DNA of 64,000 nt from Macrostomum hystrix (taxonomy: Eukaryota > Animalia > Platyhelminthes): the NCBI GenBank assembly GCA_950097015.1, contig CATNEN010000032.1, forward strand, positions 2,356,001 to 2,420,000. Reading direction: 5' to 3'. Shown here piece by piece: positions 1 through 64,000 of the stretch. The notes under the pieces were generated by a model, which saw nothing but the letters and a program-made list of their open reading frames with translations, made no database searches and was not told the origin of the DNA. Position 1 is the stretch's first letter, and each line of letters opens with the position of its first letter. A program made the translations under genes and the position numbers.

Positions 1-2270
1 ATTATCCCTTCAGATTCCGTATTTTCCCCTCTGATTGTAGATTATCCCTTCAGTTTTCCCCTCAGATTGTGGATTATACCCACTGATTGTGGATTATCGC
101 CTCAGATTGTGGATTATCGCCTGAGATTGCGGATTATACGCACAGATTGTGGATTATCGCCTCAGATAGTGTATTATCCCCCCACATTGTCGATCATCCT
201 CTTAGTTGTTCCCCGAGATTGTGGATTATCCCTCAGATTGTGGATTATCCCTCAGATTGTGGATTATCCCTCAGATTGTGTATTATCCCCCCACATTGTC
301 GATTATCCCTCAGATTGTGTATTATCCCCCCACATTGTCGATTATCCCTCAGATTGTGGATTATCCCTCAGATTGTGTATTATCCCCCCACATTGTCGAT
401 TATCCCTCAGATTGTGTATTATCCCTCAGATTGTGGATTATCCCTCAGATTGTGGGTTATCCCTCAGATTGTGGATTATCCCTCAGATTGTGGATTATCC
501 CTCAGATTGTGGATTATCCCTCAGATTGTGGATTATCCCTCAGATTGTGGATTATCCCTCAGATTGTGTATTATCCCCCCACATTGTCGATTATCCCTCA
601 GATTGTGGATTATCCCTCAGATTGTGGATTATCCCTCAGATTGTGGATTATCCCTCAGATTGTGGATTATCCCTCAGATTGTGGATTATCCCTCAGATTG
701 TGGATTATCCCAGATTGTGGATTATCCCTCAGATTGTGGATTATCCCTCAGATTGTGGATTATCCCTCAGATTGTGGATTATCCCTCAGATTGTGGATTA
801 TCCCTCAGATTGTGGATTATCCCTCAGATTGTGGATTATCCCTCAGATTGTGGATTATCCCTCAGATTGTGGATTATCCCTCAGATTGTGGATTATCCCT
901 CAGATTGTGTATTATCCCCCCACATTGTCGATTATCCCTCAGATTGTGGATTATCCCTCAGATTGTGGATTATCCCTCAGATTGTGGATTATCCCTCAGA
1001 TTGTGGATTATCCCTCAGATTGTGGATTATCCCTCAGATTGTGGATTATCCCAGATTGTGGATTATCCCTCAGATTGTGGATTATCCCTCAGATTGTGGA
1101 TTATCCCTCAGATTGTGGATTATCCCTCAGATTGTGGATTATCCCTCAGATTGTGGATTATCCCTCAGATTGTGTATTATCCCTCAGATTGTGGATTATC
1201 CCTCAGATTGTGGGTTATCCCTCAGATTGTGGATTATCCCTCAGATTGTGTATTATCCCTCAGATTGTGTATTATCCCTCAGATTGTGGATTATCCCTCA
1301 GATTGTGGATTATCCCTCAGATTGTGTATTATCCCCCCACATTGTCGATTATCCCTCAGATTGTGGATTATCCCTCAGATTGTGGATTATCCCTCAGATT
1401 GTGGATTATCCCTCAGATTGTGGATTATCCCTCAGATTGTGTATTTTCCCCCCACATTGTCGATTATCCCTCAGATTGTGTATTATCCCTCAGATTGTGG
1501 ATTATCCCTCAGATTGTGGATTATCCCTCAGATTGTGTATTATCCCCCCACATTGTCGATTATCCCTCAGATTGTGTATTATCCCTCAGATTGTGGATTA
1601 TCCCTCAGATTGTGGGTTATCCCTCAGATTGTGGATTATCCCTCAGATTGTGTATTATCCCTCAGATTGTGGATTATCCCTCAGATTTTGTATTATCCCC
1701 CCACATTGTCGATTATCCCTCAGATTGTGGATTATCCCTCAGATTGTGGATTATCCCTCAGATTGTGGATTATCCCTCAGATTGTGTATTATCCCCCCAC
1801 ATTGTCGATTATCCCTCAGATTGTGGATTATCCCTCAGATTGTGGATTATCCCTCAGATTGTGGATTATCCCTCAGATTGTGGATTATCCCTCAGATTGT
1901 GGATTATCCCAGATTGTGGATTATCCCTCAGATTGTGGATTATCCCTCAGATTGTGGATTATCCCTCAGATTGTGGATTATCCCAGATTGTGGATTATCC
2001 CTCAGATTGTGGATTATCCCTCTGATTGTGGATTATCCCTCAGATTGTGGATTATCCCTCAGATTGTGGATTATCCCTCAGATTGTGGATTATCCCTCAG
2101 ATTGTGGATTATCCCTCAGATTGTGGATTATCCCAGATTGTGGATTATCCCTCAGATTGTGGATTATCCCTCAGATTGTGGATTATCCCTCTGATTGTGG
2201 ATTATCCCTCAGATTGTGGGTTATCCCTCAGATTGTGGATTATCCCTCAGATTGTGGATTATCCCCTCAG
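1..2270. repeat. 19-bp minisatellite (CAGATTGTGGATTATCCCT)n with recurring variant units; probably intronic in the NHE-like gene
   Basis: Direct tandem repeat; explains the three long + strand ORFs, which lack stops. Confidence 0.97.
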
Positions 2271-2321
2271 TTCCATCACTGTTCTGCCCCACATTAGTAT
2301 GTAGATTCCAATCGCAAACAG

Positions 2322-3170
2322 GTGGAACCTGATCAACGATCGCTACCTGCGGCGAGCCCTGCTGAAGCCGAAGATCTATCGAGAGTCCAACGAGGAGGGC
2401 ATCTACGAGCTGCACCGCAAAATTGTGGCCGACGAATTTCTGAAGTTCGCCACCCGCAACAAATCCCTGATCGACCTGACCGCGCTGAAGTCAGACAGCA
2501 TGGTCTACGCGATTCGACGCGTCAACTCGGCTGGGTGAGCTGCTGACGAGCTGTTCTGTACGGTTCTAAATGCTTCTGCCGGACCGGGGTCGAACTCCTG
2601 ACCTTCCAGTCATGGTCCATTAGGCTACGCCCGACCTAAAAATTGTCAAACTGTAAATAATAATTTTTTTGATAACTGGAGATAGCTATTTGGGCGAATG
2701 ACAGTCGTTTCGCACCCGACTCCAGCACCAAGGTTCCTGGGTTCGAATCTGCAACATATTAAATAAAATACAAGGCGCAGGGATTGGCATGATTTGATAT
2801 TGCCTGATGAAGAAAAAAGTTGTGTGTGTGAGTGTCAGGGGTCAGCGGAATGGACAGATGAGCTAGCTGTTGTCTCGCATCCGTTTCCCAGCAACGCCAG
2901 CCTGTCTCGCAGCCAGTCCTATCACAGCCTGCGCCAGTCTCTATCTGTTGGCGACGCCCTGTTTGAGCTCACCACTCAGCCCAACAGTCGATCAGCCGAG
3001 TCTGAGCCAGACAGGCACTTTCAGCAGCAGCAGCAGCAGCAGCAGCGACGGTTAAATCGAGATCCCGAAGTGACGTTCAGCATTCGACCGAGGCCTGGCA
3101 TCGGTGCTAACGACAGTTCTGATGACCTGCTCAGCAGCCCGGAATCTGTCTGTTCGCAAACACCACTGGC

Positions 3171-3209
<39 letters not shown>

Positions 3210-4418
3210 GCAGCAGCAAAATCATTTTTTGAGGCAAGGTTTTGTGAATTCCCATACAAAGAACCAGACGAATAGCTGATTAGCACACTAAACTCATTTC
3301 GAAAGCAACAGGCAGAGCTCGGCTGATGAAGCCACCGGCTCGCAGCGGCTTCGAGACAGCAGAGGAGGTCACCACCGCAGACGCAACCCGAGAGACCGTC
3401 ACCCACTGCGGGAGCAGCAGACGCTCAGCGAAGACTGCCTAGACTACGGCGGCGGCGACGGCAGCGGCGGCGGCGGCGATTCGACAGATGCCGAAGCTCC
3501 TTTCGCCAAGAAAAAGTCCGTGAGCTTTGCCACTCTGCCGCCTGACCTAGCTGCAGGTGAGTACCTCCAATATCCAAGCCTCCCATATCCAAGCCTCCCA
3601 TATCCAAGCCTCCCATATCCAAGCCTCCCATATCCAATCCTCCCATATCCAAGCCTCCCATATCCAAGCCTCCCATATCCAAGCCTCCCATATCCAAGCC
3701 TCCCATATCCAAGCCTCCCATATCCAAGACTCCCATATCCAAGCCTCCCATATCCAAGCCTCCCATATCCAAGCCTCCCATATCCAATCCTCCCATATCC
3801 AAGCCTCCCATATCCAAGCCTCCCATATCCAAGCCTCCCATATCCAAGCCTCCCATATCCAAGCCTCCCATATCCAAGCCTCCCATATCCAAGCCTCCAA
3901 TATCCAAGCCTCCAGTATCCAAGCCTCCAGTATCCAAGCCTCCAGTATCCAAGCCTCCAATATCCAAGCCTCCAGTATCCAAGCCTCCAATATCCAAGCC
4001 TCTAATTTCCGAGCCTCCAATATCCAAGCCTCCAATATCCAAGCCTCCAGTATCCAAGCCTCCCATATCCAAGCCTCCAGTATCCAAGCCTCCCATATCC
4101 AAGCCTCCAGTATCCAAGCCTCCAATATCCAAGCCTCTAATTTCCGAGCCTCCAATATCCAAGCCTTCAATATCCGAGTCTCCAATATCCGAGTCTCTAG
4201 GCCCCGCAGGCAGTGCGCGACGCGAACGAGGCAGATCATTCTTCCGTCTGCACGAAGCCGATGACCAGCTTCAGCGGCTGCAGCAGCGAGAAGCTGATCG
4301 AGAACGTCAGCAGCATCAGCGGCATCGGCATTCTCACGAGTCTGAGCTGCATACGCCGTCCGATACAGGAGCGAATAGTAAGAACTACCAGGGCCTGACA
4401 CGAACCAAAAATTTATAG
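2322..4418 (+). CDS. 3' exons of a probable SLC9A/NHE Na+/H+ exchanger (cytoplasmic tail); exons 2322-2534, 2892-3233, 3312-3556, 4210-4418
   Basis: Exon phases join into one open frame ending at TAG 4416-4418. First exon reads [39 protein letters not shown], resembling the juxtamembrane CHP-binding segment of plasma-membrane NHEs. The rest is low-complexity with poly-Q. Family call rests on about 45 aa. Confidence 0.55.
2578..2640 (-). mobile_element. degenerate tRNA-derived (SINE-head-like) fragment
   Basis: Minus strand reads GTAGCCTATGGACCATGACTGGAAGGTCAGGAGTTCGACCCC: B-box-like and similar to the element at 33487. Confidence 0.45.
2700..2865 (+). mobile_element. SINE-like element (tRNA-like head plus body shared with the copy at 63530-63800)
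   Basis: B box GGTTCGAATC, then CAAGGCGCAG, TGCCTGATGAAG and TCAGGGGTCAGCGGAATGGACAGA; close matches occur in the same order on the minus strand at 63.5-63.8 kb. Confidence 0.55.
3567..4198. repeat. 15-bp intronic minisatellite (TATCCAAGCCTCCCA)n
   Basis: Lies between donor G|GTGAGT at 3557 and acceptor CAG at 4209. Confidence 0.95.
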
Positions 4419-4910
4419 CTAAAATTCTGAGCATCCTACTGACAGTAGGCGAAAAAAAATCGTGTTCACGTTTCGCCATGCAGGTCCACTGCAGGCGCGT
4501 GAGGCCAGACGGCGAAGGAGACGATTTTCCAGGCGACAGAGTACCTCGGCATCTTTTCGCGAGGTCGAGGATAGCTAGAGACTAGAGGCGCATTGGATTC
4601 AGTGTTTGCTTTGTCTTTCGGTGTGTTCGCTTAATTAAAATATTCGATTTGCGATCATTAATTGGATGCAATGTATGCAACATTAATTGGAACTGAACTG
4701 CAGTGAACTGCAAAGCGGAGTGCAACTAATAAACAAACGTTCGTATAAATTTTGTTTTTCAGTTCATAAAAAAGTGTAGTTAAATGCTTAAAGCTAATAC
4801 ATTAGGGTAAAATGGACAAATGGTGTACGAGCGTATAAAGCTAAAGCATATACCTTGCTTTTTGTACTCCTCCAATTTGATATCTACGCTTGTTCCATCC
4901 TACAGGCATC

Positions 4911-4983
4911 GGGGTACTAGCTCAAATGGTAGAGCGCTCGCTTAGCATGCGAGAGGTACAGGGATCGATGCCCTGGTACTCCA
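4911..4983 (+). tRNA. trnA-AGC: tRNA-Ala (AGC)
   Basis: 73-nt cloverleaf; acceptor stem GGGGTAC/GTACTCC with the G3:U70 alanine identity pair; anticodon loop TTAGCAT; A73; T-run terminator just downstream. Confidence 0.96.
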
Positions 4984-5951
4984 TTCTTTTATACCGATTT
5001 TTTCGCCTGGGTGGTCAATCGTGTACCTTGATTAAAATTTCTATATTTATTTTTCTCGCCCGACGTTTTTTCAGCTAATTATAGCAATATCCTATGCGAT
5101 AATTGAATACAAAGTTTAATTCGCTAAACAATATTTCGATACATATCGGATAATTATTATTACTTATTCGCTTTGTTTTAACTAGCATGAATCGCTATGT
5201 ATCGTGATGGAATGGAGCATGCAGAAAACAAAGTCTCTTTATTTCAAATATTTTTGTCAACATTTTTTTGATAACGCGTTCATATACTTATAAATGACAA
5301 ATATCGCCTATATCTAACATTCTACTGGTAGTAAGGAGGCTAGTAAGAGGTTATTTAAAAAAAAAATTATTTGAATATAAAGCTTATAAAAGGTGAGAAA
5401 AGTGCAGTACAGCACATTTATATTTCTTAACAAAATCTGCTCTCAGTGACGTAGTTACAATCTCTAATATAAACGTCTTCGATACACATGTGTCCCAGCC
5501 TATATGTATCGAAAATGCTATGATATAAGCCATGATACAATTCTTTTCCGTAAGAACACTCCACGCAAAGAAGCCTTTTGTCATTATTTAGTCAGGGAAT
5601 AATAACTACCTGGACTTTGGAAAGCAACCAAATTGTACCTTTTAAATCATACTCTTGACTTCTCGTTGCAAATTTCGCACCGCTGTTTGGGCGTTTAGGG
5701 GAGGACGCGTTACCATGGAGGCATTTCGTTGACACGCTGGCGCAATAGTGAACAGGCCGATAGGCGATAGGAATACGGAAGTGAATGGGGATCTTGGCTT
5801 TGTCTCATTGGGACGGGTTGGATAAGGTTTGTTCAGCCGTCGGGCTTTGCAATAGACTAAACACTGCCCAAAATTCTTACCAACTTTTATAACAAAACGC
5901 CACTGCGAATTTGTGCACTATGCGAAGTTAGGACTGGCCAGCCTCAAAGAT

Positions 5952-8321
5952 ATGGCCGTGTTCAACGGTGCAAACCCAGTGCGACATCTGCAGTCTGCGA
6001 ACAGGTAGGCACAGCCTAACACAGCCGCGTAATCCTCCCTGTTAGACACTGCCGTCCCTGTTTGACACTGCCATCCGCTGTTAGACACTGCCGTCCCCTG
6101 TTAGACACTGCCGTCCCTGTTAGACACTGCCATCCGCTGTTAGACACTGCCATCCGCTGTTAGACACTGCCGTCCCCTGTTAGACACTGCCGTCCCCTGT
6201 TAGACACTGCCGTCCCTGTTAGACACTGCCATCCGCTGTTAGACACTGCCATCCGCTGTTAGACACTGCCGTCCCCTGTTAGACACTGCCGTCCCTGTTA
6301 GACACTGCCATCCGCTGTTAGACACTGCCATCCGCTGTTAGACACTGCCGTCCGCTGTTAGACACTGCCGTCCCCTGTTAGACACTGCCATCCGCTGTTA
6401 GACACTGCCGTCCCTGTTTGACACTGCAATCCGCTGTTAGACACTGCCGTCCCCTGTTAGACACTACCATCCCCTGTTATACACTGCCGTCCCTGTTTGA
6501 CACTGCCATCCGCTGTTAGACACTGCCGTCCCTGTTAGACACTGCCATCCGCTGTTAGACACTGCCGTCCCTGTTTGACACTGCCATCCGCTGTTAGACA
6601 CTGCCGTCCCCTGTTAGACACTGCCATCCCCTGTTAGACACTGCCGTCCCCTGTTAGAAACTGCCATCCACTGTTAGACACTGCCGTCCCCTGTTAGACA
6701 CTGCCATCCCCTGTTAGACACTGTTATCCGCTGTTAGACACTGCCGTCCCCTGTTAGACACTGCCATCCGCTGTTAGACACTGCCGTCCCCTGTTTGACA
6801 CTGCTATCCCCTGTTAGACACTGTTATCCCCTGTTAGACACTACCATCCCCTGTTAGACACTGCCGTCCCCTGTTAGACACTGCCATCCCCTTTTTGACA
6901 CTGCCATCCCCTGTTAGACACTGCCATCCCCTGTTAGACACTGCCATCCCCTGTTAGACACTGCCGTCCCCTGTTAGACACTGCCGTCCCCTGTTAGACA
7001 CTACCATCTCCTGTTATACACTACCATCCCCTGTTAGACACTGCCATCCCCTGTTAGACACTGCCGTCCCCTGTTAGACACTGCCATCCCCTGTTTGACA
7101 CTGCCATCCCCTGTTAGACACTGCCATCCCCTGTTAGACACTGCCGTCCCCTGTTAGACACTGCCATCCCCTTTTTGACACTGCCATCCCCTGTTAGACA
7201 CTGCCATCCCCTGTTAGACACTGCCATCCCCTGTTAGACACTGCCGTCCCCTGTTAGACACTGCCGTCCCCTGTTAGACACTACCATCTCCTGTTATACA
7301 CTACCATCCCCTGTTAGACACTGCCATCCCCTGTTAGACACTGCCGTCCCCTGTTTGACACTGCCATCCCCTGTTTGACACTGCCATCCCCTGTTAGACA
7401 CTGCCATCCCCTGTTAGACACTGCCGTCCCCTGTTAGACACTGCCATCCCCTGTTAGACACTGCCGTCCCCTGTTTGACACTGCCATCCCCTGTTTGACA
7501 CTGCCATCCCCTGTTAGACACTGCCATCCCCTGTTAGACACTGCCGTCCCCTGTTAGACACTGCCGTCCCCTGTTTGACACTGCCATCCCCTGTTAGACA
7601 CTGTCATCCCTGTTAGACACTGCCATCCCCTGTTAGACACTGTCATCCCCTGTTAGACGTATTAGAATATTTAAATTCTTGCAGATCTGTTTCTGCGCAG
7701 AATCAGCAGCATCAGCAGCAACAGCAGCAGATTGAGCCGCTACCAAAGCTACTGTGCTGTCCGCCGCCGACGCTGTTGTGCAACCGAGGACGCCACCGCT
7801 GCCGCCTGTTCCTCTTCCTGCTCAGCTTCTACTCCGGGTTGTTGGCCTTGACTGCCTCCGCCGCCGCCATGTCTGTCCTGCTGGCCCTGCAGCATCCTCG
7901 TTGGTCGGCGACCTACTCGCCAGTTTCATTGACTTCTTCTTGGTCAACCTCGCCGTGGCCATCGCCATGGCCGTCGCAGTCGCCATCATCGCCGACGATT
8001 GACTGGCAGCAGCCGCAGCCGCAGCAGCCGCAGATCTACCCGCTGATGCTGCTGGGCGGCGCTGTTCTGGGCGTCGGCCTGCTGCTCTCTGCCTACGTCA
8101 TAGCCTGCGACCTTCGCGGACGTCGGCTGGGCGCGTTTCGAAGAAAACGACGTGAGCGCGGTAGGCGACGATTGGAGGAGGAACCCGTCGGATTAGGCGC
8201 AGTCGGGATGCAGCACCCACCGGTGGACAATTATTGGGGATCGGTGATGGACAATGGGCAGGTGGGAATGCACTTGCCAGCGGTACCGCCAACACCTACG
8301 CTGCCTGAGCCTGTGATCTAG
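5952..8321 (+). CDS. uncharacterised small membrane protein with two hydrophobic segments; exons 5952-6004, 7685-8321
   Basis: ATG 5952, donor AG|GTAGGC 6005, acceptor TTGCAG 7684, phase-2 join in frame with ORF 7776-8321; hydrophobic stretches LFLFLLSFYSGLLALTASAAAMSVLLAL and LMLLGGAVLGVGLLLSAYVIAC, followed by a basic tract. Confidence 0.6.
6038..7657. repeat. 19-20-bp intronic minisatellite (CTGTTAGACACTGCCATCCC)n
   Basis: Direct tandem repeat filling the intron. Confidence 0.96.
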
Positions 8322-8341
8322 CTGCATGACTGCTAGCTTGC

Positions 8342-8344
8342 TCC

Positions 8345-8377
<33 letters not shown>

Positions 8378-8408
8378 GTTTGTTTGTTTGTTTGTTTGTT
8401 TGTTTGTT
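8342..8408. repeat. compound (TTAG)n(TTTG)n microsatellite in the 3' UTR
   Basis: Seen directly. Confidence 0.9.
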
Positions 8409-8989
8409 ACAGTTTTTTTATCAAGTCAGATAAGTTCACTTACTTGTTATGTTTTGACCATCGTACTCTGATATTTATACCATAATTTTTACTATAAGTA
8501 GTGAAGCTGTGAAGCTGTTACTCCTGCTAAAAATCTCGGAAATTTTGCTAATCATTTTGGCATCAACACAGCTAACGCTCGGAAAATACTTACCTACAAG
8601 TGACCTCATTGCTTTAATACAGCTTTCTCTTTATATCTTAGAATCTTTGCACACAGTTGTAAATAAAGATGAGCTATTTTTGTTTTATAAAACTTTGTAC
8701 TATTCCTAAAATCTGCCTTGCCACAACATGTCCGAGTCTATGTGCCGCTAACAACAAATTTAAGAATGTTGCACTAAGTTGTCTCTGTACCAGTCCAACC
8801 CACACTCCTGCCCCAGCTTGTCACCCATTTCACCCATTTAGCAACAGAATTAAAAATGACGAATAAGGCACACATATAGATTAGGATCAGCGTGTAACTG
8901 ACAGTCGAAACGTATGATTTTCAAAGCAACCAGTTCATTTTCTATGCAACTAAAGTTGAATGTCACCGTCATCGAAAGGTCTTCTATCG

Positions 8990-9442
8990 TCAGGATCGGC
9001 GCTCCTTCCTGAACCACGCTATGAATTCCTCCGTCTTGAAGGTGGTCAGCTCGCGCCCGATGGCTTGATGGTACTGCCTCAAATCGTTTTTGTAGACCCC
9101 CAGAGCCACCCGCTTGCCGATGTTGGTGGCAAAATAGCGCTCAACCTCCGAGAACGTCATCTCCCCAGTTTCCTTCCGGTCGAGGCTTTCAAAAACCAGC
9201 CGCCAGGTCTCCTCCTCGCGCTCGCTCTCCGGGTAGATGTCCAGAAGCAGCATGTACTCGCGCCTAGTGATCTTGCCATCTCGGTTGGTGTCCAAGATCT
9301 CAAACATATTGGCAGCCGATGAGTCGTCCAGGCCGTCGCGCTGGCAGGCAGCCTTCAAGCCGTCGAATGTGAAGAAGCCTTTGCAATCGGTGTCGATCTC
9401 TGTGAACCAGCGGAGCAGCTGCAGTTTGTCAGGACGGGACAT
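8990..9442 (-). CDS. calmodulin-like EF-hand Ca2+-binding protein (about 150 aa, single coding exon)
   Basis: EF loops DTDCKGFFTFDGL, DTNRDGKITRREY (canonical) and DRKETGEMTFSEV; fourth hand degenerate; ATG 9442 preceded by acceptor TATTTCAG at 9472. Confidence 0.85.
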   Translation of the reverse strand: MSRPDKLQLLRWFTEIDTDCKGFFTFDGLKAACQRDGLDDSSAANMFEILDTNRDGKITRREYMLLLDIYPESEREEETWRLVFESLDRKETGEMTFSEVERYFATNIGKRVALGVYKNDLRQYHQAIGRELTTFKTEEFIAWFRKERRS

Positions 9443-9939
9443 TGTCTCTCGTAGCACATCGCTGCCAATCACTGAAATACACTGCTGAGAGAACTTTTCC
9501 TATTGAGACCGAAAATTGGTGAGCTAGTTTGTTTTAGCCATAGACTTTTGGTAATGACCTAATTATAGATACGGATAATGCTAATTTATTTTCGTTTAAT
9601 GAATGCCACTACTGACTTATACTGAGACAATTTCCAACCTCATAGGATTCAGTGGATCTTGAGGAACATTTTATGCTCGGTATTCTGCTGAAAAAGTGGA
9701 AAAATATTTACTGCTAATAATAAAAGTAATGCTAATATACCAATATGCCAATATTGATTGGCTGCAGAGGGCTTCACCTCGTTTCAGCCCGAGAAGCCTA
9801 TCCATATTAGTGTTGTAGTTAGCGGGCGTGAAACGCGTTTCAAATCTAAAGAATTCGACCATAGACAACAGCAGAGGGCGGGCTGTTGTTAGTTTCAACC
9901 TATTTAGGCTAACTACTACAACTAACTACTCAGCCGAAC

Positions 9940-10505
9940 TACTCACTCATGCTACTCACTCATGCTACTCACTCATGCTACTCACTCATGCTACTCACTC
10001 ATGCTACTCACTCATGCTACTCACTCATGCTACTCACTCATGCTACTCACTCATGCTACTCACTCATGCTACTCACTCATGCTACTCACTCATGCTACTC
10101 ACTCATGCTACTCAGTCACACTACTCACTCATGCTACTCACTCATGCTACTCACTCATGCTACTCACTCATGCTACTCACTCATGCTACTCACTCATGCT
10201 ACTCACTCATGCTACTCACTCATGCTACTCAGTCACACTACTCACTCATGCTACTCACTCATGCTACTCACTCATGCTACTCACTCATGCTACTCACTCA
10301 TGCTACTCACTCATGCTACTCACTCATGCTACTCATTCATGCTACTCACTCATGCTACTCATTCATGCTACTCATTCATGCTACTCATTCATGCTACTCA
10401 CTCATGCTACTCATTCATGCTACTCACTCATGCTACTCACTCATGCTACTTACTCATGCTACTCACTCATGCTACTCACTCATGCTACTCAGTCACACTA
10501 CTCAC
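9940..10505. repeat. 13-bp minisatellite (TACTCACTCATGC)n
   Basis: Direct tandem repeat. Confidence 0.95.
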
Positions 10506-10565
10506 TAGTTGAGTTGCTTGCTGCTCAAATTTAGAAAGCAATCGTCCTAGATTGCATTCAAGGAT

Positions 10566-10757
10566 TCAGAGAGGCGGTAAAAGATCGGCAGAAATGGCTG
10601 CACGAATGGATGGGAGATCTGTTCTCTGCGGGGATAAACGGCGGGAGAGAGATTGGATGGCTGCTTCCTCATTTCTTGGATTGCTTAGTTCCGCTAGCAA
10701 CTGGCCCCCCGGGTTCGCAGCAGCCATAGCGGCGGAGGCAGGCAATGGGCCAATTTT
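10566..10757 (-). CDS. possible orphan terminal exon (KIGPLPASAAMAAANPGGQ...DLLPPL*)
   Basis: Acceptor TATTAGCAG at 10758, 63 open codons, then TGA; no recognisable homology; upstream partner unknown. Confidence 0.25.
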   Translation of the reverse strand, partial: KIGPLPASAAMAAANPGGQLLAELSNPRNEEAAIQSLSRRLSPQRTDLPSIRAAISADLLPPL

Positions 10758-11029
10758 CTGCTAATACAGAAGATTACAGATGGGTTTGTGTGTGTGTGCG
10801 TGTGCAGTGCATGCAGTGCGCATAGTTCCTATAAGCATGCGAGAGAAGCATGGGCTCACACAGACCCAATATGCACTTGCATCTAGCTGAGAAAGCGGCT
10901 ACTCTGAATAACAGACCTATCTATATTAATAAAAATGTAGGTACTAGAAATCTCATTACATGATTGAGCCAACTTTGTTTCTGCATTGCAGATATTGTAC
11001 TTTAGGCTTTGTTAGTTCCACACCTAACT

Positions 11030-11830
11030 TAGTCTCATCCAGTGTTCTCATGCTCAGCTCACACCAGTCTCATCCAGTGTTCTCATGCTCAGCTCACACC
11101 AGTCTCATCCAGTGTTCTCATGCTCAGCTCACACCAGTCTCATCCAGTGTTCTCATGCTCAGCTCACACCAGTCTCATCCAGTGTTCTCATGCTCAGCTC
11201 ACACCAGTCTCACCCAGTGTTCTCATGCTCAGCTCACACCAGTCTCACCCAGTGTTCTCATACTCAGCTCACGCCAGTCTCATCCAGTGTTCTCATGCTC
11301 AGCTCACACCAGTCTCATCCAGTGTTCTCATGCTCAGCTCACACCAGTCTCACCCAGTGTTCTCATGCTCAGCTCACACCAGTCTCATCCAGTGTTCTCA
11401 TGCTCAGCTCACACCAGTCTCACCCAGTGTTCTCATGCTCAGCTCACACCAGTGTCATCCAGTGTTCTCATGCTCAGCTCACACCAGTCTCACCCAGTGT
11501 TCTCATGCTCAGCTCACACCAGTCTCATCCAGTGTTCTCATGCTCAGCTCACACCAGTCTCACCCAGTGTTCTCATGCTCAGCTCACACCAGTGTCATCC
11601 AGTGTTCTCATGCTCAGCTCACACCAGTCTCACCCAGTGTTCTCATGCTCAGCTCACACCAGTCTCATCCAGTGTTCTCATGCTCAGCTCACACCAGTCT
11701 CACCCAGTGTTCTCATGCTCAGCTCACACCAGTCTCATCCAGTGTTCTCATGCTCAGCTCACACCAGTCTCATCCAGTGTTCTCATGCTCAGCTCACCCA
11801 GTCTCATCCAGTGTTCTCATACTCAGCTCA
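11030..11830. repeat. 35-bp minisatellite (GTCTCATCCAGTGTTCTCATGCTCAGCTCACACCA)n
   Basis: Direct tandem repeat. Confidence 0.95.
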
Positions 11831-12859
11831 TCTCTCAGATCCATTAGCGAGTTTCTAAATAGACAATTGTAGCGTTGCATCAGTTGAGCTTGAGTCCGTT
11901 GCAATGATTAAGAATGAGTATAAACAATCCGACAATACCATCGGGTCAACAGTTTGTTAGGTTACGAGTATATTATTGAGTTGTTTGTGACGGATGTAAA
12001 ACAGATGAAATAGTAAACTATTATAAAATATATAACAATAAGCTGCTGAACGTTAGGCCGAGCATTGTTTGAAATTAAATCACAATGATTGCTCACAAAT
12101 AAACAAAATTATGCGGCAAACTAAAACATTACAGCTCACAGGTGTCTAGCAAAAAACTGACAGAAAAACACAAAAGCATATATTTAATAGACAAAGAGAA
12201 AAAATAATATTAATTAATTAACAGACATAGATACTTTGCGATATTTATCTATTTTAAAAAGTCGAAAATGTAATAATTAAATATTTATATGTAAATAACA
12301 AATAAATAATTAATTGATTAATTAATTAATTATAATTATATAAATAGTTATATAAATAATTAATTAATAATAAAAAAAAAAAAGAAAAAAAAAAAACTAA
12401 TTCGTACATTTTTTTCCTTCGAAATATTTATTCGTCAATAAATTATACTATTTTTTTTTTAATTAATTGATGAAATTTATGAATTTAATTAACTGACAAT
12501 ATTTATATAAATTGTAAACCAAACATCTAAAGCATGATACGGTTAGATACAAAGTCTATGCTATAAAGTTTAAATTGCAGCTTTATTAAATTAAGCTTAA
12601 ATTAAAACAAACAGTAAACGAGTATTAAATAGAATTGGTTATGAGAAAAATTCATGCATCAGTGAAATGAAAACGCCATCGGTTTACAGTATTTTGTTCG
12701 CTTAAATGAGTCAATCTTTTTTTAACAAACAGTTTTTATTAAAAAAAGCACAACAAATGCTGACAATTGAAATGAACGCTAAGCAGGTACAATAGATAAT
12801 TGTTCAATACTACACGCTTACACGAGGAGAGAATGAGTGCGGATAGTAGAGTAGGACAA

Positions 12860-13290
12860 TGAAGAGAATGAGGGGAAGAATGAGTGGAAGAATGAGGGGA
12901 AGAATGAGGGGAAGATGAGTGGAAGAATGAGAAGAAGAATGAGAGGAAGAATGAGGGGAAGATGAGAGGAATAATGAGGGAAAGAATGAGGGGAAGAATG
13001 AGGGGAAGATGAGTGGAAGAATGAGAGGAAGAATGAGGGGAAGAATGAGGGGAAGATGAGTGGAAGAATGAGAGGAAGAATGAGAGGAAGAATGAGGGGA
13101 AGAATGAGTGGAAGAATGAGAGGGAGAATTAGGTTAAGAAAGAGGGGAAGAATTAGGTGAAGAATGAGGGGAAGAATGAGGTAGAAAATAAGGGGGAGAA
13201 CTAGGTTAAGAATGAGGGGAAGAATGAGGTAGAAAATGAGGGGGAGAATTAGGTTAAGAATGAGGGGAAGAATGAGGGAAAGAATGAGGC
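12860..13290. repeat. purine-rich about 12-bp repeat (GAAGAATGAGGG)n
   Basis: Direct tandem repeat. Confidence 0.9.
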
Positions 13291-13737
13291 AAGCAGGAAT
13301 AGGCGAGATAGGAGACAAAATTGCTAACCAGACGTGCGCAAAAAGCGGAGAAAGCAAAACAAAACGAGAAATATTATCCCTTTACAAGAAACTTTCGATG
13401 AGGGCTAAACGTTTTCAGGTAGAGTAAAATAAGACAACAGTTTTTGTTAAGCCCCGTGCTGATAAAGACAGAATTTATAACAAAAAATCAGCGGCAAAAC
13501 ACAGGGCAGCAAGAAGCTGCACTCGCGAAGTACAATAGTCGATAGAATACTTAAAAACACACGTTAACAGAACTCGCTCTGCGCAGACAAAGGTGTAGAA
13601 AATGTAAAGCCATCACGATAACAGCTCATATTTATGTAGAAAAATGTACACGAGGCATTATTAAACGTTTCGACAAAAAACTTTCGAAACAACTCGCAAT
13701 CTTGAATATAATTCGATTGAATTGAATGAGGCCGTCT

Positions 13738-14217
13738 TAGAGTGAGGGTGAGATTTAGAGTGAGCAGAGGGTGAGATTTAGAGTGAGTAGAGGGTGAGAT
13801 TTAGAGTGAGCAGAGGGTGAGATTTAGAGTGAGCAGAGGGTGAGATTTAGAGTGAGTAGAGGGTGAGATTTAGAGTGAGCAGAGGGTGAGATTTAGAGTG
13901 AGTAGAGGGTGAGATTTATAGTGAGCAGAGGGTGAGATTTAGAGTGAGTAGAGGGTGAGATTTATAGTGAGCAGAGGGCGAGATTTAGAGTGAGTAGAGG
14001 GTGAGATTTATAGTGAGCAGAGGGTGAGATTTAGAGTGAGCAGAGGGTGAGATTTATAGTGAGCAGAGGGTGAGATTTAGAGTGAGTAGAGGGTGAGATT
14101 TATAGTGAGCAGAGGGCGAGATTTAGAGTGAGCAGAGGGTGAGATTTAGAGTGAGCAGAGGGTGAGATTTAGAGTGAGTGGAGGGTGAGATTTAGTTTGA
14201 GCAGAGGGTGAGATTAT
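13738..14217. repeat. 23-bp minisatellite (GAGGGTGAGATTTAGAGTGAGCA)n
   Basis: Direct tandem repeat. Confidence 0.95.
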
Positions 14218-14520
14218 AGAATATCTCGACTATGCTGCATAGAACGGCTTTGAAAGTTAGTTGGTCGTATTAAGGCCGGTATATTTTGATCATTATGGTG
14301 GACTTTCACGAAAATCGGGCATTCGGTTTGGGGACTATCGTGAAGTAGGCAATGGATATTTGAAATACCCCTGCGGTTCTTCCCAAGGGGGAAAATAACT
14401 TGGTCTTACTAATAATAAGTCTTGCAATTAAAGTGCGAATTCCGAGCCAGTCCTTGTCTTCAATCAATTGCCTAAATATCAATAGGAAAGAAAAATAAAT
14501 ATTTATATACGCTGCTAAAG

Positions 14521-17500
14521 CTACATCTGCCCGCCATCACGAACTGGCTTTGGCAGCGAGCCAGACTGCGGCACCGGCCTCTTGCCGCCGACCATTGGGA
14601 ATCCACCGGCTGAGGCTTCCGGCGACGGCGAGCCGGAGCCACCGGCGCCACCGAGGCTGCCGACGAGAGCTCCGGTGCCATTGCCGCCGTTTGTGGAGGC
14701 GGCGTTCTGAAATGGACGGATAATATGGACTGGAGATGAAGGGACTGGAGATGAAGGGACTGGAGATGAAGGGACTGGAGATGAAGGGACTGGAGATGCA
14801 GGGACTGGAGATGAAGGGACTGGAGATGAAGGGACTGGAGATGAAGGGACTGGAGATGAAGGGACTGGAGATGAAGGGACTGGAGATGAAGGGACTGGAG
14901 ATGAAGGGACTGGAGATGAAGGGACTGGAGATGAAGGGACTGGAGATGAAGGGACTGGAGATGAAGGGACTGGAGATGAAGGGACTGGAGATGAAGGGAC
15001 TGGAGATGAAGGGACTGGAGATGAAGGGACTGGAGATGAAGGGACTGGAGATGAAGGGACTGGAGATGAAGGGACTGGAGATGAAGGGACTGGAGATGAA
15101 GGGACTGGAGATGAAGGGACTGGAGATGAAGGGACTGGAGATGAAGGGACTGGAGATGAAGGGACTGGAGATGAAGGGACTGGAGATGAAGGGACTGGAG
15201 ATGAAGGGACTGGAGATGAAGGGACTGGAGATGAAGGGACTGGAGATGAAGGGACTGGAGATGAATTAGGAGATTGTAAACTTGCAAATTGGCAAACAGT
15301 CAGCAAGCAGTGTAGGGCCCTAGTATTTTTTGTTGTGAATCGCAGAGTAAAGTTCTCAGCCAGCTCACACTGAGGCTTTCGAGTTGAAAATTCAGACGAC
15401 CAAAGAAGGGCCGAATAAATTAATCAGGGCGGAGACTGAGGGCCCGGTAACCGAGCCGTTCAGAATTCGAACGGAGAGGAAGGGAGAGGGGAGATGGGAG
15501 AGAGGAGATCCAAGAGCAGGTCAATGGGGGATTTATAAACCTGACTGCATGATTAAACGGTCAGCCATTTCAAAAGACAGTTGCGGATTTTTGTCATCCG
15601 AGACTTTTATGTTATTTCAATGGTATGCACTTCCCATTCTGAATCTCATCTAAATCTCCCATTCTCACTCTAATCCAAATCTCCCATTTTCACTCTAACC
15701 CAAATCTCCCATTCTCACTCTAATCCAAATCTCCCATTCTCACTCTAGTCCAAATCTCCCATTCTCACTCTAATCCAAATCTCCCATTCTCACTCTCATC
15801 CAAATCTCCCATTCTCACTCTCACCCAAATCTCCCATTCTCACTCTAATCCAAATCTCCCATTCTCACTCTAATCCAAATCTCCCATTCTCACTCTAAAC
15901 CCAATCTCCCATTCTCACTCTCACCCAAATCTCCCATTTTCACTCTAACCCAAATCTCCCATTCTCACTCTAATCCAAATCTCCCATTCTCACTCTAAAC
16001 CCAATCTCCCATTCTCACTCTAATCCAAATCTCCCATTCTCACTCTCATCCAAATCTCCCATTCTCACTCTCACCCAAATCTCCCATTCTCACTCTAATC
16101 CAAATCTCCCATTCTCACTCTAATCCAAATCTCCCATTCTCACTCTAAACCCAATCTCCCATTCTCACTCTAAACCCAATCTCCCATTCTCACTCTAATC
16201 CAAATCTCCCATTTTCACTCTCATCTAAATGTCCCATTCTCACTCTAATCCAAATCTCCCATTTTCACTCTAATCCAAATCTCCCATTTTCACTCTAACC
16301 CAAATCTCCCATTCTCACTCTAGTCCAAATCTCCCATTCTCACTCTAATCCAAATCTCCCATTCTCACTCTAAACCCAATCTCCCATTCTCACTCTAATC
16401 CAAATCTCCCATTCTCACTCTCATCTAAATGTCCCATTCTCACTCTAATCCAAATCTCCCATTTTCACTCTAACCCAAATCTCCCATTCTCACTCTAGTC
16501 CAAATCTCCCATTCTCACTCTAATCCAAATCTCCCATTCTCACTCTCACCCAAATCTCCCATTCTCACTCTCATCTAAATGTCCCATTCTCACTCTAATC
16601 CAAATCTCCCATTCTCACTCTAATCCAAATCTCCCATTTTCACTCTAACCCAAATCTCCCATTCTCACTCTAGTCCAAATCTCCCATTCTCACTCTAATC
16701 CAAATCTCCCATTTTCACTCTAACCGAAATCTCCCATTCTCACTCTAGTCCAAATCTCCCATTCTCACTCTAATCCAAATCTCCCATTTTCACTCTAATC
16801 CAAATCTCCCATTCTCACTCTCATCCAAATCTCCCATTCTCACTCTCACCCAAATCTCCCATTCTCACTCTAATCCAAATCTCCCATTCTCACTCTAATC
16901 CAAATCTCCCATTCTCACTCTAAACCCAATCTCCCATTCTCACTCTAATCCAAATCTCCCATTCTCACTCTCATGCAAATCTCCCATTCTCACTCTCACC
17001 CAAATCTCCCATTCTCACTCTAATCCAAATCTCCCATTCTCACTCTAATCCAAATCTCCCATTCTCACTCTAAACCCAATCTCCCATTCTCACTCTCATC
17101 TAAATGTCCCATTCTCACTCTAATCCAAATCTCCCATTCTCACTCTAAACCCAATCTCCCATTCTCACTCTAATCCAAATCTCCCATTCTCATTCTCATC
17201 TAAATGTCCCATTCTCACTCTAATCCAAATCTCCCATTTTCACTCTAACCCAAATCTCCCATTCTCACTCTAGTCCAAATCTCCCATTCTCACTCTAATC
17301 CAAATCTCCCATTCTCACTCTAAACCCAATCTCCCATTCTCACTCTAATCCAAATCTCCCATTCTCACTCTCATCTAAATGTCCCATTCTCACTCTAATC
17401 CAAATCTCCCATTTTCACTCTAACCCAAATCTCCCATTCTCACTCTAGTCCAAATCTCCCATTCTCACTCTAATCCAAATCTCCCATTCTCACTCTCACC

Positions 17501-20500
17501 CAAATCTCCCATTCTCACTCTCATCTAAATGTCCCATTCTCACTCTAATCCAAATCTCCCATTCTCACTCTAAACCCAATCTCCCATTCTCACTCTAATC
17601 CAAATCTCCCATTCTCACTCTCATCTAAATGTCCCATTCTCACTCTAATCCAAATCTCCCATTCTCACTCTAAACCCAATCTCCCATTCTCACTCTAATC
17701 CAAATCTCCCATTCTCACTCTCATCTAAATGTCCCATTCTCACTCTAGTCCAAATCTCCCATTTTCACTCTAACCCAAATCTCCCATTCTCACTCTAGTC
17801 CAAATCTCCCATTCTCACTCTAAACCCAATCTCCCATTCTCACTCTAATCCAAATCTCCCATTCTCACTCTCATCTAAATGTCCCATTCTCACTCTAATC
17901 CAAATCTCCCATTCTCACTCTAAACCCAATCTCCCATTCTCACTCTAATCCAAATCTCCCATTCTCACTCTCATCTAAATGTCCCATTCTCACTCTAGTC
18001 CAAATCTCCCATTTTCACTCTAACCCAAATCTCCCATTCTCACTCTAGTCCAAATCTCCCATTCTCACTCTAATCCAAATCTCCCATTCTCACTCTAAAC
18101 CCAATCTCCCATTCTCACTCTAATCCAAATCTCCCATTCTCACTCTCATCTAAATGTCCCATTCTCACTCTAATCCAAATCTCCCATTTTCACTCTAACC
18201 CAAATCTCCCATTCTCACTCTAGTCCAAATCTCCCATTCTCACTCTAATCCAAATCTCCCATTTTCACTCTAACCCAAATCTCCCATTCTCACTCTAGTC
18301 CAAATCTCCCATTCTCACTCTAATCCAAATCTCCCATTTTCACTCTAACCCAAATCTCCCATTTTCACTCTAACCGAAATCTCCCATTCTCACTCTAATC
18401 CAAATCTCCCATTCTCACTCTCATCTAAATGTCCCATTCTCACTCTAATCCAAATCTCCCATTCTCACTCTAAACCCAATCTCCCATTCTCACTCTAATC
18501 CAAATCTCCCATTCTCACTCTCATCTAAATGTCCCATTCTCACTCTAGTCCAAATCTCCCATTTTCACTCTAACCCAAATCTCCCATTCTCACTCTAGTC
18601 CAAATCTCCCATTCTCACTCTAATCCAAATCTCCCATTCTCACTCTAAACCCAATCTCCCATTCTCACTCTAATCCAAATCTCCCATTCTCACTCTCATC
18701 TAAATGTCCCATTCTCACTCTAATCCAAATCTCCCATTTTCACTCTAACCCAAATCTCCATTCTCACTCTAGTCCAAATCTCCCATTCTCACTCTAATCC
18801 AAATCTCCCATTTTCACTCTAACCCAAATCTCCCATTCTCACTCTAGTCCAAATCTCCCATTCTCACTCTAATCCAAATCTCCCATTTTCACTCTAACCC
18901 AAATCTCCCATTTTCACTCTAACCGAAATCTCCCATTCTCACTCTAGTCCAAATCTCCCATTCTCACTCTAATCCAAATCTCCCATTTTCACTCTAACCC
19001 AAATCTCCCATTCTCACTCTAGTCCAAATCTCCCATTCTCACTCTAATCCAAATCTCCCATTTTCACTCTAACCCAAATCTCCCATTCTCACTCTAGTCC
19101 AAATCTCCCATTCTCACTCTAATCCAAATCTCCCATTTTCACTCTAACCCAAATCTCCCATTCTCACTCTAGTCCAAATCTCCCATTCTCACTCTAATCC
19201 AAATCTCCCATTTTCACTCTAACCCAAATCTCCCATTCTCACTCTAGTCCAAATCTCCCATTCTCACTCTAATCCAAATCTCCCATTTTCACTTTAAACC
19301 CAATCTCCCATTCTCACTCTAATCCAAATCTCCCATTCTCACTCTCATCTAAATGTCCCATTCTCACTCTAATCCAAATCTCTCATTTTTTCACTCTAAA
19401 CCAAATTTCCCATTCTCACTCTAATCCAAATCTCTCATTTTTTCACTCTAAACCCAATCTCCCATTCTCACTCTCATCTAAATTCTCAATTTCCCACCCA
19501 AATCTCCCATTCCTACAAGGGAGTGTGCACATGAAGTGTTAGCTGACTGTAGGCATGAGAAATAGGGAAAGTAGCCATTGCGAATAGGCGAGGCCTGGGC
19601 CAGAGCTTGGCGAGGTTGTGAATAATTAATAAGCCCACAGCTAGCACAGCCTGAGCTGCATTTTCCATGAAACTTTGCCTTCCTTCCAAACGGGAGTGTC
19701 GGAGGCAGAGAGGTGAGCGATGTGTTCTCACAGTGTCCGTCATGAAGAATATGATTTCTACTGAGTAGTTTGGAAATCAGTTGGGTCGGTTTCCAGGCAC
19801 CTAATTCTGTTGAGGCAGAAGTTGCATTTCTGTCTTTTCCTACGTCATTAGCCCCCGTCTAATTTCCCTGCTCCGTGGTGGTGTAATTAAATGAATTATT
19901 GTCCACCTTGATGCTTTGCCCAAATCTTAACCATCCAGCCTTCTTTGACATCTTTAAATAACAGAGCATCCGCGTAGTTTCCTCTACCTCCTGAACCCAC
20001 CCACTTTCTATTTCCTGCTCCCTCTCCAACTACTCTCTTACCACTCACTCTCTCACCCCTCACTCTCTCACCCCTTACTCTCTCACCCCTCACTCTCTCA
20101 CCCCTCACTCTCTCACCCCTTACTTTCTCACCCCTCACTCTCTCACCCCTCACTCTCTCACCCCTTACTTTCTCACCCCTCACTCTCTCACCCCTCACTC
20201 TCTCACCCCTCACTCTCTCACCCCTTACTTTCTCACCCCTCCCTCTCTCCCCTTACTCTCTCACCCCTCACTCTCTCACCCCTCACTTTCTCACCCCTCC
20301 CTCTCTCACCCCTCACTCTCTCACCCCTCACTCTCTCACCCCTTACTTTCTCACCCCTCCCTCTCTCCCCTTACTCTCTCACCCCTCACTCTCTCACCCC
20401 TCACTTTCTCACCTCTCACTCTCTCACCCCTCACTCTCTCACCCCTCACTCTCTCACCCCTTACTTTCTCACCCCTCCCTCTCTCCCCTTACTCTCTCAC

Positions 20501-23500
20501 CCCTCACTCTCTCACCCCTCACTTTCTCACCTCTCACTCTCTCTATTCGCTAATACTCTCACCCCTCACTCTCTCTATCCGCTAACACTCTCACCCCTCA
20601 CTCTCTCTATCCGCTAACACTCTCACCCCTCACTCTCTCTATCCGCTAACACTCTCACCCCTCACTCTCTCTATCCGCTAACACTCTCACCCCTCACTCT
20701 CTCTATCCGCTAACACTCTCACCCCTCACTCTCTCTATCCGCTAACACTCTCACCCCTCACTCTCTCTATCCGCTAACACTCTCACCCCTCACTCTCTCT
20801 ATCCGCTAACACTCTCACCCCTCACTCTCTCTATCCGCTAACACTCTCACCCCTCACTCTCTCTATCCGCTAACACTCTCACCCCTCACTCTCTCTATCC
20901 GCTAACACTCTCACCCCTCACTCTCTCTATCCGCTAACACTCTCACCCCTCACTCTCTCTATCCACTCACACTCTCACCCTCACTCTCTCACCCCTCACT
21001 CTCTCTCTCTGGTTCGTCGCCTCATCAGTCTCAGTGTGAGTACAAGGTACAAACAGTCATTAAAAGTGCACGGATTAGCTAGATTGCACTAAAGCAGGCA
21101 AGGGCGCTGAAGAGACTGCAAGGCAAAGTGATGGTGTGAAATTCTGGCTAAACTGCGGCAAAGGAAATTAAGAAGTAGCTCGGGCGCCTCCCTAACCAAC
21201 CACGGGAACGGAAGCTGGCGATTGATGGAGAAGCTTTTGACTAAGAATGTGATGGAGAGCGACTGAGAAGGTGGAGTAGACTCAAGCCTAGTCCAGGTAA
21301 AAAAGTTTCATTTTCTGCACTATCGTTTTCTGAAACTGGCATTTTCCGTGCGACAAATTAGTCTCAGCTGATGCGAAGTAATGAATTTAAAATAGATATT
21401 TAAGACACTAAGACACTTACGCTCGTAGCCTAATGCTTGAAGACAATTGAAGTTATTGTCCTAAATACCTGCACCACTAGCTAATGAATTGGACGCATTA
21501 AATTGTCAGACCAGTTCCCACGCTTTCGACACAATGGAGACTGTATGAGAGAATAAATCATTTTTGAACGATAATTTCACTGAAGACAAACGCATCTCTA
21601 TTTTATACTGTAAAAGCAAGTGATGTGAGCAAAAACACAGAAAACAACAATATCATATGACAGACGACCGGACAATCTTGAAGAATTGTTTTTTATATCT
21701 TCTACTTTATGCTCTTTCTTTTAGTAGACAAAAGCAAACGACAGAATGTCTGAAGACATATCCATTTCAAAAGGCAGTGAATACCACTGAAATCCCACCA
21801 TAATTCAGGCAGTGAATGCCACTGAAATCCCACCATAATTCAGGCAGTGAATGCCACTGAAATCCCACCATAATTCAGGCAGTGAATGCCACTGAAATCC
21901 CACCATAATTCAGGCAGTGAATGCCACTGAAATCCCACCATAATTCAGGCAGTGAATGCCACTGAAATCCCACCATAATTCAGGCAGTGAATGCCACTGA
22001 AATCCCACCATAATTCAGGCAGTGAATGCCACTGAAATCCCACCATAATTCAGGCAGTAAAATTACGATCTGTTTAGTCAGTTTGTCTCTCTAGCCATAA
22101 GAAAATGTTAGAAATAATAATAGCAAACAGCTAGATGCTGAAATGGATCGATTAACTGGCGATTAAAACGGTTAACTGCTGCAGAATACAATCAGTACAG
22201 AGTCTCGAATATAAACAAACACACACACACACATTTTCCGTGACTATCTTTCATTCCAGTTAGAAGATACACTCCACAATATAACATGCATAGAAGGGGA
22301 ACAGTTTCGCTCTTTGCTCTTCTTATCAAAGCAACAGATTTCTCAGTCCAAAATCTGTGCTTTATGTCCGAAATATGTGCAGATTGTGGCAATAGAAAGC
22401 TGGATTAGTAATTAATTAGTCAGCGAAATCCAGTGAAATCTAGTGATCAAATCTAGTGAAATCTAGTGAAATCTAGTGAAATCTAGTGATATCTAGTGAA
22501 ATCTAGTGAAATCTAGTGATCAAATCTAGTGAAATCTAGTGATCAAATCTAGTGAAATCTAGTGAAATCTAGTGAAATCTAGTGAAATCTAGTGGAATCT
22601 AGTGAAATCTAGTGATCAAATCTAGTGATCAAATCTAGTGAAATCTAGTGGAATCTAGTGAAATCTAGTGAAATCTAGTGATATCTAGTGAAATCTAGTG
22701 AAATCTAGTGATCAAATCTAGTGAAATCTAGTGAAATCTAGTGAAATCTAGTGATCAAATCTAGTGAAATCTAGTGAAATCTAGTGAAATCTAGTGAAAT
22801 CTAGTGATCAAATCTAGTGAAATCTAGTGGAATCTAGTGAAATCTAGTGAAATCTAGTGATATCTAGTGAAATCTAGTGAAATCTAGTGATCAAATCTAG
22901 TGAAATCTAGTGATCAAATCTAGTGAAATCTAGTGATCAAATCTAGTGAAATCTAGTGAAATCTAGTGATCAAATCTAGTGAAATCTAGTGAAATCTAGT
23001 GAAATCTAGTGATCAAATCTAGTGATCAAATCTAGTGAAATCTAGTGAAATCTAGTGAAATCTAGTGATCAAATCTAGTGAAATCTAGCAATCAAATCTA
23101 GTGAAATCTATTGAAATCTAGTGATCAAATCTAGCGAAATCTAGTGAAATCTAGCAATCAAATCTAGTGAAATCTATTGAAATCTAGTGATCAAATCTAG
23201 TGAAATCTAGTGAAATCTAGTGAAATCTAGTGAAATCTAGTGATCAAATCTAGTGAAATCTAGTGAAATCTAGTGAAATCTAGTGAAATCTAGTGATCAA
23301 ATCTAGTGAAATCTAGCAATCAAATCTAGTGAAATCTATTGAAATCTAGTGATCAAATCTAGCGAAATCTAGTGAAATCTAGTGATCAAATCTAGCGAAA
23401 TCTAGTGAAATCTAGTGAAATCTAGTGAAATCTAGTGAAATCTAGTGAAATCTAGTGAAGTCTAGTGAAATCTAGTGAAACATCCAACTAGAACATGAAA

Positions 23501-26500
23501 AAAGTCTAGTTAATCTAGAAAAAAAACACGAAACCTAAAGTTCATTGACGAATATTAATGGAGAAAATATACGAAGTACGCCATAACTGATATATGAAAC
23601 TCGAACACGCATGGACCTACATACGCCGGCATACAACTAATCCATATAGTCTGAAATCTGGAGCTTGTTGATCAGACAGTGCTTCGACTGGGCCGGGGGA
23701 CTTAAGCCAGCCAGGCTAATCTAGAGAAGCTGGCCTCCAGCAGACCCCGGCCGCCGAGAAATTGAAGACGAGCTGACAGACAAGACCCGAGCCCGCATAC
23801 TGAGAATATAAATCGATATTTTAGGCCCGCATGGGAGGGCCGCATCCTTCCGAGCAGTTCTTTTTACACCGAAAGCCCCGCGGAGACGCCGAGCAGAGAG
23901 GGACACGGGAGAGTAGGCGGGGGAAGAAAATGGGAAAAGATCGAGCGAATCAACCCCAACCCAAGCCTCAACCCGCGCGGCTGAGACCAGGAGAAGAAAG
24001 AGCTCGTATCCCCTTCTACTATACTCGATTCGGTATAGGATGGGAATTTGGCTGATATTCCTCGATTCGGTATAGGATGGGAATTTGGCTGATGCTGTAA
24101 GTGCGAATAGAGAGCACACACATAGATTTGATCGCTTATCCTTAGTCTGAGTGAGCAGCCATCGGCTGAAGGAGGCGACCACATTGCCAACTTGTTGCTA
24201 CGCTGAAGTTAGGAAGATCCATAATCTTATTGAAACACTTTTCAATGGGATAACAGTGGACAGCCCATCTTGGACACAATGGGATAACATGGACAGCCCA
24301 TCTTGGACACAATGGGATAACATGGACAGCCCATCTTGGACACAATGGGATAACATGGACAGCCCATCTTGGACACAATGGGATAACAGTGGACAGCCCA
24401 TCTTGGACACAATGGGATAACAGTGGACAGCCCATCTTGGACACAATGGGATAACAGTGGACAGCCCATCTTGGACACAATGGGATAACATGGACAGCCC
24501 ATCTTGGACACAATGGGATAACAGTGGACAGCCCACCTAGGACACAATGGGATAACATGGACAGCCCATCTTGGACACAATGGGATAACAGTGGACAGCC
24601 CACCTAGGACACAATGGGATAACATGGACAGCCCATCTTGGACACAATGGGATAACAGTGGACAGCCCATCTTGGACACAATGGGATAACAGTGGACAGC
24701 CCATCTTGGACACAATGGGATAACAGTGGACAGCCCATCTTGGACACAATGGGATAACAGTGGACAGCCCATCTTGGACACAATGGGATAACATGGACAG
24801 CCCATCTTGGACACAATGGGATAACAGTGGACAGCCCACCTAGGACACAATGGGATAACATGGACAGCCCATCTTGGACACAATGGGATAACAGTGGACA
24901 GCCCACCTAGGACACAATGGGATAACAGTGGACAGTCCATCTTGGACACAATGGGATAACAGTGGACAGCCCATCTTGGACACAGTGGGATAACAGTGGA
25001 CAGCCCATCTTTGACACAGTGGGATAACAGTGGACAGCCCATCTTGGACACAATGGGATAACAGTGGACAGCCCATCTTGGACACAGTGGGATAACAGTG
25101 GACAGCCCATCTTGGACACAGTGGGATAACAGTGGACAGCCCATCTTGGACACAGTGGGATAACAGTGGACAGCCCATCTTGGACACAGTGGGATAACAG
25201 TGGACAGCCCATCTTGGACACAGTGGGATAACAGTGGACAGCCCATCTTGGACACAATGGGATAACAGTGGACAGCCCATCTTTGACACAGTGGGATAAC
25301 AGTGGACAGCCCATCTTGGACACAGTGGGATAACATGGACAGCCCATCTTGGACACAGTGGGATAACAGTGGATAGCCCATCTTGGACACAGTGGGATAA
25401 CAGTGGACAGCCCATCTTGGACACAGTGGGATAACAGTGGACAGCCCATCTTGGACACAATGGGATAACAGTGGACAGCCCATCTTTGACACAGTGGGAT
25501 AACAGTGGACAGCCCATCTTGGACACAGTGGGATAACAGTGGACAGCCCGTCTTGGACACAGTGGGATAACAGTGGATAGCCCATCTTGGACACAGTGGG
25601 ATAACAGTGGACAGCCCACCTTGGATACAATGGGATGTATATGAATGTACTGTTAAATTGAATAACAGGAAGGATTTTCGCAAATCCTATTTATCCCACA
25701 CAATTTAATCCTCAGCGGAATTCTCATATCTCCATGCAATGCCCGATTCAGTGGATAAATGCAGACGCAACTCCATTTAATATCGGAATTGACCGATTCT
25801 AAATGCTTAATCCAGCTCAGAGACCATTCAGTGAGGATCTAGAGTAAAGAAATTGAAGTGGTAGGGAAGGATGAGTAGCGAGGGGGGATTAGCACAGTAA
25901 AGATGGAGCAGCGAGATGTGGAATTGGTTTGATTGATCAGTGAGGACACGAAAAGTTTTGTCTAGTTTTTTTTCAGCAAAGGAAATGCGACTGAAAAAGA
26001 GTTGCCCGAACTGTCAACAATTTCCCAAATGTTTATTGCATTCCTTCTAAAAGCAAAGAAAAGTTTGTAGTTTCTAATATTTACGGACAGGTTGTCAGCT
26101 GCGTTCGCATGGCGAGTAATCCCAAAATTCTTTTCAACATAAAATAACTTCGCTTCTACAAAAAAGTCGTCTGAACTAAACAGATATTTTTTATCAACTC
26201 AGAAGGTTGTCACTAGAATAAAGATTCAACGTTTCCACTAAAAACTTTTTTGTATCTTTCAAAACAAGGGCTTTAACATACAGGAATGAGAAATTTTATG
26301 AATTCTCTAGTCATTCGAGATTGGGAAGACTTATTTTGGGATCTGTAAAAGTCTGTTAAACTATGGTAATGGGATTTTTTGGATTTGAAATTCGTAATTT
26401 ATTCGTAAAGCCATTGAAGATAGGTAAATTCCATATTTTGTGATCCGTGATTTCTGGGTTTTTAAGTCATTTAAGATAGGGGGTAAATGAGGATTGGTAA

Positions 26501-28776
26501 AGCCATTTAGTGTTTGGGATTATTTGTGACTTAATACAGAGGGGAAATAGCAGATTTAGGGATTTTTAAGTCATTTAAGATAGGAGGTAAATGAGGATTG
26601 GTAAAGCCATTTAGTATTTGGGATTATTTGTGACTTAATACAGAGGGGAAATAGCAGATTTAGGGATTTTTTAAGTTATTTAAGATAGGAGGTAAATGAG
26701 GATTGGTAAAGCCATTTAGTGTTTGGGATTATTTGTGACTTAATACAGAGGGGAAATAGCAGATTTAGGGATTTTTTAAGTCATTTAGGATAAAGGAATG
26801 GGATATTTTGGGATCTGTGAAACGGCCAAACCCGAGCTTAAATCGATCGAGTCTTAACTAGACTCACCTGTCTTCTGCCCAGGGTGCTTGCCTGATCCAG
26901 CACAGTCAGCAGCAGGTGTCCCAATTCGTTAGTAACTACGCAGCGCCAGGTATCCAAGAACGCGTCCAGATTCTCTTGCGCCACTTTGGAGGCCGGGGTC
27001 AGCACCTCCAGGGCGCGCATGGATGTCAGCAGCATGTTGCCGAGGGTCTGGACGTAGTACTCCAGCCAGTCGGCTGCGGCCCACCAGCAGGGCGGGCATG
27101 AGTGCAGCTGGGAGATCAGCAGGCACACCGTGAGGCAGCGCTCCCAGGCCAGCTCAAAGCCGTGCCAGTCCAGAGACTGGGCGACCTGCACCGAGTGGCC
27201 AATCAGACCGCGCTCTCCAGCCAGCTGGCTGAGGATCTGCTGGTCTGGGAGGCGTGGACTGCTCCTGGACTGCCGCTCCTGCTGGCGCCTGCGAGAAGTT
27301 GATAGGAATAATGATGCACTGGAGTAGCTGATGGGATAACTGGAGTAGCTGATGGGATGACTGGAGTAGCTGATGGGATAACTGGAGTAGCTGATGGGAT
27401 AACTGGAGTAGCTGATGGGATGACTAGAGTAGCTGATGGGATGACTGGAGTAGCTGATGGGATAACTGGAGTAGCTGATGGGATAACTGGAGTAGCTGAT
27501 TGGATAACTGGAGTAGCTGATGGGATAACTGGAGTAGCTGATGGGATAACTGGAGTAGCTGATGGGATGACTGGAGTAGCTGATGGGATAACTGGAGTAG
27601 CTGATGGGATGACTAGAGTAGCTGATGGGATGACTGGAGTAGCTGATGGGATAACTGGAGTAGCTGATGGGATAACTGGAGTAGCTGATTGGATAACTGG
27701 AGTAGCTGATGGGATAACTGGAGTAGCTGATGGGATAACTGGAGTAGCTGATGGGATGACTGGAGTAGCTGATGGGATAACTGGAGTAGCTGATGGGATA
27801 ACTATCAAAGATTGCTTTAATGCTGAGAGGCTCGCTCACCTAGCAACCACATCAGCCAGGCTGTCCAGGCTGAGCCTCATGTGAGCAAGCACGTCGGCTC
27901 GCAGCCGCTGGGCGCAGGTGTTGTCCGGATGCCTCAAGTACAGCTTGGAGGCCGTGAGCTGTAATCCGACAGCTTTCTCCAGCGCTGACCGCATGTGGGC
28001 CAGCTTGCAGCGGGCAACTTCGCATTTCACATCCGCTTGGCGCTCGCCGGACAATTGTCCAAGCTGGACCATGTGCTGGCCGAGCTCAGCGAACTGCGAC
28101 ATGAACTCGGCGAAGCTGCCAGGGTTTGAGATCTCGGTTTAGTTATGATTCATTAACCAATTATTGATGGATTGCTTGATGGAATGTGTGAGAACCCAGG
28201 GACTGGACAGAGGCCTGGCTTGATGGAATGTGTGAGAACCCAGGTGCTGGACAGAGGCCTGGCTTGATGGAATGTGTGAGAACCCAGGAGCTGGACAGAG
28301 GCCTGGCTTGAAGAAACGCGTATCAAGACAATGAATTAATAGCTAGAAAAAGAACGGCAGCTAATGCCGCACCTGCTCCTCTTAGCCAGCTCCGTGAGGC
28401 AGGTGGTGACTCGGTCTTTGGCCGCCAGCAGCTGCAGCACTGTGGCCTGATCGCCCAGCACCAGCACCCTAGTGACAGCCTGCACCAATCGTTTAGCAGC
28501 CTGCACTAAGCTGTGCCTATCGCAGGCATAGACCACACCTCGGCCTGGCTCCAGTTGGTACTGAGTCTGCTGCACAATTGCCTGACCTGCCTGCCTAGCC
28601 AGGTGACAGGCTTCGCTGAGCTCGGCGGCTAATTGAGGATTTTCGCCAGCGACCAGCTGACCGGCCGACACGAACTGTTCCACAGCCTGGCCGACACGGG
28701 TGCCCATTTCGCTCACCAGCTGGGCTGTGCGCTCGGTTTTGCCCAGGTCGCATCGGCTGCTGAGAAGGCTTTGAAT
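14521..28776 (-). CDS. CTNNAL1-like: alpha-catulin-like (vinculin/alpha-catenin family) gene; exons 28776-28373, 28115-27840, 27288-26868 and probably 14706-14521
   Basis: Translations [48 protein letters not shown] and [17 protein letters not shown] match alpha-catulin motifs; canonical splice sites with consistent phases. The distal exon is linked by phase 0 and its SLPKP motif (this link is less certain). First coding exon not found. Confidence 0.8.
14728..15264. repeat. near-perfect 15-bp minisatellite (GGACTGGAGATGAAG)n
   Basis: About 35 almost identical units next to the minus-strand acceptor at 14707. Confidence 0.97.
15645..19512. repeat. 3.9-kb array of 25-bp units (CTCCCATTCTCACTCTAATCCAAAT)n with higher-order variant cycling
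   Basis: Direct tandem repeat with recurrent variant order. Confidence 0.97.
20030..21010. repeat. pyrimidine-rich array switching from about 17-bp units to 33-bp units
   Basis: CTCACTCTCTCACCCCT units give way near 20545 to units carrying TATCCGCTAACA. Confidence 0.9.
21775..22058. repeat. 35-bp repeat, about 8 copies (CCACTGAAATCCCACCATAATTCAGGCAGTGAATG)
   Basis: Direct tandem repeat. Confidence 0.95.
22425..23480. repeat. 10/13-bp minisatellite (GAAATCTAGT / GATCAAATCTAGT)
   Basis: Direct tandem repeat. Confidence 0.95.
24244..25636. repeat. 33-34-bp minisatellite (GGACAGCCCATCTTGGACACAATGGGATAACAGT)n
   Basis: Direct tandem repeat; internal CCCAT/ATGGG inverted repeat. Confidence 0.96.
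26455..26790. repeat. 104-105-bp tandem repeat, 3 copies plus a partial
   Basis: AAGTCATTTAAG-like anchors at 26464, 26568, 26673 and 26778. Confidence 0.9.
27318..27803. repeat. 21-bp intronic minisatellite (ACTGGAGTAGCTGATGGGATA)n
   Basis: Fills the catulin intron 27289-27839. Confidence 0.96.
28175..28310. repeat. 44-bp repeat, 3 copies, in a catulin intron
   Basis: GGCTTGATGGAATGTGTGAGAACCCAGG units. Confidence 0.9.
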
Positions 28777-30559
28777 CTGGTTAAATTTTTGTGAGGCTAG
28801 AGTTGAAAATGCTATTTATAGCACTGTTGTCTAAGGCATGTTATGAAAAATGTATTGAAGGAAAGCATAAACGTTTTAAAAAATATCTTGGCAAAACATT
28901 TCTTCTATCAATTTCATCTCTAAATTGTTGATTTAAAAATTGTCATGTGCAGCATTTCAATACTATATAGATTAAACTCAAGATACATACATTTTATAAG
29001 AAAAAAGCAAGAAACACAGACTGTTCAATGCTTCGTAGAGTGAGATGGAAAAAACAAGAAAATGAGTAGCTAAAATTGTATTAAAGAGAAACGTTGGGTA
29101 TATGCACTCATTATCATAACTGTATGTATAACTTATAGGCCTAGCAAACATTTGCTTAGTTACAATTGATACTTACATTGAAATGTAAGTTGCAGTATCT
29201 GAGATATATGAAACTGAATGTTTAATTTCATGTAAAAATGTATTTTAATATGAATGTATACAATATTCAATACAGCAATACTTGTAAATGTTATCAAGAA
29301 CAAGCACCTTTAAACAAATTAACTATATGTCATGTTTATGTTATGAACTTTTTAAACAATTTGCAGAAAAAAATTGCCAATCTACAAAAATTTATTGGAT
29401 ACTCGCAAAAACAGAAAGTGCAAATTTATTATATTTTGTACACTTATAAAATGAGTTTTCTAAACTTACATGTTTCACAAAAGGAAATAGAGCTTTTTCA
29501 ATTGACTTCGAATGTACATGAGATATTAAAGCCGTCACATCGTCATTGCTGAAACTATTCATTGTCCCGTTTAATTTCGGAATCTTTATAAATTAAAGTA
29601 TTCAGGCAAGTGATATTTGCTCAGGCCTAATCATGACTTCTTGTTGTTTATGCTGCGATCACTGTGAATCATCTCATTGATCCACAATTGTTTGCTGGAG
29701 ATATAGCAAATTTTAAATGCACACAATACTTTAGGTTGCATTTATTATCAAATATAAAGCATTCGAATTCACTTTGGTGTACTCATTAACTCAGACTTTA
29801 AGGCTAGTAACTAAGGCTTCGACGCCTACCAGTGAGTTGAGCATGATCCAATTATTTTTTCTAGAATTTAAAGCGATAACTCGAATTAGAAAACGCAAAC
29901 AAATAAAATTCCTAGTAATATAAGTGTTTACGAACTAAAGTAACTTTAAAAGCCTCATTCTTATATTTTAACAGCGACTTACTTACAAAAAGCAAAAGCA
30001 CGCTTACTGTAGAAAATATTTTGCTTTATTTCATATCGTTGTGACGTCCGGAAAAGAATTTATTGTCACAGTTCTTAGAAAAACCTACAACAAAATAAGT
30101 TTATGCGTTGATTAGGACAGGAGAGTACTTCTGTGATTATAATTTATCTTTACTTCGTTGGCCTACTCACAATTGTTTTACTTAAGAGCATAGCTGCACA
30201 ATATTTATAAAAAAGTTTTTTAAACATTTAATGTCCCATGCTTGCATATCGGTCATAATTTTTTATCTAAATTAATTGTCTAGGCCTATTAAAAATACAA
30301 TTATTAATATTTTTTAGTAGGAAAACTATATACTGAAGCAATTTTTTGCTTCCGTACACCTGCCAAAATCGGGTCAGATGTCAAAACGATCAGCTTGATT
30401 CTTAATTTTTAGTGAATATTGTTTAGGGGTTTAAAACATAATTTACAATGGACTGAAAATTTTAAATGCAGAAATGAAAACACAAAAACACTGAGGCTTA
30501 CACTAAATTTACTTTCACAGATCTCAACTTCTCGACCAGGTCTGTCAAGGTCCACTTCG

Positions 30560-30993
30560 GATCCTAGACACTTTGTCATCTTACAGCTTCATCATCTTAC
30601 AACTTGGTCATCCACTTGGAAGGTAGGACACTTTGTCATCCAGCCAATTGGCATGCTTTAAAGTTTGGTCAGTTTGTCATCTACTAATAACAAGCAATCA
30701 AGTTTTTCATCAATAAAGTGAGGGTGGGGTGGTTTGGCAGAGGTGTGAACACACTTCACACTCTAAATTGTCAAAAAGAGGTGTCAAAACTGATTTCATT
30801 ATAAGAGTTGAAAGATAGGTTCCAACACGATGTGAGAGGTGGGGAGGGGTGGTTCTGTTCTAACTTTGAAAACTTTTGTTTTATAGATGACGAAGTGTCC
30901 ACAAGTCTAAGTCTCTTCATCATCCACCCTCTGAGATATTGGACAGATTGTCATCTGGATAACAAAGTTGTAAGATGACGAAGTGTCAAGGTA
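30560..30993. mobile_element. MITE-like foldback element
   Basis: Left GACACTTTGTCATCTTACAGCTT (30567) and right AAGTTGTAAGATGACGAAGTGTC (ends 30987) are imperfect inverted repeats; internal copies at about 30627 and 30886; no ORF; no clear target-site duplication. Confidence 0.5.
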
Positions 30994-31249
30994 CCTTCCA
31001 TAGATTTCCATTTCCATTGGGTAGTCAGGTAGTCAAGCAGGAATTGTTAGAAAGTGTTGTGTAAAAACTTGTGCTAGTCTATATCTATAACTATTCTACA
31101 GGATAGCTGATGTGGCAGGGTGACAAGCCATTTCGGGTTTATCAGGGATTAGCAAAGCTGCAAATTCAAAGCAAGTTCCAACTAAAAATAAACTTTCTAT
31201 TTCATCATATTTTCATTAGGCCTATAAACTCCACTAAAATTATTCTAGT

Positions 31250-31300
31250 AGAGTCAGGGATTGAACCCACAACACTCGAGTCATGAGTCCAATGTCTTAT
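31250..31300 (-). mobile_element. degenerate tRNA-like fragment related to the element at 33487
   Basis: Minus strand reads TTGGACTCATGACTCGAGTGTTGTGGGTTCAATCCC. Confidence 0.4.
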
Positions 31301-32456
31301 AATCTTATATACTTATGTCTAATTTGTATTCTCTATTTATTACTAGTTGGAATTTTAGACTGAAGCCTAAAATAGTTGCATGCAGGAGATCATGTCATAT
31401 ACAGAATAAATTTCCAGTACAAATTTGCAATACCTATTGTAATTGCACAATTGTAAGACATACTTACCTTATAGTATATTGGTCTATAAAAGTTGTTTCT
31501 TGGTATTTAACAATTTCACTACTGGTGCACACTATATTCTGAATTATGTTCCTTTCTCACTAAATAGAGAATCCAAAAGTCAACATTAGGTCACATGGAA
31601 TTTAGAAATTAGATTCAGGCCAAAAGGTTGCTGACACTTCATCTGCTTGTTTATAGACCAGGGGTCAGCAACCTTTATATATTGTATGTATACTTTTTCA
31701 TACTGGTGTACCTGTTGCATTTCAAAAACACAGCACACACAGCATAATCATATCTGGCTATTTTTATGAGGCCTAGTTAGTTAATAGCTATATACTGTAT
31801 TATACAGATGTATGTTTTTGTCTTTGATTTGTCTAAACTTATTTGTTTAGGAATCCTTAGGAGTTCTTGGCTATTATGCATTATAATTATTCATTATAAT
31901 TATCCACTCTAGCAGAGTAGGTCATGTTGTCAATTTTCTCTAGAGGCTATGTACTTCTTTCTTAACAACTTAAGCTAGAATTTGCTTGTATAGTAGATAC
32001 TTTATTTTGCAAAATGAAGTATCTAGATATGCTAAGGTCACATGCTATAAATCTGTATATGTTAGATGCAAAATGATGGCCATTTAATGTAATTACTACC
32101 CTCATGCAGAAGCTTATAAAAGATTATGCTAATATATTATAGAGATGCAAAATCATATTACCTTTTGATTTATTAAGCTTTATGAACACAACCTATGCAC
32201 AAAATTATAATATCTGAAAGCGCAGTAACGGTATGCATACAACTCGTCCTTTTTCTGTTTCTGGCTTTCTCTGTTGTAAGCCAGAAAATTTAGGGTGAAA
32301 CATGTTACATGCCTACCCAGTGTACCTGCCAACCCACCTATCCACCAAGTATCAGTAATTAAGGAGGAAGGATTGAAGTTAATGCCTGGTATAGTATAAT
32401 ATTTGTAACCTATATTATACGTAATCTATAATGCATTTTCTAGCAGTTTTCTAGTC

Positions 32457-35400
32457 ATGTCCGACATGGATGAAGTTGACGGCAGTGGCGCCGGCCCCGC
32501 CACTGGCAGCGACTGCGGTGATAGCGATGTTGGCGCCGGTGACAGCGTGTCGCCAATTAGGATGACGCTGCGTCGAAAGCTGGCCCAGGTGATGCGCGAC
32601 GCCGTAGTGGTGACAGACGCCGACAGTCCGGATGGCAAAGCGCGCGTTCTTTGCCCTTCGTGCGACAAGTCGCTGTACGATAAGGCGGCCCTACGGGTGC
32701 ATTTTAAATCGGTGCACCTGAAGATTGTTTACCGGTGCACTGTGCCCCGCTGTCCGCTCTGGTTCAACACCAAATGGTCCCGCAATCGTCACGTGGCCAA
32801 TAAGAATCCGGGCGTGCACGATGGCCCGCCCAAGCCGCTGCCGGAGGGCGCCATATTTGCCGATGACGACGAGCCGTCGTCTGGCCCAGGCCTCGCTGAT
32901 TCGACGCCAACTTCGACGCCAACTAAACGATCAGCTTCGGCTTCGAATTCTTTGATGTCGCCGCCTCCGCCGCCGCCTCAGCCGCAGCCGCAGCCGCAGC
33001 CGCCGCCTCAGCCGCAGCCGCCGACGCCGACACAGCCGCAACCGCAGTTGCAGCCTCAGCCGCCACAGCCAGCGGCCCAGCCGACTCCGCCACCGCCGGC
33101 TCAGCAGCAGACTCAGCCGTCTCAGTTGGCTGTTGTGCGACCTTCCATGCCCGGAGCTGCTCCGATAGCGTCTGGCGCTAATTGCCTGCCACTGCGCGTG
33201 GCTTTGGAGCGGCTGCTGGACGCTCTGCAGCGCACCGACCCCAGCCAGAACTTTGCCTATCCGCCGCTGGATTCGGCCAGTTCAACAGCTCAGCCAGCCG
33301 ATCTGCACAGCCTCCGCCAGCTGGTGCGCGCCGGCCGGTATCGAACCTACGGCGCGTTCCGTCGCGACTTCCTGGCGCTGGTGGACGCGTTCGGGCGAAG
33401 GCACGCCAGAGATGCGGCTCTGCGAGAGGCGGCGCAGGTAAATTGAAATGATTATCTATTTGAAATAGTGGCAGTAGTTTAACTGCGGTTGTAGCCTAGC
33501 GGTTAGAGCGTTGGACTCACAACTTGAAGGTCCTGGGTTCGATTACCGACTACACAGCAACGATTTATGTTATTCAGCAAGACGTTTGACTCTGCATTGC
33601 TTTAATTCACCCAGCTGTTAAATGGGTACTAATATTAGCTGAGGTAATTAATGGTGGGTGTGGCGTCCCCCCAGTCCATGGACAAGCCGTACACAGCCTT
33701 CAGATGCGCCGCTCAACAGCTGCAGCTGTGCTGTGGTAGTAGTATCAGTTGTCAGTAGTAGTAGCTAGCAGTAGCGGTGTAGTGTATGGTATCTGTGCGC
33801 GTGAGTCAGCGGGAATAACTGTCTATGGTATACGGCGGTAGTAACTATGCCTCGTCATATTTTTTTTAACTTTTCCTCAAGATTTAGTTGTGTACTTTTC
33901 CTTCTGATAACAGGTTATGTCTGAGAATCTGGCAGCTCTGGAGGCTCAGGTGCTCAGGTCTGGCGGCAACAATCCGTTCTGTCTGCATCCGCATCTGGTT
34001 GCTAACCCGGATCTGGCTGAAGCCGCTGCAATGGAGTCATCCGCTGATTCGACTAGTCGGGCAGTCGGTGAAGAGTCGGCCTCAAAGGAAGCGTCGCTGA
34101 CCACCCTGACAACCGCGTCCCAGCAGCGGCAGCAACAGCAGCAGCGTCGCGGTCAGACAATCGGAGAACAGGTCGGCCGTCTGCAGAGCGGCTCGACCTG
34201 CCTGATGGGATTCAGGGAGGACAAGCGGAATCGAGTGGCGCCGTTTAGGTTGGTTCTGCTTTGATTTGGCCTTTCGCCCGCTTACTCAGGTTGTGTCATC
34301 AATCTTCAGGCACTCACTCAGGTTGTGTCATCAATCTTCAGGCACTCACTCAGGTTGTGTCATCAATCTTCAGACACTCACTCATGTTGTGTCATCAATC
34401 TTCAGGCACTCACTCAGGTTGTGTCATCAATCTTCAGGCACTCACTCAGGTTGTGTCATCAATCTTCAGGCACTCACTCAGGTTGTGTCATCAATCTTCA
34501 GGCACTCACTCAGGTTGTGCCATCAATCTTGCACTCACTCAGGTTGTGCCATCAATCTTCAGGCACTCACTCATGTTGTGTCATCAATCTTCAGGCACTC
34601 ACTCATGTTGTGTCATCAATCTTCAGGCACTCACTCATGTTGTGTCATCAATCTTCAGGCACTCACTCAGGTTGTGCCATCAATCTTCAGGCACTCACTC
34701 AGGTTGTGCCATCAATCTTGTACTCACTCAGGTTGTGCCATCAATCTTCAGGCACTCACTCATGTTGTGTCATCAATCTTCAGGCACTCACTCAGGTTGT
34801 GTCATCAATCTTCAGGCACTCACTCAGGTTGTGTCATCAATCTTCAGGCACTCACTCAGGTTGTGTCATCAATCTTCAGGCACTCACTCAGATTGTGTCA
34901 TCAATCTTCAGGCACTCACTCAGGTTGTGTCATCAATCTTCAGGCACTCACTCAGGTTGTGCCATCAATCTTGCACTCACTCAGGTTGTGCCATCAATCT
35001 TCAGGCACTCACTCATGTTGTGTCATCAATCTTCAGGCACTCACTCATGTTGTGTCATCAATCTTCAGGCACTCACTCATGTTGTGTCATCAATCTTCAG
35101 GCACTCACTCAGGTTGTGCCATCAATCTTCAGGCACTCACTCAGGTTGTGCCATCAATCTTGTACTCACTCAGGTTGTGCCATCAATCTTCAGGCACTCA
35201 CTCATGTTGTGTCATCAATCTTCAGGCACTCACTCAGGTTGTGTCATCAATCTTCAGGCACTCACTCAGGTTGTGTCATCAATCTTCAGGCACTCACTCA
35301 GGTTGTGTCATCAATCTTGTACTCACTTAGGTTGTGCCATCAATCTTCAGGCACTCACTCATGTTGTGTCATCAATCTTCAGGCACTCACTCAGGTTGTG

Positions 35401-36027
35401 CCATCAATCTTGCACTCACTCAGGTTGTGTCAACAATCTTCAGGAACTCACTCAGGTTGTGCCATCAATCTTGCACTCACTCAGGTTGTGTCATCAATCT
35501 TCAGGAACTCACTCAGGTTGTGTCATCAATCTTCAGGCACTCACTCAGGTTGTGTCATCAATCTTCAGGCACTCACTCAGGTTGTGTCATCAATCTTCAG
35601 GCACTCACTCAGGTTGTGTCATCAATCTTCAGGCACTCACTCAGGTTGTGCCTGATTAATTTGTTATGAGCGCAAACTCCAGTCTAATCCCTGCAATCCC
35701 AGGCCAGTGTACTACGATCCGTTCTCATCGTTCGGCCCCTGCTACGACTCCGGCAAGGCCTCGGCCACCCTGGAGGACACCCAGCTGCTGTCTGAGCAGG
35801 TTCCTGTTGGCTGCACCCTGGACTATCGGCCCGATGCTGTGCCCGGCGGGGACCAGTTCGCCTTTCATTTCTTAGCCGCTTACGCCAAGGACCACCCGGA
35901 TTTGTTCCTTGGTGACTCCGAGCCAAGCGAGATGAACGCATCGCTGCTGTCCGGCAGTGGATCCACATCCGATCAGCTGCGACTGGCCAGACAGGTGCTT
36001 GACAACGGACTGCTAGACTGCGACTGA
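32457..36027 (+). CDS. chimeric protein (546 aa): Disco/basonuclin-type C2H2 finger pair, P/Q linker, degenerate BRD7/BRD9-type bromodomain and DUF3512-like region; exons 32457-33437, 33914-34248, 35703-36027
   Basis: CPSCDKSLYDKAALRVHFKSVHLKIVYRCTVPRCPLWFNTKWSRNRHVANKNPGVH matches the disco/BNC signature; PLRVALERLLDALQRTDPSQNFAYP matches the BRD7 bromodomain start; GRLQSGSTCLMGFREDKRNRVAP and YDPFSSFGPCYDS match the BRD7 C-terminal region; splice phases 0 and 2 are consistent. Confidence 0.85.
33487..33720 (+). mobile_element. tRNA-derived SINE-like insertion in intron 1 of the chimera, with a CORE-like motif
   Basis: A box TAGCCTAGCGG, B box GGTTCGATT, broken cloverleaf; downstream CAGCTGTTAAATGGGTACTAATA resembles the MIR/CORE motif CTGTAAAATGGG. 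Confidence 0.55.
34280..35655. repeat. 32-bp intronic minisatellite (TCAGGTTGTGTCATCAATCTTCAGGCACTCAC)n
   Basis: Fills intron 34249-35702. Confidence 0.96.
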
Positions 36028-36499
36028 CACTTAGGAATGCGGACATCCAATGCTTAATAGTAGAACGACCACACAACTGGATTCTATGGCTTGTAAATCC
36101 TTGTTTTCAAGGTGTTGTTCTATCTATTCTATATTATTATAACAATTATTATTTATTTCTGCGGTTTAAATCGTAAACTAGCATCCTTACAGTGTAAGCC
36201 CTCCTATGCAGAGTATGAGTTCATGCGATTCTTTATTCATTTGCAGAAGCTGCTTTTTTGTTTAACGTTTTCTGTACGCGTGTTTTGTTAGTTTTTTCCA
36301 CTGGCAAAGCAGCGGGCAGACACCATTGCGTATCTTTTGGAAATTGGCTGAATTCAGAATTTAACCTTTGTTTAGTTATGAGATCTTCTTCCACAGTGAC
36401 TTCAACTGGCCTTCAATCAATTTACATCGCAACTCTCTTCTCACATCCTCTTCCTACTTGATCTCCCCCCTCCTACTTTCTGCATTTTCCCTTTGTATC

Positions 36500-37345
36500 T
36501 GTCTTTTCCTCTGCCTCTTCCCCTCTGCCTCTTATCCTCTGCCTCTTCCCCTCTGCCTCTTCCCCTCTGCCTCTTCCCCTCTGCCTCTTCCCCCCTGCCT
36601 CTTCCCCTCTGCCTCTTCCCCCCTGCCTCTTCCCCTCTGCCTCTTCCCCTCTGCCTCTTCCCCTCTGCCTCTTCCCCTCTGCCTCTTCCCCTCTGCCTCT
36701 TCCCCTCTGCCTCTTCCCCTCTGCCTCTTCCCCCTGCCTCTTCCCCTCTGCCTCTTCCCCTCTGCCTCTCCCTATCTGCCTCTTCCCCCCTGCCTCTTCC
36801 CCTCTGCCTCTTCCCCCCTGCCTCTTCCCCTCTGCCTCTTCCCCCTGCCTCTTCCCCTCTGCCTCTTCCCCCTGCCTCTTCCCCTCTGCCTCTTCCCCCC
36901 TGCCTCTTCCCCTCTGCCTCTTCCCCTCTGCCTCTCCCTATCTGCCTCTTCCCCTCTGCCTCTTCCCCTCTGCCTCTCCCTATCTGCCTCTTCCCCTCTG
37001 CCTCTTCCCCTCTGCCTCTCCCTATCTGCCTCTTCCCCTCTGCCTCTCCCTATCTGCCTCTTCCCCTCTGCCTCTCCCTATCTGCCTCTTCCCCTCTGCC
37101 TCTTCCCCTCTGCCTCTTCCCCTCTGCCTCTTCCCCTCTGCATCTCCCTATCTGCCTCTTCCCCTCTGCCTCTTCCCCTCTGCCTCTTCCCCTCTGCCTC
37201 TTCCCCTCTGCCTCTTCCCCTCTGCCTCTCCCCATCTGCCTCTTCCCCTCTGCCTCTTCCCCTCTGCCTCTTCCCCTCTGCCTCTTCCCCTCTGCCTCTT
37301 CCCATCTGCCTCTCCGCATCTTCCTCTCCCCATCTGCCTCTTCCT
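36500..37345. repeat. polypyrimidine 15-bp array (CTCTGCCTCTTCCCC)n
   Basis: Direct tandem repeat. Confidence 0.95.
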
Positions 37346-38002
37346 ATGTGACCCTTCCATTCTAAAAGTTCGTCTTAAACAACTTTCCTTTGTAAATAGC
37401 CTTACAGATGCAATATATCACAAAGCAGTTTTCTCATCTCATCTCTATGAAGGGCATCAAATAATCGTATTGCCTGTGGCATATATGAGGCAAGTCTAAA
37501 GGATGTACATTTTCTCTTCATATCTAATTTTGTTATACTCCTATATACAAGTATTTAATCACTCCGTTTTTTATTTTTCATTGCACAAACAATGATTAGA
37601 TTATCAATAAGCACCCTTTCAAGCAGGCGTGGACTACAACATACACCTACTGATTTGCACGGTTCGGATTCATCACAAAAATTCTTAATCTAATTTAATT
37701 TCATAAAACTATGTATAATTCTACTGCCATTCTTCACGCTGTTATCAGTCGTGCTCGCGCTATACTACTTGCGTGTCGATAAGCATATTTAACGAGCACA
37801 TGTGTTTTATCTTAGATTTTTGTTTCAATTCTTTAATGTAAAGGTTAATTTATTGCATTGATTCGAAATTCGAGTTGTTCTATATAGGTAAATAAAAGTC
37901 GCAATGCTCCGCGTTTTAAGACCGTAGAGTTTTATGCGATAATTATGCAATGTTTCGAACGTGCCTCAGTAACAAATTCAACCTAATTTTTTGTCGCTTT
38001 CT

Positions 38003-39420
38003 TATATTCCGTGGGATTTCCATTACAGAATCAACCCTTCATTCCGTGGGATTTCCCTTCCAGAAACAACCCCTCATTCCGTGGGATTTCCATTACAGAA
38101 TCAACCCTTCATTCCGTGGGATTTCTATTACAGAATCAACCCTTCATTCCGTGGGATTTCCCTTCCAGAAACAACCCCTCATTCCGTGGGATTTCCATTA
38201 CAGAATCAACCCTTCATTCCGTGGGATTTCCATTACAGAATCAACCCTTCATTCCGTGGGATTTCCCTTCCAGAAACAACCCCTCATTCCGTGGGATTTC
38301 CATTACAGAATCAACCCTTCATTCCGTGGGATTTCTATTACAGAATCAACCCTTCATTCCGTGGGATTTCCCTTCCAGAAACAACCCCTCATTCCGTGGG
38401 ATTTCCATTACAGAATCAACCCTTCATTCCGTGGGATTTCTATTACAGAATCAACCCTTCATTCCGTGGGATTTCTATTACAGAATCAACCCTTCATTCC
38501 GTGGGATTTCCCTTCCAGAAGCAACCCCTCATTCCGTGGGATTTCCATTACAGAATCAACCCTTCATTCCGTGGGATTTCCCTTCCAGAAAAAACCCCTC
38601 ATTCCGTGGGATTTCCATTACAGAATCAACCCTTCATTCCATGGGATTTCCCTTCCAGAAGCAACCCCTCATTCCGTGGGATTTCCATTACAGAATCAAC
38701 CCTTCATTCCATGGGATTTCCCTTCCAGAAACAACCCCTCATTCCGTGGGATTTCCATTGCAGAATCAACCCCTCATTCCGTGGGGTTTCCCTTTGCCAG
38801 GGGTTAGCGATATGGGCGGCATCAGCCGCCTCCTCGCTGCGTCCGTCATGGAGGCTCCCTGCCGCTAAGTCAAGTAAGGGGTTTTTCCAGAAACAACCCC
38901 TCATTCCGTGGGATTTCCATTGCAGAATCAACCCTTCATTCCGTGGGATTTCCCTTCCAGAAACAACCCCTCATTCCGTGGGATTTCCATTGCAGAATCA
39001 ACCCTTCATTCCGTGGGATTTCCCTTCCAGAAACAACCCCTCATTCCGTGGGATTTCCATTGCAGAAACAACCCCTTATTCCGTGGGATTTCCATTACAG
39101 AATCAACCCTTCATTCCATGTGATTTCCCTTCCAGAAATAACCCCTCATTCCGTGGGATTTCCATTACAGAATCAACCCTTCATTCCATGGGATTTCCCT
39201 TCCAGAAACAACCCCTCATTCCGTGGGATTCCCATTACAGAATCAACCCTTCATTCCATGGGATTTCCCTTCCAGAAATAACCCCTCATTCCGTGGGATT
39301 TCCATTACAGAATCAACCCTTCATTCCATGGGATTTCCCTTCCAGAAACAACCCCTCATTCCGTGGGATTCCCATTACAGAATCAACCCTTCATTCCATG
39401 GGATTTCCCTTCCAGAAAAA
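38003..39420. repeat. array of two alternating 35-bp units (ATTCCGTGGGATTTCC core), interrupted at about 38790-38885
   Basis: Direct tandem repeat; related copies at 42160-42680. Confidence 0.95.
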
Positions 39421-39581
39421 AACTCCTTTTTAGCTGGGTTTCTCTACAGAAACAGCACATTATTTTGTTTTACATTACACTACTTGCAGTAGAAAAAAAC
39501 ATTTTTTTACTCCTAAGTAGCTTTTATAAGAAAAAATGATTTCACATTCTTCAGCTAGAGCGGGAGATTAACTGACCACCG

Positions 39582-41064
39582 ATGCGTCCCTCCGGCTGTT
39601 TCCTGCTTGTGCTTGGCGCTGTCCTGTGCGCCCTGGTTGCCATCCTGTTGCCAAGCAGCGGTTCCCTGACTGGCGCCAGTTTAAGTCGTCGATTTCTGCC
39701 GATATATTTGAAAATTCATCGCCAAGTAGGCGCATTATTATCGCCAGATTTTCGGCCGCGTTGACAACAACGACAAGGGCAAATCTACAGCGGAGAGCAA
39801 GTGCTTGTACTTTCTGTTCGAAGATCACCAGTTGCAGAAGAACAAGCACCTGTCTATTTTGGGCACCGTGTTCGATGTAAGCGAGTCCAGCTTCTACCAG
39901 GTTGGCGGTGACTACGAGCAGTTCACTGGCAGGGATGCGTCTAGGAATTTCGCCACCGGCGATACTGGCGTCCAGAGTAAGAGCTTCTCGGACAGTCTGG
40001 ATGGCTTGGGCGGCGCTCAGCTGGCCGACGTGTTCGAGTGGCAGAGGTTTGTTTCACTCCCAACGGAGCAAAATTAACTACCATCTGATTGGTCGAATCA
40101 GTCAAAACCCCAGCTATTCTCTGATTGGTCGAAGCAGTCAAACCCCAGCTATTATCTGATTGGTAAAATCAGTCAAACCCCACCTTATCTTTGATTGGTC
40201 AAATCAGTCAAACCCCAGCTATTCTCTGATTGGTCGAAGCAGTCAAACCCCAGCTATTCTCTGATTGGTCAAATCAGTCAAACCCCAGCTATTCTCTGAT
40301 TGGTCGAAGCAGTTAAACCCCAGCTATTCTCTGATTTGTCGAATCAGTCAAACCCCAGCTATTCTCTGATTTGTCGAAGCAGTTAAACCCCACCTTATCT
40401 TTGATTGGTCGAATCAGTCAAACCACACCTCATCTTTGATTGGTCAAATCAGTCAAACCCCACCTTATCTTTGATTGGTCAAATCAGTCAAACCCCAGCT
40501 ATTCTCTGATTGGTAAAATCAGTCAAACCCCACCTTATCTTTGATTGATCAAATCAGTCAAACCCCTGCTATTCTCTGATTGGTCAAATCAGTCAAACTT
40601 CAGCTATTCTCTGATTGGTTGAAGCAGTCAAACCCCAGTTACTCTACTACAATAATTTCAGATTCTACTTCGACAAGTACCGCTGCGTCGGCTACACGCG
40701 CGGCCGTTTCTACCTGCCCTCCCTGTTAGAGACCAATTATCTCCGGGGCCTTCGCGCTGCAGCCGAAGCCCACGCTGCTCACAAATCCCAGCTAGCCGAT
40801 GAATTCCCACCCTGCGGCGCCACTGCGGTTGACGGAAAAACGATTGTCTACTGCAATGGCGCGCTGGGATTAGATCCGAAGAATATTATGCCGTCAACTC
40901 GGTATCCGAGAATCTTCTACAACAAACTCGAGTCCACCGCCGGCTGTGCCTGCGTGCTGAGAGACATGCTGTCAGATGGAAGGGTGGCCGTGTACGAGGG
41001 CTGCTCGCCTGATGCCCTGCAGTGCACCGTGCACAGGGCCGCTCCACCCCAGCCGACTGATTAG
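39582..41064 (+). CDS. CYB5D2: neuferricin (cytochrome b5 heme/steroid-binding MAPR protein); exons 39582-about 39725, about 39832-40046, 40662-41064
   Basis: N-terminal hydrophobic anchor; LSILGTVFDVS...GGDYEQFTGRDASRNFATGD; C-terminal FPPC...C...CAC...YEGC...C pattern typical of neuferricin. First intron boundaries are ambiguous. Confidence 0.85.
40085..40640. repeat. about 36-bp intronic minisatellite (CTGATTGGTCGAATCAGTCAAACCCCAGCTATTCT)
   Basis: Fills intron 40047-40661. Confidence 0.93.
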
Positions 41065-41139
41065 CCAATCACTGGCGAGTGATGCCGAATGTCAGTTCAT
41101 TGGCTTAGTGGTCACAGACATGTTCAATTTAACTCTATT

Positions 41140-41465
41140 ACTCTCCCATCTATTCCTCTCCCATCTATTCCTCTCCCATCTATTCCTCTCCCATCTATTC
41201 CTCTCCCATCTATTCCTCTCCCATCTATTCCTCTCCCATCTATTCCTCTCCCATCTATTCCTCTCCCATTTGTTCTTTTCCTATCTGTTCCTCTCCCATC
41301 CGTTCATATCCCATCTATTCCTTTCCCATCTATTCCTCTCCCACCTATTCCTCTCCCACCTATTCCTCTCCCACCTATTCCTCTCCCACCTATTCCTCTC
41401 CTAACTATTCCTCTCCCATCTACTCCTCTCCCATCTATTCCTCTCCTATCTATGCCTCTCTTTCC
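41140..41465. repeat. 15-bp pyrimidine-rich repeat (CTATTCCTCTCCCAT)n
   Basis: Direct tandem repeat. Confidence 0.93.
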
Positions 41466-42159
41466 CATTCCATTGGCATGACTCTAACGTCTTAACTCAT
41501 TGCTCAATCGTTCTACTAAATCGAAAGAGTAATTTTAAAACAAGTTTACAGTTTTCAGAGTGAATAAATTTCTGTTAACTAAGAGTATATTTTCCCGCTA
41601 GAGACAAGGCTCATGACCATGTACTATTGGTGTAGAGCTGTTTTGTTGACATTTCTATTTTAGTTTGAATTAAGAGTGTAAATGTATCATCGCTTTAAAT
41701 GTACTATTATTTATGGCCGCGTGCAATTTGAGTTTTCTGTTCGCGCTAATGAATCAGGATTATCGATTTACATAGGCAATCAATTATCCCAAATCATGAG
41801 CCTGTTTCAGCTGAATCGATAAAAAACTTTTTAATTCAACGATTTGGTGCTTTGTTGTTTTACTGCCAATGCTTTACTAATACATCCATTCAGTTTGAAC
41901 ATTCCATTTGGATTCCGTCTTTTTGTGCCACCCTTATAACTGTTGATTGTGTCCTATTGTCTTGCTTTATTTGACGCAATACAGGGCACTAGAAAAATAA
42001 AACTGATTAGCTTGTTTGTTTTCAAGAGTTCAAACCACTCCGGGGATTTTCTCAGGACTTCTATTCTAGAGAACTGCTTCAATCCTCAGCAATTTTTTTT
42101 CGTAGAAAAAAACATTTTTAGATTATTTTCTGTTAGAAAATTTTTGTCGTTTCTTTTTG

Positions 42160-42345
42160 TTGGGATTTCCCTTCCAGAAATAACCTTTTATTCTGTGGGA
42201 TTTCCCCGACAGAAATAACCTTTTATTCTGTGGGATTTCCCCGACAGAAATAACCTTTTATTCTGTGGGATTTCCCCGACAGAAATAACCTTTTATTCTG
42301 TGGGATTTCTCCGACAGAAATAACCCCTTATTCCGTGGGATTTCC
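42160..42345. repeat. 35-bp repeat related to the 38-39 kb array
   Basis: GTGGGATTTCCCCGACAGAAATAACCTTTTATTCT units share GTGGGATTTCC..CAGAAA.AACC. Confidence 0.85.
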
Positions 42346-42728
42346 TCCTAGGACATTTCTTACTTTTCCTTTTGATTCCAATTTCGTGAAAAGCTCCCTG
42401 TTTCACGGATTTTCCATTCCAAAAAATAACTTACTTCTCTTTGGGATTTTCGATCCAGAAGTGGCCACTAAATATTTAACTTACCATTTCCTTTTCGTTA
42501 AAAAAAGCGAAGTTCATTCATATCTGGCTCATTTTTGGGATTTCCTTTCCAGAAATAGTTATTCCGTGCGGTTTCCATTTCAGAAAAGACTCACTGTAGT
42601 TATGGATTCCCCCAGATGGAAGTTAATTTCTTTAGGATTTTCCTTCCAGAAATAACTTCCATTTCATTGTTCCCTGGGATTCACGTTTTCCAAAGTGGCT
42701 AATAAAGCTACCCTGTCATCTCCCGCAG

Positions 42729-45612
42729 ACGCAGAGCATTGTGGTGCAGGTTGGCCAGTGCGGCAACCAAATCGGATCCAGATTCTGGGATCTGGCGTTG
42801 CGGGAGCACGCCGCCGTCAGCAAGCGCGGCGACTTCGATGACTCTCTTGGCACTTTCTTTCGTCAACAACCCGGCGAAGGTCTGGTGAGTTTTGGTTGTG
42901 TGTCAAGGTGATTAGGTGATGACTGTGGGTCAAGGTGAGTAGGTAATGACTGTGGGTCAAGGTGAGTAGGTGGTGACTGTGGGTCAAGGTGAGTAGGTGA
43001 TGACTGTGGGTCAAGGTGAGTAGGTGGTGACTGTGGGTCAAGGTGAGTAGGTGATGACTGTGGGTCAAGGTGAGTAGGTGATGACTGTGGGTCAAGGTGA
43101 GTAGGTGATGACTGTGGGTCAAGGTGAGTAGGTGATGACTGTGGGTCAAGGTGAGTAGGTGATGACTGTGGGTCAAGGTGAGTAGGTGATGACTGTGGGT
43201 CAAGGTGAGTAGGTGGTGACTGTGGGTCAAGGTGAGTAGGTGATGACTGTGGGTCAAGGTGAGTAGGTGGTGACTGTGGGTCAAGGTGAGTAGGTGATGA
43301 CTGTGGGTCAAGGTGAGTAGGTGATGACTGTGGGTCAAGGTGAGTAGGTGATGACTGTGGGTCAAGGTGAGTAGGTGATGACTGTGGGTCAAGGTGAGTA
43401 GGTGGTGACTGATAAGTCCATGCGTACAGGTAACATGTTGAGCACTTTAAGAATTCCATTCTTCCCCCCACAGGGGTTGAAAGCTCGCGCTGTTCTGGTC
43501 GACATGGAAGAAGGCGTCGTTGGCGAACTATTGAAAGGCCGTCTGCGCAGCGTATTCGATCATTCCGCCCTCATCACGGACGTGTCGGGCTCCGGCAACA
43601 ACTGGGCCGTCGGGCACTGCGAGTACGGCGCCAGGCACCGGGAGGCCCTGACGGAGGCGGTGCGCAAATGCGCCGAACAATGCGACTGTCTGCAGTGCTT
43701 CTTCCTTCTGCACTCCATGGGTGGCGGCACTGGTTCCGGCCTGGGCACCGCTATTCTCACCCTGCTGCGCGACCAGTACCCCGAGGTCTACAGGTTGGTT
43801 GCCATAGCAACACATGCTGCTGTCACACTACTTAACCCGAAGCAGTAGCATGGAAGCTAGAATTGAAAATTGTGAACAAAATACCAGCCGGCCACAACCA
43901 TTACAGATTCGTCACAGCGGTTTACCCATCGGAGGATGATGACGTCATCACCAGCCCCTACAACAGCGTGCTGGCAATGCGCTGCCTAACGGAGCACGCC
44001 GACTGCGTTATGCCCATAGACAATGCCTGCCTGAGCGGCATTGCGCAACGCGTGCAGGACAATCGGCCGACCGGACAAAAGGATAGCGCAGCCACGGTTG
44101 GTGAACAGAACTAGTGCCAGATATTGCTGCTAGATCTAGTAGCTAGACATTGCTGTTAGATCTAGTAGCTAGACATTGCTGTTAGATCTAGTAGCTAGAC
44201 ATTGCTGTTAGATCTAGTAGCTAGACATTGCTGTTAGATCTAGTAGCTAGACATTGCTGTTAGATCTAGTAGCTAGACATTGCTGTTAGATCTAGTAGCT
44301 AGACATTTTGGTTAGATCTAGCAGCTAGATATTGCTGTTAGATCTAGGGGCTAGAAATTTTGGTTAGATCTAGGGGCTAGACATTTTGGTTAGATCTAAT
44401 GGCTAGACATTTTGGTTAGATCTAATGGCTAGACATTTTGGTTAGATCTAATGGCTAGACATTTTGGTTAGATCTAATGGCTAGACATTGTATTCCACTC
44501 ACGTGTTTTACCTTGAGTGAGGATCCACCTTAACTTTAGCTGTTTAATCAAGTGACTCAATCCCTGCTGCTGATAATGGTTTCCGTCAGCAGAAGGACGC
44601 CAAGCCGTTCGACTCAATGAACAGCATCGTGGCCAACCTGCTGCTGAACCTGACCGCCTCCTCCCGGTTCTCGGGCACGCTGAATGTCGATCTGAACGAG
44701 ATTAGCATGAACCTGGTGCCGTTTCCAAGGCTTCACTACCTGCTGGCGGCGCAGAGTCCGCTGTCGCCCGCCCTGCCGCCCAGGCGACCAGACCAGGCAT
44801 TCAGCGAGTCCTTCAGCCGCGAGGCGCAGCTGTTCTCAGCCGAGCCCAGAGCTCACCTGTACCTGGCCTGCGCCCTGCTGCTGCGAGGTCGCATCGATCT
44901 CAGCGACATCCGACGCAGCGTGGACCGGCTGGGCAATAAGCTGGCGTTCGCCGATTGGAATCCGGACTGCTGGAAGATCGGCCACTGCGCTGTGCCGCCA
45001 GCCGGACAGCAGTTCGCTTTGCTCAACCTGGCCAACAATACAGCCGTCGGGGCCAGCATGCAGCTGCTCGGCGACCGCTTCGGCCGGCTGTATAAACGGC
45101 GCGCCCACCTGCACCACTACACCCAGGTGAGGACATTGTCGGACATTCCGACCCCTCTGGACACTTCCTATTGTATTGAGCACACTGAACATCCTGAACT
45201 TCCCGAACGTACTGAACTTCCCGAACGTACTGAACTTCCCGAACGTACTGAACTTCCCGAACGTACTGAACTTCCCGAACGTACTGAACTTCCCGAACGT
45301 ACTGAACTTCCCGAACGTACTGAACTTCCCGAACGTACTGAACTTCCCGAACGTACTGAACTTCCCGACTGAACTTCCCGAACGTACTGAACTTCCTGAA
45401 CATCTTGAATATCCTGAACTTCTGAACATCTTGAATATCCTGAACTTCCTGAACATCTCAATTGACAGGTTGACGGCTTTGAAGCATCAGCCTTCGACCT
45501 CGCCTTCGCCTCGCTGAATGACCTGCGCGAGGACTACGCGGCGTTGGAGCGGCGCCACGCGGCCGGGGCCTCGGCTGAGCCGCCTCTGCCGCGACTAAAG
45601 ATTGCGTCCTGA
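42729..45612 (+). CDS. TUBE1: epsilon-tubulin; exons 42729-42884, 43474-43793, 43907-44096, 44590-45126, 45469-45612; initiator ATG absent from the first visible exon
   Basis: TQSIVVQVGQCGNQIG..FWDLALREHAAV, LKARAVLVDMEEGVV, GSGNNWAVGH, HSMGGGTGSGLG, DDVITSPYNS, AHLHHY and C-terminal LPRLKIAS all match TUBE1; consistent splice phases. Confidence 0.95.
42900..43412. repeat. 27-bp intronic minisatellite (GGTGATGACTGTGGGTCAAGGTGAGTA)n
   Basis: About 18 units in TUBE1 intron 1. Confidence 0.96.
44110..44490. repeat. 26-bp intronic minisatellite (CTAGACATTGCTGTTAGATCTAGTAG)n
   Basis: TUBE1 intron 3. Confidence 0.94.
45185..45460. repeat. 18-bp intronic minisatellite (CCGAACGTACTGAACTTC)n
   Basis: TUBE1 intron 4. 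Confidence 0.94.
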
Positions 45613-46127
45613 AGCCGAACCTGAAGTCCTGAACCTCCTGAACCTGCTTTCTTACTGCATCATTGTGCTTTTGTTCCGTCCAAATTATTACTGTCCTCTC
45701 TTTTATCTATTCGCAAATTTTGTATCCATGTTATTTTGCTAATTTTTGCACAAAGGTTACAATGTCAATGAAAAATAAAGCGGATGAATTTTGCTGTTTA
45801 TAAATAGCATTTGGCATTTTCCAAGTTTTAGCACAAAACGCATAGTTAATTTATGCTGTTTTAACAATGACCTACGATTGCTACATACAAATGGGCCAAT
45901 CGATTTCAATTCTCATATGAAACTAAAACTCATGGACCAAATTTTTGCATATACTGGTTAATAGATTACAGTAACTTCGTCATGTGATCCTAGGTTGAGT
46001 TGGCGCTGGAATAATGTGGATTGGATGGACCCGGAACGGAGCTCTGTCATTGGCTGGAACTTTGTCACGTGATCGTCTAGGTGGGCTAATCGCTGAAGTT
46101 ATTGACCTGATGATCGGGAAGACCGCT

Positions 46128-46905
46128 CCAGACCGCTCCAAACCGCTCCAGACCGCTCCAAACCTCTCCAGACCTCTTCAAACCTCTCCAGACCTCTTCA
46201 AACCTCTCCAGACCGCTTTAAACCTCTCCAGACCTCTTCAAACCTCTCCAGACCTCTTCAAACCTCTCCAGACCTCATCAAACCTCTCCAGACCTCTTCA
46301 AACCTCTCCAGACCTCTTCAAACCTCTCCAGACCGCTCCAAACCTCTCCAGACCTCTTCAAACCTCTCCAGACCTCTTCAAACCTCTCCAGACCGCTCCA
46401 AACCTCTCCAGACCTCTTCAAACCTCTCCAGACCTCTTCAAACCTCTCCAGACCGCTTTAAACCTCTCCAGACCTCTTCAAACCTCTCCAGACCTCTTCA
46501 AACCTCTCCAGACCTCATCAAACCTCTCCAGACCTCTTCAAACCTCTCCAGACCTCATCAAACCTCTCCAGACCTCTTCAAACCTCTCAGACCGCTCCAA
46601 ACCTCTCCAGACCTCTTCAAACCTCTCCAGACCACTCCAAACCTCTCCAGACCTCTTCAAACCTCTCCAGACCTCATCAAACCTCTCCAGACCTCTTCAA
46701 ACCTCTCCAGACCTCATCAAACCTCTCCAGACCTCTTCAAACCTCTCCAGACCTCATCAAACCTCTCCAGACCTCTTCAAACCTCTCCAGACCTCATCAA
46801 ACCTCTCCAGACCACTCCAAACCTCTCCAGACCACTCCAAACCTCTCCAGACCTCTTCAAACCTCTCCAGACCTCTTCAAACCTCTCCAGACCTCTTCAA
46901 ACCTA
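46128..46905. repeat. 10/20-bp minisatellite (CAGACCTCTTCAAACCTCTC)n
   Basis: Direct tandem repeat. Confidence 0.95.
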
Positions 46906-46936
46906 TCCGGGCCTCATCATACTGCTCAAGATCTCA

Positions 46937-47282
46937 TTACACGTCTCCGGATAGCAGCTGCAGAGACTCGTTGCGCGCGTCGCGCTGCTCCAAATCGACG
47001 CTCAGATCGCTCTGTACCACGATGGCAACTTCTTGAATCAGCGCCAGGTTCAGGAGTGTCAACTGGTGTGCCCGACCTGAGAACTCTGTGAACTCTATAT
47101 TACTGTGCACCTTGCCAGAGGACCGTCTGGCGCGTCTTCTGGCACCGGGCGATCCGATGATGCCGCTGCGAATGGAGCAGCACGTTGGCCGGGTGCTGAA
47201 CTGTCTCAAAGTAGAGCTGCCACGTGCTGGCTGGAAGCTGCAGAAATTCTAATCCGGCGCCATCGCAAAGGATGCCAATCGG
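46937..47282 (-). CDS. possible small orphan coding unit (exons 47282-47111, 47076-46937; 103 aa; no ATG)
   Basis: PIGILCDGAGLEFLQLPASTWQLYFETVQHP...WQ|GRAHQLTLLNLALIQEV...SGDV*, joined by a 34-nt GT-AG intron with matching phase; no recognised family. Confidence 0.3.
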
Positions 47283-47956
47283 CTACTGGGCGTCCTGACT
47301 TTGCTCATGCGACTGGCGTCAGCTGGGGCGAGACTGCAGGCGGTAGTAAAACTTTTATGGCTTGATCTATATGTAAAATTTGAAGCCTTCGGGGGGTCAG
47401 TTAAAGATTGTGTAAAATTGTTATAATTTCATTTCTTGGCAAAAAAATATACCTCTGCTTTGAATCAGATGTTTAACTTTGCACAGCCTGATTATGATGT
47501 ACAACTACAAGTATATAAACCTTGTTTTTATGTACATTGTCTTTATTCACTTTATTTTTTTAGACGCCAGACAACTCCGCTTACACTGCCTTCCAATTAT
47601 TAGAAATTATAATTTGCCATTTTTTACACAACACAAGTAAAGTGTTACGAGTAGTTCTAGCTCGTATCTTGACTAGTGTTTGATATGGCCATTAAGTGCC
47701 TTGAATAAAAATCCGATCGATAATGCTAGCGTAGCCGCCACCTCTTTTCTTCGTCTTATCTTACCAGGCCTTCACTCATCAACCCACTCTCAGCCAGCCA
47801 ATGAGAGGCGAGCACAAACCCCCGGCCTACCCCACCCCACCCCACCCCATACCCCGCCTGACCATCTAAAATAATTTCATCTACATGACAGTCAGTCAGC
47901 TCACCAAAGTCGGAGCCCTGATGACCTGAGTCAAAGTTCCAAGCCAAAGTTTTACT

Positions 47957-48835
47957 ATGGACTCCACACCGACCTCTCCGTACGCTTCGACACCAGTGCA
48001 GCAGCAGCAGCAGCAGCAGCAATCTCGGCCGCGACGTCGCAGCTCGTTCGTGCGCTGCTACAACTGCGACCAGTGGTTCAGCTGCGCCCAGCACTTGATG
48101 CAGCACAAAACTGCGGAGCACCCGATGGCTGAAGCCGTACGCAAGATGGGCCTGAAAATTGTCAAAGACAGAGAGTCTGGCAGCACGGCGGCGATAATTC
48201 CAGACACAGAAGCTCACACTGACTCTGCGTCTGTAGCTCCTCTGCATCATCAGCATCAGCAACCTCAGCACTCCAGGCAGCCTGTTCCAGATCTGCAGGA
48301 GACAGAAGAGCTGCTTGACAGGCTCAAACTGCTGTCAGTTGGACAGCGCACCAAACGACGCCAAAGTCGGCAGTTCCAGCAGCAGCCGCAGCAACAGGAA
48401 CCATCGCCGCATTGTAGACAACGGCGTAGAATAACGCTAGACTCTCCTGACACAGCTACAGCAGCAGCTGCCGCAGCTGCCGCTGCTGCCGTCGCCGCCG
48501 AGGCTGCCGCCTGTCAGCTGCCCGCCTTCGCCTGCCAGTGCGGCGCTCTTCTACCAGACCTGCCGCTAGTGAAGCAGCTGCACATGCGAACCAATCACGA
48601 GTCACCGGTGGCCTCCCTGCAGCAGCAGCAGCAGCAGTTCCAGCAGCCTCCAGCCATGTTCAGCATGGTCCAGCTCAGCCCCTGCTCTCCATGCTACTCG
48701 ATGCACCATCATCCATCTTCAATCTTCCTGCCGGCCATGGCTTATCAGCAGCAGCCGCCACCGCAGCAGTCAGCCACTCCCAGCTCCCACCTGATTGGCT
48801 ACGCATTTCAGCCGCCGCTGCCCCAGCTGCAATAA
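47957..48835 (+). CDS. single-exon C2H2 zinc-finger protein with poly-Q/poly-A tracts (292 aa)
   Basis: CYNCDQWFSCAQHLMQHKTAEH (C-x2-C-x12-H-x4-H) and atypical CQCGALLPDLPLVKQLHMRTNH. Confidence 0.75.
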   Translation: MDSTPTSPYASTPVQQQQQQQQSRPRRRSSFVRCYNCDQWFSCAQHLMQHKTAEHPMAEAVRKMGLKIVKDRESGSTAAIIPDTEAHTDSASVAPLHHQHQQPQHSRQPVPDLQETEELLDRLKLLSVGQRTKRRQSRQFQQQPQQQEPSPHCRQRRRITLDSPDTATAAAAAAAAAAVAAEAAACQLPAFACQCGALLPDLPLVKQLHMRTNHESPVASLQQQQQQFQQPPAMFSMVQLSPCSPCYSMHHHPSSIFLPAMAYQQQPPPQQSATPSSHLIGYAFQPPLPQLQ

Positions 48836-50184
48836 TAGGCCTTTTATTGAAAACAACGCATTTTTAAGCTTTTTTATTGTGTTTCGTCAAGCCTTTCTAG
48901 GATGCGTAACAAATATTTTTTAATGAAACAAATAACTGGCGCACTATAAATCGTTTGCTATTGGCACCATAGCCAGGCAAATCCATTTCAGAAGCGCAAT
49001 TCCAGCCATGTTACAGATTTTGGTTAGTTCTAACTATTGTGAGTTCAGTCATTTTTTAACGATAACAGACATTCTTTCTTTACGTGCTACTCACAAATGC
49101 ACACTGATCAGTAGCGTGCATAGGATTTTCGTGCATTTTTATTTTTCTGTCTTTAACTCTGTCCCGCGTTTTAGCAAATCGCTCTTATCAAGGTCGGCGC
49201 TTCAGCACTGCCGCGGGCCGTTTTAATGGTGCGCACTTTTTCCGCCCGAGCACTTTAAATGTTGAACAAAGCATTTTTACAGATGAACCCGGCCTTCGTT
49301 AAAGCCGAACTGTCAATTCTCCTAATGCCAAGAGTGTCATTGACTCACCGAAAATAAATATTGCTCTCAATAATTTACAGTAAACTGAATAGTTCACAGT
49401 TAATAGTAAGCTTTTCCCAAGCTGATCCCCCAGGGTCAGCGGTCGCATGGGCCACAATGCTCCTAGGCTTGCGTGTTGCAAAGACACGGGCACAGGTGAG
49501 TGTTTTTTGGCCAAAAACACCTTCGTGAAGGCGGGAGACCCATCATTTATCTAGCAACTTAATTACCTTACAATGCGCGTGGGAATACGCCCCCCAATGA
49601 TTAATAGTTTGTAGTCTTTTTCGTGAACTGAGGAACTGAACAGAGGATTGGCATTGATCGCTGTGATTGATTTTCTGGAAATATTTCAGTCACTTCTATC
49701 TAATTATTTCAATATTATGTTGGATTTTTAACTACAGGCTGTAAGGCACGTCACCCGATGGTTTTAATTAACATATTTTACTAATGATTTATTACTTCAC
49801 AGACGTCAAACAATCTGTGACGTCAGACAAACATCTCTCCGAGAACTGGTTTGAGATCTTTCTCAGTCCTTTTTGGCCCATTCCGACACCCGAGCCTACT
49901 ATAATACCCTTGAAATTAAAGATCGTTGTTTTTAAAACTCTCCACTCTGCACAATAACGAGGCAAGAATGACGAGTGAAAATATTTACGAGGGCTGGAAA
50001 TGTCTGGAAACTGCTTGCCTGAGTATTGAGGCGAGTTTTTCTTAGATTTGGAAAACAAAGAAATTCAATACGCAAATTGATCGCGGCGCTGCGAGGTTAG
50101 AAACGGGGCCCAGCATGCGGCTGACTGGCATGTGGGCCGCACGGATGACTCGAGAGGGCTGCTGCACGCGAGGCCTCCGGCCAG

Positions 50185-50231
50185 CCAATCAGCGAATCGG
50201 GAGGGGGCGGCCTAGCATTGTCCTCTATAAA
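50185..50231 (+). promoter_or_regulatory. putative Pol II core promoter of the GPCR gene (CCAAT 50185, GC box 50205, TATAAA 50226)
   Basis: Three motifs in canonical order and spacing. Confidence 0.5.
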
Positions 50232-50289
50232 GGACAGCTAGAGGGTTGTGAGTCTGGGCTCCTGACACACACGAGCAGTCAGACACCCG

Positions 50290-50985
50290 GGACAGACAGA
50301 ACAGACAGGAAAGACAGAAAAGAGTGGAAAGACAGTCACCCAGAAAAGACAAGATAGACAGTTACCCAGGACAAACAGAAAAGGCAAAGACACAGGACAG
50401 ACCAAAAGGACAGACTCCCAGAAAAGATAGAGCAGAAAGAACAGACAGGACAGACAGACAGGATAGACAGACAGGATAGACAACAGACAGACAGGACAGA
50501 CAGACAGGACAGACAGACAGGATAGACAACAGACAGACAGGACAGACAGACAGGATAGACAACAGACAGACAGGATAGACAACAGACAGACAGGATAGAC
50601 AACAGACAGACAGGATAGACAAAAGACAGACAGGATAGACAACAGACAGACAGGACAAACAGACAGGATAGACAGAACAGACAGACAGAACAGACAGGAC
50701 AGACAGACAGGATAGACAACAGACAGACAGGACAGACAGAACAGACAGACAGGACAGACAGACAGGATAGACAGAACAGACAGACAGGATAGACAGAACA
50801 GACAGACAGGATAGACAGGACAGACAGAACAGACAGGACAGACAGAACAGACAGGCAGGACAGACAGAACAGACGACAGGACAGACAGACAGGATAGACA
50901 GAACAGACAGACAGGATAGACAGGACAGACAGAACAGACAGGACAGACATAACGAACAGGACAGAAAGACACCCAGGACAGACAG
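50290..50985. repeat. (GACA/GGACAGA)-rich degenerate microsatellite directly upstream of the GPCR ATG
   Basis: Seen directly. Confidence 0.9.
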
Positions 50986-50992
50986 GACTCCG

Positions 50993-52162
50993 ATGTCCCC
51001 ATCGAGCTACACCGTGACGCTGGGCCTGACAGCGGGACTGGCGCTTCTGTCAGCCGTGCTCAACTCTGCTCTGTTGCGCGCCCTGCTCCGCTCCCGGCCG
51101 CGCCAGCGCACCTCGGGGATGCTGGCGCTCAGCTGCCTGGAGGTCGCACTCAGCCTGCTGCTGGCCAGCGCCATGCTGTGGCACGCCGAGGCGCCGCTGC
51201 CACTGCTGGACTCGGCGCACTCGCTGCAGATGACCCGCAACCACTGGCTGGTGGCGCTGGGCTCGATCCGGCTGGCCGCGCTGATCCGACCGCGTGGAAC
51301 CGCCGCGGCCGCCGCCACAGCAGCCGCCGCCGGCCGGGGTCGCTTCGGCAGGGCCCGCCAGCTGGCCCTGCTGGCCTGCCTCGGCGTTCTCTCCGGTGTA
51401 ACCCTGTTCGCTGTCGCGGTCGGATTCGAAGATCGAAGCTTCGCTGACGACGGCTCCGTCGCCACGGTCGCTGGTCCAGGTGGCAACTTGTCCAAATCGT
51501 TCGAAAAGCTCCTGGAGGATGCTTTCAACTTGACCGAGTTTCAGCGCCGCGCCAGAAGCATGCTGTTGAAGTACTCGGTGTTCTCGGCCGTCGGCGTTCT
51601 CGCTCCCGGCATCGCTGTAACTGGCATCACCGTCAAGACCGTCCACATCCTGCAGGCCGGACAGCTGCTGCACCCGGCGACCCGCCGGACCACCAAGGCC
51701 GTCGCCCTGCTCTGCGCCGCCTTCGTTGCCTGCCAGTTCCCGCTGGCCGCAGCCTACGTTGCCACCGCCGCCCACCTGTTGAGCCTGAGCGCTGCCTCCG
51801 CTGAGCACGTGGCCTCTGTGGTTGAGCTGCTCGAGTCCGTGAGCAGTTGGAGTCTGGCTCTGGTGCCCGCCGACTCCTGCCTGACGTTCCTCATCCTGGC
51901 CCGCTACAGCCGACACTTTCGCGCCCTCCTGCTTGGCAGATGCTGCTGCTGCGGCTGCTGCTGCTGCTGCTGCAACCCTCCATTGCCCTCTGGCGCTGAT
52001 GAGAACCCGGACGACGGTGAACACAGCCGTCGATTTCGACGACATGGTCGCAACAATCAGAACGAGAATGCCGACATGATGGCGATGTATCAGCTGACGA
52101 GCGCCAACCAGGTCACCGCCGGGGTCTCCTCGTCTGCGGAGCCGGAGCACGAGAACGGCTGA
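50993..52162 (+). CDS. intronless divergent class A (rhodopsin-like) GPCR, 389 aa
   Basis: About seven hydrophobic segments; TM1 VLNS, TM3 LGSIRLAALIRP (DRY-equivalent), TM6 FVACQFP, TM7/H8 DSCLTFLILARYSRHFR; Cys-rich tail; AATAAA at 52224. Confidence 0.8.
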   Translation: MSPSSYTVTLGLTAGLALLSAVLNSALLRALLRSRPRQRTSGMLALSCLEVALSLLLASAMLWHAEAPLPLLDSAHSLQMTRNHWLVALGSIRLAALIRPRGTAAAAATAAAAGRGRFGRARQLALLACLGVLSGVTLFAVAVGFEDRSFADDGSVATVAGPGGNLSKSFEKLLEDAFNLTEFQRRARSMLLKYSVFSAVGVLAPGIAVTGITVKTVHILQAGQLLHPATRRTTKAVALLCAAFVACQFPLAAAYVATAAHLLSLSAASAEHVASVVELLESVSSWSLALVPADSCLTFLILARYSRHFRALLLGRCCCCGCCCCCCNPPLPSGADENPDDGEHSRRFRRHGRNNQNENADMMAMYQLTSANQVTAGVSSSAEPEHENG

Positions 52163-52484
52163 TGGCGCACATTGAGCAGTCTTGAGCAGTCTTGAGCAGT
52201 CGTTGAAAGTGACTCGATAAGCAAATAAAAAGTTTCCGATTTCATGATGTCCTATTCACTTTATTAACTAGATATGTCAATTGTGTGTTTCAAAACGCTT
52301 AATAAAATATAAACCATAAATGAAATGTGTAAAAATGAAATACGCGCGTAATTGTCAATGTGTTCAAAATGAACTGGAAATCATGCACTCGCATAGATTT
52401 GATATTTCACACAACTCAATTTGTCTATAGCAACCCATAGTATATAATGTACCATATTCAGCCATTCATCTATTTTACAATGAC

Positions 52485-53288
52485 ATTAACCCATATGTTA
52501 AGAACATTCACCCATATAAGAACATTCACCCATATGTTAAGAACATTCACCCATATTTTAAGAACATTCACCCATATTTTAAGGACATTCACCCATATTT
52601 TAAGAACATTCACCCATATTTTAAGAACATTCACCCATATTTTAAGGACATTCACCCATATTTTAAGGACATTCACCCATATTTTAAGGACATTCACCCA
52701 TACTTTAGTCATATTCACCCATACTTTAATGACATTCACCCATATTTTAAGGACATTCACTCAAACTTTAAGGAGATTAACCCATACTTTAAGGACCTTC
52801 ACCCATACTTTAATCATATTCACCCATACTTTAATCATATCCACCCATACTTTAAGGACCTTCACCCATACTTTAATCATATTCACCCATACTTTCAGGA
52901 CCTTCACCCATACTTTAATCATATTCACCCATACTTTAATCATATCCACCCATACTTTAATCATATTCACCCATACTTTTATCATATTCACCCATACTTT
53001 AAGGTCATTCACCCATACTTTAATGATATTCCCCCATACTTTAATGATATTCCCCCATACTTTAATGATATTCCCCCATACTTTAATGATATTCCCCCAT
53101 ACTTTAATGATATTCCCCCATACTTTAATGATATTCACCCATACTTTAATGATATTCACCCATACTTTAATGATATTCCCCCATACTTTAATGATATTCC
53201 CCCATACTTTAAGGACATTCACCCATACTTTAATCATATTCACCCATACTTTAATCATATTCACCCATACTTTAATGACATTCACTCA
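52485..53288. repeat. 21-bp minisatellite (CACCCATATTTTAAGAACATT and variants)
   Basis: Direct tandem repeat with a polarised variant gradient. Confidence 0.95.
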
Positions 53289-53849
53289 GAAAACAATATC
53301 ATTGACAATCGTTAGATTTCATGGCGGAACAATCTCCCAAATCATATTATTTTACAACAGGGATTCAATCTGAGCAGGAAGTAGTTTATCAGCGAATTTG
53401 GATGCAATGCGCTTTGAGATAAGGCTTAATTCCAGATTGAAAACTATTGGGAAATATAAAATCTTTCTAATTTGTTCAGGGATTTTGGGAATTCCACGGC
53501 AATGCTCGCTACAGTGCAAGGGCGCATTTGGTACAAAAAGACGGGCCAGTAGGAATTGTGCTCAAGACACACAGGTTCACGTTCTCAAAACTTACAAAAG
53601 AGCAGCTCTCACTCGCCTATTGAGATCCTCAAAAACAAGAAAAATCCTTTATAACGAAATAAAGATCTTATTAAGGAGGCTGTAAAAGTAAAATTTCTTT
53701 GTTATTATGCCATCAAAGTATGAGACTATCACATTTCAGCCATACAGTCAGTCATCTAGATGATCCCTAAATCTCTAACCTAGTCTTCTGAGAATAACTG
53801 AAATTTATAGCCGAACATCTCAGTCTTTTAATACAAATATCAGCCTAAA

Positions 53850-54530
53850 TCTCACCCGAATCTCATCCGGAATCCCATCCTGAATCTGATCCTGAATCTC
53901 ATCCTGAATCCCATCCTGAATCTCATTCTGAATCTCATCCTGAATCTCATCCTGAATCCCATCCTGAATCTCATTCTGAATCTCATCCTGAATCTCATCC
54001 TGAATCCCATCCTGAATCTCATCCTGAATCTCATCCTGAATCTCATCCTGAATCCCATCCTGAATCTCATCCTGAATCTCGTCCTGAATCTCATCCTGAA
54101 TCTCATCCTGAATCCCATCCTGAATCTCGTCCTGAATCTCATCCTGAATCTCATCCTGAATCCCATCCTGAATCTCATCCTGAATCTCATCCTGAATCTC
54201 ATCCTGAATCCCATCCTGAATCTCATCCTGAATCTCGTCCTGAATCTCATCCTGAATCTCATCCTGAATCCCATCCTGAATCTCATCCTGAATCTCATCC
54301 TGAATCCCATCCTGAATCTCATCCTGAATCTCGTCCTGAATCTCATCCTGAATCTCATCCTGAATCCCATCCTGAACCTCATCCTCAATCCAATCCTGAA
54401 TCTCATCCTGAATCTCATCCTGAATCTCGTCCTGAATCTCATCCTGAATCCAATCCTGAATCTCATCCTCAATCCCATCCTGAATCTCATCCTGAATCTC
54501 ATGTTCAATTCCATCCTAAATCTCGTCCTA
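53850..54530. repeat. 12-bp minisatellite (CTGAATCTCATC)n
   Basis: Direct tandem repeat. Confidence 0.95.
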
Positions 54531-55208
54531 AATCGCATTCGGAGATTGGGAAGCCATGGGAATCTCATTCGGAGATTGGGAAGCCATGGGAATCTCATTC
54601 GGAGATTGGGAAGCCATGGGAATCGCATTCGGAGATTGGGAAGCCATGGGAATCTCATTCGGAGATTGGGAAGCCATGGGAATCGCATTCGGAGATTGGG
54701 AAGCCATGGGAATCTCATTCGGAGATTGGGAAGCCATGGGAATCTCATTCGGAGATTGGGAAGCCATGGGAATCTCATTCGGAGATTGGGAAGCCATGGG
54801 AATCTCATTCGGAGATTGGGAAGCCATGGGAATCGCATTCGGAGATTGGGAAGCCATGGGAATCTCATTCGGAGATTGGGAAGCCATGGGAATCTCATTC
54901 GGAGATTGGGAAGCCATGGGAATCTCATTCGGAGATTGGGAAGCCATGGGAATCTCATTCGGAGATTGGGAAGCCTATGGGAATCTCATTCGGAGATTGG
55001 GAAGCCATGGGAATCTCATTCGGAGATTGGGAAGCCATGGGAATCTCATTCGGAGATTGGGAAGCCATGGGAATCTCATTCGGAGATTGGGAAGCCATGG
55101 GAATCTCATTCGGAGATTGGGAAGCCATGGGAATCGCATTCGGAGATTGGGAAGCCATGGGAATCTCATTCGGAGATTGGGAAGCCATGGGAATCGCATT
55201 CGGAGATT
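54531..55208. repeat. 30-bp minisatellite (GGAGATTGGGAAGCCATGGGAATCTCATTC)n
   Basis: Near-perfect tandem repeat. Confidence 0.96.
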
Positions 55209-56227
55209 GAAAATATTTTTCTCATTTTTTCCTTAAAAAAGAACGAAGATTCTTAGTTATCCCCAGAAAGTCCTTAGTAGTTTGTGAGTGCATTATTAAA
55301 CATCAACAGTTGCTGATAAAATTGATGAGTAATGAGTCAGTTGATTAGAAAGCAAATTCCCACAGCTTGCAACACCTGATCCCTAAATTGCATGCCCCAT
55401 GCTGGCACTTTCATCAGGACAATTTTTCGTTTCGTAATTTTGTGTCTAAGGTAATTGTTCTGAATAAATGCCGCTTTTGCTATTTGAAATTGACCAATTG
55501 ATTTCAATGTTAGGCTTCAAAATATTATGAAAATTGAGCCGCCCCTGCAATCCAGGTAGGGCCTGCGATTTCCTGGCTTGAAAACTAATTGGATTAACTA
55601 ATCAAGGTGGGAACGGACGGACACCGTGGGGCTGGTCGGTGTGTTCTTCCGCTCATTGGAAATCGAACACCTGCCACCCGCTGCGCTGTTTAATTTCCGA
55701 GAAACGTCCGGCTGAGGCCGCTTATAAATTGATATAATAATATGCCTATAGTTCTACTAATGAGTAGCTTGATGGAACATTTTAGAAACACATTAAAATT
55801 AATATTACCTATCTTCAGCGCCAAACACAGGTGGTAAATTAATGCGCATTCTTTGCATAATTACTTTGCAGAAGGTGCGCAGGTCGACACAGCGAGAAAA
55901 GCGTAGAAAAATAATGTAGATATATAATTGCTACTTAAAGTCACTGCAACTTACTTTGGCGGTGCTAAAGTTATTCGGCAATAAGCTGCAATTAGTGCAT
56001 AAAACTGACGCGAAGTAAAACAAAGCTTAAAGCCTCCACGCGGTTCAAAATAATTTACATTTTCGGTGAAAAAAAGTTGTTCGAAAACAGACTTTCTCAT
56101 TACTTTATTGTAATAACGTGCGAATAACCTATGTAACAAATATACATGATTTTTGAAAAAACGTAGTAATTAATATATTATATCATATCGAATTTTTTAA
56201 ACAAAAGTAACACTCCTTCGCAGGAAA

Positions 56228-57775
56228 CTCTCCATCTCAGTAAACTCTCATTCCTTCTCACTAAACTCTCATTCCTTCTCAGTAAACTCTCATTCCTTCT
56301 CACTAAACTCTCATTCCATCTCACTAAACTCTCATTCCATCTCAGTAAACTCTCATTCCTTCTCAGTAAACTCTCATTCCATCTCACTAAACTCTCATTC
56401 CTTCTCACTAAACTCTCATTCCTTCTCACTAAACTCTCATTCCTTCTCAGTAAACTCTCATTCCATCTCACTAAACTCTCATTCCATCTCACTAAACTCT
56501 CATTCCTTCTCACAAAACTCTCATTCCTTCTCAGTAAACTCTCATTCCATCTCACTAAACTCTCATTCCATCTCACTAAACTCTCATTCCTTCTCACTAA
56601 ACTCTCATTCCTTCTCAGTAAACTCTCATTCCTTCTCACTAAACTCTCATTCCATCTCACTAAACTCTCATTCCTTCTCACTAAACTCTCATTCCTTCTC
56701 AGTAAACTCTCATTCCTTCTCACTAAACTCTCATTCCATCTCACTAAACTCGCATTCCATCTCAGTAAACTCTCATTCCTTCTCAGTAAACTCTCATTCC
56801 ATCTCACTAAACTCTCATTCCTTCTCCCTCAACTCTCATTCCTTCTCAGTAAACTCTCATTCCTTCTCACTCAACTCTCATTTCATCTCAGTAAACTCTC
56901 AATCCTTCTCAGTAAAACTCAATCCTTCTTAGTAAACTCGCATTCCATTTCAGTAAACTCTCATTCCATCTTAGTAAACTCTCATTCCATCTCACTAAAC
57001 TCTCATTCCTTCTCAGTAAACTCTCATTCCTTCTCACTAAACTCTCAATCCTTCTTAGTAAACTCGCATTCCATTTCACTAAACTCTCATTCCTTCTCAG
57101 TAAACTCTCATTCCTTCTCAGTAAACTCTCATTCCTTCTCAGTAAACTCTCATTCCATCTCACTAAACTCTCATTCCTTCTCAGTAAACTCTCAATCCTT
57201 CTCAGTAAAACTCAATCCTTCTTAGTAAACTCGCATTCCATTTCAGTAAACTCGCATTCCATCTCAGTAAACTCTCATTCCATCTTAGTAAACTCTCATT
57301 CCATCTCACTAAACTCTCATTCCTTCTCAGTAAACTCTCATTCCTTCTCACTAAACTCTCATTCCTTCTCAGTAAACTCTCATTCCTTCTCAGTAAACTC
57401 TCATTCCTTCTCACTAAACTCTCATTCCTTCTCACTAAACTCTCATTCCTTCTCAGCAAACTCTCATTCCTTCTCAGTAAACTCTCATTCCTTCTCACTA
57501 AACTCTCATTCCTTCTCAGTAAACTCTCATTCCTTCTCACTAAACTCTCATTCCTTCTCACTAAACTCTCATTCCTTCTCAGCAAACTCTCATTCCTTCT
57601 CAGTAAACTCTCATTCCATCTCAGTAAACTCTCATTCCTTCTCAGTAAACTCTCAATCCATCTCAGTAAACTCTCATTCGATCTCAGTAAACTCTCATTC
57701 CTTCTCAGTAAACTCTCAATCCTTCTTAGTAGACTCTTATTCCATTTCAGTAAACACTCAATTCTCTCAAATAAA
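56228..57775. repeat. 21-bp minisatellite (AGTAAACTCTCATTCCTTCTC)n
   Basis: Direct tandem repeat. Confidence 0.96.
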
Positions 57776-57814
57776 CAGTGAGATATCGAATGAGTCTCAT
57801 TGTTGCATGCTGTT

Positions 57815-60800
57815 TCACAGCGCTGTGGTAAATTTTCCGACCTTGCCATTCTCATTGCTTCCATCGCCAATCGCCGTGTCGCTGTCGCCGTTGAAACCTT
57901 CGTTATCGTCGCCAGATTCTTCCAGATCCGCTCCGGACAGGGCCTCTACCACGCCAGCACCGACGCAGTCGCCCCAAACGTTGATCGACGTGCGTAGACG
58001 GTCGCTGGTAATTATGCAGTCAGTTTGAGTAGAGTGACTTCACTCAGTCAGTTTGAGTAGAGTGACTTCACTCAGTCAGTTTGAGTAGAGTGACTTCACT
58101 CAGTCAGTTTGAGTAGAGTGACTTCACTCAGTCAGTTTGAGTAGAGTGACTTCACTCAGTCAGTTTGAGTAGAGTGACTTCACTCAGTCAGTTTGAGTAG
58201 AGTGACTTCACTCAGTCAGTTTGAGTAGAGTGACTTCACTCAGTCAGTTTGAGTAGAGTGACTTCACTCAGTCAGTTTGAGTAGAGTGACTTCACTCAGT
58301 CAGTTTGAGTAGAGTGACTTCACTCAGTCAGTTTGAGTAGAGTGACTTCACTCAGCCACTAATGAGTATTCAAAAGCGATACAGCAGGCACACAAACCGT
58401 CTACTTGCCATTTTCGCACTCACAGGAACCAATCGATGGCCAGGATGAGGGTGACGTCATCGGTTGGAAGGCCCACCGCGGTCAGCACGATCACCATGGT
58501 AACGAGGCCGGCTTCAGGGACGCCGGCGGCGCCCACGGCGGCCGCGGTTGCCGTCAGGCTGACGGTGATGAGCTTGGCAAAGTCCAGCGTGATGCCGTTG
58601 ACCTGGGCGATGAACACGGAGGCGACGGCTTCGTACAGGGCGGTGCCGTCCATGTTGATGGTGGCGCCCACCGGCAGCACGAAGCGGGAGACCTGGAGGC
58701 GCCGAGGGTATGCAAGTGACAGACACCATTTTTGGAGTGACAGACACCCTACTGGAGTGACAGACACCCTACTGGAGTGACAGACACCCTACTGGAGTGA
58801 CAGACACCCTACTGGAGTGACAGACACCATTTTTGGAGTGACAGACACCCTGCTGGAGTGACAGACACCCTGCTGGAGTGACAGACACCATTGTTGGAGT
58901 GACAGACACCATTGCTGGAGTGACAGACACCATTGTTGGAGTGACAGACACCCTACTGGAGTGACAGACACCCTACTGTAGTGACAGACACCCTACTGGA
59001 GTGACAGACACCATTGTTGGAGTGACAGACACCCTACTGGAGTGACAGACACCCTACTGGAGTGACAGACACCATTTTTGGAGTGACAGACACCCTGCTG
59101 GAGTGACAGACACCATTGTTGGAGTGACAGATACCCTAATGGAGTGACAGACACCCTAATGGAGTGAGAGACACCCTACTGGAGTGACAGACACCCTACT
59201 GGAGTGACAGACACCCTACTGGAGTGACAGACACCTTTTTTGGAGTGACAGACACCCTGCTGGAGTGACAGACACCCTGCTGGAGTGACAGACACCCTGC
59301 TGGAGTGACAGACACCCTGCTGGAGTGACAGACACCCTGCTGGAGTGACAGATACCATTGTTGGAGTGACAGACACCCTACTGGAGTGACAGAGACCCTA
59401 CTGGAGTGACAGACACAATTTTTGGAGTGACAGACACCCTGCTGGAGTGAAAGACACCATTGTTGGAGTGACAGACACCCTACTGGAGTGACAGACACCC
59501 TACTGGAGTGACAGAGACCCTACTGGAGTGACAGCTCACCCGCTTGCTGACGCCGTTAATCTCCTCGATGCAGTAGAGAGTGACAGGCAGGGTGGCGGAG
59601 CTGGAGGCGGTGCTGACTGCAGTCAGGAGGGCTCGCATGCAGCCGAACATGTAGCGGAATGGGTTGCGCCTCACGAAGATCAGGTAGATGAGGGGCAGCA
59701 CGATGAAGCCGTGGATCACCAGGCCGGTGATCACCGTGACTGCGTACAGGCCGAGCTGGGACAGCGTCTCGGCCACGTTCTTCATCTCGATGATCTTGCT
59801 GGAGATCAGGAACACGATGCCCACCGGGGTGAACCTGCGGACGATGGATCGTGGCGAGGTCAAATACTCATTTATCACTCATTTATCATTCATTTATCAT
59901 TCATTTATCATTCATTTATCATTCATTCATCATTTATTTGGAGAAGTAAACCGACAGATGGGCAGACAACGGGCGGGCCTCACCAGATGATGAGGCGCAC
60001 GACAACCAGCACCGCCTCGCTGCAGCCGTCGAAGAACTGCCGGGCCACCTGGCCGCGCTCTCCGATCCGGCTGAGCGCCACCCCGAAGGCCAGGGAGAAC
60101 ACGATGATGCCCAGCAGGTTGCTGCCCCAGACGCTCTCCACCTTGGGGACGTAGTCATAGGCCGGTGCGGCGGTCGGCTTCGCGGTCGGCGTTGCGGTGA
60201 CATTCGCCGAGTCAGCCACGGTCCTGGTTTCAATGCTGGTTGTAGTGTCAGCGGCTGTGGCATTGGGATCCATAGTCCATGGGCCAATCGTGGTGACAGT
60301 CGGCACAATGAAGCTCATGCTTGTCTGCACTTTGCGCACGCATGCGTCCACAACGTTGTCTGGGAATGCGTTTCTGTGGACGAAATGCGAACGCAAGTGA
60401 GAGTTCGGTTGGTTTGAGAGTTCGGTTGGTCTGAGAGTTCGGTTGGTTTGAGAGTTCGGTTGGTCTGAGAGTTCGGTTGGTTTGAGAGTTCGGTTGGTTT
60501 GAGAGTTCGGTTGGTCTGAGAGTTCGGTTGGTCTGAGAGTTCGGTTGGTCTGAGAGTTCGGTTGGTCTGAGAGTTCGGTTGGTTTGAGAGTTCGGTTGGT
60601 TTGAGAGTTCGGTTGGTTTGAGAGTTCGGTTGGTCTGAGAGTTCGGTTGGTCTGAGAGTTCGGTTGGTCTGAGAGTTCGGTTGGTCTGAGAGTTCGGTTG
60701 GTTTGAGAGTTCGGTTGGTTTGAGAGTTCGGTTGGTTTGAGAGTTCGGTTGGTTTGAGAGTTCGGTTGGTTTGAGAGTTCGGTTGGTTTGACATTTCGGT

Positions 60801-62285
60801 TGGTTTGAGAGTTCGGTTGGTCTGAGAGTTCGGTTGGTTTGAGAGTTCGGTTGGTTTGAGAGTTAGGTTGGTTTGAGAGTTCGGTTGGTCTGAGAGTTCG
60901 GTTGGTCTGAGAGTTCGGTTGGTCTGAGAGTTCGGTTGGTCTGAGAGTTCGGTTGGTTTGAGAGTTCGGTTGGTTTGAGAGTTCGGTTGGTTTGAGAGTT
61001 CGGTTGGTCTGAGAGTTCGGTTGGTTTGAGAGTTCGGTTGGTCTGAGAGTTCGGTTGGTCTGAGAGTTCGGTTGGTTTGAGAGTTCGGTTGGTCTGAGAG
61101 TTCGGTTGGTTTGACATTTCGGTTGGTTTGAGAGTTCGGTTGGTTTGAGAGTTTGGTTGGTTTGAGAGTTCGGTTGGTTTGAGAGTTCGGTTGGTCTGAG
61201 AGTTCGGTTGGTCTGAGAGTTCGGTTGGTTTGAGAGTTCGGTTGGTTTGAGAGTTCGGTTGGTTTGAGAGTTCGGTTGGTTTGAGAGTTCGGTTGGTTTG
61301 AGAGTTCGGTTGGTCTGAGAGTTCGGTTGGTCTGAGAGTTCGGTTGGTCTGAGAGTTCGGTTGGTCTGAGAGTTCGGTTGGTCTGAGAGTTCGGTTGGTT
61401 TGAGAGTTCGGTTGGTCTGAGAGTTCGGTTGGTTTGAGAGTTCGGTTGGTCTGAGAGTTCGGTTGGTTTGAGAGTTCGGTTGGTTTGAGAGTTCGGTTGG
61501 TTTGAGAGTTCATCTTTGTTCAATAATATAAGATTTAACAATATAATCAATAAGGATAGCCGGCATGGTTTCATGATGAGATTTTGTGAGCTGAAAAACT
61601 ATGCCTACATTGGTGGTTTTAGCCACCATACACCCGGACAAGAATCGTTGAATATCTGGACAATGCCTGTGTTTTGTGATTCTGGAAGTTGTTTGATCAG
61701 ATAGAGCGGAACATTTTAGCCCGTATTCTGGATTTTCATGAGGATTGGCTGAAAACTTTGGGAGTTCGATGGTTCGAGAGCGCCTCACCGGATCAGGTCG
61801 AGCAGTGAGTCCACAGCGTTCACCAGCTTTGAGGATCCCTGTCGCAGCATTTTCTCTGAGCTCTCGGAGCTGCCAGGCCGAATGCTGACCACCAGCACGA
61901 TGCCTATGATGACAGCAATCAGTGTGGTACAGGTGTAGTAGACCACAGCTCGCAGGCCGATCCAGGAGGACGCATTCCGACCCAGCGAGGACATCCCGGA
62001 GATCATCGAGGTGACGACCAGCGGCAGGATCACCATCTGCAGCATTCTGAGCAGCAGTTCGCCAGGGAACTTGTAGTAGGCGAGCTCTCTGGCCGTCCAG
62101 ACAGGCTTGGCGTAGCGCAAGCCGACTCCCAGGCCGATGCCAACCGCCACGCCAAGGATGAGGCAGAGCACGAACACGTTTCGCCTGAGGAAGTCGCGAC
62201 AGCAGCCGGGGGAGCAGGACGGAGGTCTGGCGCAGCGGCCGGACCTGCGACCGGAGCGGAGGCTCTGGCTGGAGGTTGACGGCAT
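57815..62285 (-). CDS. SLC1A: excitatory amino acid (glutamate/aspartate) transporter, SLC1A/EAAT family, 546 aa; exons 62285-61789, 60373-59984, 59834-59540, 58692-58424, 58004-57815
   Basis: [35 protein letters not shown] and [16 protein letters not shown]; retains the TM8 Arg that distinguishes acidic-substrate EAATs from ASCTs; exons sum to 1641 nt in frame. Confidence 0.96.
58016..58356. repeat. perfect 28-bp intronic repeat, about 12 copies (AGTCAGTTTGAGTAGAGTGACTTCACTC)
   Basis: Identical units, each with a GAGTG/CACTC hairpin. Confidence 0.96.
58716..59533. repeat. 20-21-bp intronic minisatellite (GTGACAGACACCCTACTGGA)n
   Basis: SLC1A intron. Confidence 0.95.
60398..61512. repeat. 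17-bp intronic minisatellite (GAGAGTTCGGTTGGTTT)n
   Basis: SLC1A intron. Confidence 0.96.
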
Positions 62286-62334
62286 CCTTCGTTGATCTGC
62301 GGGCAGACGTCAGGATGGTAGCTGTATGATAAGG

Positions 62335-62790
62335 TAGAGGGGAGAGGAAACCGGTGGTGGAGGGGAGAGGATGGAGGTAGTGAAGAGGAGAGGAAACCGG
62401 TGGTGAAGGGGAGAGGAAACCGGTGGTGGAGAGGAGAGGAAACCGGTGGTGGAGGGGAGAGGATGGAGGTAGTGAAGAGGAGAGGAAACCGGTGGTGGAG
62501 GGGAGAGGAAACCGGTGGTGGAGGGGAGAGGAAACCGGTGGTGGAGGGGAGAGGATGGAGGTGGTAGAGGGGAGAGGAAAGAGGTGGTAGAGGGGAGAGG
62601 AAAGAGGTGGTAGAGGGGAGAGGAAAGCAGTGGTAGAAGAGGAGAGGAAAGAGGTGGTAGAAGGGAGAGGAAAGCAGTGGTAGAAGAGGAGAGGAAGAGG
62701 TGGTAGAAGGGAGAGGAAAGCAGTGGTAGAGGGCAGAAGAAAGAGGTGGTGGAGGGGAGAGGAAAGGATGAAAGGTGGAGGATAGGATGA
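62335..62790. repeat. G-rich about 23-bp repeat (GGGGAGAGGAAACCGGTGGTGGA) in the SLC1A 5' intron
   Basis: Lies between minus-strand donor CAG|GTAGGC near 62856 and acceptor at 62297. Confidence 0.88.
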
Positions 62791-63529
62791 GAAAATGTCT
62801 GCCTTAGACTCTGTTTAGGTTCTCAAAATGGCACTAAGAAGCTATGCCATGCCTACCTGTGTGCAGTTGTGTTCCTAGTTTTCCTAGTTAGTCAGGTTTG
62901 ACCTCTGCTACTGCTGTTGCTGCTGTTGCTGCTGTTGTTGTTGCTTGTGCTTCGTTAATTTAGCAGAAAATTTGTTGCTAATTGAAGCAGCATAGGAACT
63001 TGCGGCAATATTAATGAGTTGCAGTGTTGGTATAAGGCCAAGGCTTTGGGTGCTTTTGTGAAAAATCATTCCAACTGAACAACAATGAGAAGGTCGACAG
63101 GGAGTGGAGGTGGGGGCAGTGGGGTTGGCGCCAGACCGAGCAGCATGCAAACACTGTCTGCTCGTTATTTGCCGAGTGTCCGGCCCATTGACTGGCAGCT
63201 CGCTGCTGCTGCTGTTGCTGCAGATCGCAGTTTGATAAAAGATGGACTTGAAAAAATAGTAAATTTTAGCATCAGGGACTCTTCCGAGCTTTTTCCAAGA
63301 CTTTCGCGTGTTTACTCATTTAGGTAGAGTCTGGCAAATAGAGCAAAGGAGAGAGGAAATTATGAAAAGTGCCAAGAGAATAAATGGAGATAAATGAGAC
63401 CAGGAGACTAGGCGAAAGTTATTGAACGACTTAAATTCTCCTTTCAACAAAATGTTACATTGTGTCTTAATGATAAAAAAATAATTTTTTTACTTATAGG
63501 AGGGCTGCGGGCAGTGGCACACCATTTGG

Positions 63530-63800
63530 TGACACTAGACCCGCAGCCAGCCAGGAGGCAATTCTGCCCATTCCGCTGACTCCTGAGCACACACGCTCAC
63601 AGATACTGTACGCTGGCACACGCTCACACAGGCGTGTACATCTGCCCTGACTTTCTCATCGTCAGGCAGTGTACATTTAACTGCGCCTTGGAGGTCGGCC
63701 CTCAAGGGCGCGAATTGCACGACAAGCCCCCAAGCCGCGGAATCGAGCTCAGGACCTTGGCGCGAGAGGCAAACGCGTTAGATCGCTCTGCCCCTCACCC
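63530..63800 (-). mobile_element. SINE-like element, second copy of the family at 2700-2865
   Basis: tRNA-like head GGCAGAGCGATCT...CCAAGGTCCTGAGCTCGATTCC, then CAAGGCGCAG, CTGCCTGACGATGAG and TCAGGAGTCAGCGGAATGGGCAGA. Confidence 0.55.
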
Positions 63801-64000
63801 CCTATATATATTGCATCTTATAAAGTATTTATTACTTTATAGGTCAATTGCTTGAGAGATATAAATGCTTTGGTATAGCGCACTAGAATATAATAAATAC
63901 ATTAATTTCACAGCCATTGTAATCTCTATTTGTGAAGCTCAGCAAAGTGAGTCATGTCTCGCCGGATGAAAACTGTATCCATCGTGTTTAGCCGACTATA

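What the first reader, a model, noticed from the sequence alone, without database searches (positions are those of the whole stretch)
42690..42760. Epsilon-tubulin has no visible genomic start codon; the Met may come from the spliced leader's terminal AUG
Seen: the conserved N-terminus (M)TQSIVVQVGQC starts exactly at acceptor TCCCGCAG|ACG (42729). The frame is closed by TAG at 42633 with no ATG in between, and I found no ATG|GT mini-exon between the neuferricin stop (41064) and this site. Known: flatworm spliced leaders end in AUG, which can act as the initiator Met (shown in Schistosoma). SL-AUG plus ACG CAG AGC would rebuild the MTQS start of TUBE1 precisely. Inference: translation of this centriole gene depends on trans-splicing.
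Basis: partly seen in the sequence, partly recalled or inferred. Interest (0 to 1): 0.78.

Follow-up and report, generated by a model that had tools for sequence, protein, structure and literature searches.

The report
Spliced leader supplies epsilon-tubulin start codon
In this Macrostomum flatworm the epsilon-tubulin gene has no start codon of its own, and RNA data show a trans-spliced leader ending in AUG joined exactly in front of its second codon: a confirmed new example of a mechanism already known from schistosomes.

Summary
A five-exon epsilon-tubulin gene (42729-45612, + strand) begins with codon ACG (Thr2) directly after the acceptor TCCCGCAG. The frame is closed by TAG at 42633, with no in-frame ATG between. 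No ATG|GT mini-exon lies between 41064 and 42729.

In three runs of one study, spliced contigs carry ACTGCGAAGACTCAATTTATTGCAT before window base 42728 (G). Together these are the last 26 nt of the published 35-nt Macrostomum lignano spliced leader, which ends in ATG. The mRNA therefore reads ...TTGCATG|ACG CAG AGC = M-T-Q-S. No contig covers 41939-42727, and the 64-kb window holds no leader-like sequence.

- 54 of 66 full-length orthologues start MTQS[V/I].
- The first internal Met (residue 64) lies behind the nucleotide-binding GQCGNQIG loop.
- Three M. lignano copies have the same acceptor|ACG and are filed in GenBank as 'partial', starting at TQS.
- Schistosoma and Clonorchis keep a genomic ATG.

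Use of the leader AUG by ribosomes is inferred, not shown. The mechanism has been known since Cheng et al. 2006. This scan already confirmed it for CHMP6 on another piece of this genome (s1-408126). Verdict: real, ordinary in kind, a new member.

The parts
41926..42728 (+). Outron or intergenic stretch between the last RNA contig of the upstream Cyt-b5 (neuferricin-like) gene and the trans-splice acceptor. It is rich in a degenerate 35-bp repeat (42161-42345 and further copies).
   Evidence: Contig depth is zero at 41939-42646. Depth in bin 42647-42823 is exactly what cover from 42728 onward gives.
42633..42635 (+). In-frame TAG that closes the epsilon-tubulin frame upstream. No ATG follows it before 42729.
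   Evidence: translation; one search list of ATGs.
42717..42728 (+). Trans-splice acceptor CATCTCCCGCAG. The AG is at 42727-42728.
   Evidence: Leader letters lie immediately before 42728 in three runs. The TCCCGCAG|ACG motif is identical in three M. lignano loci.
42729..42884 (+). Exon 1, 52 codons, starting at Thr2 (TQSIVVQVGQCGNQIG...). It has no Met codon.
   Evidence: Pfam Tubulin E 4.4e-08.
43474..43793 (+). Exon 2 (tubulin GTPase domain, GGGTGSG loop).
   Evidence: GT..AG joint 42884/43474 in three runs. Pfam Tubulin E 2e-26.
43907..44096 (+). Exon 3.
   Evidence: GT..AG joints. Pfam Tubulin E 6.2e-07.
44590..45126 (+). Exon 4 (Tubulin_C domain). An alternative acceptor 3 nt further on (44593) is used in two runs.
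   Evidence: joints. Pfam Tubulin_C E 1.9e-18. 55-64% identity to named epsilon-tubulins.
45469..45612 (+). Exon 5, coding part, with stop TGA at 45610-45612. The 3' UTR continues to at least 45815.

Best explanation
The gene is the epsilon-tubulin (TUBE1) orthologue of a Macrostomum flatworm. Its pre-mRNA has no initiator codon. The spliceosome joins the 35-nt spliced leader, donated by a separate SL RNA and ending in AUG, to the acceptor CAG at 42726-42728. The mature mRNA then reads ...UUGCAUG|ACG CAG AGC. The leader's terminal AUG is the only AUG upstream of residue 64 and lies in frame directly before Thr2, so it serves as the start codon and restores the conserved MTQSIVVQVGQCGNQIG N-terminus. 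Shown: the gene model, the missing genomic ATG, the leader-exon junction in RNA, the same acceptor in M. lignano, and a genomic ATG in trematodes. Inferred: that ribosomes initiate at the leader AUG, and that full-length protein therefore requires trans-splicing.
For: -: contigs of 1576, 1363 and 1360 nt from runs X3, X4 and X5 carry 25 loose letters ACTGCGAAGACTCAATTTATTGCAT before 42728 (G). They then follow all five exons through GT..AG joints. No contig covers 41939-42727. A fourth run, from another study (X1), also starts cover at 42728.
- (PMC8629364): the M. lignano leader is CGGTCTCTTACTGCGAAGACTCAATTTATTGCATG. Its last 26 nt equal the loose letters plus G.
- there is no in-frame ATG after TAG 42633 and no ATG|GT upstream. 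The CDS is 448 codons plus stop, and the first internal Met is at residue 64.
- no leader-like sequence in the window at up to 3 mismatches.
- the best matches are named epsilon-tubulins, and 54 of 66 full-length ones start MTQS[V/I].
- three M. lignano copies (PAA76190.1, PAA74932.1/PAA74933.1) are filed 'partial', start at TQS, and have the identical TCCCGCAG|ACGCAGAGC.
- Cheng et al. 2006, as cited, report that more than 40 S. mansoni cDNAs need the leader AUG.
Against: - There are no protein or ribosome-footprint data, so use of the leader AUG is inferred.
- The junction evidence comes from assembled contigs, not raw reads. It comes from one study (three samples). The second study's contig only begins 2 letters before 42728.
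- Only 26 of the 35 leader letters are seen, as expected where a de Bruijn contig stops at the part shared by all trans-spliced mRNAs.
- The runs are not on record as RNA. Their RNA nature is deduced from the removed introns.
- M. lignano has an in-frame outron ATG 15 nt upstream (ATG CAA ATC CCG CAG), so in that species an unspliced mRNA could in principle start elsewhere.
Confidence: 0.88

Rival explanations
1. An upstream cis-spliced exon that ends in ATG, missed by eye or lying far upstream, supplies the Met. On this reading the leader-like letters belong to that exon.
For: In principle a mini-exon could hide in the 1.6 kb between the two genes, or further upstream. Contigs can miss rare isoforms (caveats).
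Against: - No + strand ATGGT lies between 41064 and 42729.
- No sequence within 3 mismatches of the 26 leader letters occurs anywhere in the 64-kb window.
- The letters are identical to the published SL RNA exon.
- No contig covers 41939-42727 in four runs.
Confidence: 0.03
2. The leader is added, but translation does not start at its AUG. It starts at the first internal AUG (residue 64) or at a near-cognate codon, giving a shorter or different N-terminus.
For: The context of the leader AUG (U at -3, A at +4) is not a strong Kozak context (read from the sequence). No translation data exist.
Against: - A start at residue 64 would delete strand 1, the GQCGNQIG phosphate-binding loop and helix 1. 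Exon 1 conserves these at 96% identity to M. lignano and about 70% to a primate TUBE1.
- Exon 1 is under evident coding constraint.
- In schistosomes the leader AUG is reported to be used (Cheng 2006 as cited in PMC9851317).
Confidence: 0.06
3. The leader-exon junction is an assembly artefact, or the genomic ATG was lost through a misassembly of the window.
For: The evidence is from de Bruijn contigs. The genome is very repeat-rich.
Against: - The same junction appears in three separately assembled runs. Any 31-mer across it must exist in reads.
- Three independent M. lignano loci from another assembly show the same acceptor|ACG with no ATG at that place.
Confidence: 0.02

Closest known systems
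Schistosoma mansoni mRNAs that use the spliced leader's 3'-terminal AUG as initiator (Cheng, Cohen, Ndegwa, Davis 2006, J Biol Chem 281:733; cited in PMC9851317 and PMC12582326); 'slORFs'
   Same: The flatworm leader ends in AUG. It is joined at an AG acceptor directly in frame with an ORF that has no AUG of its own, and so rebuilds a conserved N-terminus.
   Different: This is a different flatworm order (free-living Macrostomorpha) and a different gene. Initiation at the leader AUG is not tested experimentally here. In the trematodes looked at, this same gene has its own genomic ATG.
CHMP6 of the same genome
   Same: Same genome, same leader, same arrangement: acceptor directly before codon 2, confirmed by RNA.
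   Different: Another gene on another piece of the genome. There the point was completion of a myristoylation signal; here it is the tubulin N-terminus in front of the nucleotide-binding loop.
M. lignano epsilon-tubulin entries PAA76190.1 and PAA74932.1/PAA74933.1 (GenBank, 'hypothetical protein, partial')
   Same: 92-96% protein identity in four exons and 82% in exon 3. The TCCCGCAG|ACGCAGAGC junction is identical, and the models start at TQS without Met.
   Different: The M. lignano loci have an in-frame ATG 15 nt inside the outron that the window lacks. Further upstream than about 60 nt the sequences do not align. Trans-splicing of those copies was not checked here.

Membership tests
mRNA that takes its initiator AUG from a flatworm spliced leader (slORF, Cheng et al. 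2006) | The organism has a spliced leader whose last three bases are AUG. | tested here: met
   The loose letters ...TTGCAT plus G in three runs equal the published Macrostomum leader ending in ATG.
mRNA that takes its initiator AUG from a flatworm spliced leader (slORF, Cheng et al. 2006) | [quoted passage not shown] | tested here: met
   The junction is at 42728/42729. No leader-like DNA lies in the 64-kb window.
mRNA that takes its initiator AUG from a flatworm spliced leader (slORF, Cheng et al. 2006) | The leader AUG is in frame with the ORF, and the mature mRNA has no other AUG that could give the full protein. | tested here: met
   ATG|ACG CAG AGC is in phase 0. The leader has no other ATG (read from the sequence). 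The first internal Met is at residue 64.
mRNA that takes its initiator AUG from a flatworm spliced leader (slORF, Cheng et al. 2006) | Ribosomes initiate at the leader AUG. | not testable with these tools
   This needs proteomics, ribosome profiling or a reporter assay.
Epsilon-tubulin (TUBE1) | Tubulin GTPase domain followed by the tubulin C-terminal domain. | tested here: met
   PF00091 on exons 1-3 and PF03953 on exon 4.
Epsilon-tubulin (TUBE1) | Closer to epsilon-tubulins than to other tubulin classes. | tested here: met
   Of the listed relatives of exon 4 that carry a tubulin-class name, all are called tubulin epsilon, at 55-64% identity, E about 1e-60 to 1e-68. The best alpha, beta and Asgard tubulins in the PDB reach only E about 1e-27. 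A primate TUBE1 aligns to four of the five exons at 52-70%. No tree was built.
Epsilon-tubulin (TUBE1) | N-terminus MTQS[V/I]..QVGQCGNQ[I/V]G. | tested here: met
   54 of 66 full-length relatives start MTQSV or MTQSI. The window encodes TQSIVVQVGQCGNQIG, and the M is supplied by the leader.
Downstream gene of a flatworm operon resolved by trans-splicing | A same-strand upstream gene less than 1 kb away after subtracting repeats (criterion of PMC8629364), and a trans-spliced downstream gene. | tested here: inconclusive
   The upstream Cyt-b5 gene is on the + strand. Its RNA contigs end near 41925, about 800 nt before the acceptor, and part of that is repeat. No polycistronic RNA was seen, and contigs cannot show a 3' end.

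The most novel reading that the evidence does not exclude
Loss of the genomic ATG of epsilon-tubulin, with the acceptor CAG sitting exactly in the codon slot of the ancestral ATG, is a fixed and genus-wide state in Macrostomum. It makes synthesis of a core centriole protein strictly conditional on SL trans-splicing. This couples centriole and cilium biogenesis to the trans-splicing and leader-cap-dependent translation programme, which in M. lignano is enriched in stem-cell genes.
Probability: 0.2. Interest if true: 0.5.

Novelty: new member of a known kind. Interest (0 to 1): 0.36.

Why it matters
The result gives a clean, RNA-backed case outside the parasitic flatworms in which a highly conserved essential gene cannot make its protein without trans-splicing. 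It explains why the M. lignano epsilon-tubulin entries in GenBank are flagged 'partial'. It also shows that gene callers must add the leader's ATG in Macrostomum genomes, or they will truncate or mis-start such genes. Comparison with Schistosoma and Clonorchis, which keep a genomic ATG, shows that the dependence arose within flatworms. The mechanism itself has been known since 2006.

Tried and rejected
- **Cis mini-exon.** I searched for ATG|GT on the + strand between the two genes and listed all ATGs there. None is a plausible donor.
- **Leader encoded in cis.** The 26-mer at up to 3 mismatches gives no match in the window. The 14-mer at 2 mismatches gives one match, at 37846, which is the chance expectation and ends in ATT, not ATG.
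- **PDB by sequence.** Only alpha, beta and Asgard tubulins matched, with no epsilon structure, so this did not help class assignment.
- **A Logan RNA contig of an unnamed relative** (P0011, L006). It has an ordinary 5' UTR and its own ATG, so it gives no extension of the finding.
- **The 770-aa UniRef M. lignano model** (P0122). It does not contain the N-terminal QSIVV motif, so it was not used.
- **Left out under the operators' rule.** The joined spliced protein was not sent to any search, look-up or fold tool. Only exon-by-exon references were searched, plus one uninterrupted ORF reference with a region restriction. The joined CDS was built only inside a local script, to count codons and stops.

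Full report
**Observation.** The + strand reads ...ctgtcatctcccgcag|ACGCAGAGCATTGTGGTGCAGGTTGGCCAGTGCGGCAAC. The AG is at 42727-42728 and the exon starts at 42729. Translated in that frame, the stretch gives ...S*FL*DFPSRNNFHFIVPWDSRFPKWLIKLPCHLPQ followed by TQSIVVQVGQCGNQIGSRFWDLALREH. The last stop is TAG at 42633-42635, and there is no Met codon between it and 42729. Between the stop of the upstream ORF (41064) and 42729 there are 15 ATGs on the + strand, none followed by GT.

**Gene model.** Spliced RNA contigs define five exons with GT..AG introns (splice sites printed):

| Exon | Coordinates |
|---|---|
| 1 | 42729-42884 |
| 2 | 43474-43793 |
| 3 | 43907-44096 |
| 4 | 44590-45126 |
| 5 | 45469-45612 |

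Together they make 448 codons and a TGA with no internal stop. The first Met codon inside the frame is residue 64, counting Thr as 2. The 3' UTR runs to at least 45815.

**Identity.**
- Exon by exon, Pfam finds the tubulin GTPase domain on exons 1-3 and Tubulin_C on exon 4.
- The word search with exon 4 returns proteins that sources call tubulin epsilon chain, from sponges to mammals, at 55-64% identity.
- The best solved alpha, beta and Asgard tubulins are far weaker.
- A primate TUBE1 aligns to four of the five exons at 52-70%.
- The nearest relative is M. lignano PAA76190.1, at 92-96% identity in four exons and 82% in exon 3.

The window therefore comes from a Macrostomum that is not the sequenced M. 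lignano copy.

**The RNA evidence.** The run search found four runs of one study (organism B) that hold half the sampled words of a 3-kb stretch, about its exonic share. It also found two runs of another study. I laid three of the first study and one of the second on 40700-46000.
- Runs X3, X4 and X5 each give one contig (1576, 1363 and 1360 nt). Its first 25 letters, ACTGCGAAGACTCAATTTATTGCAT, lie on nothing in the stretch. Its 26th letter is window base 42728 (G). It then follows all five exons (tables 5, 7, 8).
- The published 35-nt M. lignano leader is CGGTCTCTTACTGCGAAGACTCAATTTATTGCATG (PMC8629364). The 25 loose letters plus G are its last 26 bases.
- The G at 42728 fits both the leader's last base and the acceptor's G. 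With the canonical cut the leader contributes ATG and the exon starts at ACG.
- Only 26 leader bases are seen. This is what a k-mer assembly gives where it meets sequence shared by thousands of mRNAs (inference).
- Depth is zero from 41939 to 42646. Depth in the bin 42647-42823 is exactly that of a contig starting at 42728, in all four runs (table 2).
- The contig of the second study (X1) starts two letters before 42728.
- The window holds nothing within three mismatches of the 26-mer, so the leader is not a cis exon here.

**Why the leader AUG is the likely start.**
- The leader has no other ATG (read).
- The mature mRNA has no further in-frame AUG until residue 64. A start there would remove the first strand, the GQCGNQIG loop and helix 1, which exon 1 conserves strongly.
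- Of 66 relatives of at least 440 residues, 54 begin MTQSV or MTQSI. The leader AUG therefore restores the family's N-terminus to the residue.
- Flatworm leaders all end in ATG. In S. mansoni more than 40 cDNAs were reported to need it (Cheng et al. 2006, as summarised in PMC9851317 and PMC12582326).
- Initiation itself is not shown here.

**Comparison.**
- Three M. lignano loci (two GenBank gene models, both flagged 'partial' and starting TQS) have the identical TCCCGCAG|ACGCAGAGC.
- Only about 60 nt upstream align weakly; beyond that the sequences differ.
- M. lignano has an in-frame ATG 15 nt inside the outron (ATG CAA ATC CCG CAG). The window has CAT CTC CCG CAG there, so that ATG is not conserved.
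- In Schistosoma spindalis and Clonorchis sinensis the gene has a genomic ATG directly before ACT/ACG CAG TC.
- An unnamed relative's RNA contig also has its own ATG and an ordinary 5' UTR.
- In Macrostomum the acceptor CAG thus sits where other animals have ATG. The dependence on the leader arose within flatworms (inference).

**Context.** Its RNA contigs reach about 41925, some 800 nt before the acceptor. Part of that gap is a 35-bp repeat. By the published 1-kb repeat-adjusted rule the pair could be an operon, but no polycistronic RNA was seen, so this stays open.

**Limits.**
- The evidence comes from contigs, not raw reads. The runs are not on record as RNA; their intron-free contigs say they are.
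- The clear junction comes from one study.
- Only a local frame count was made.

**Verdict.** This is a new, well-documented member of a known mechanism. The scan already confirmed the mechanism once on another piece of this genome (CHMP6, s1-408126), and first readers have flagged it for many other genes there.

Noticed in passing
window 43474 versus 43484: The contig of the second study (X1, organism A) joins exon 1 to an AG 10 nt further into exon 2 (skips 599 instead of 589). That shifts the frame, so it is probably a minor unproductive isoform or a difference in that organism's copy.
   Followed up: no
window 44590 versus 44593: The start of exon 4 has a tandem CAG CAG acceptor. Two runs use 44590 and two use 44593, which adds or drops one Gln. 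The M. lignano protein aligns from 44593.
   Followed up: partly
window 37950-39540 and 42161-42660: The same roughly 35-bp repeat family (GGGATTTCC..CAGAAATAACC) fills long stretches upstream of the Cyt-b5 gene and the outron of the tubulin gene. Each unit ends in a CAG that looks like an acceptor, yet the leader goes only to 42728.
   Followed up: no
window 42897-43411, 44107-44490, 45194-45454: Three of the four introns of the tubulin gene consist largely of tandem repeats with periods of 27, 26 and 18 bp. The 27-bp unit of intron 1 contains GGTGAGT donor-like sites in every copy.
   Followed up: no
L001 3985-4000, and L004 and L005 at 1485-1500: All three M. lignano epsilon-tubulin loci have an in-frame ATG 15 nt upstream of the acceptor (would read MQIPQ-TQS). 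It could serve an mRNA that is not trans-spliced. It is absent from the window.
   Followed up: partly
window 42818: C>T in the contigs of all four runs (GTC to GTT, synonymous). The sequenced RNA samples therefore differ slightly from the assembled individual.
   Followed up: no
window 47930-48832 and 50771-52000: Two long + strand ORFs lie downstream. One is Gln- and Ala-rich with C2H2-like CxxC...HxxxH motifs. The other follows a long TDRQDRQ-type repeat and looks like a multi-pass membrane protein. Neither was examined.
   Followed up: no
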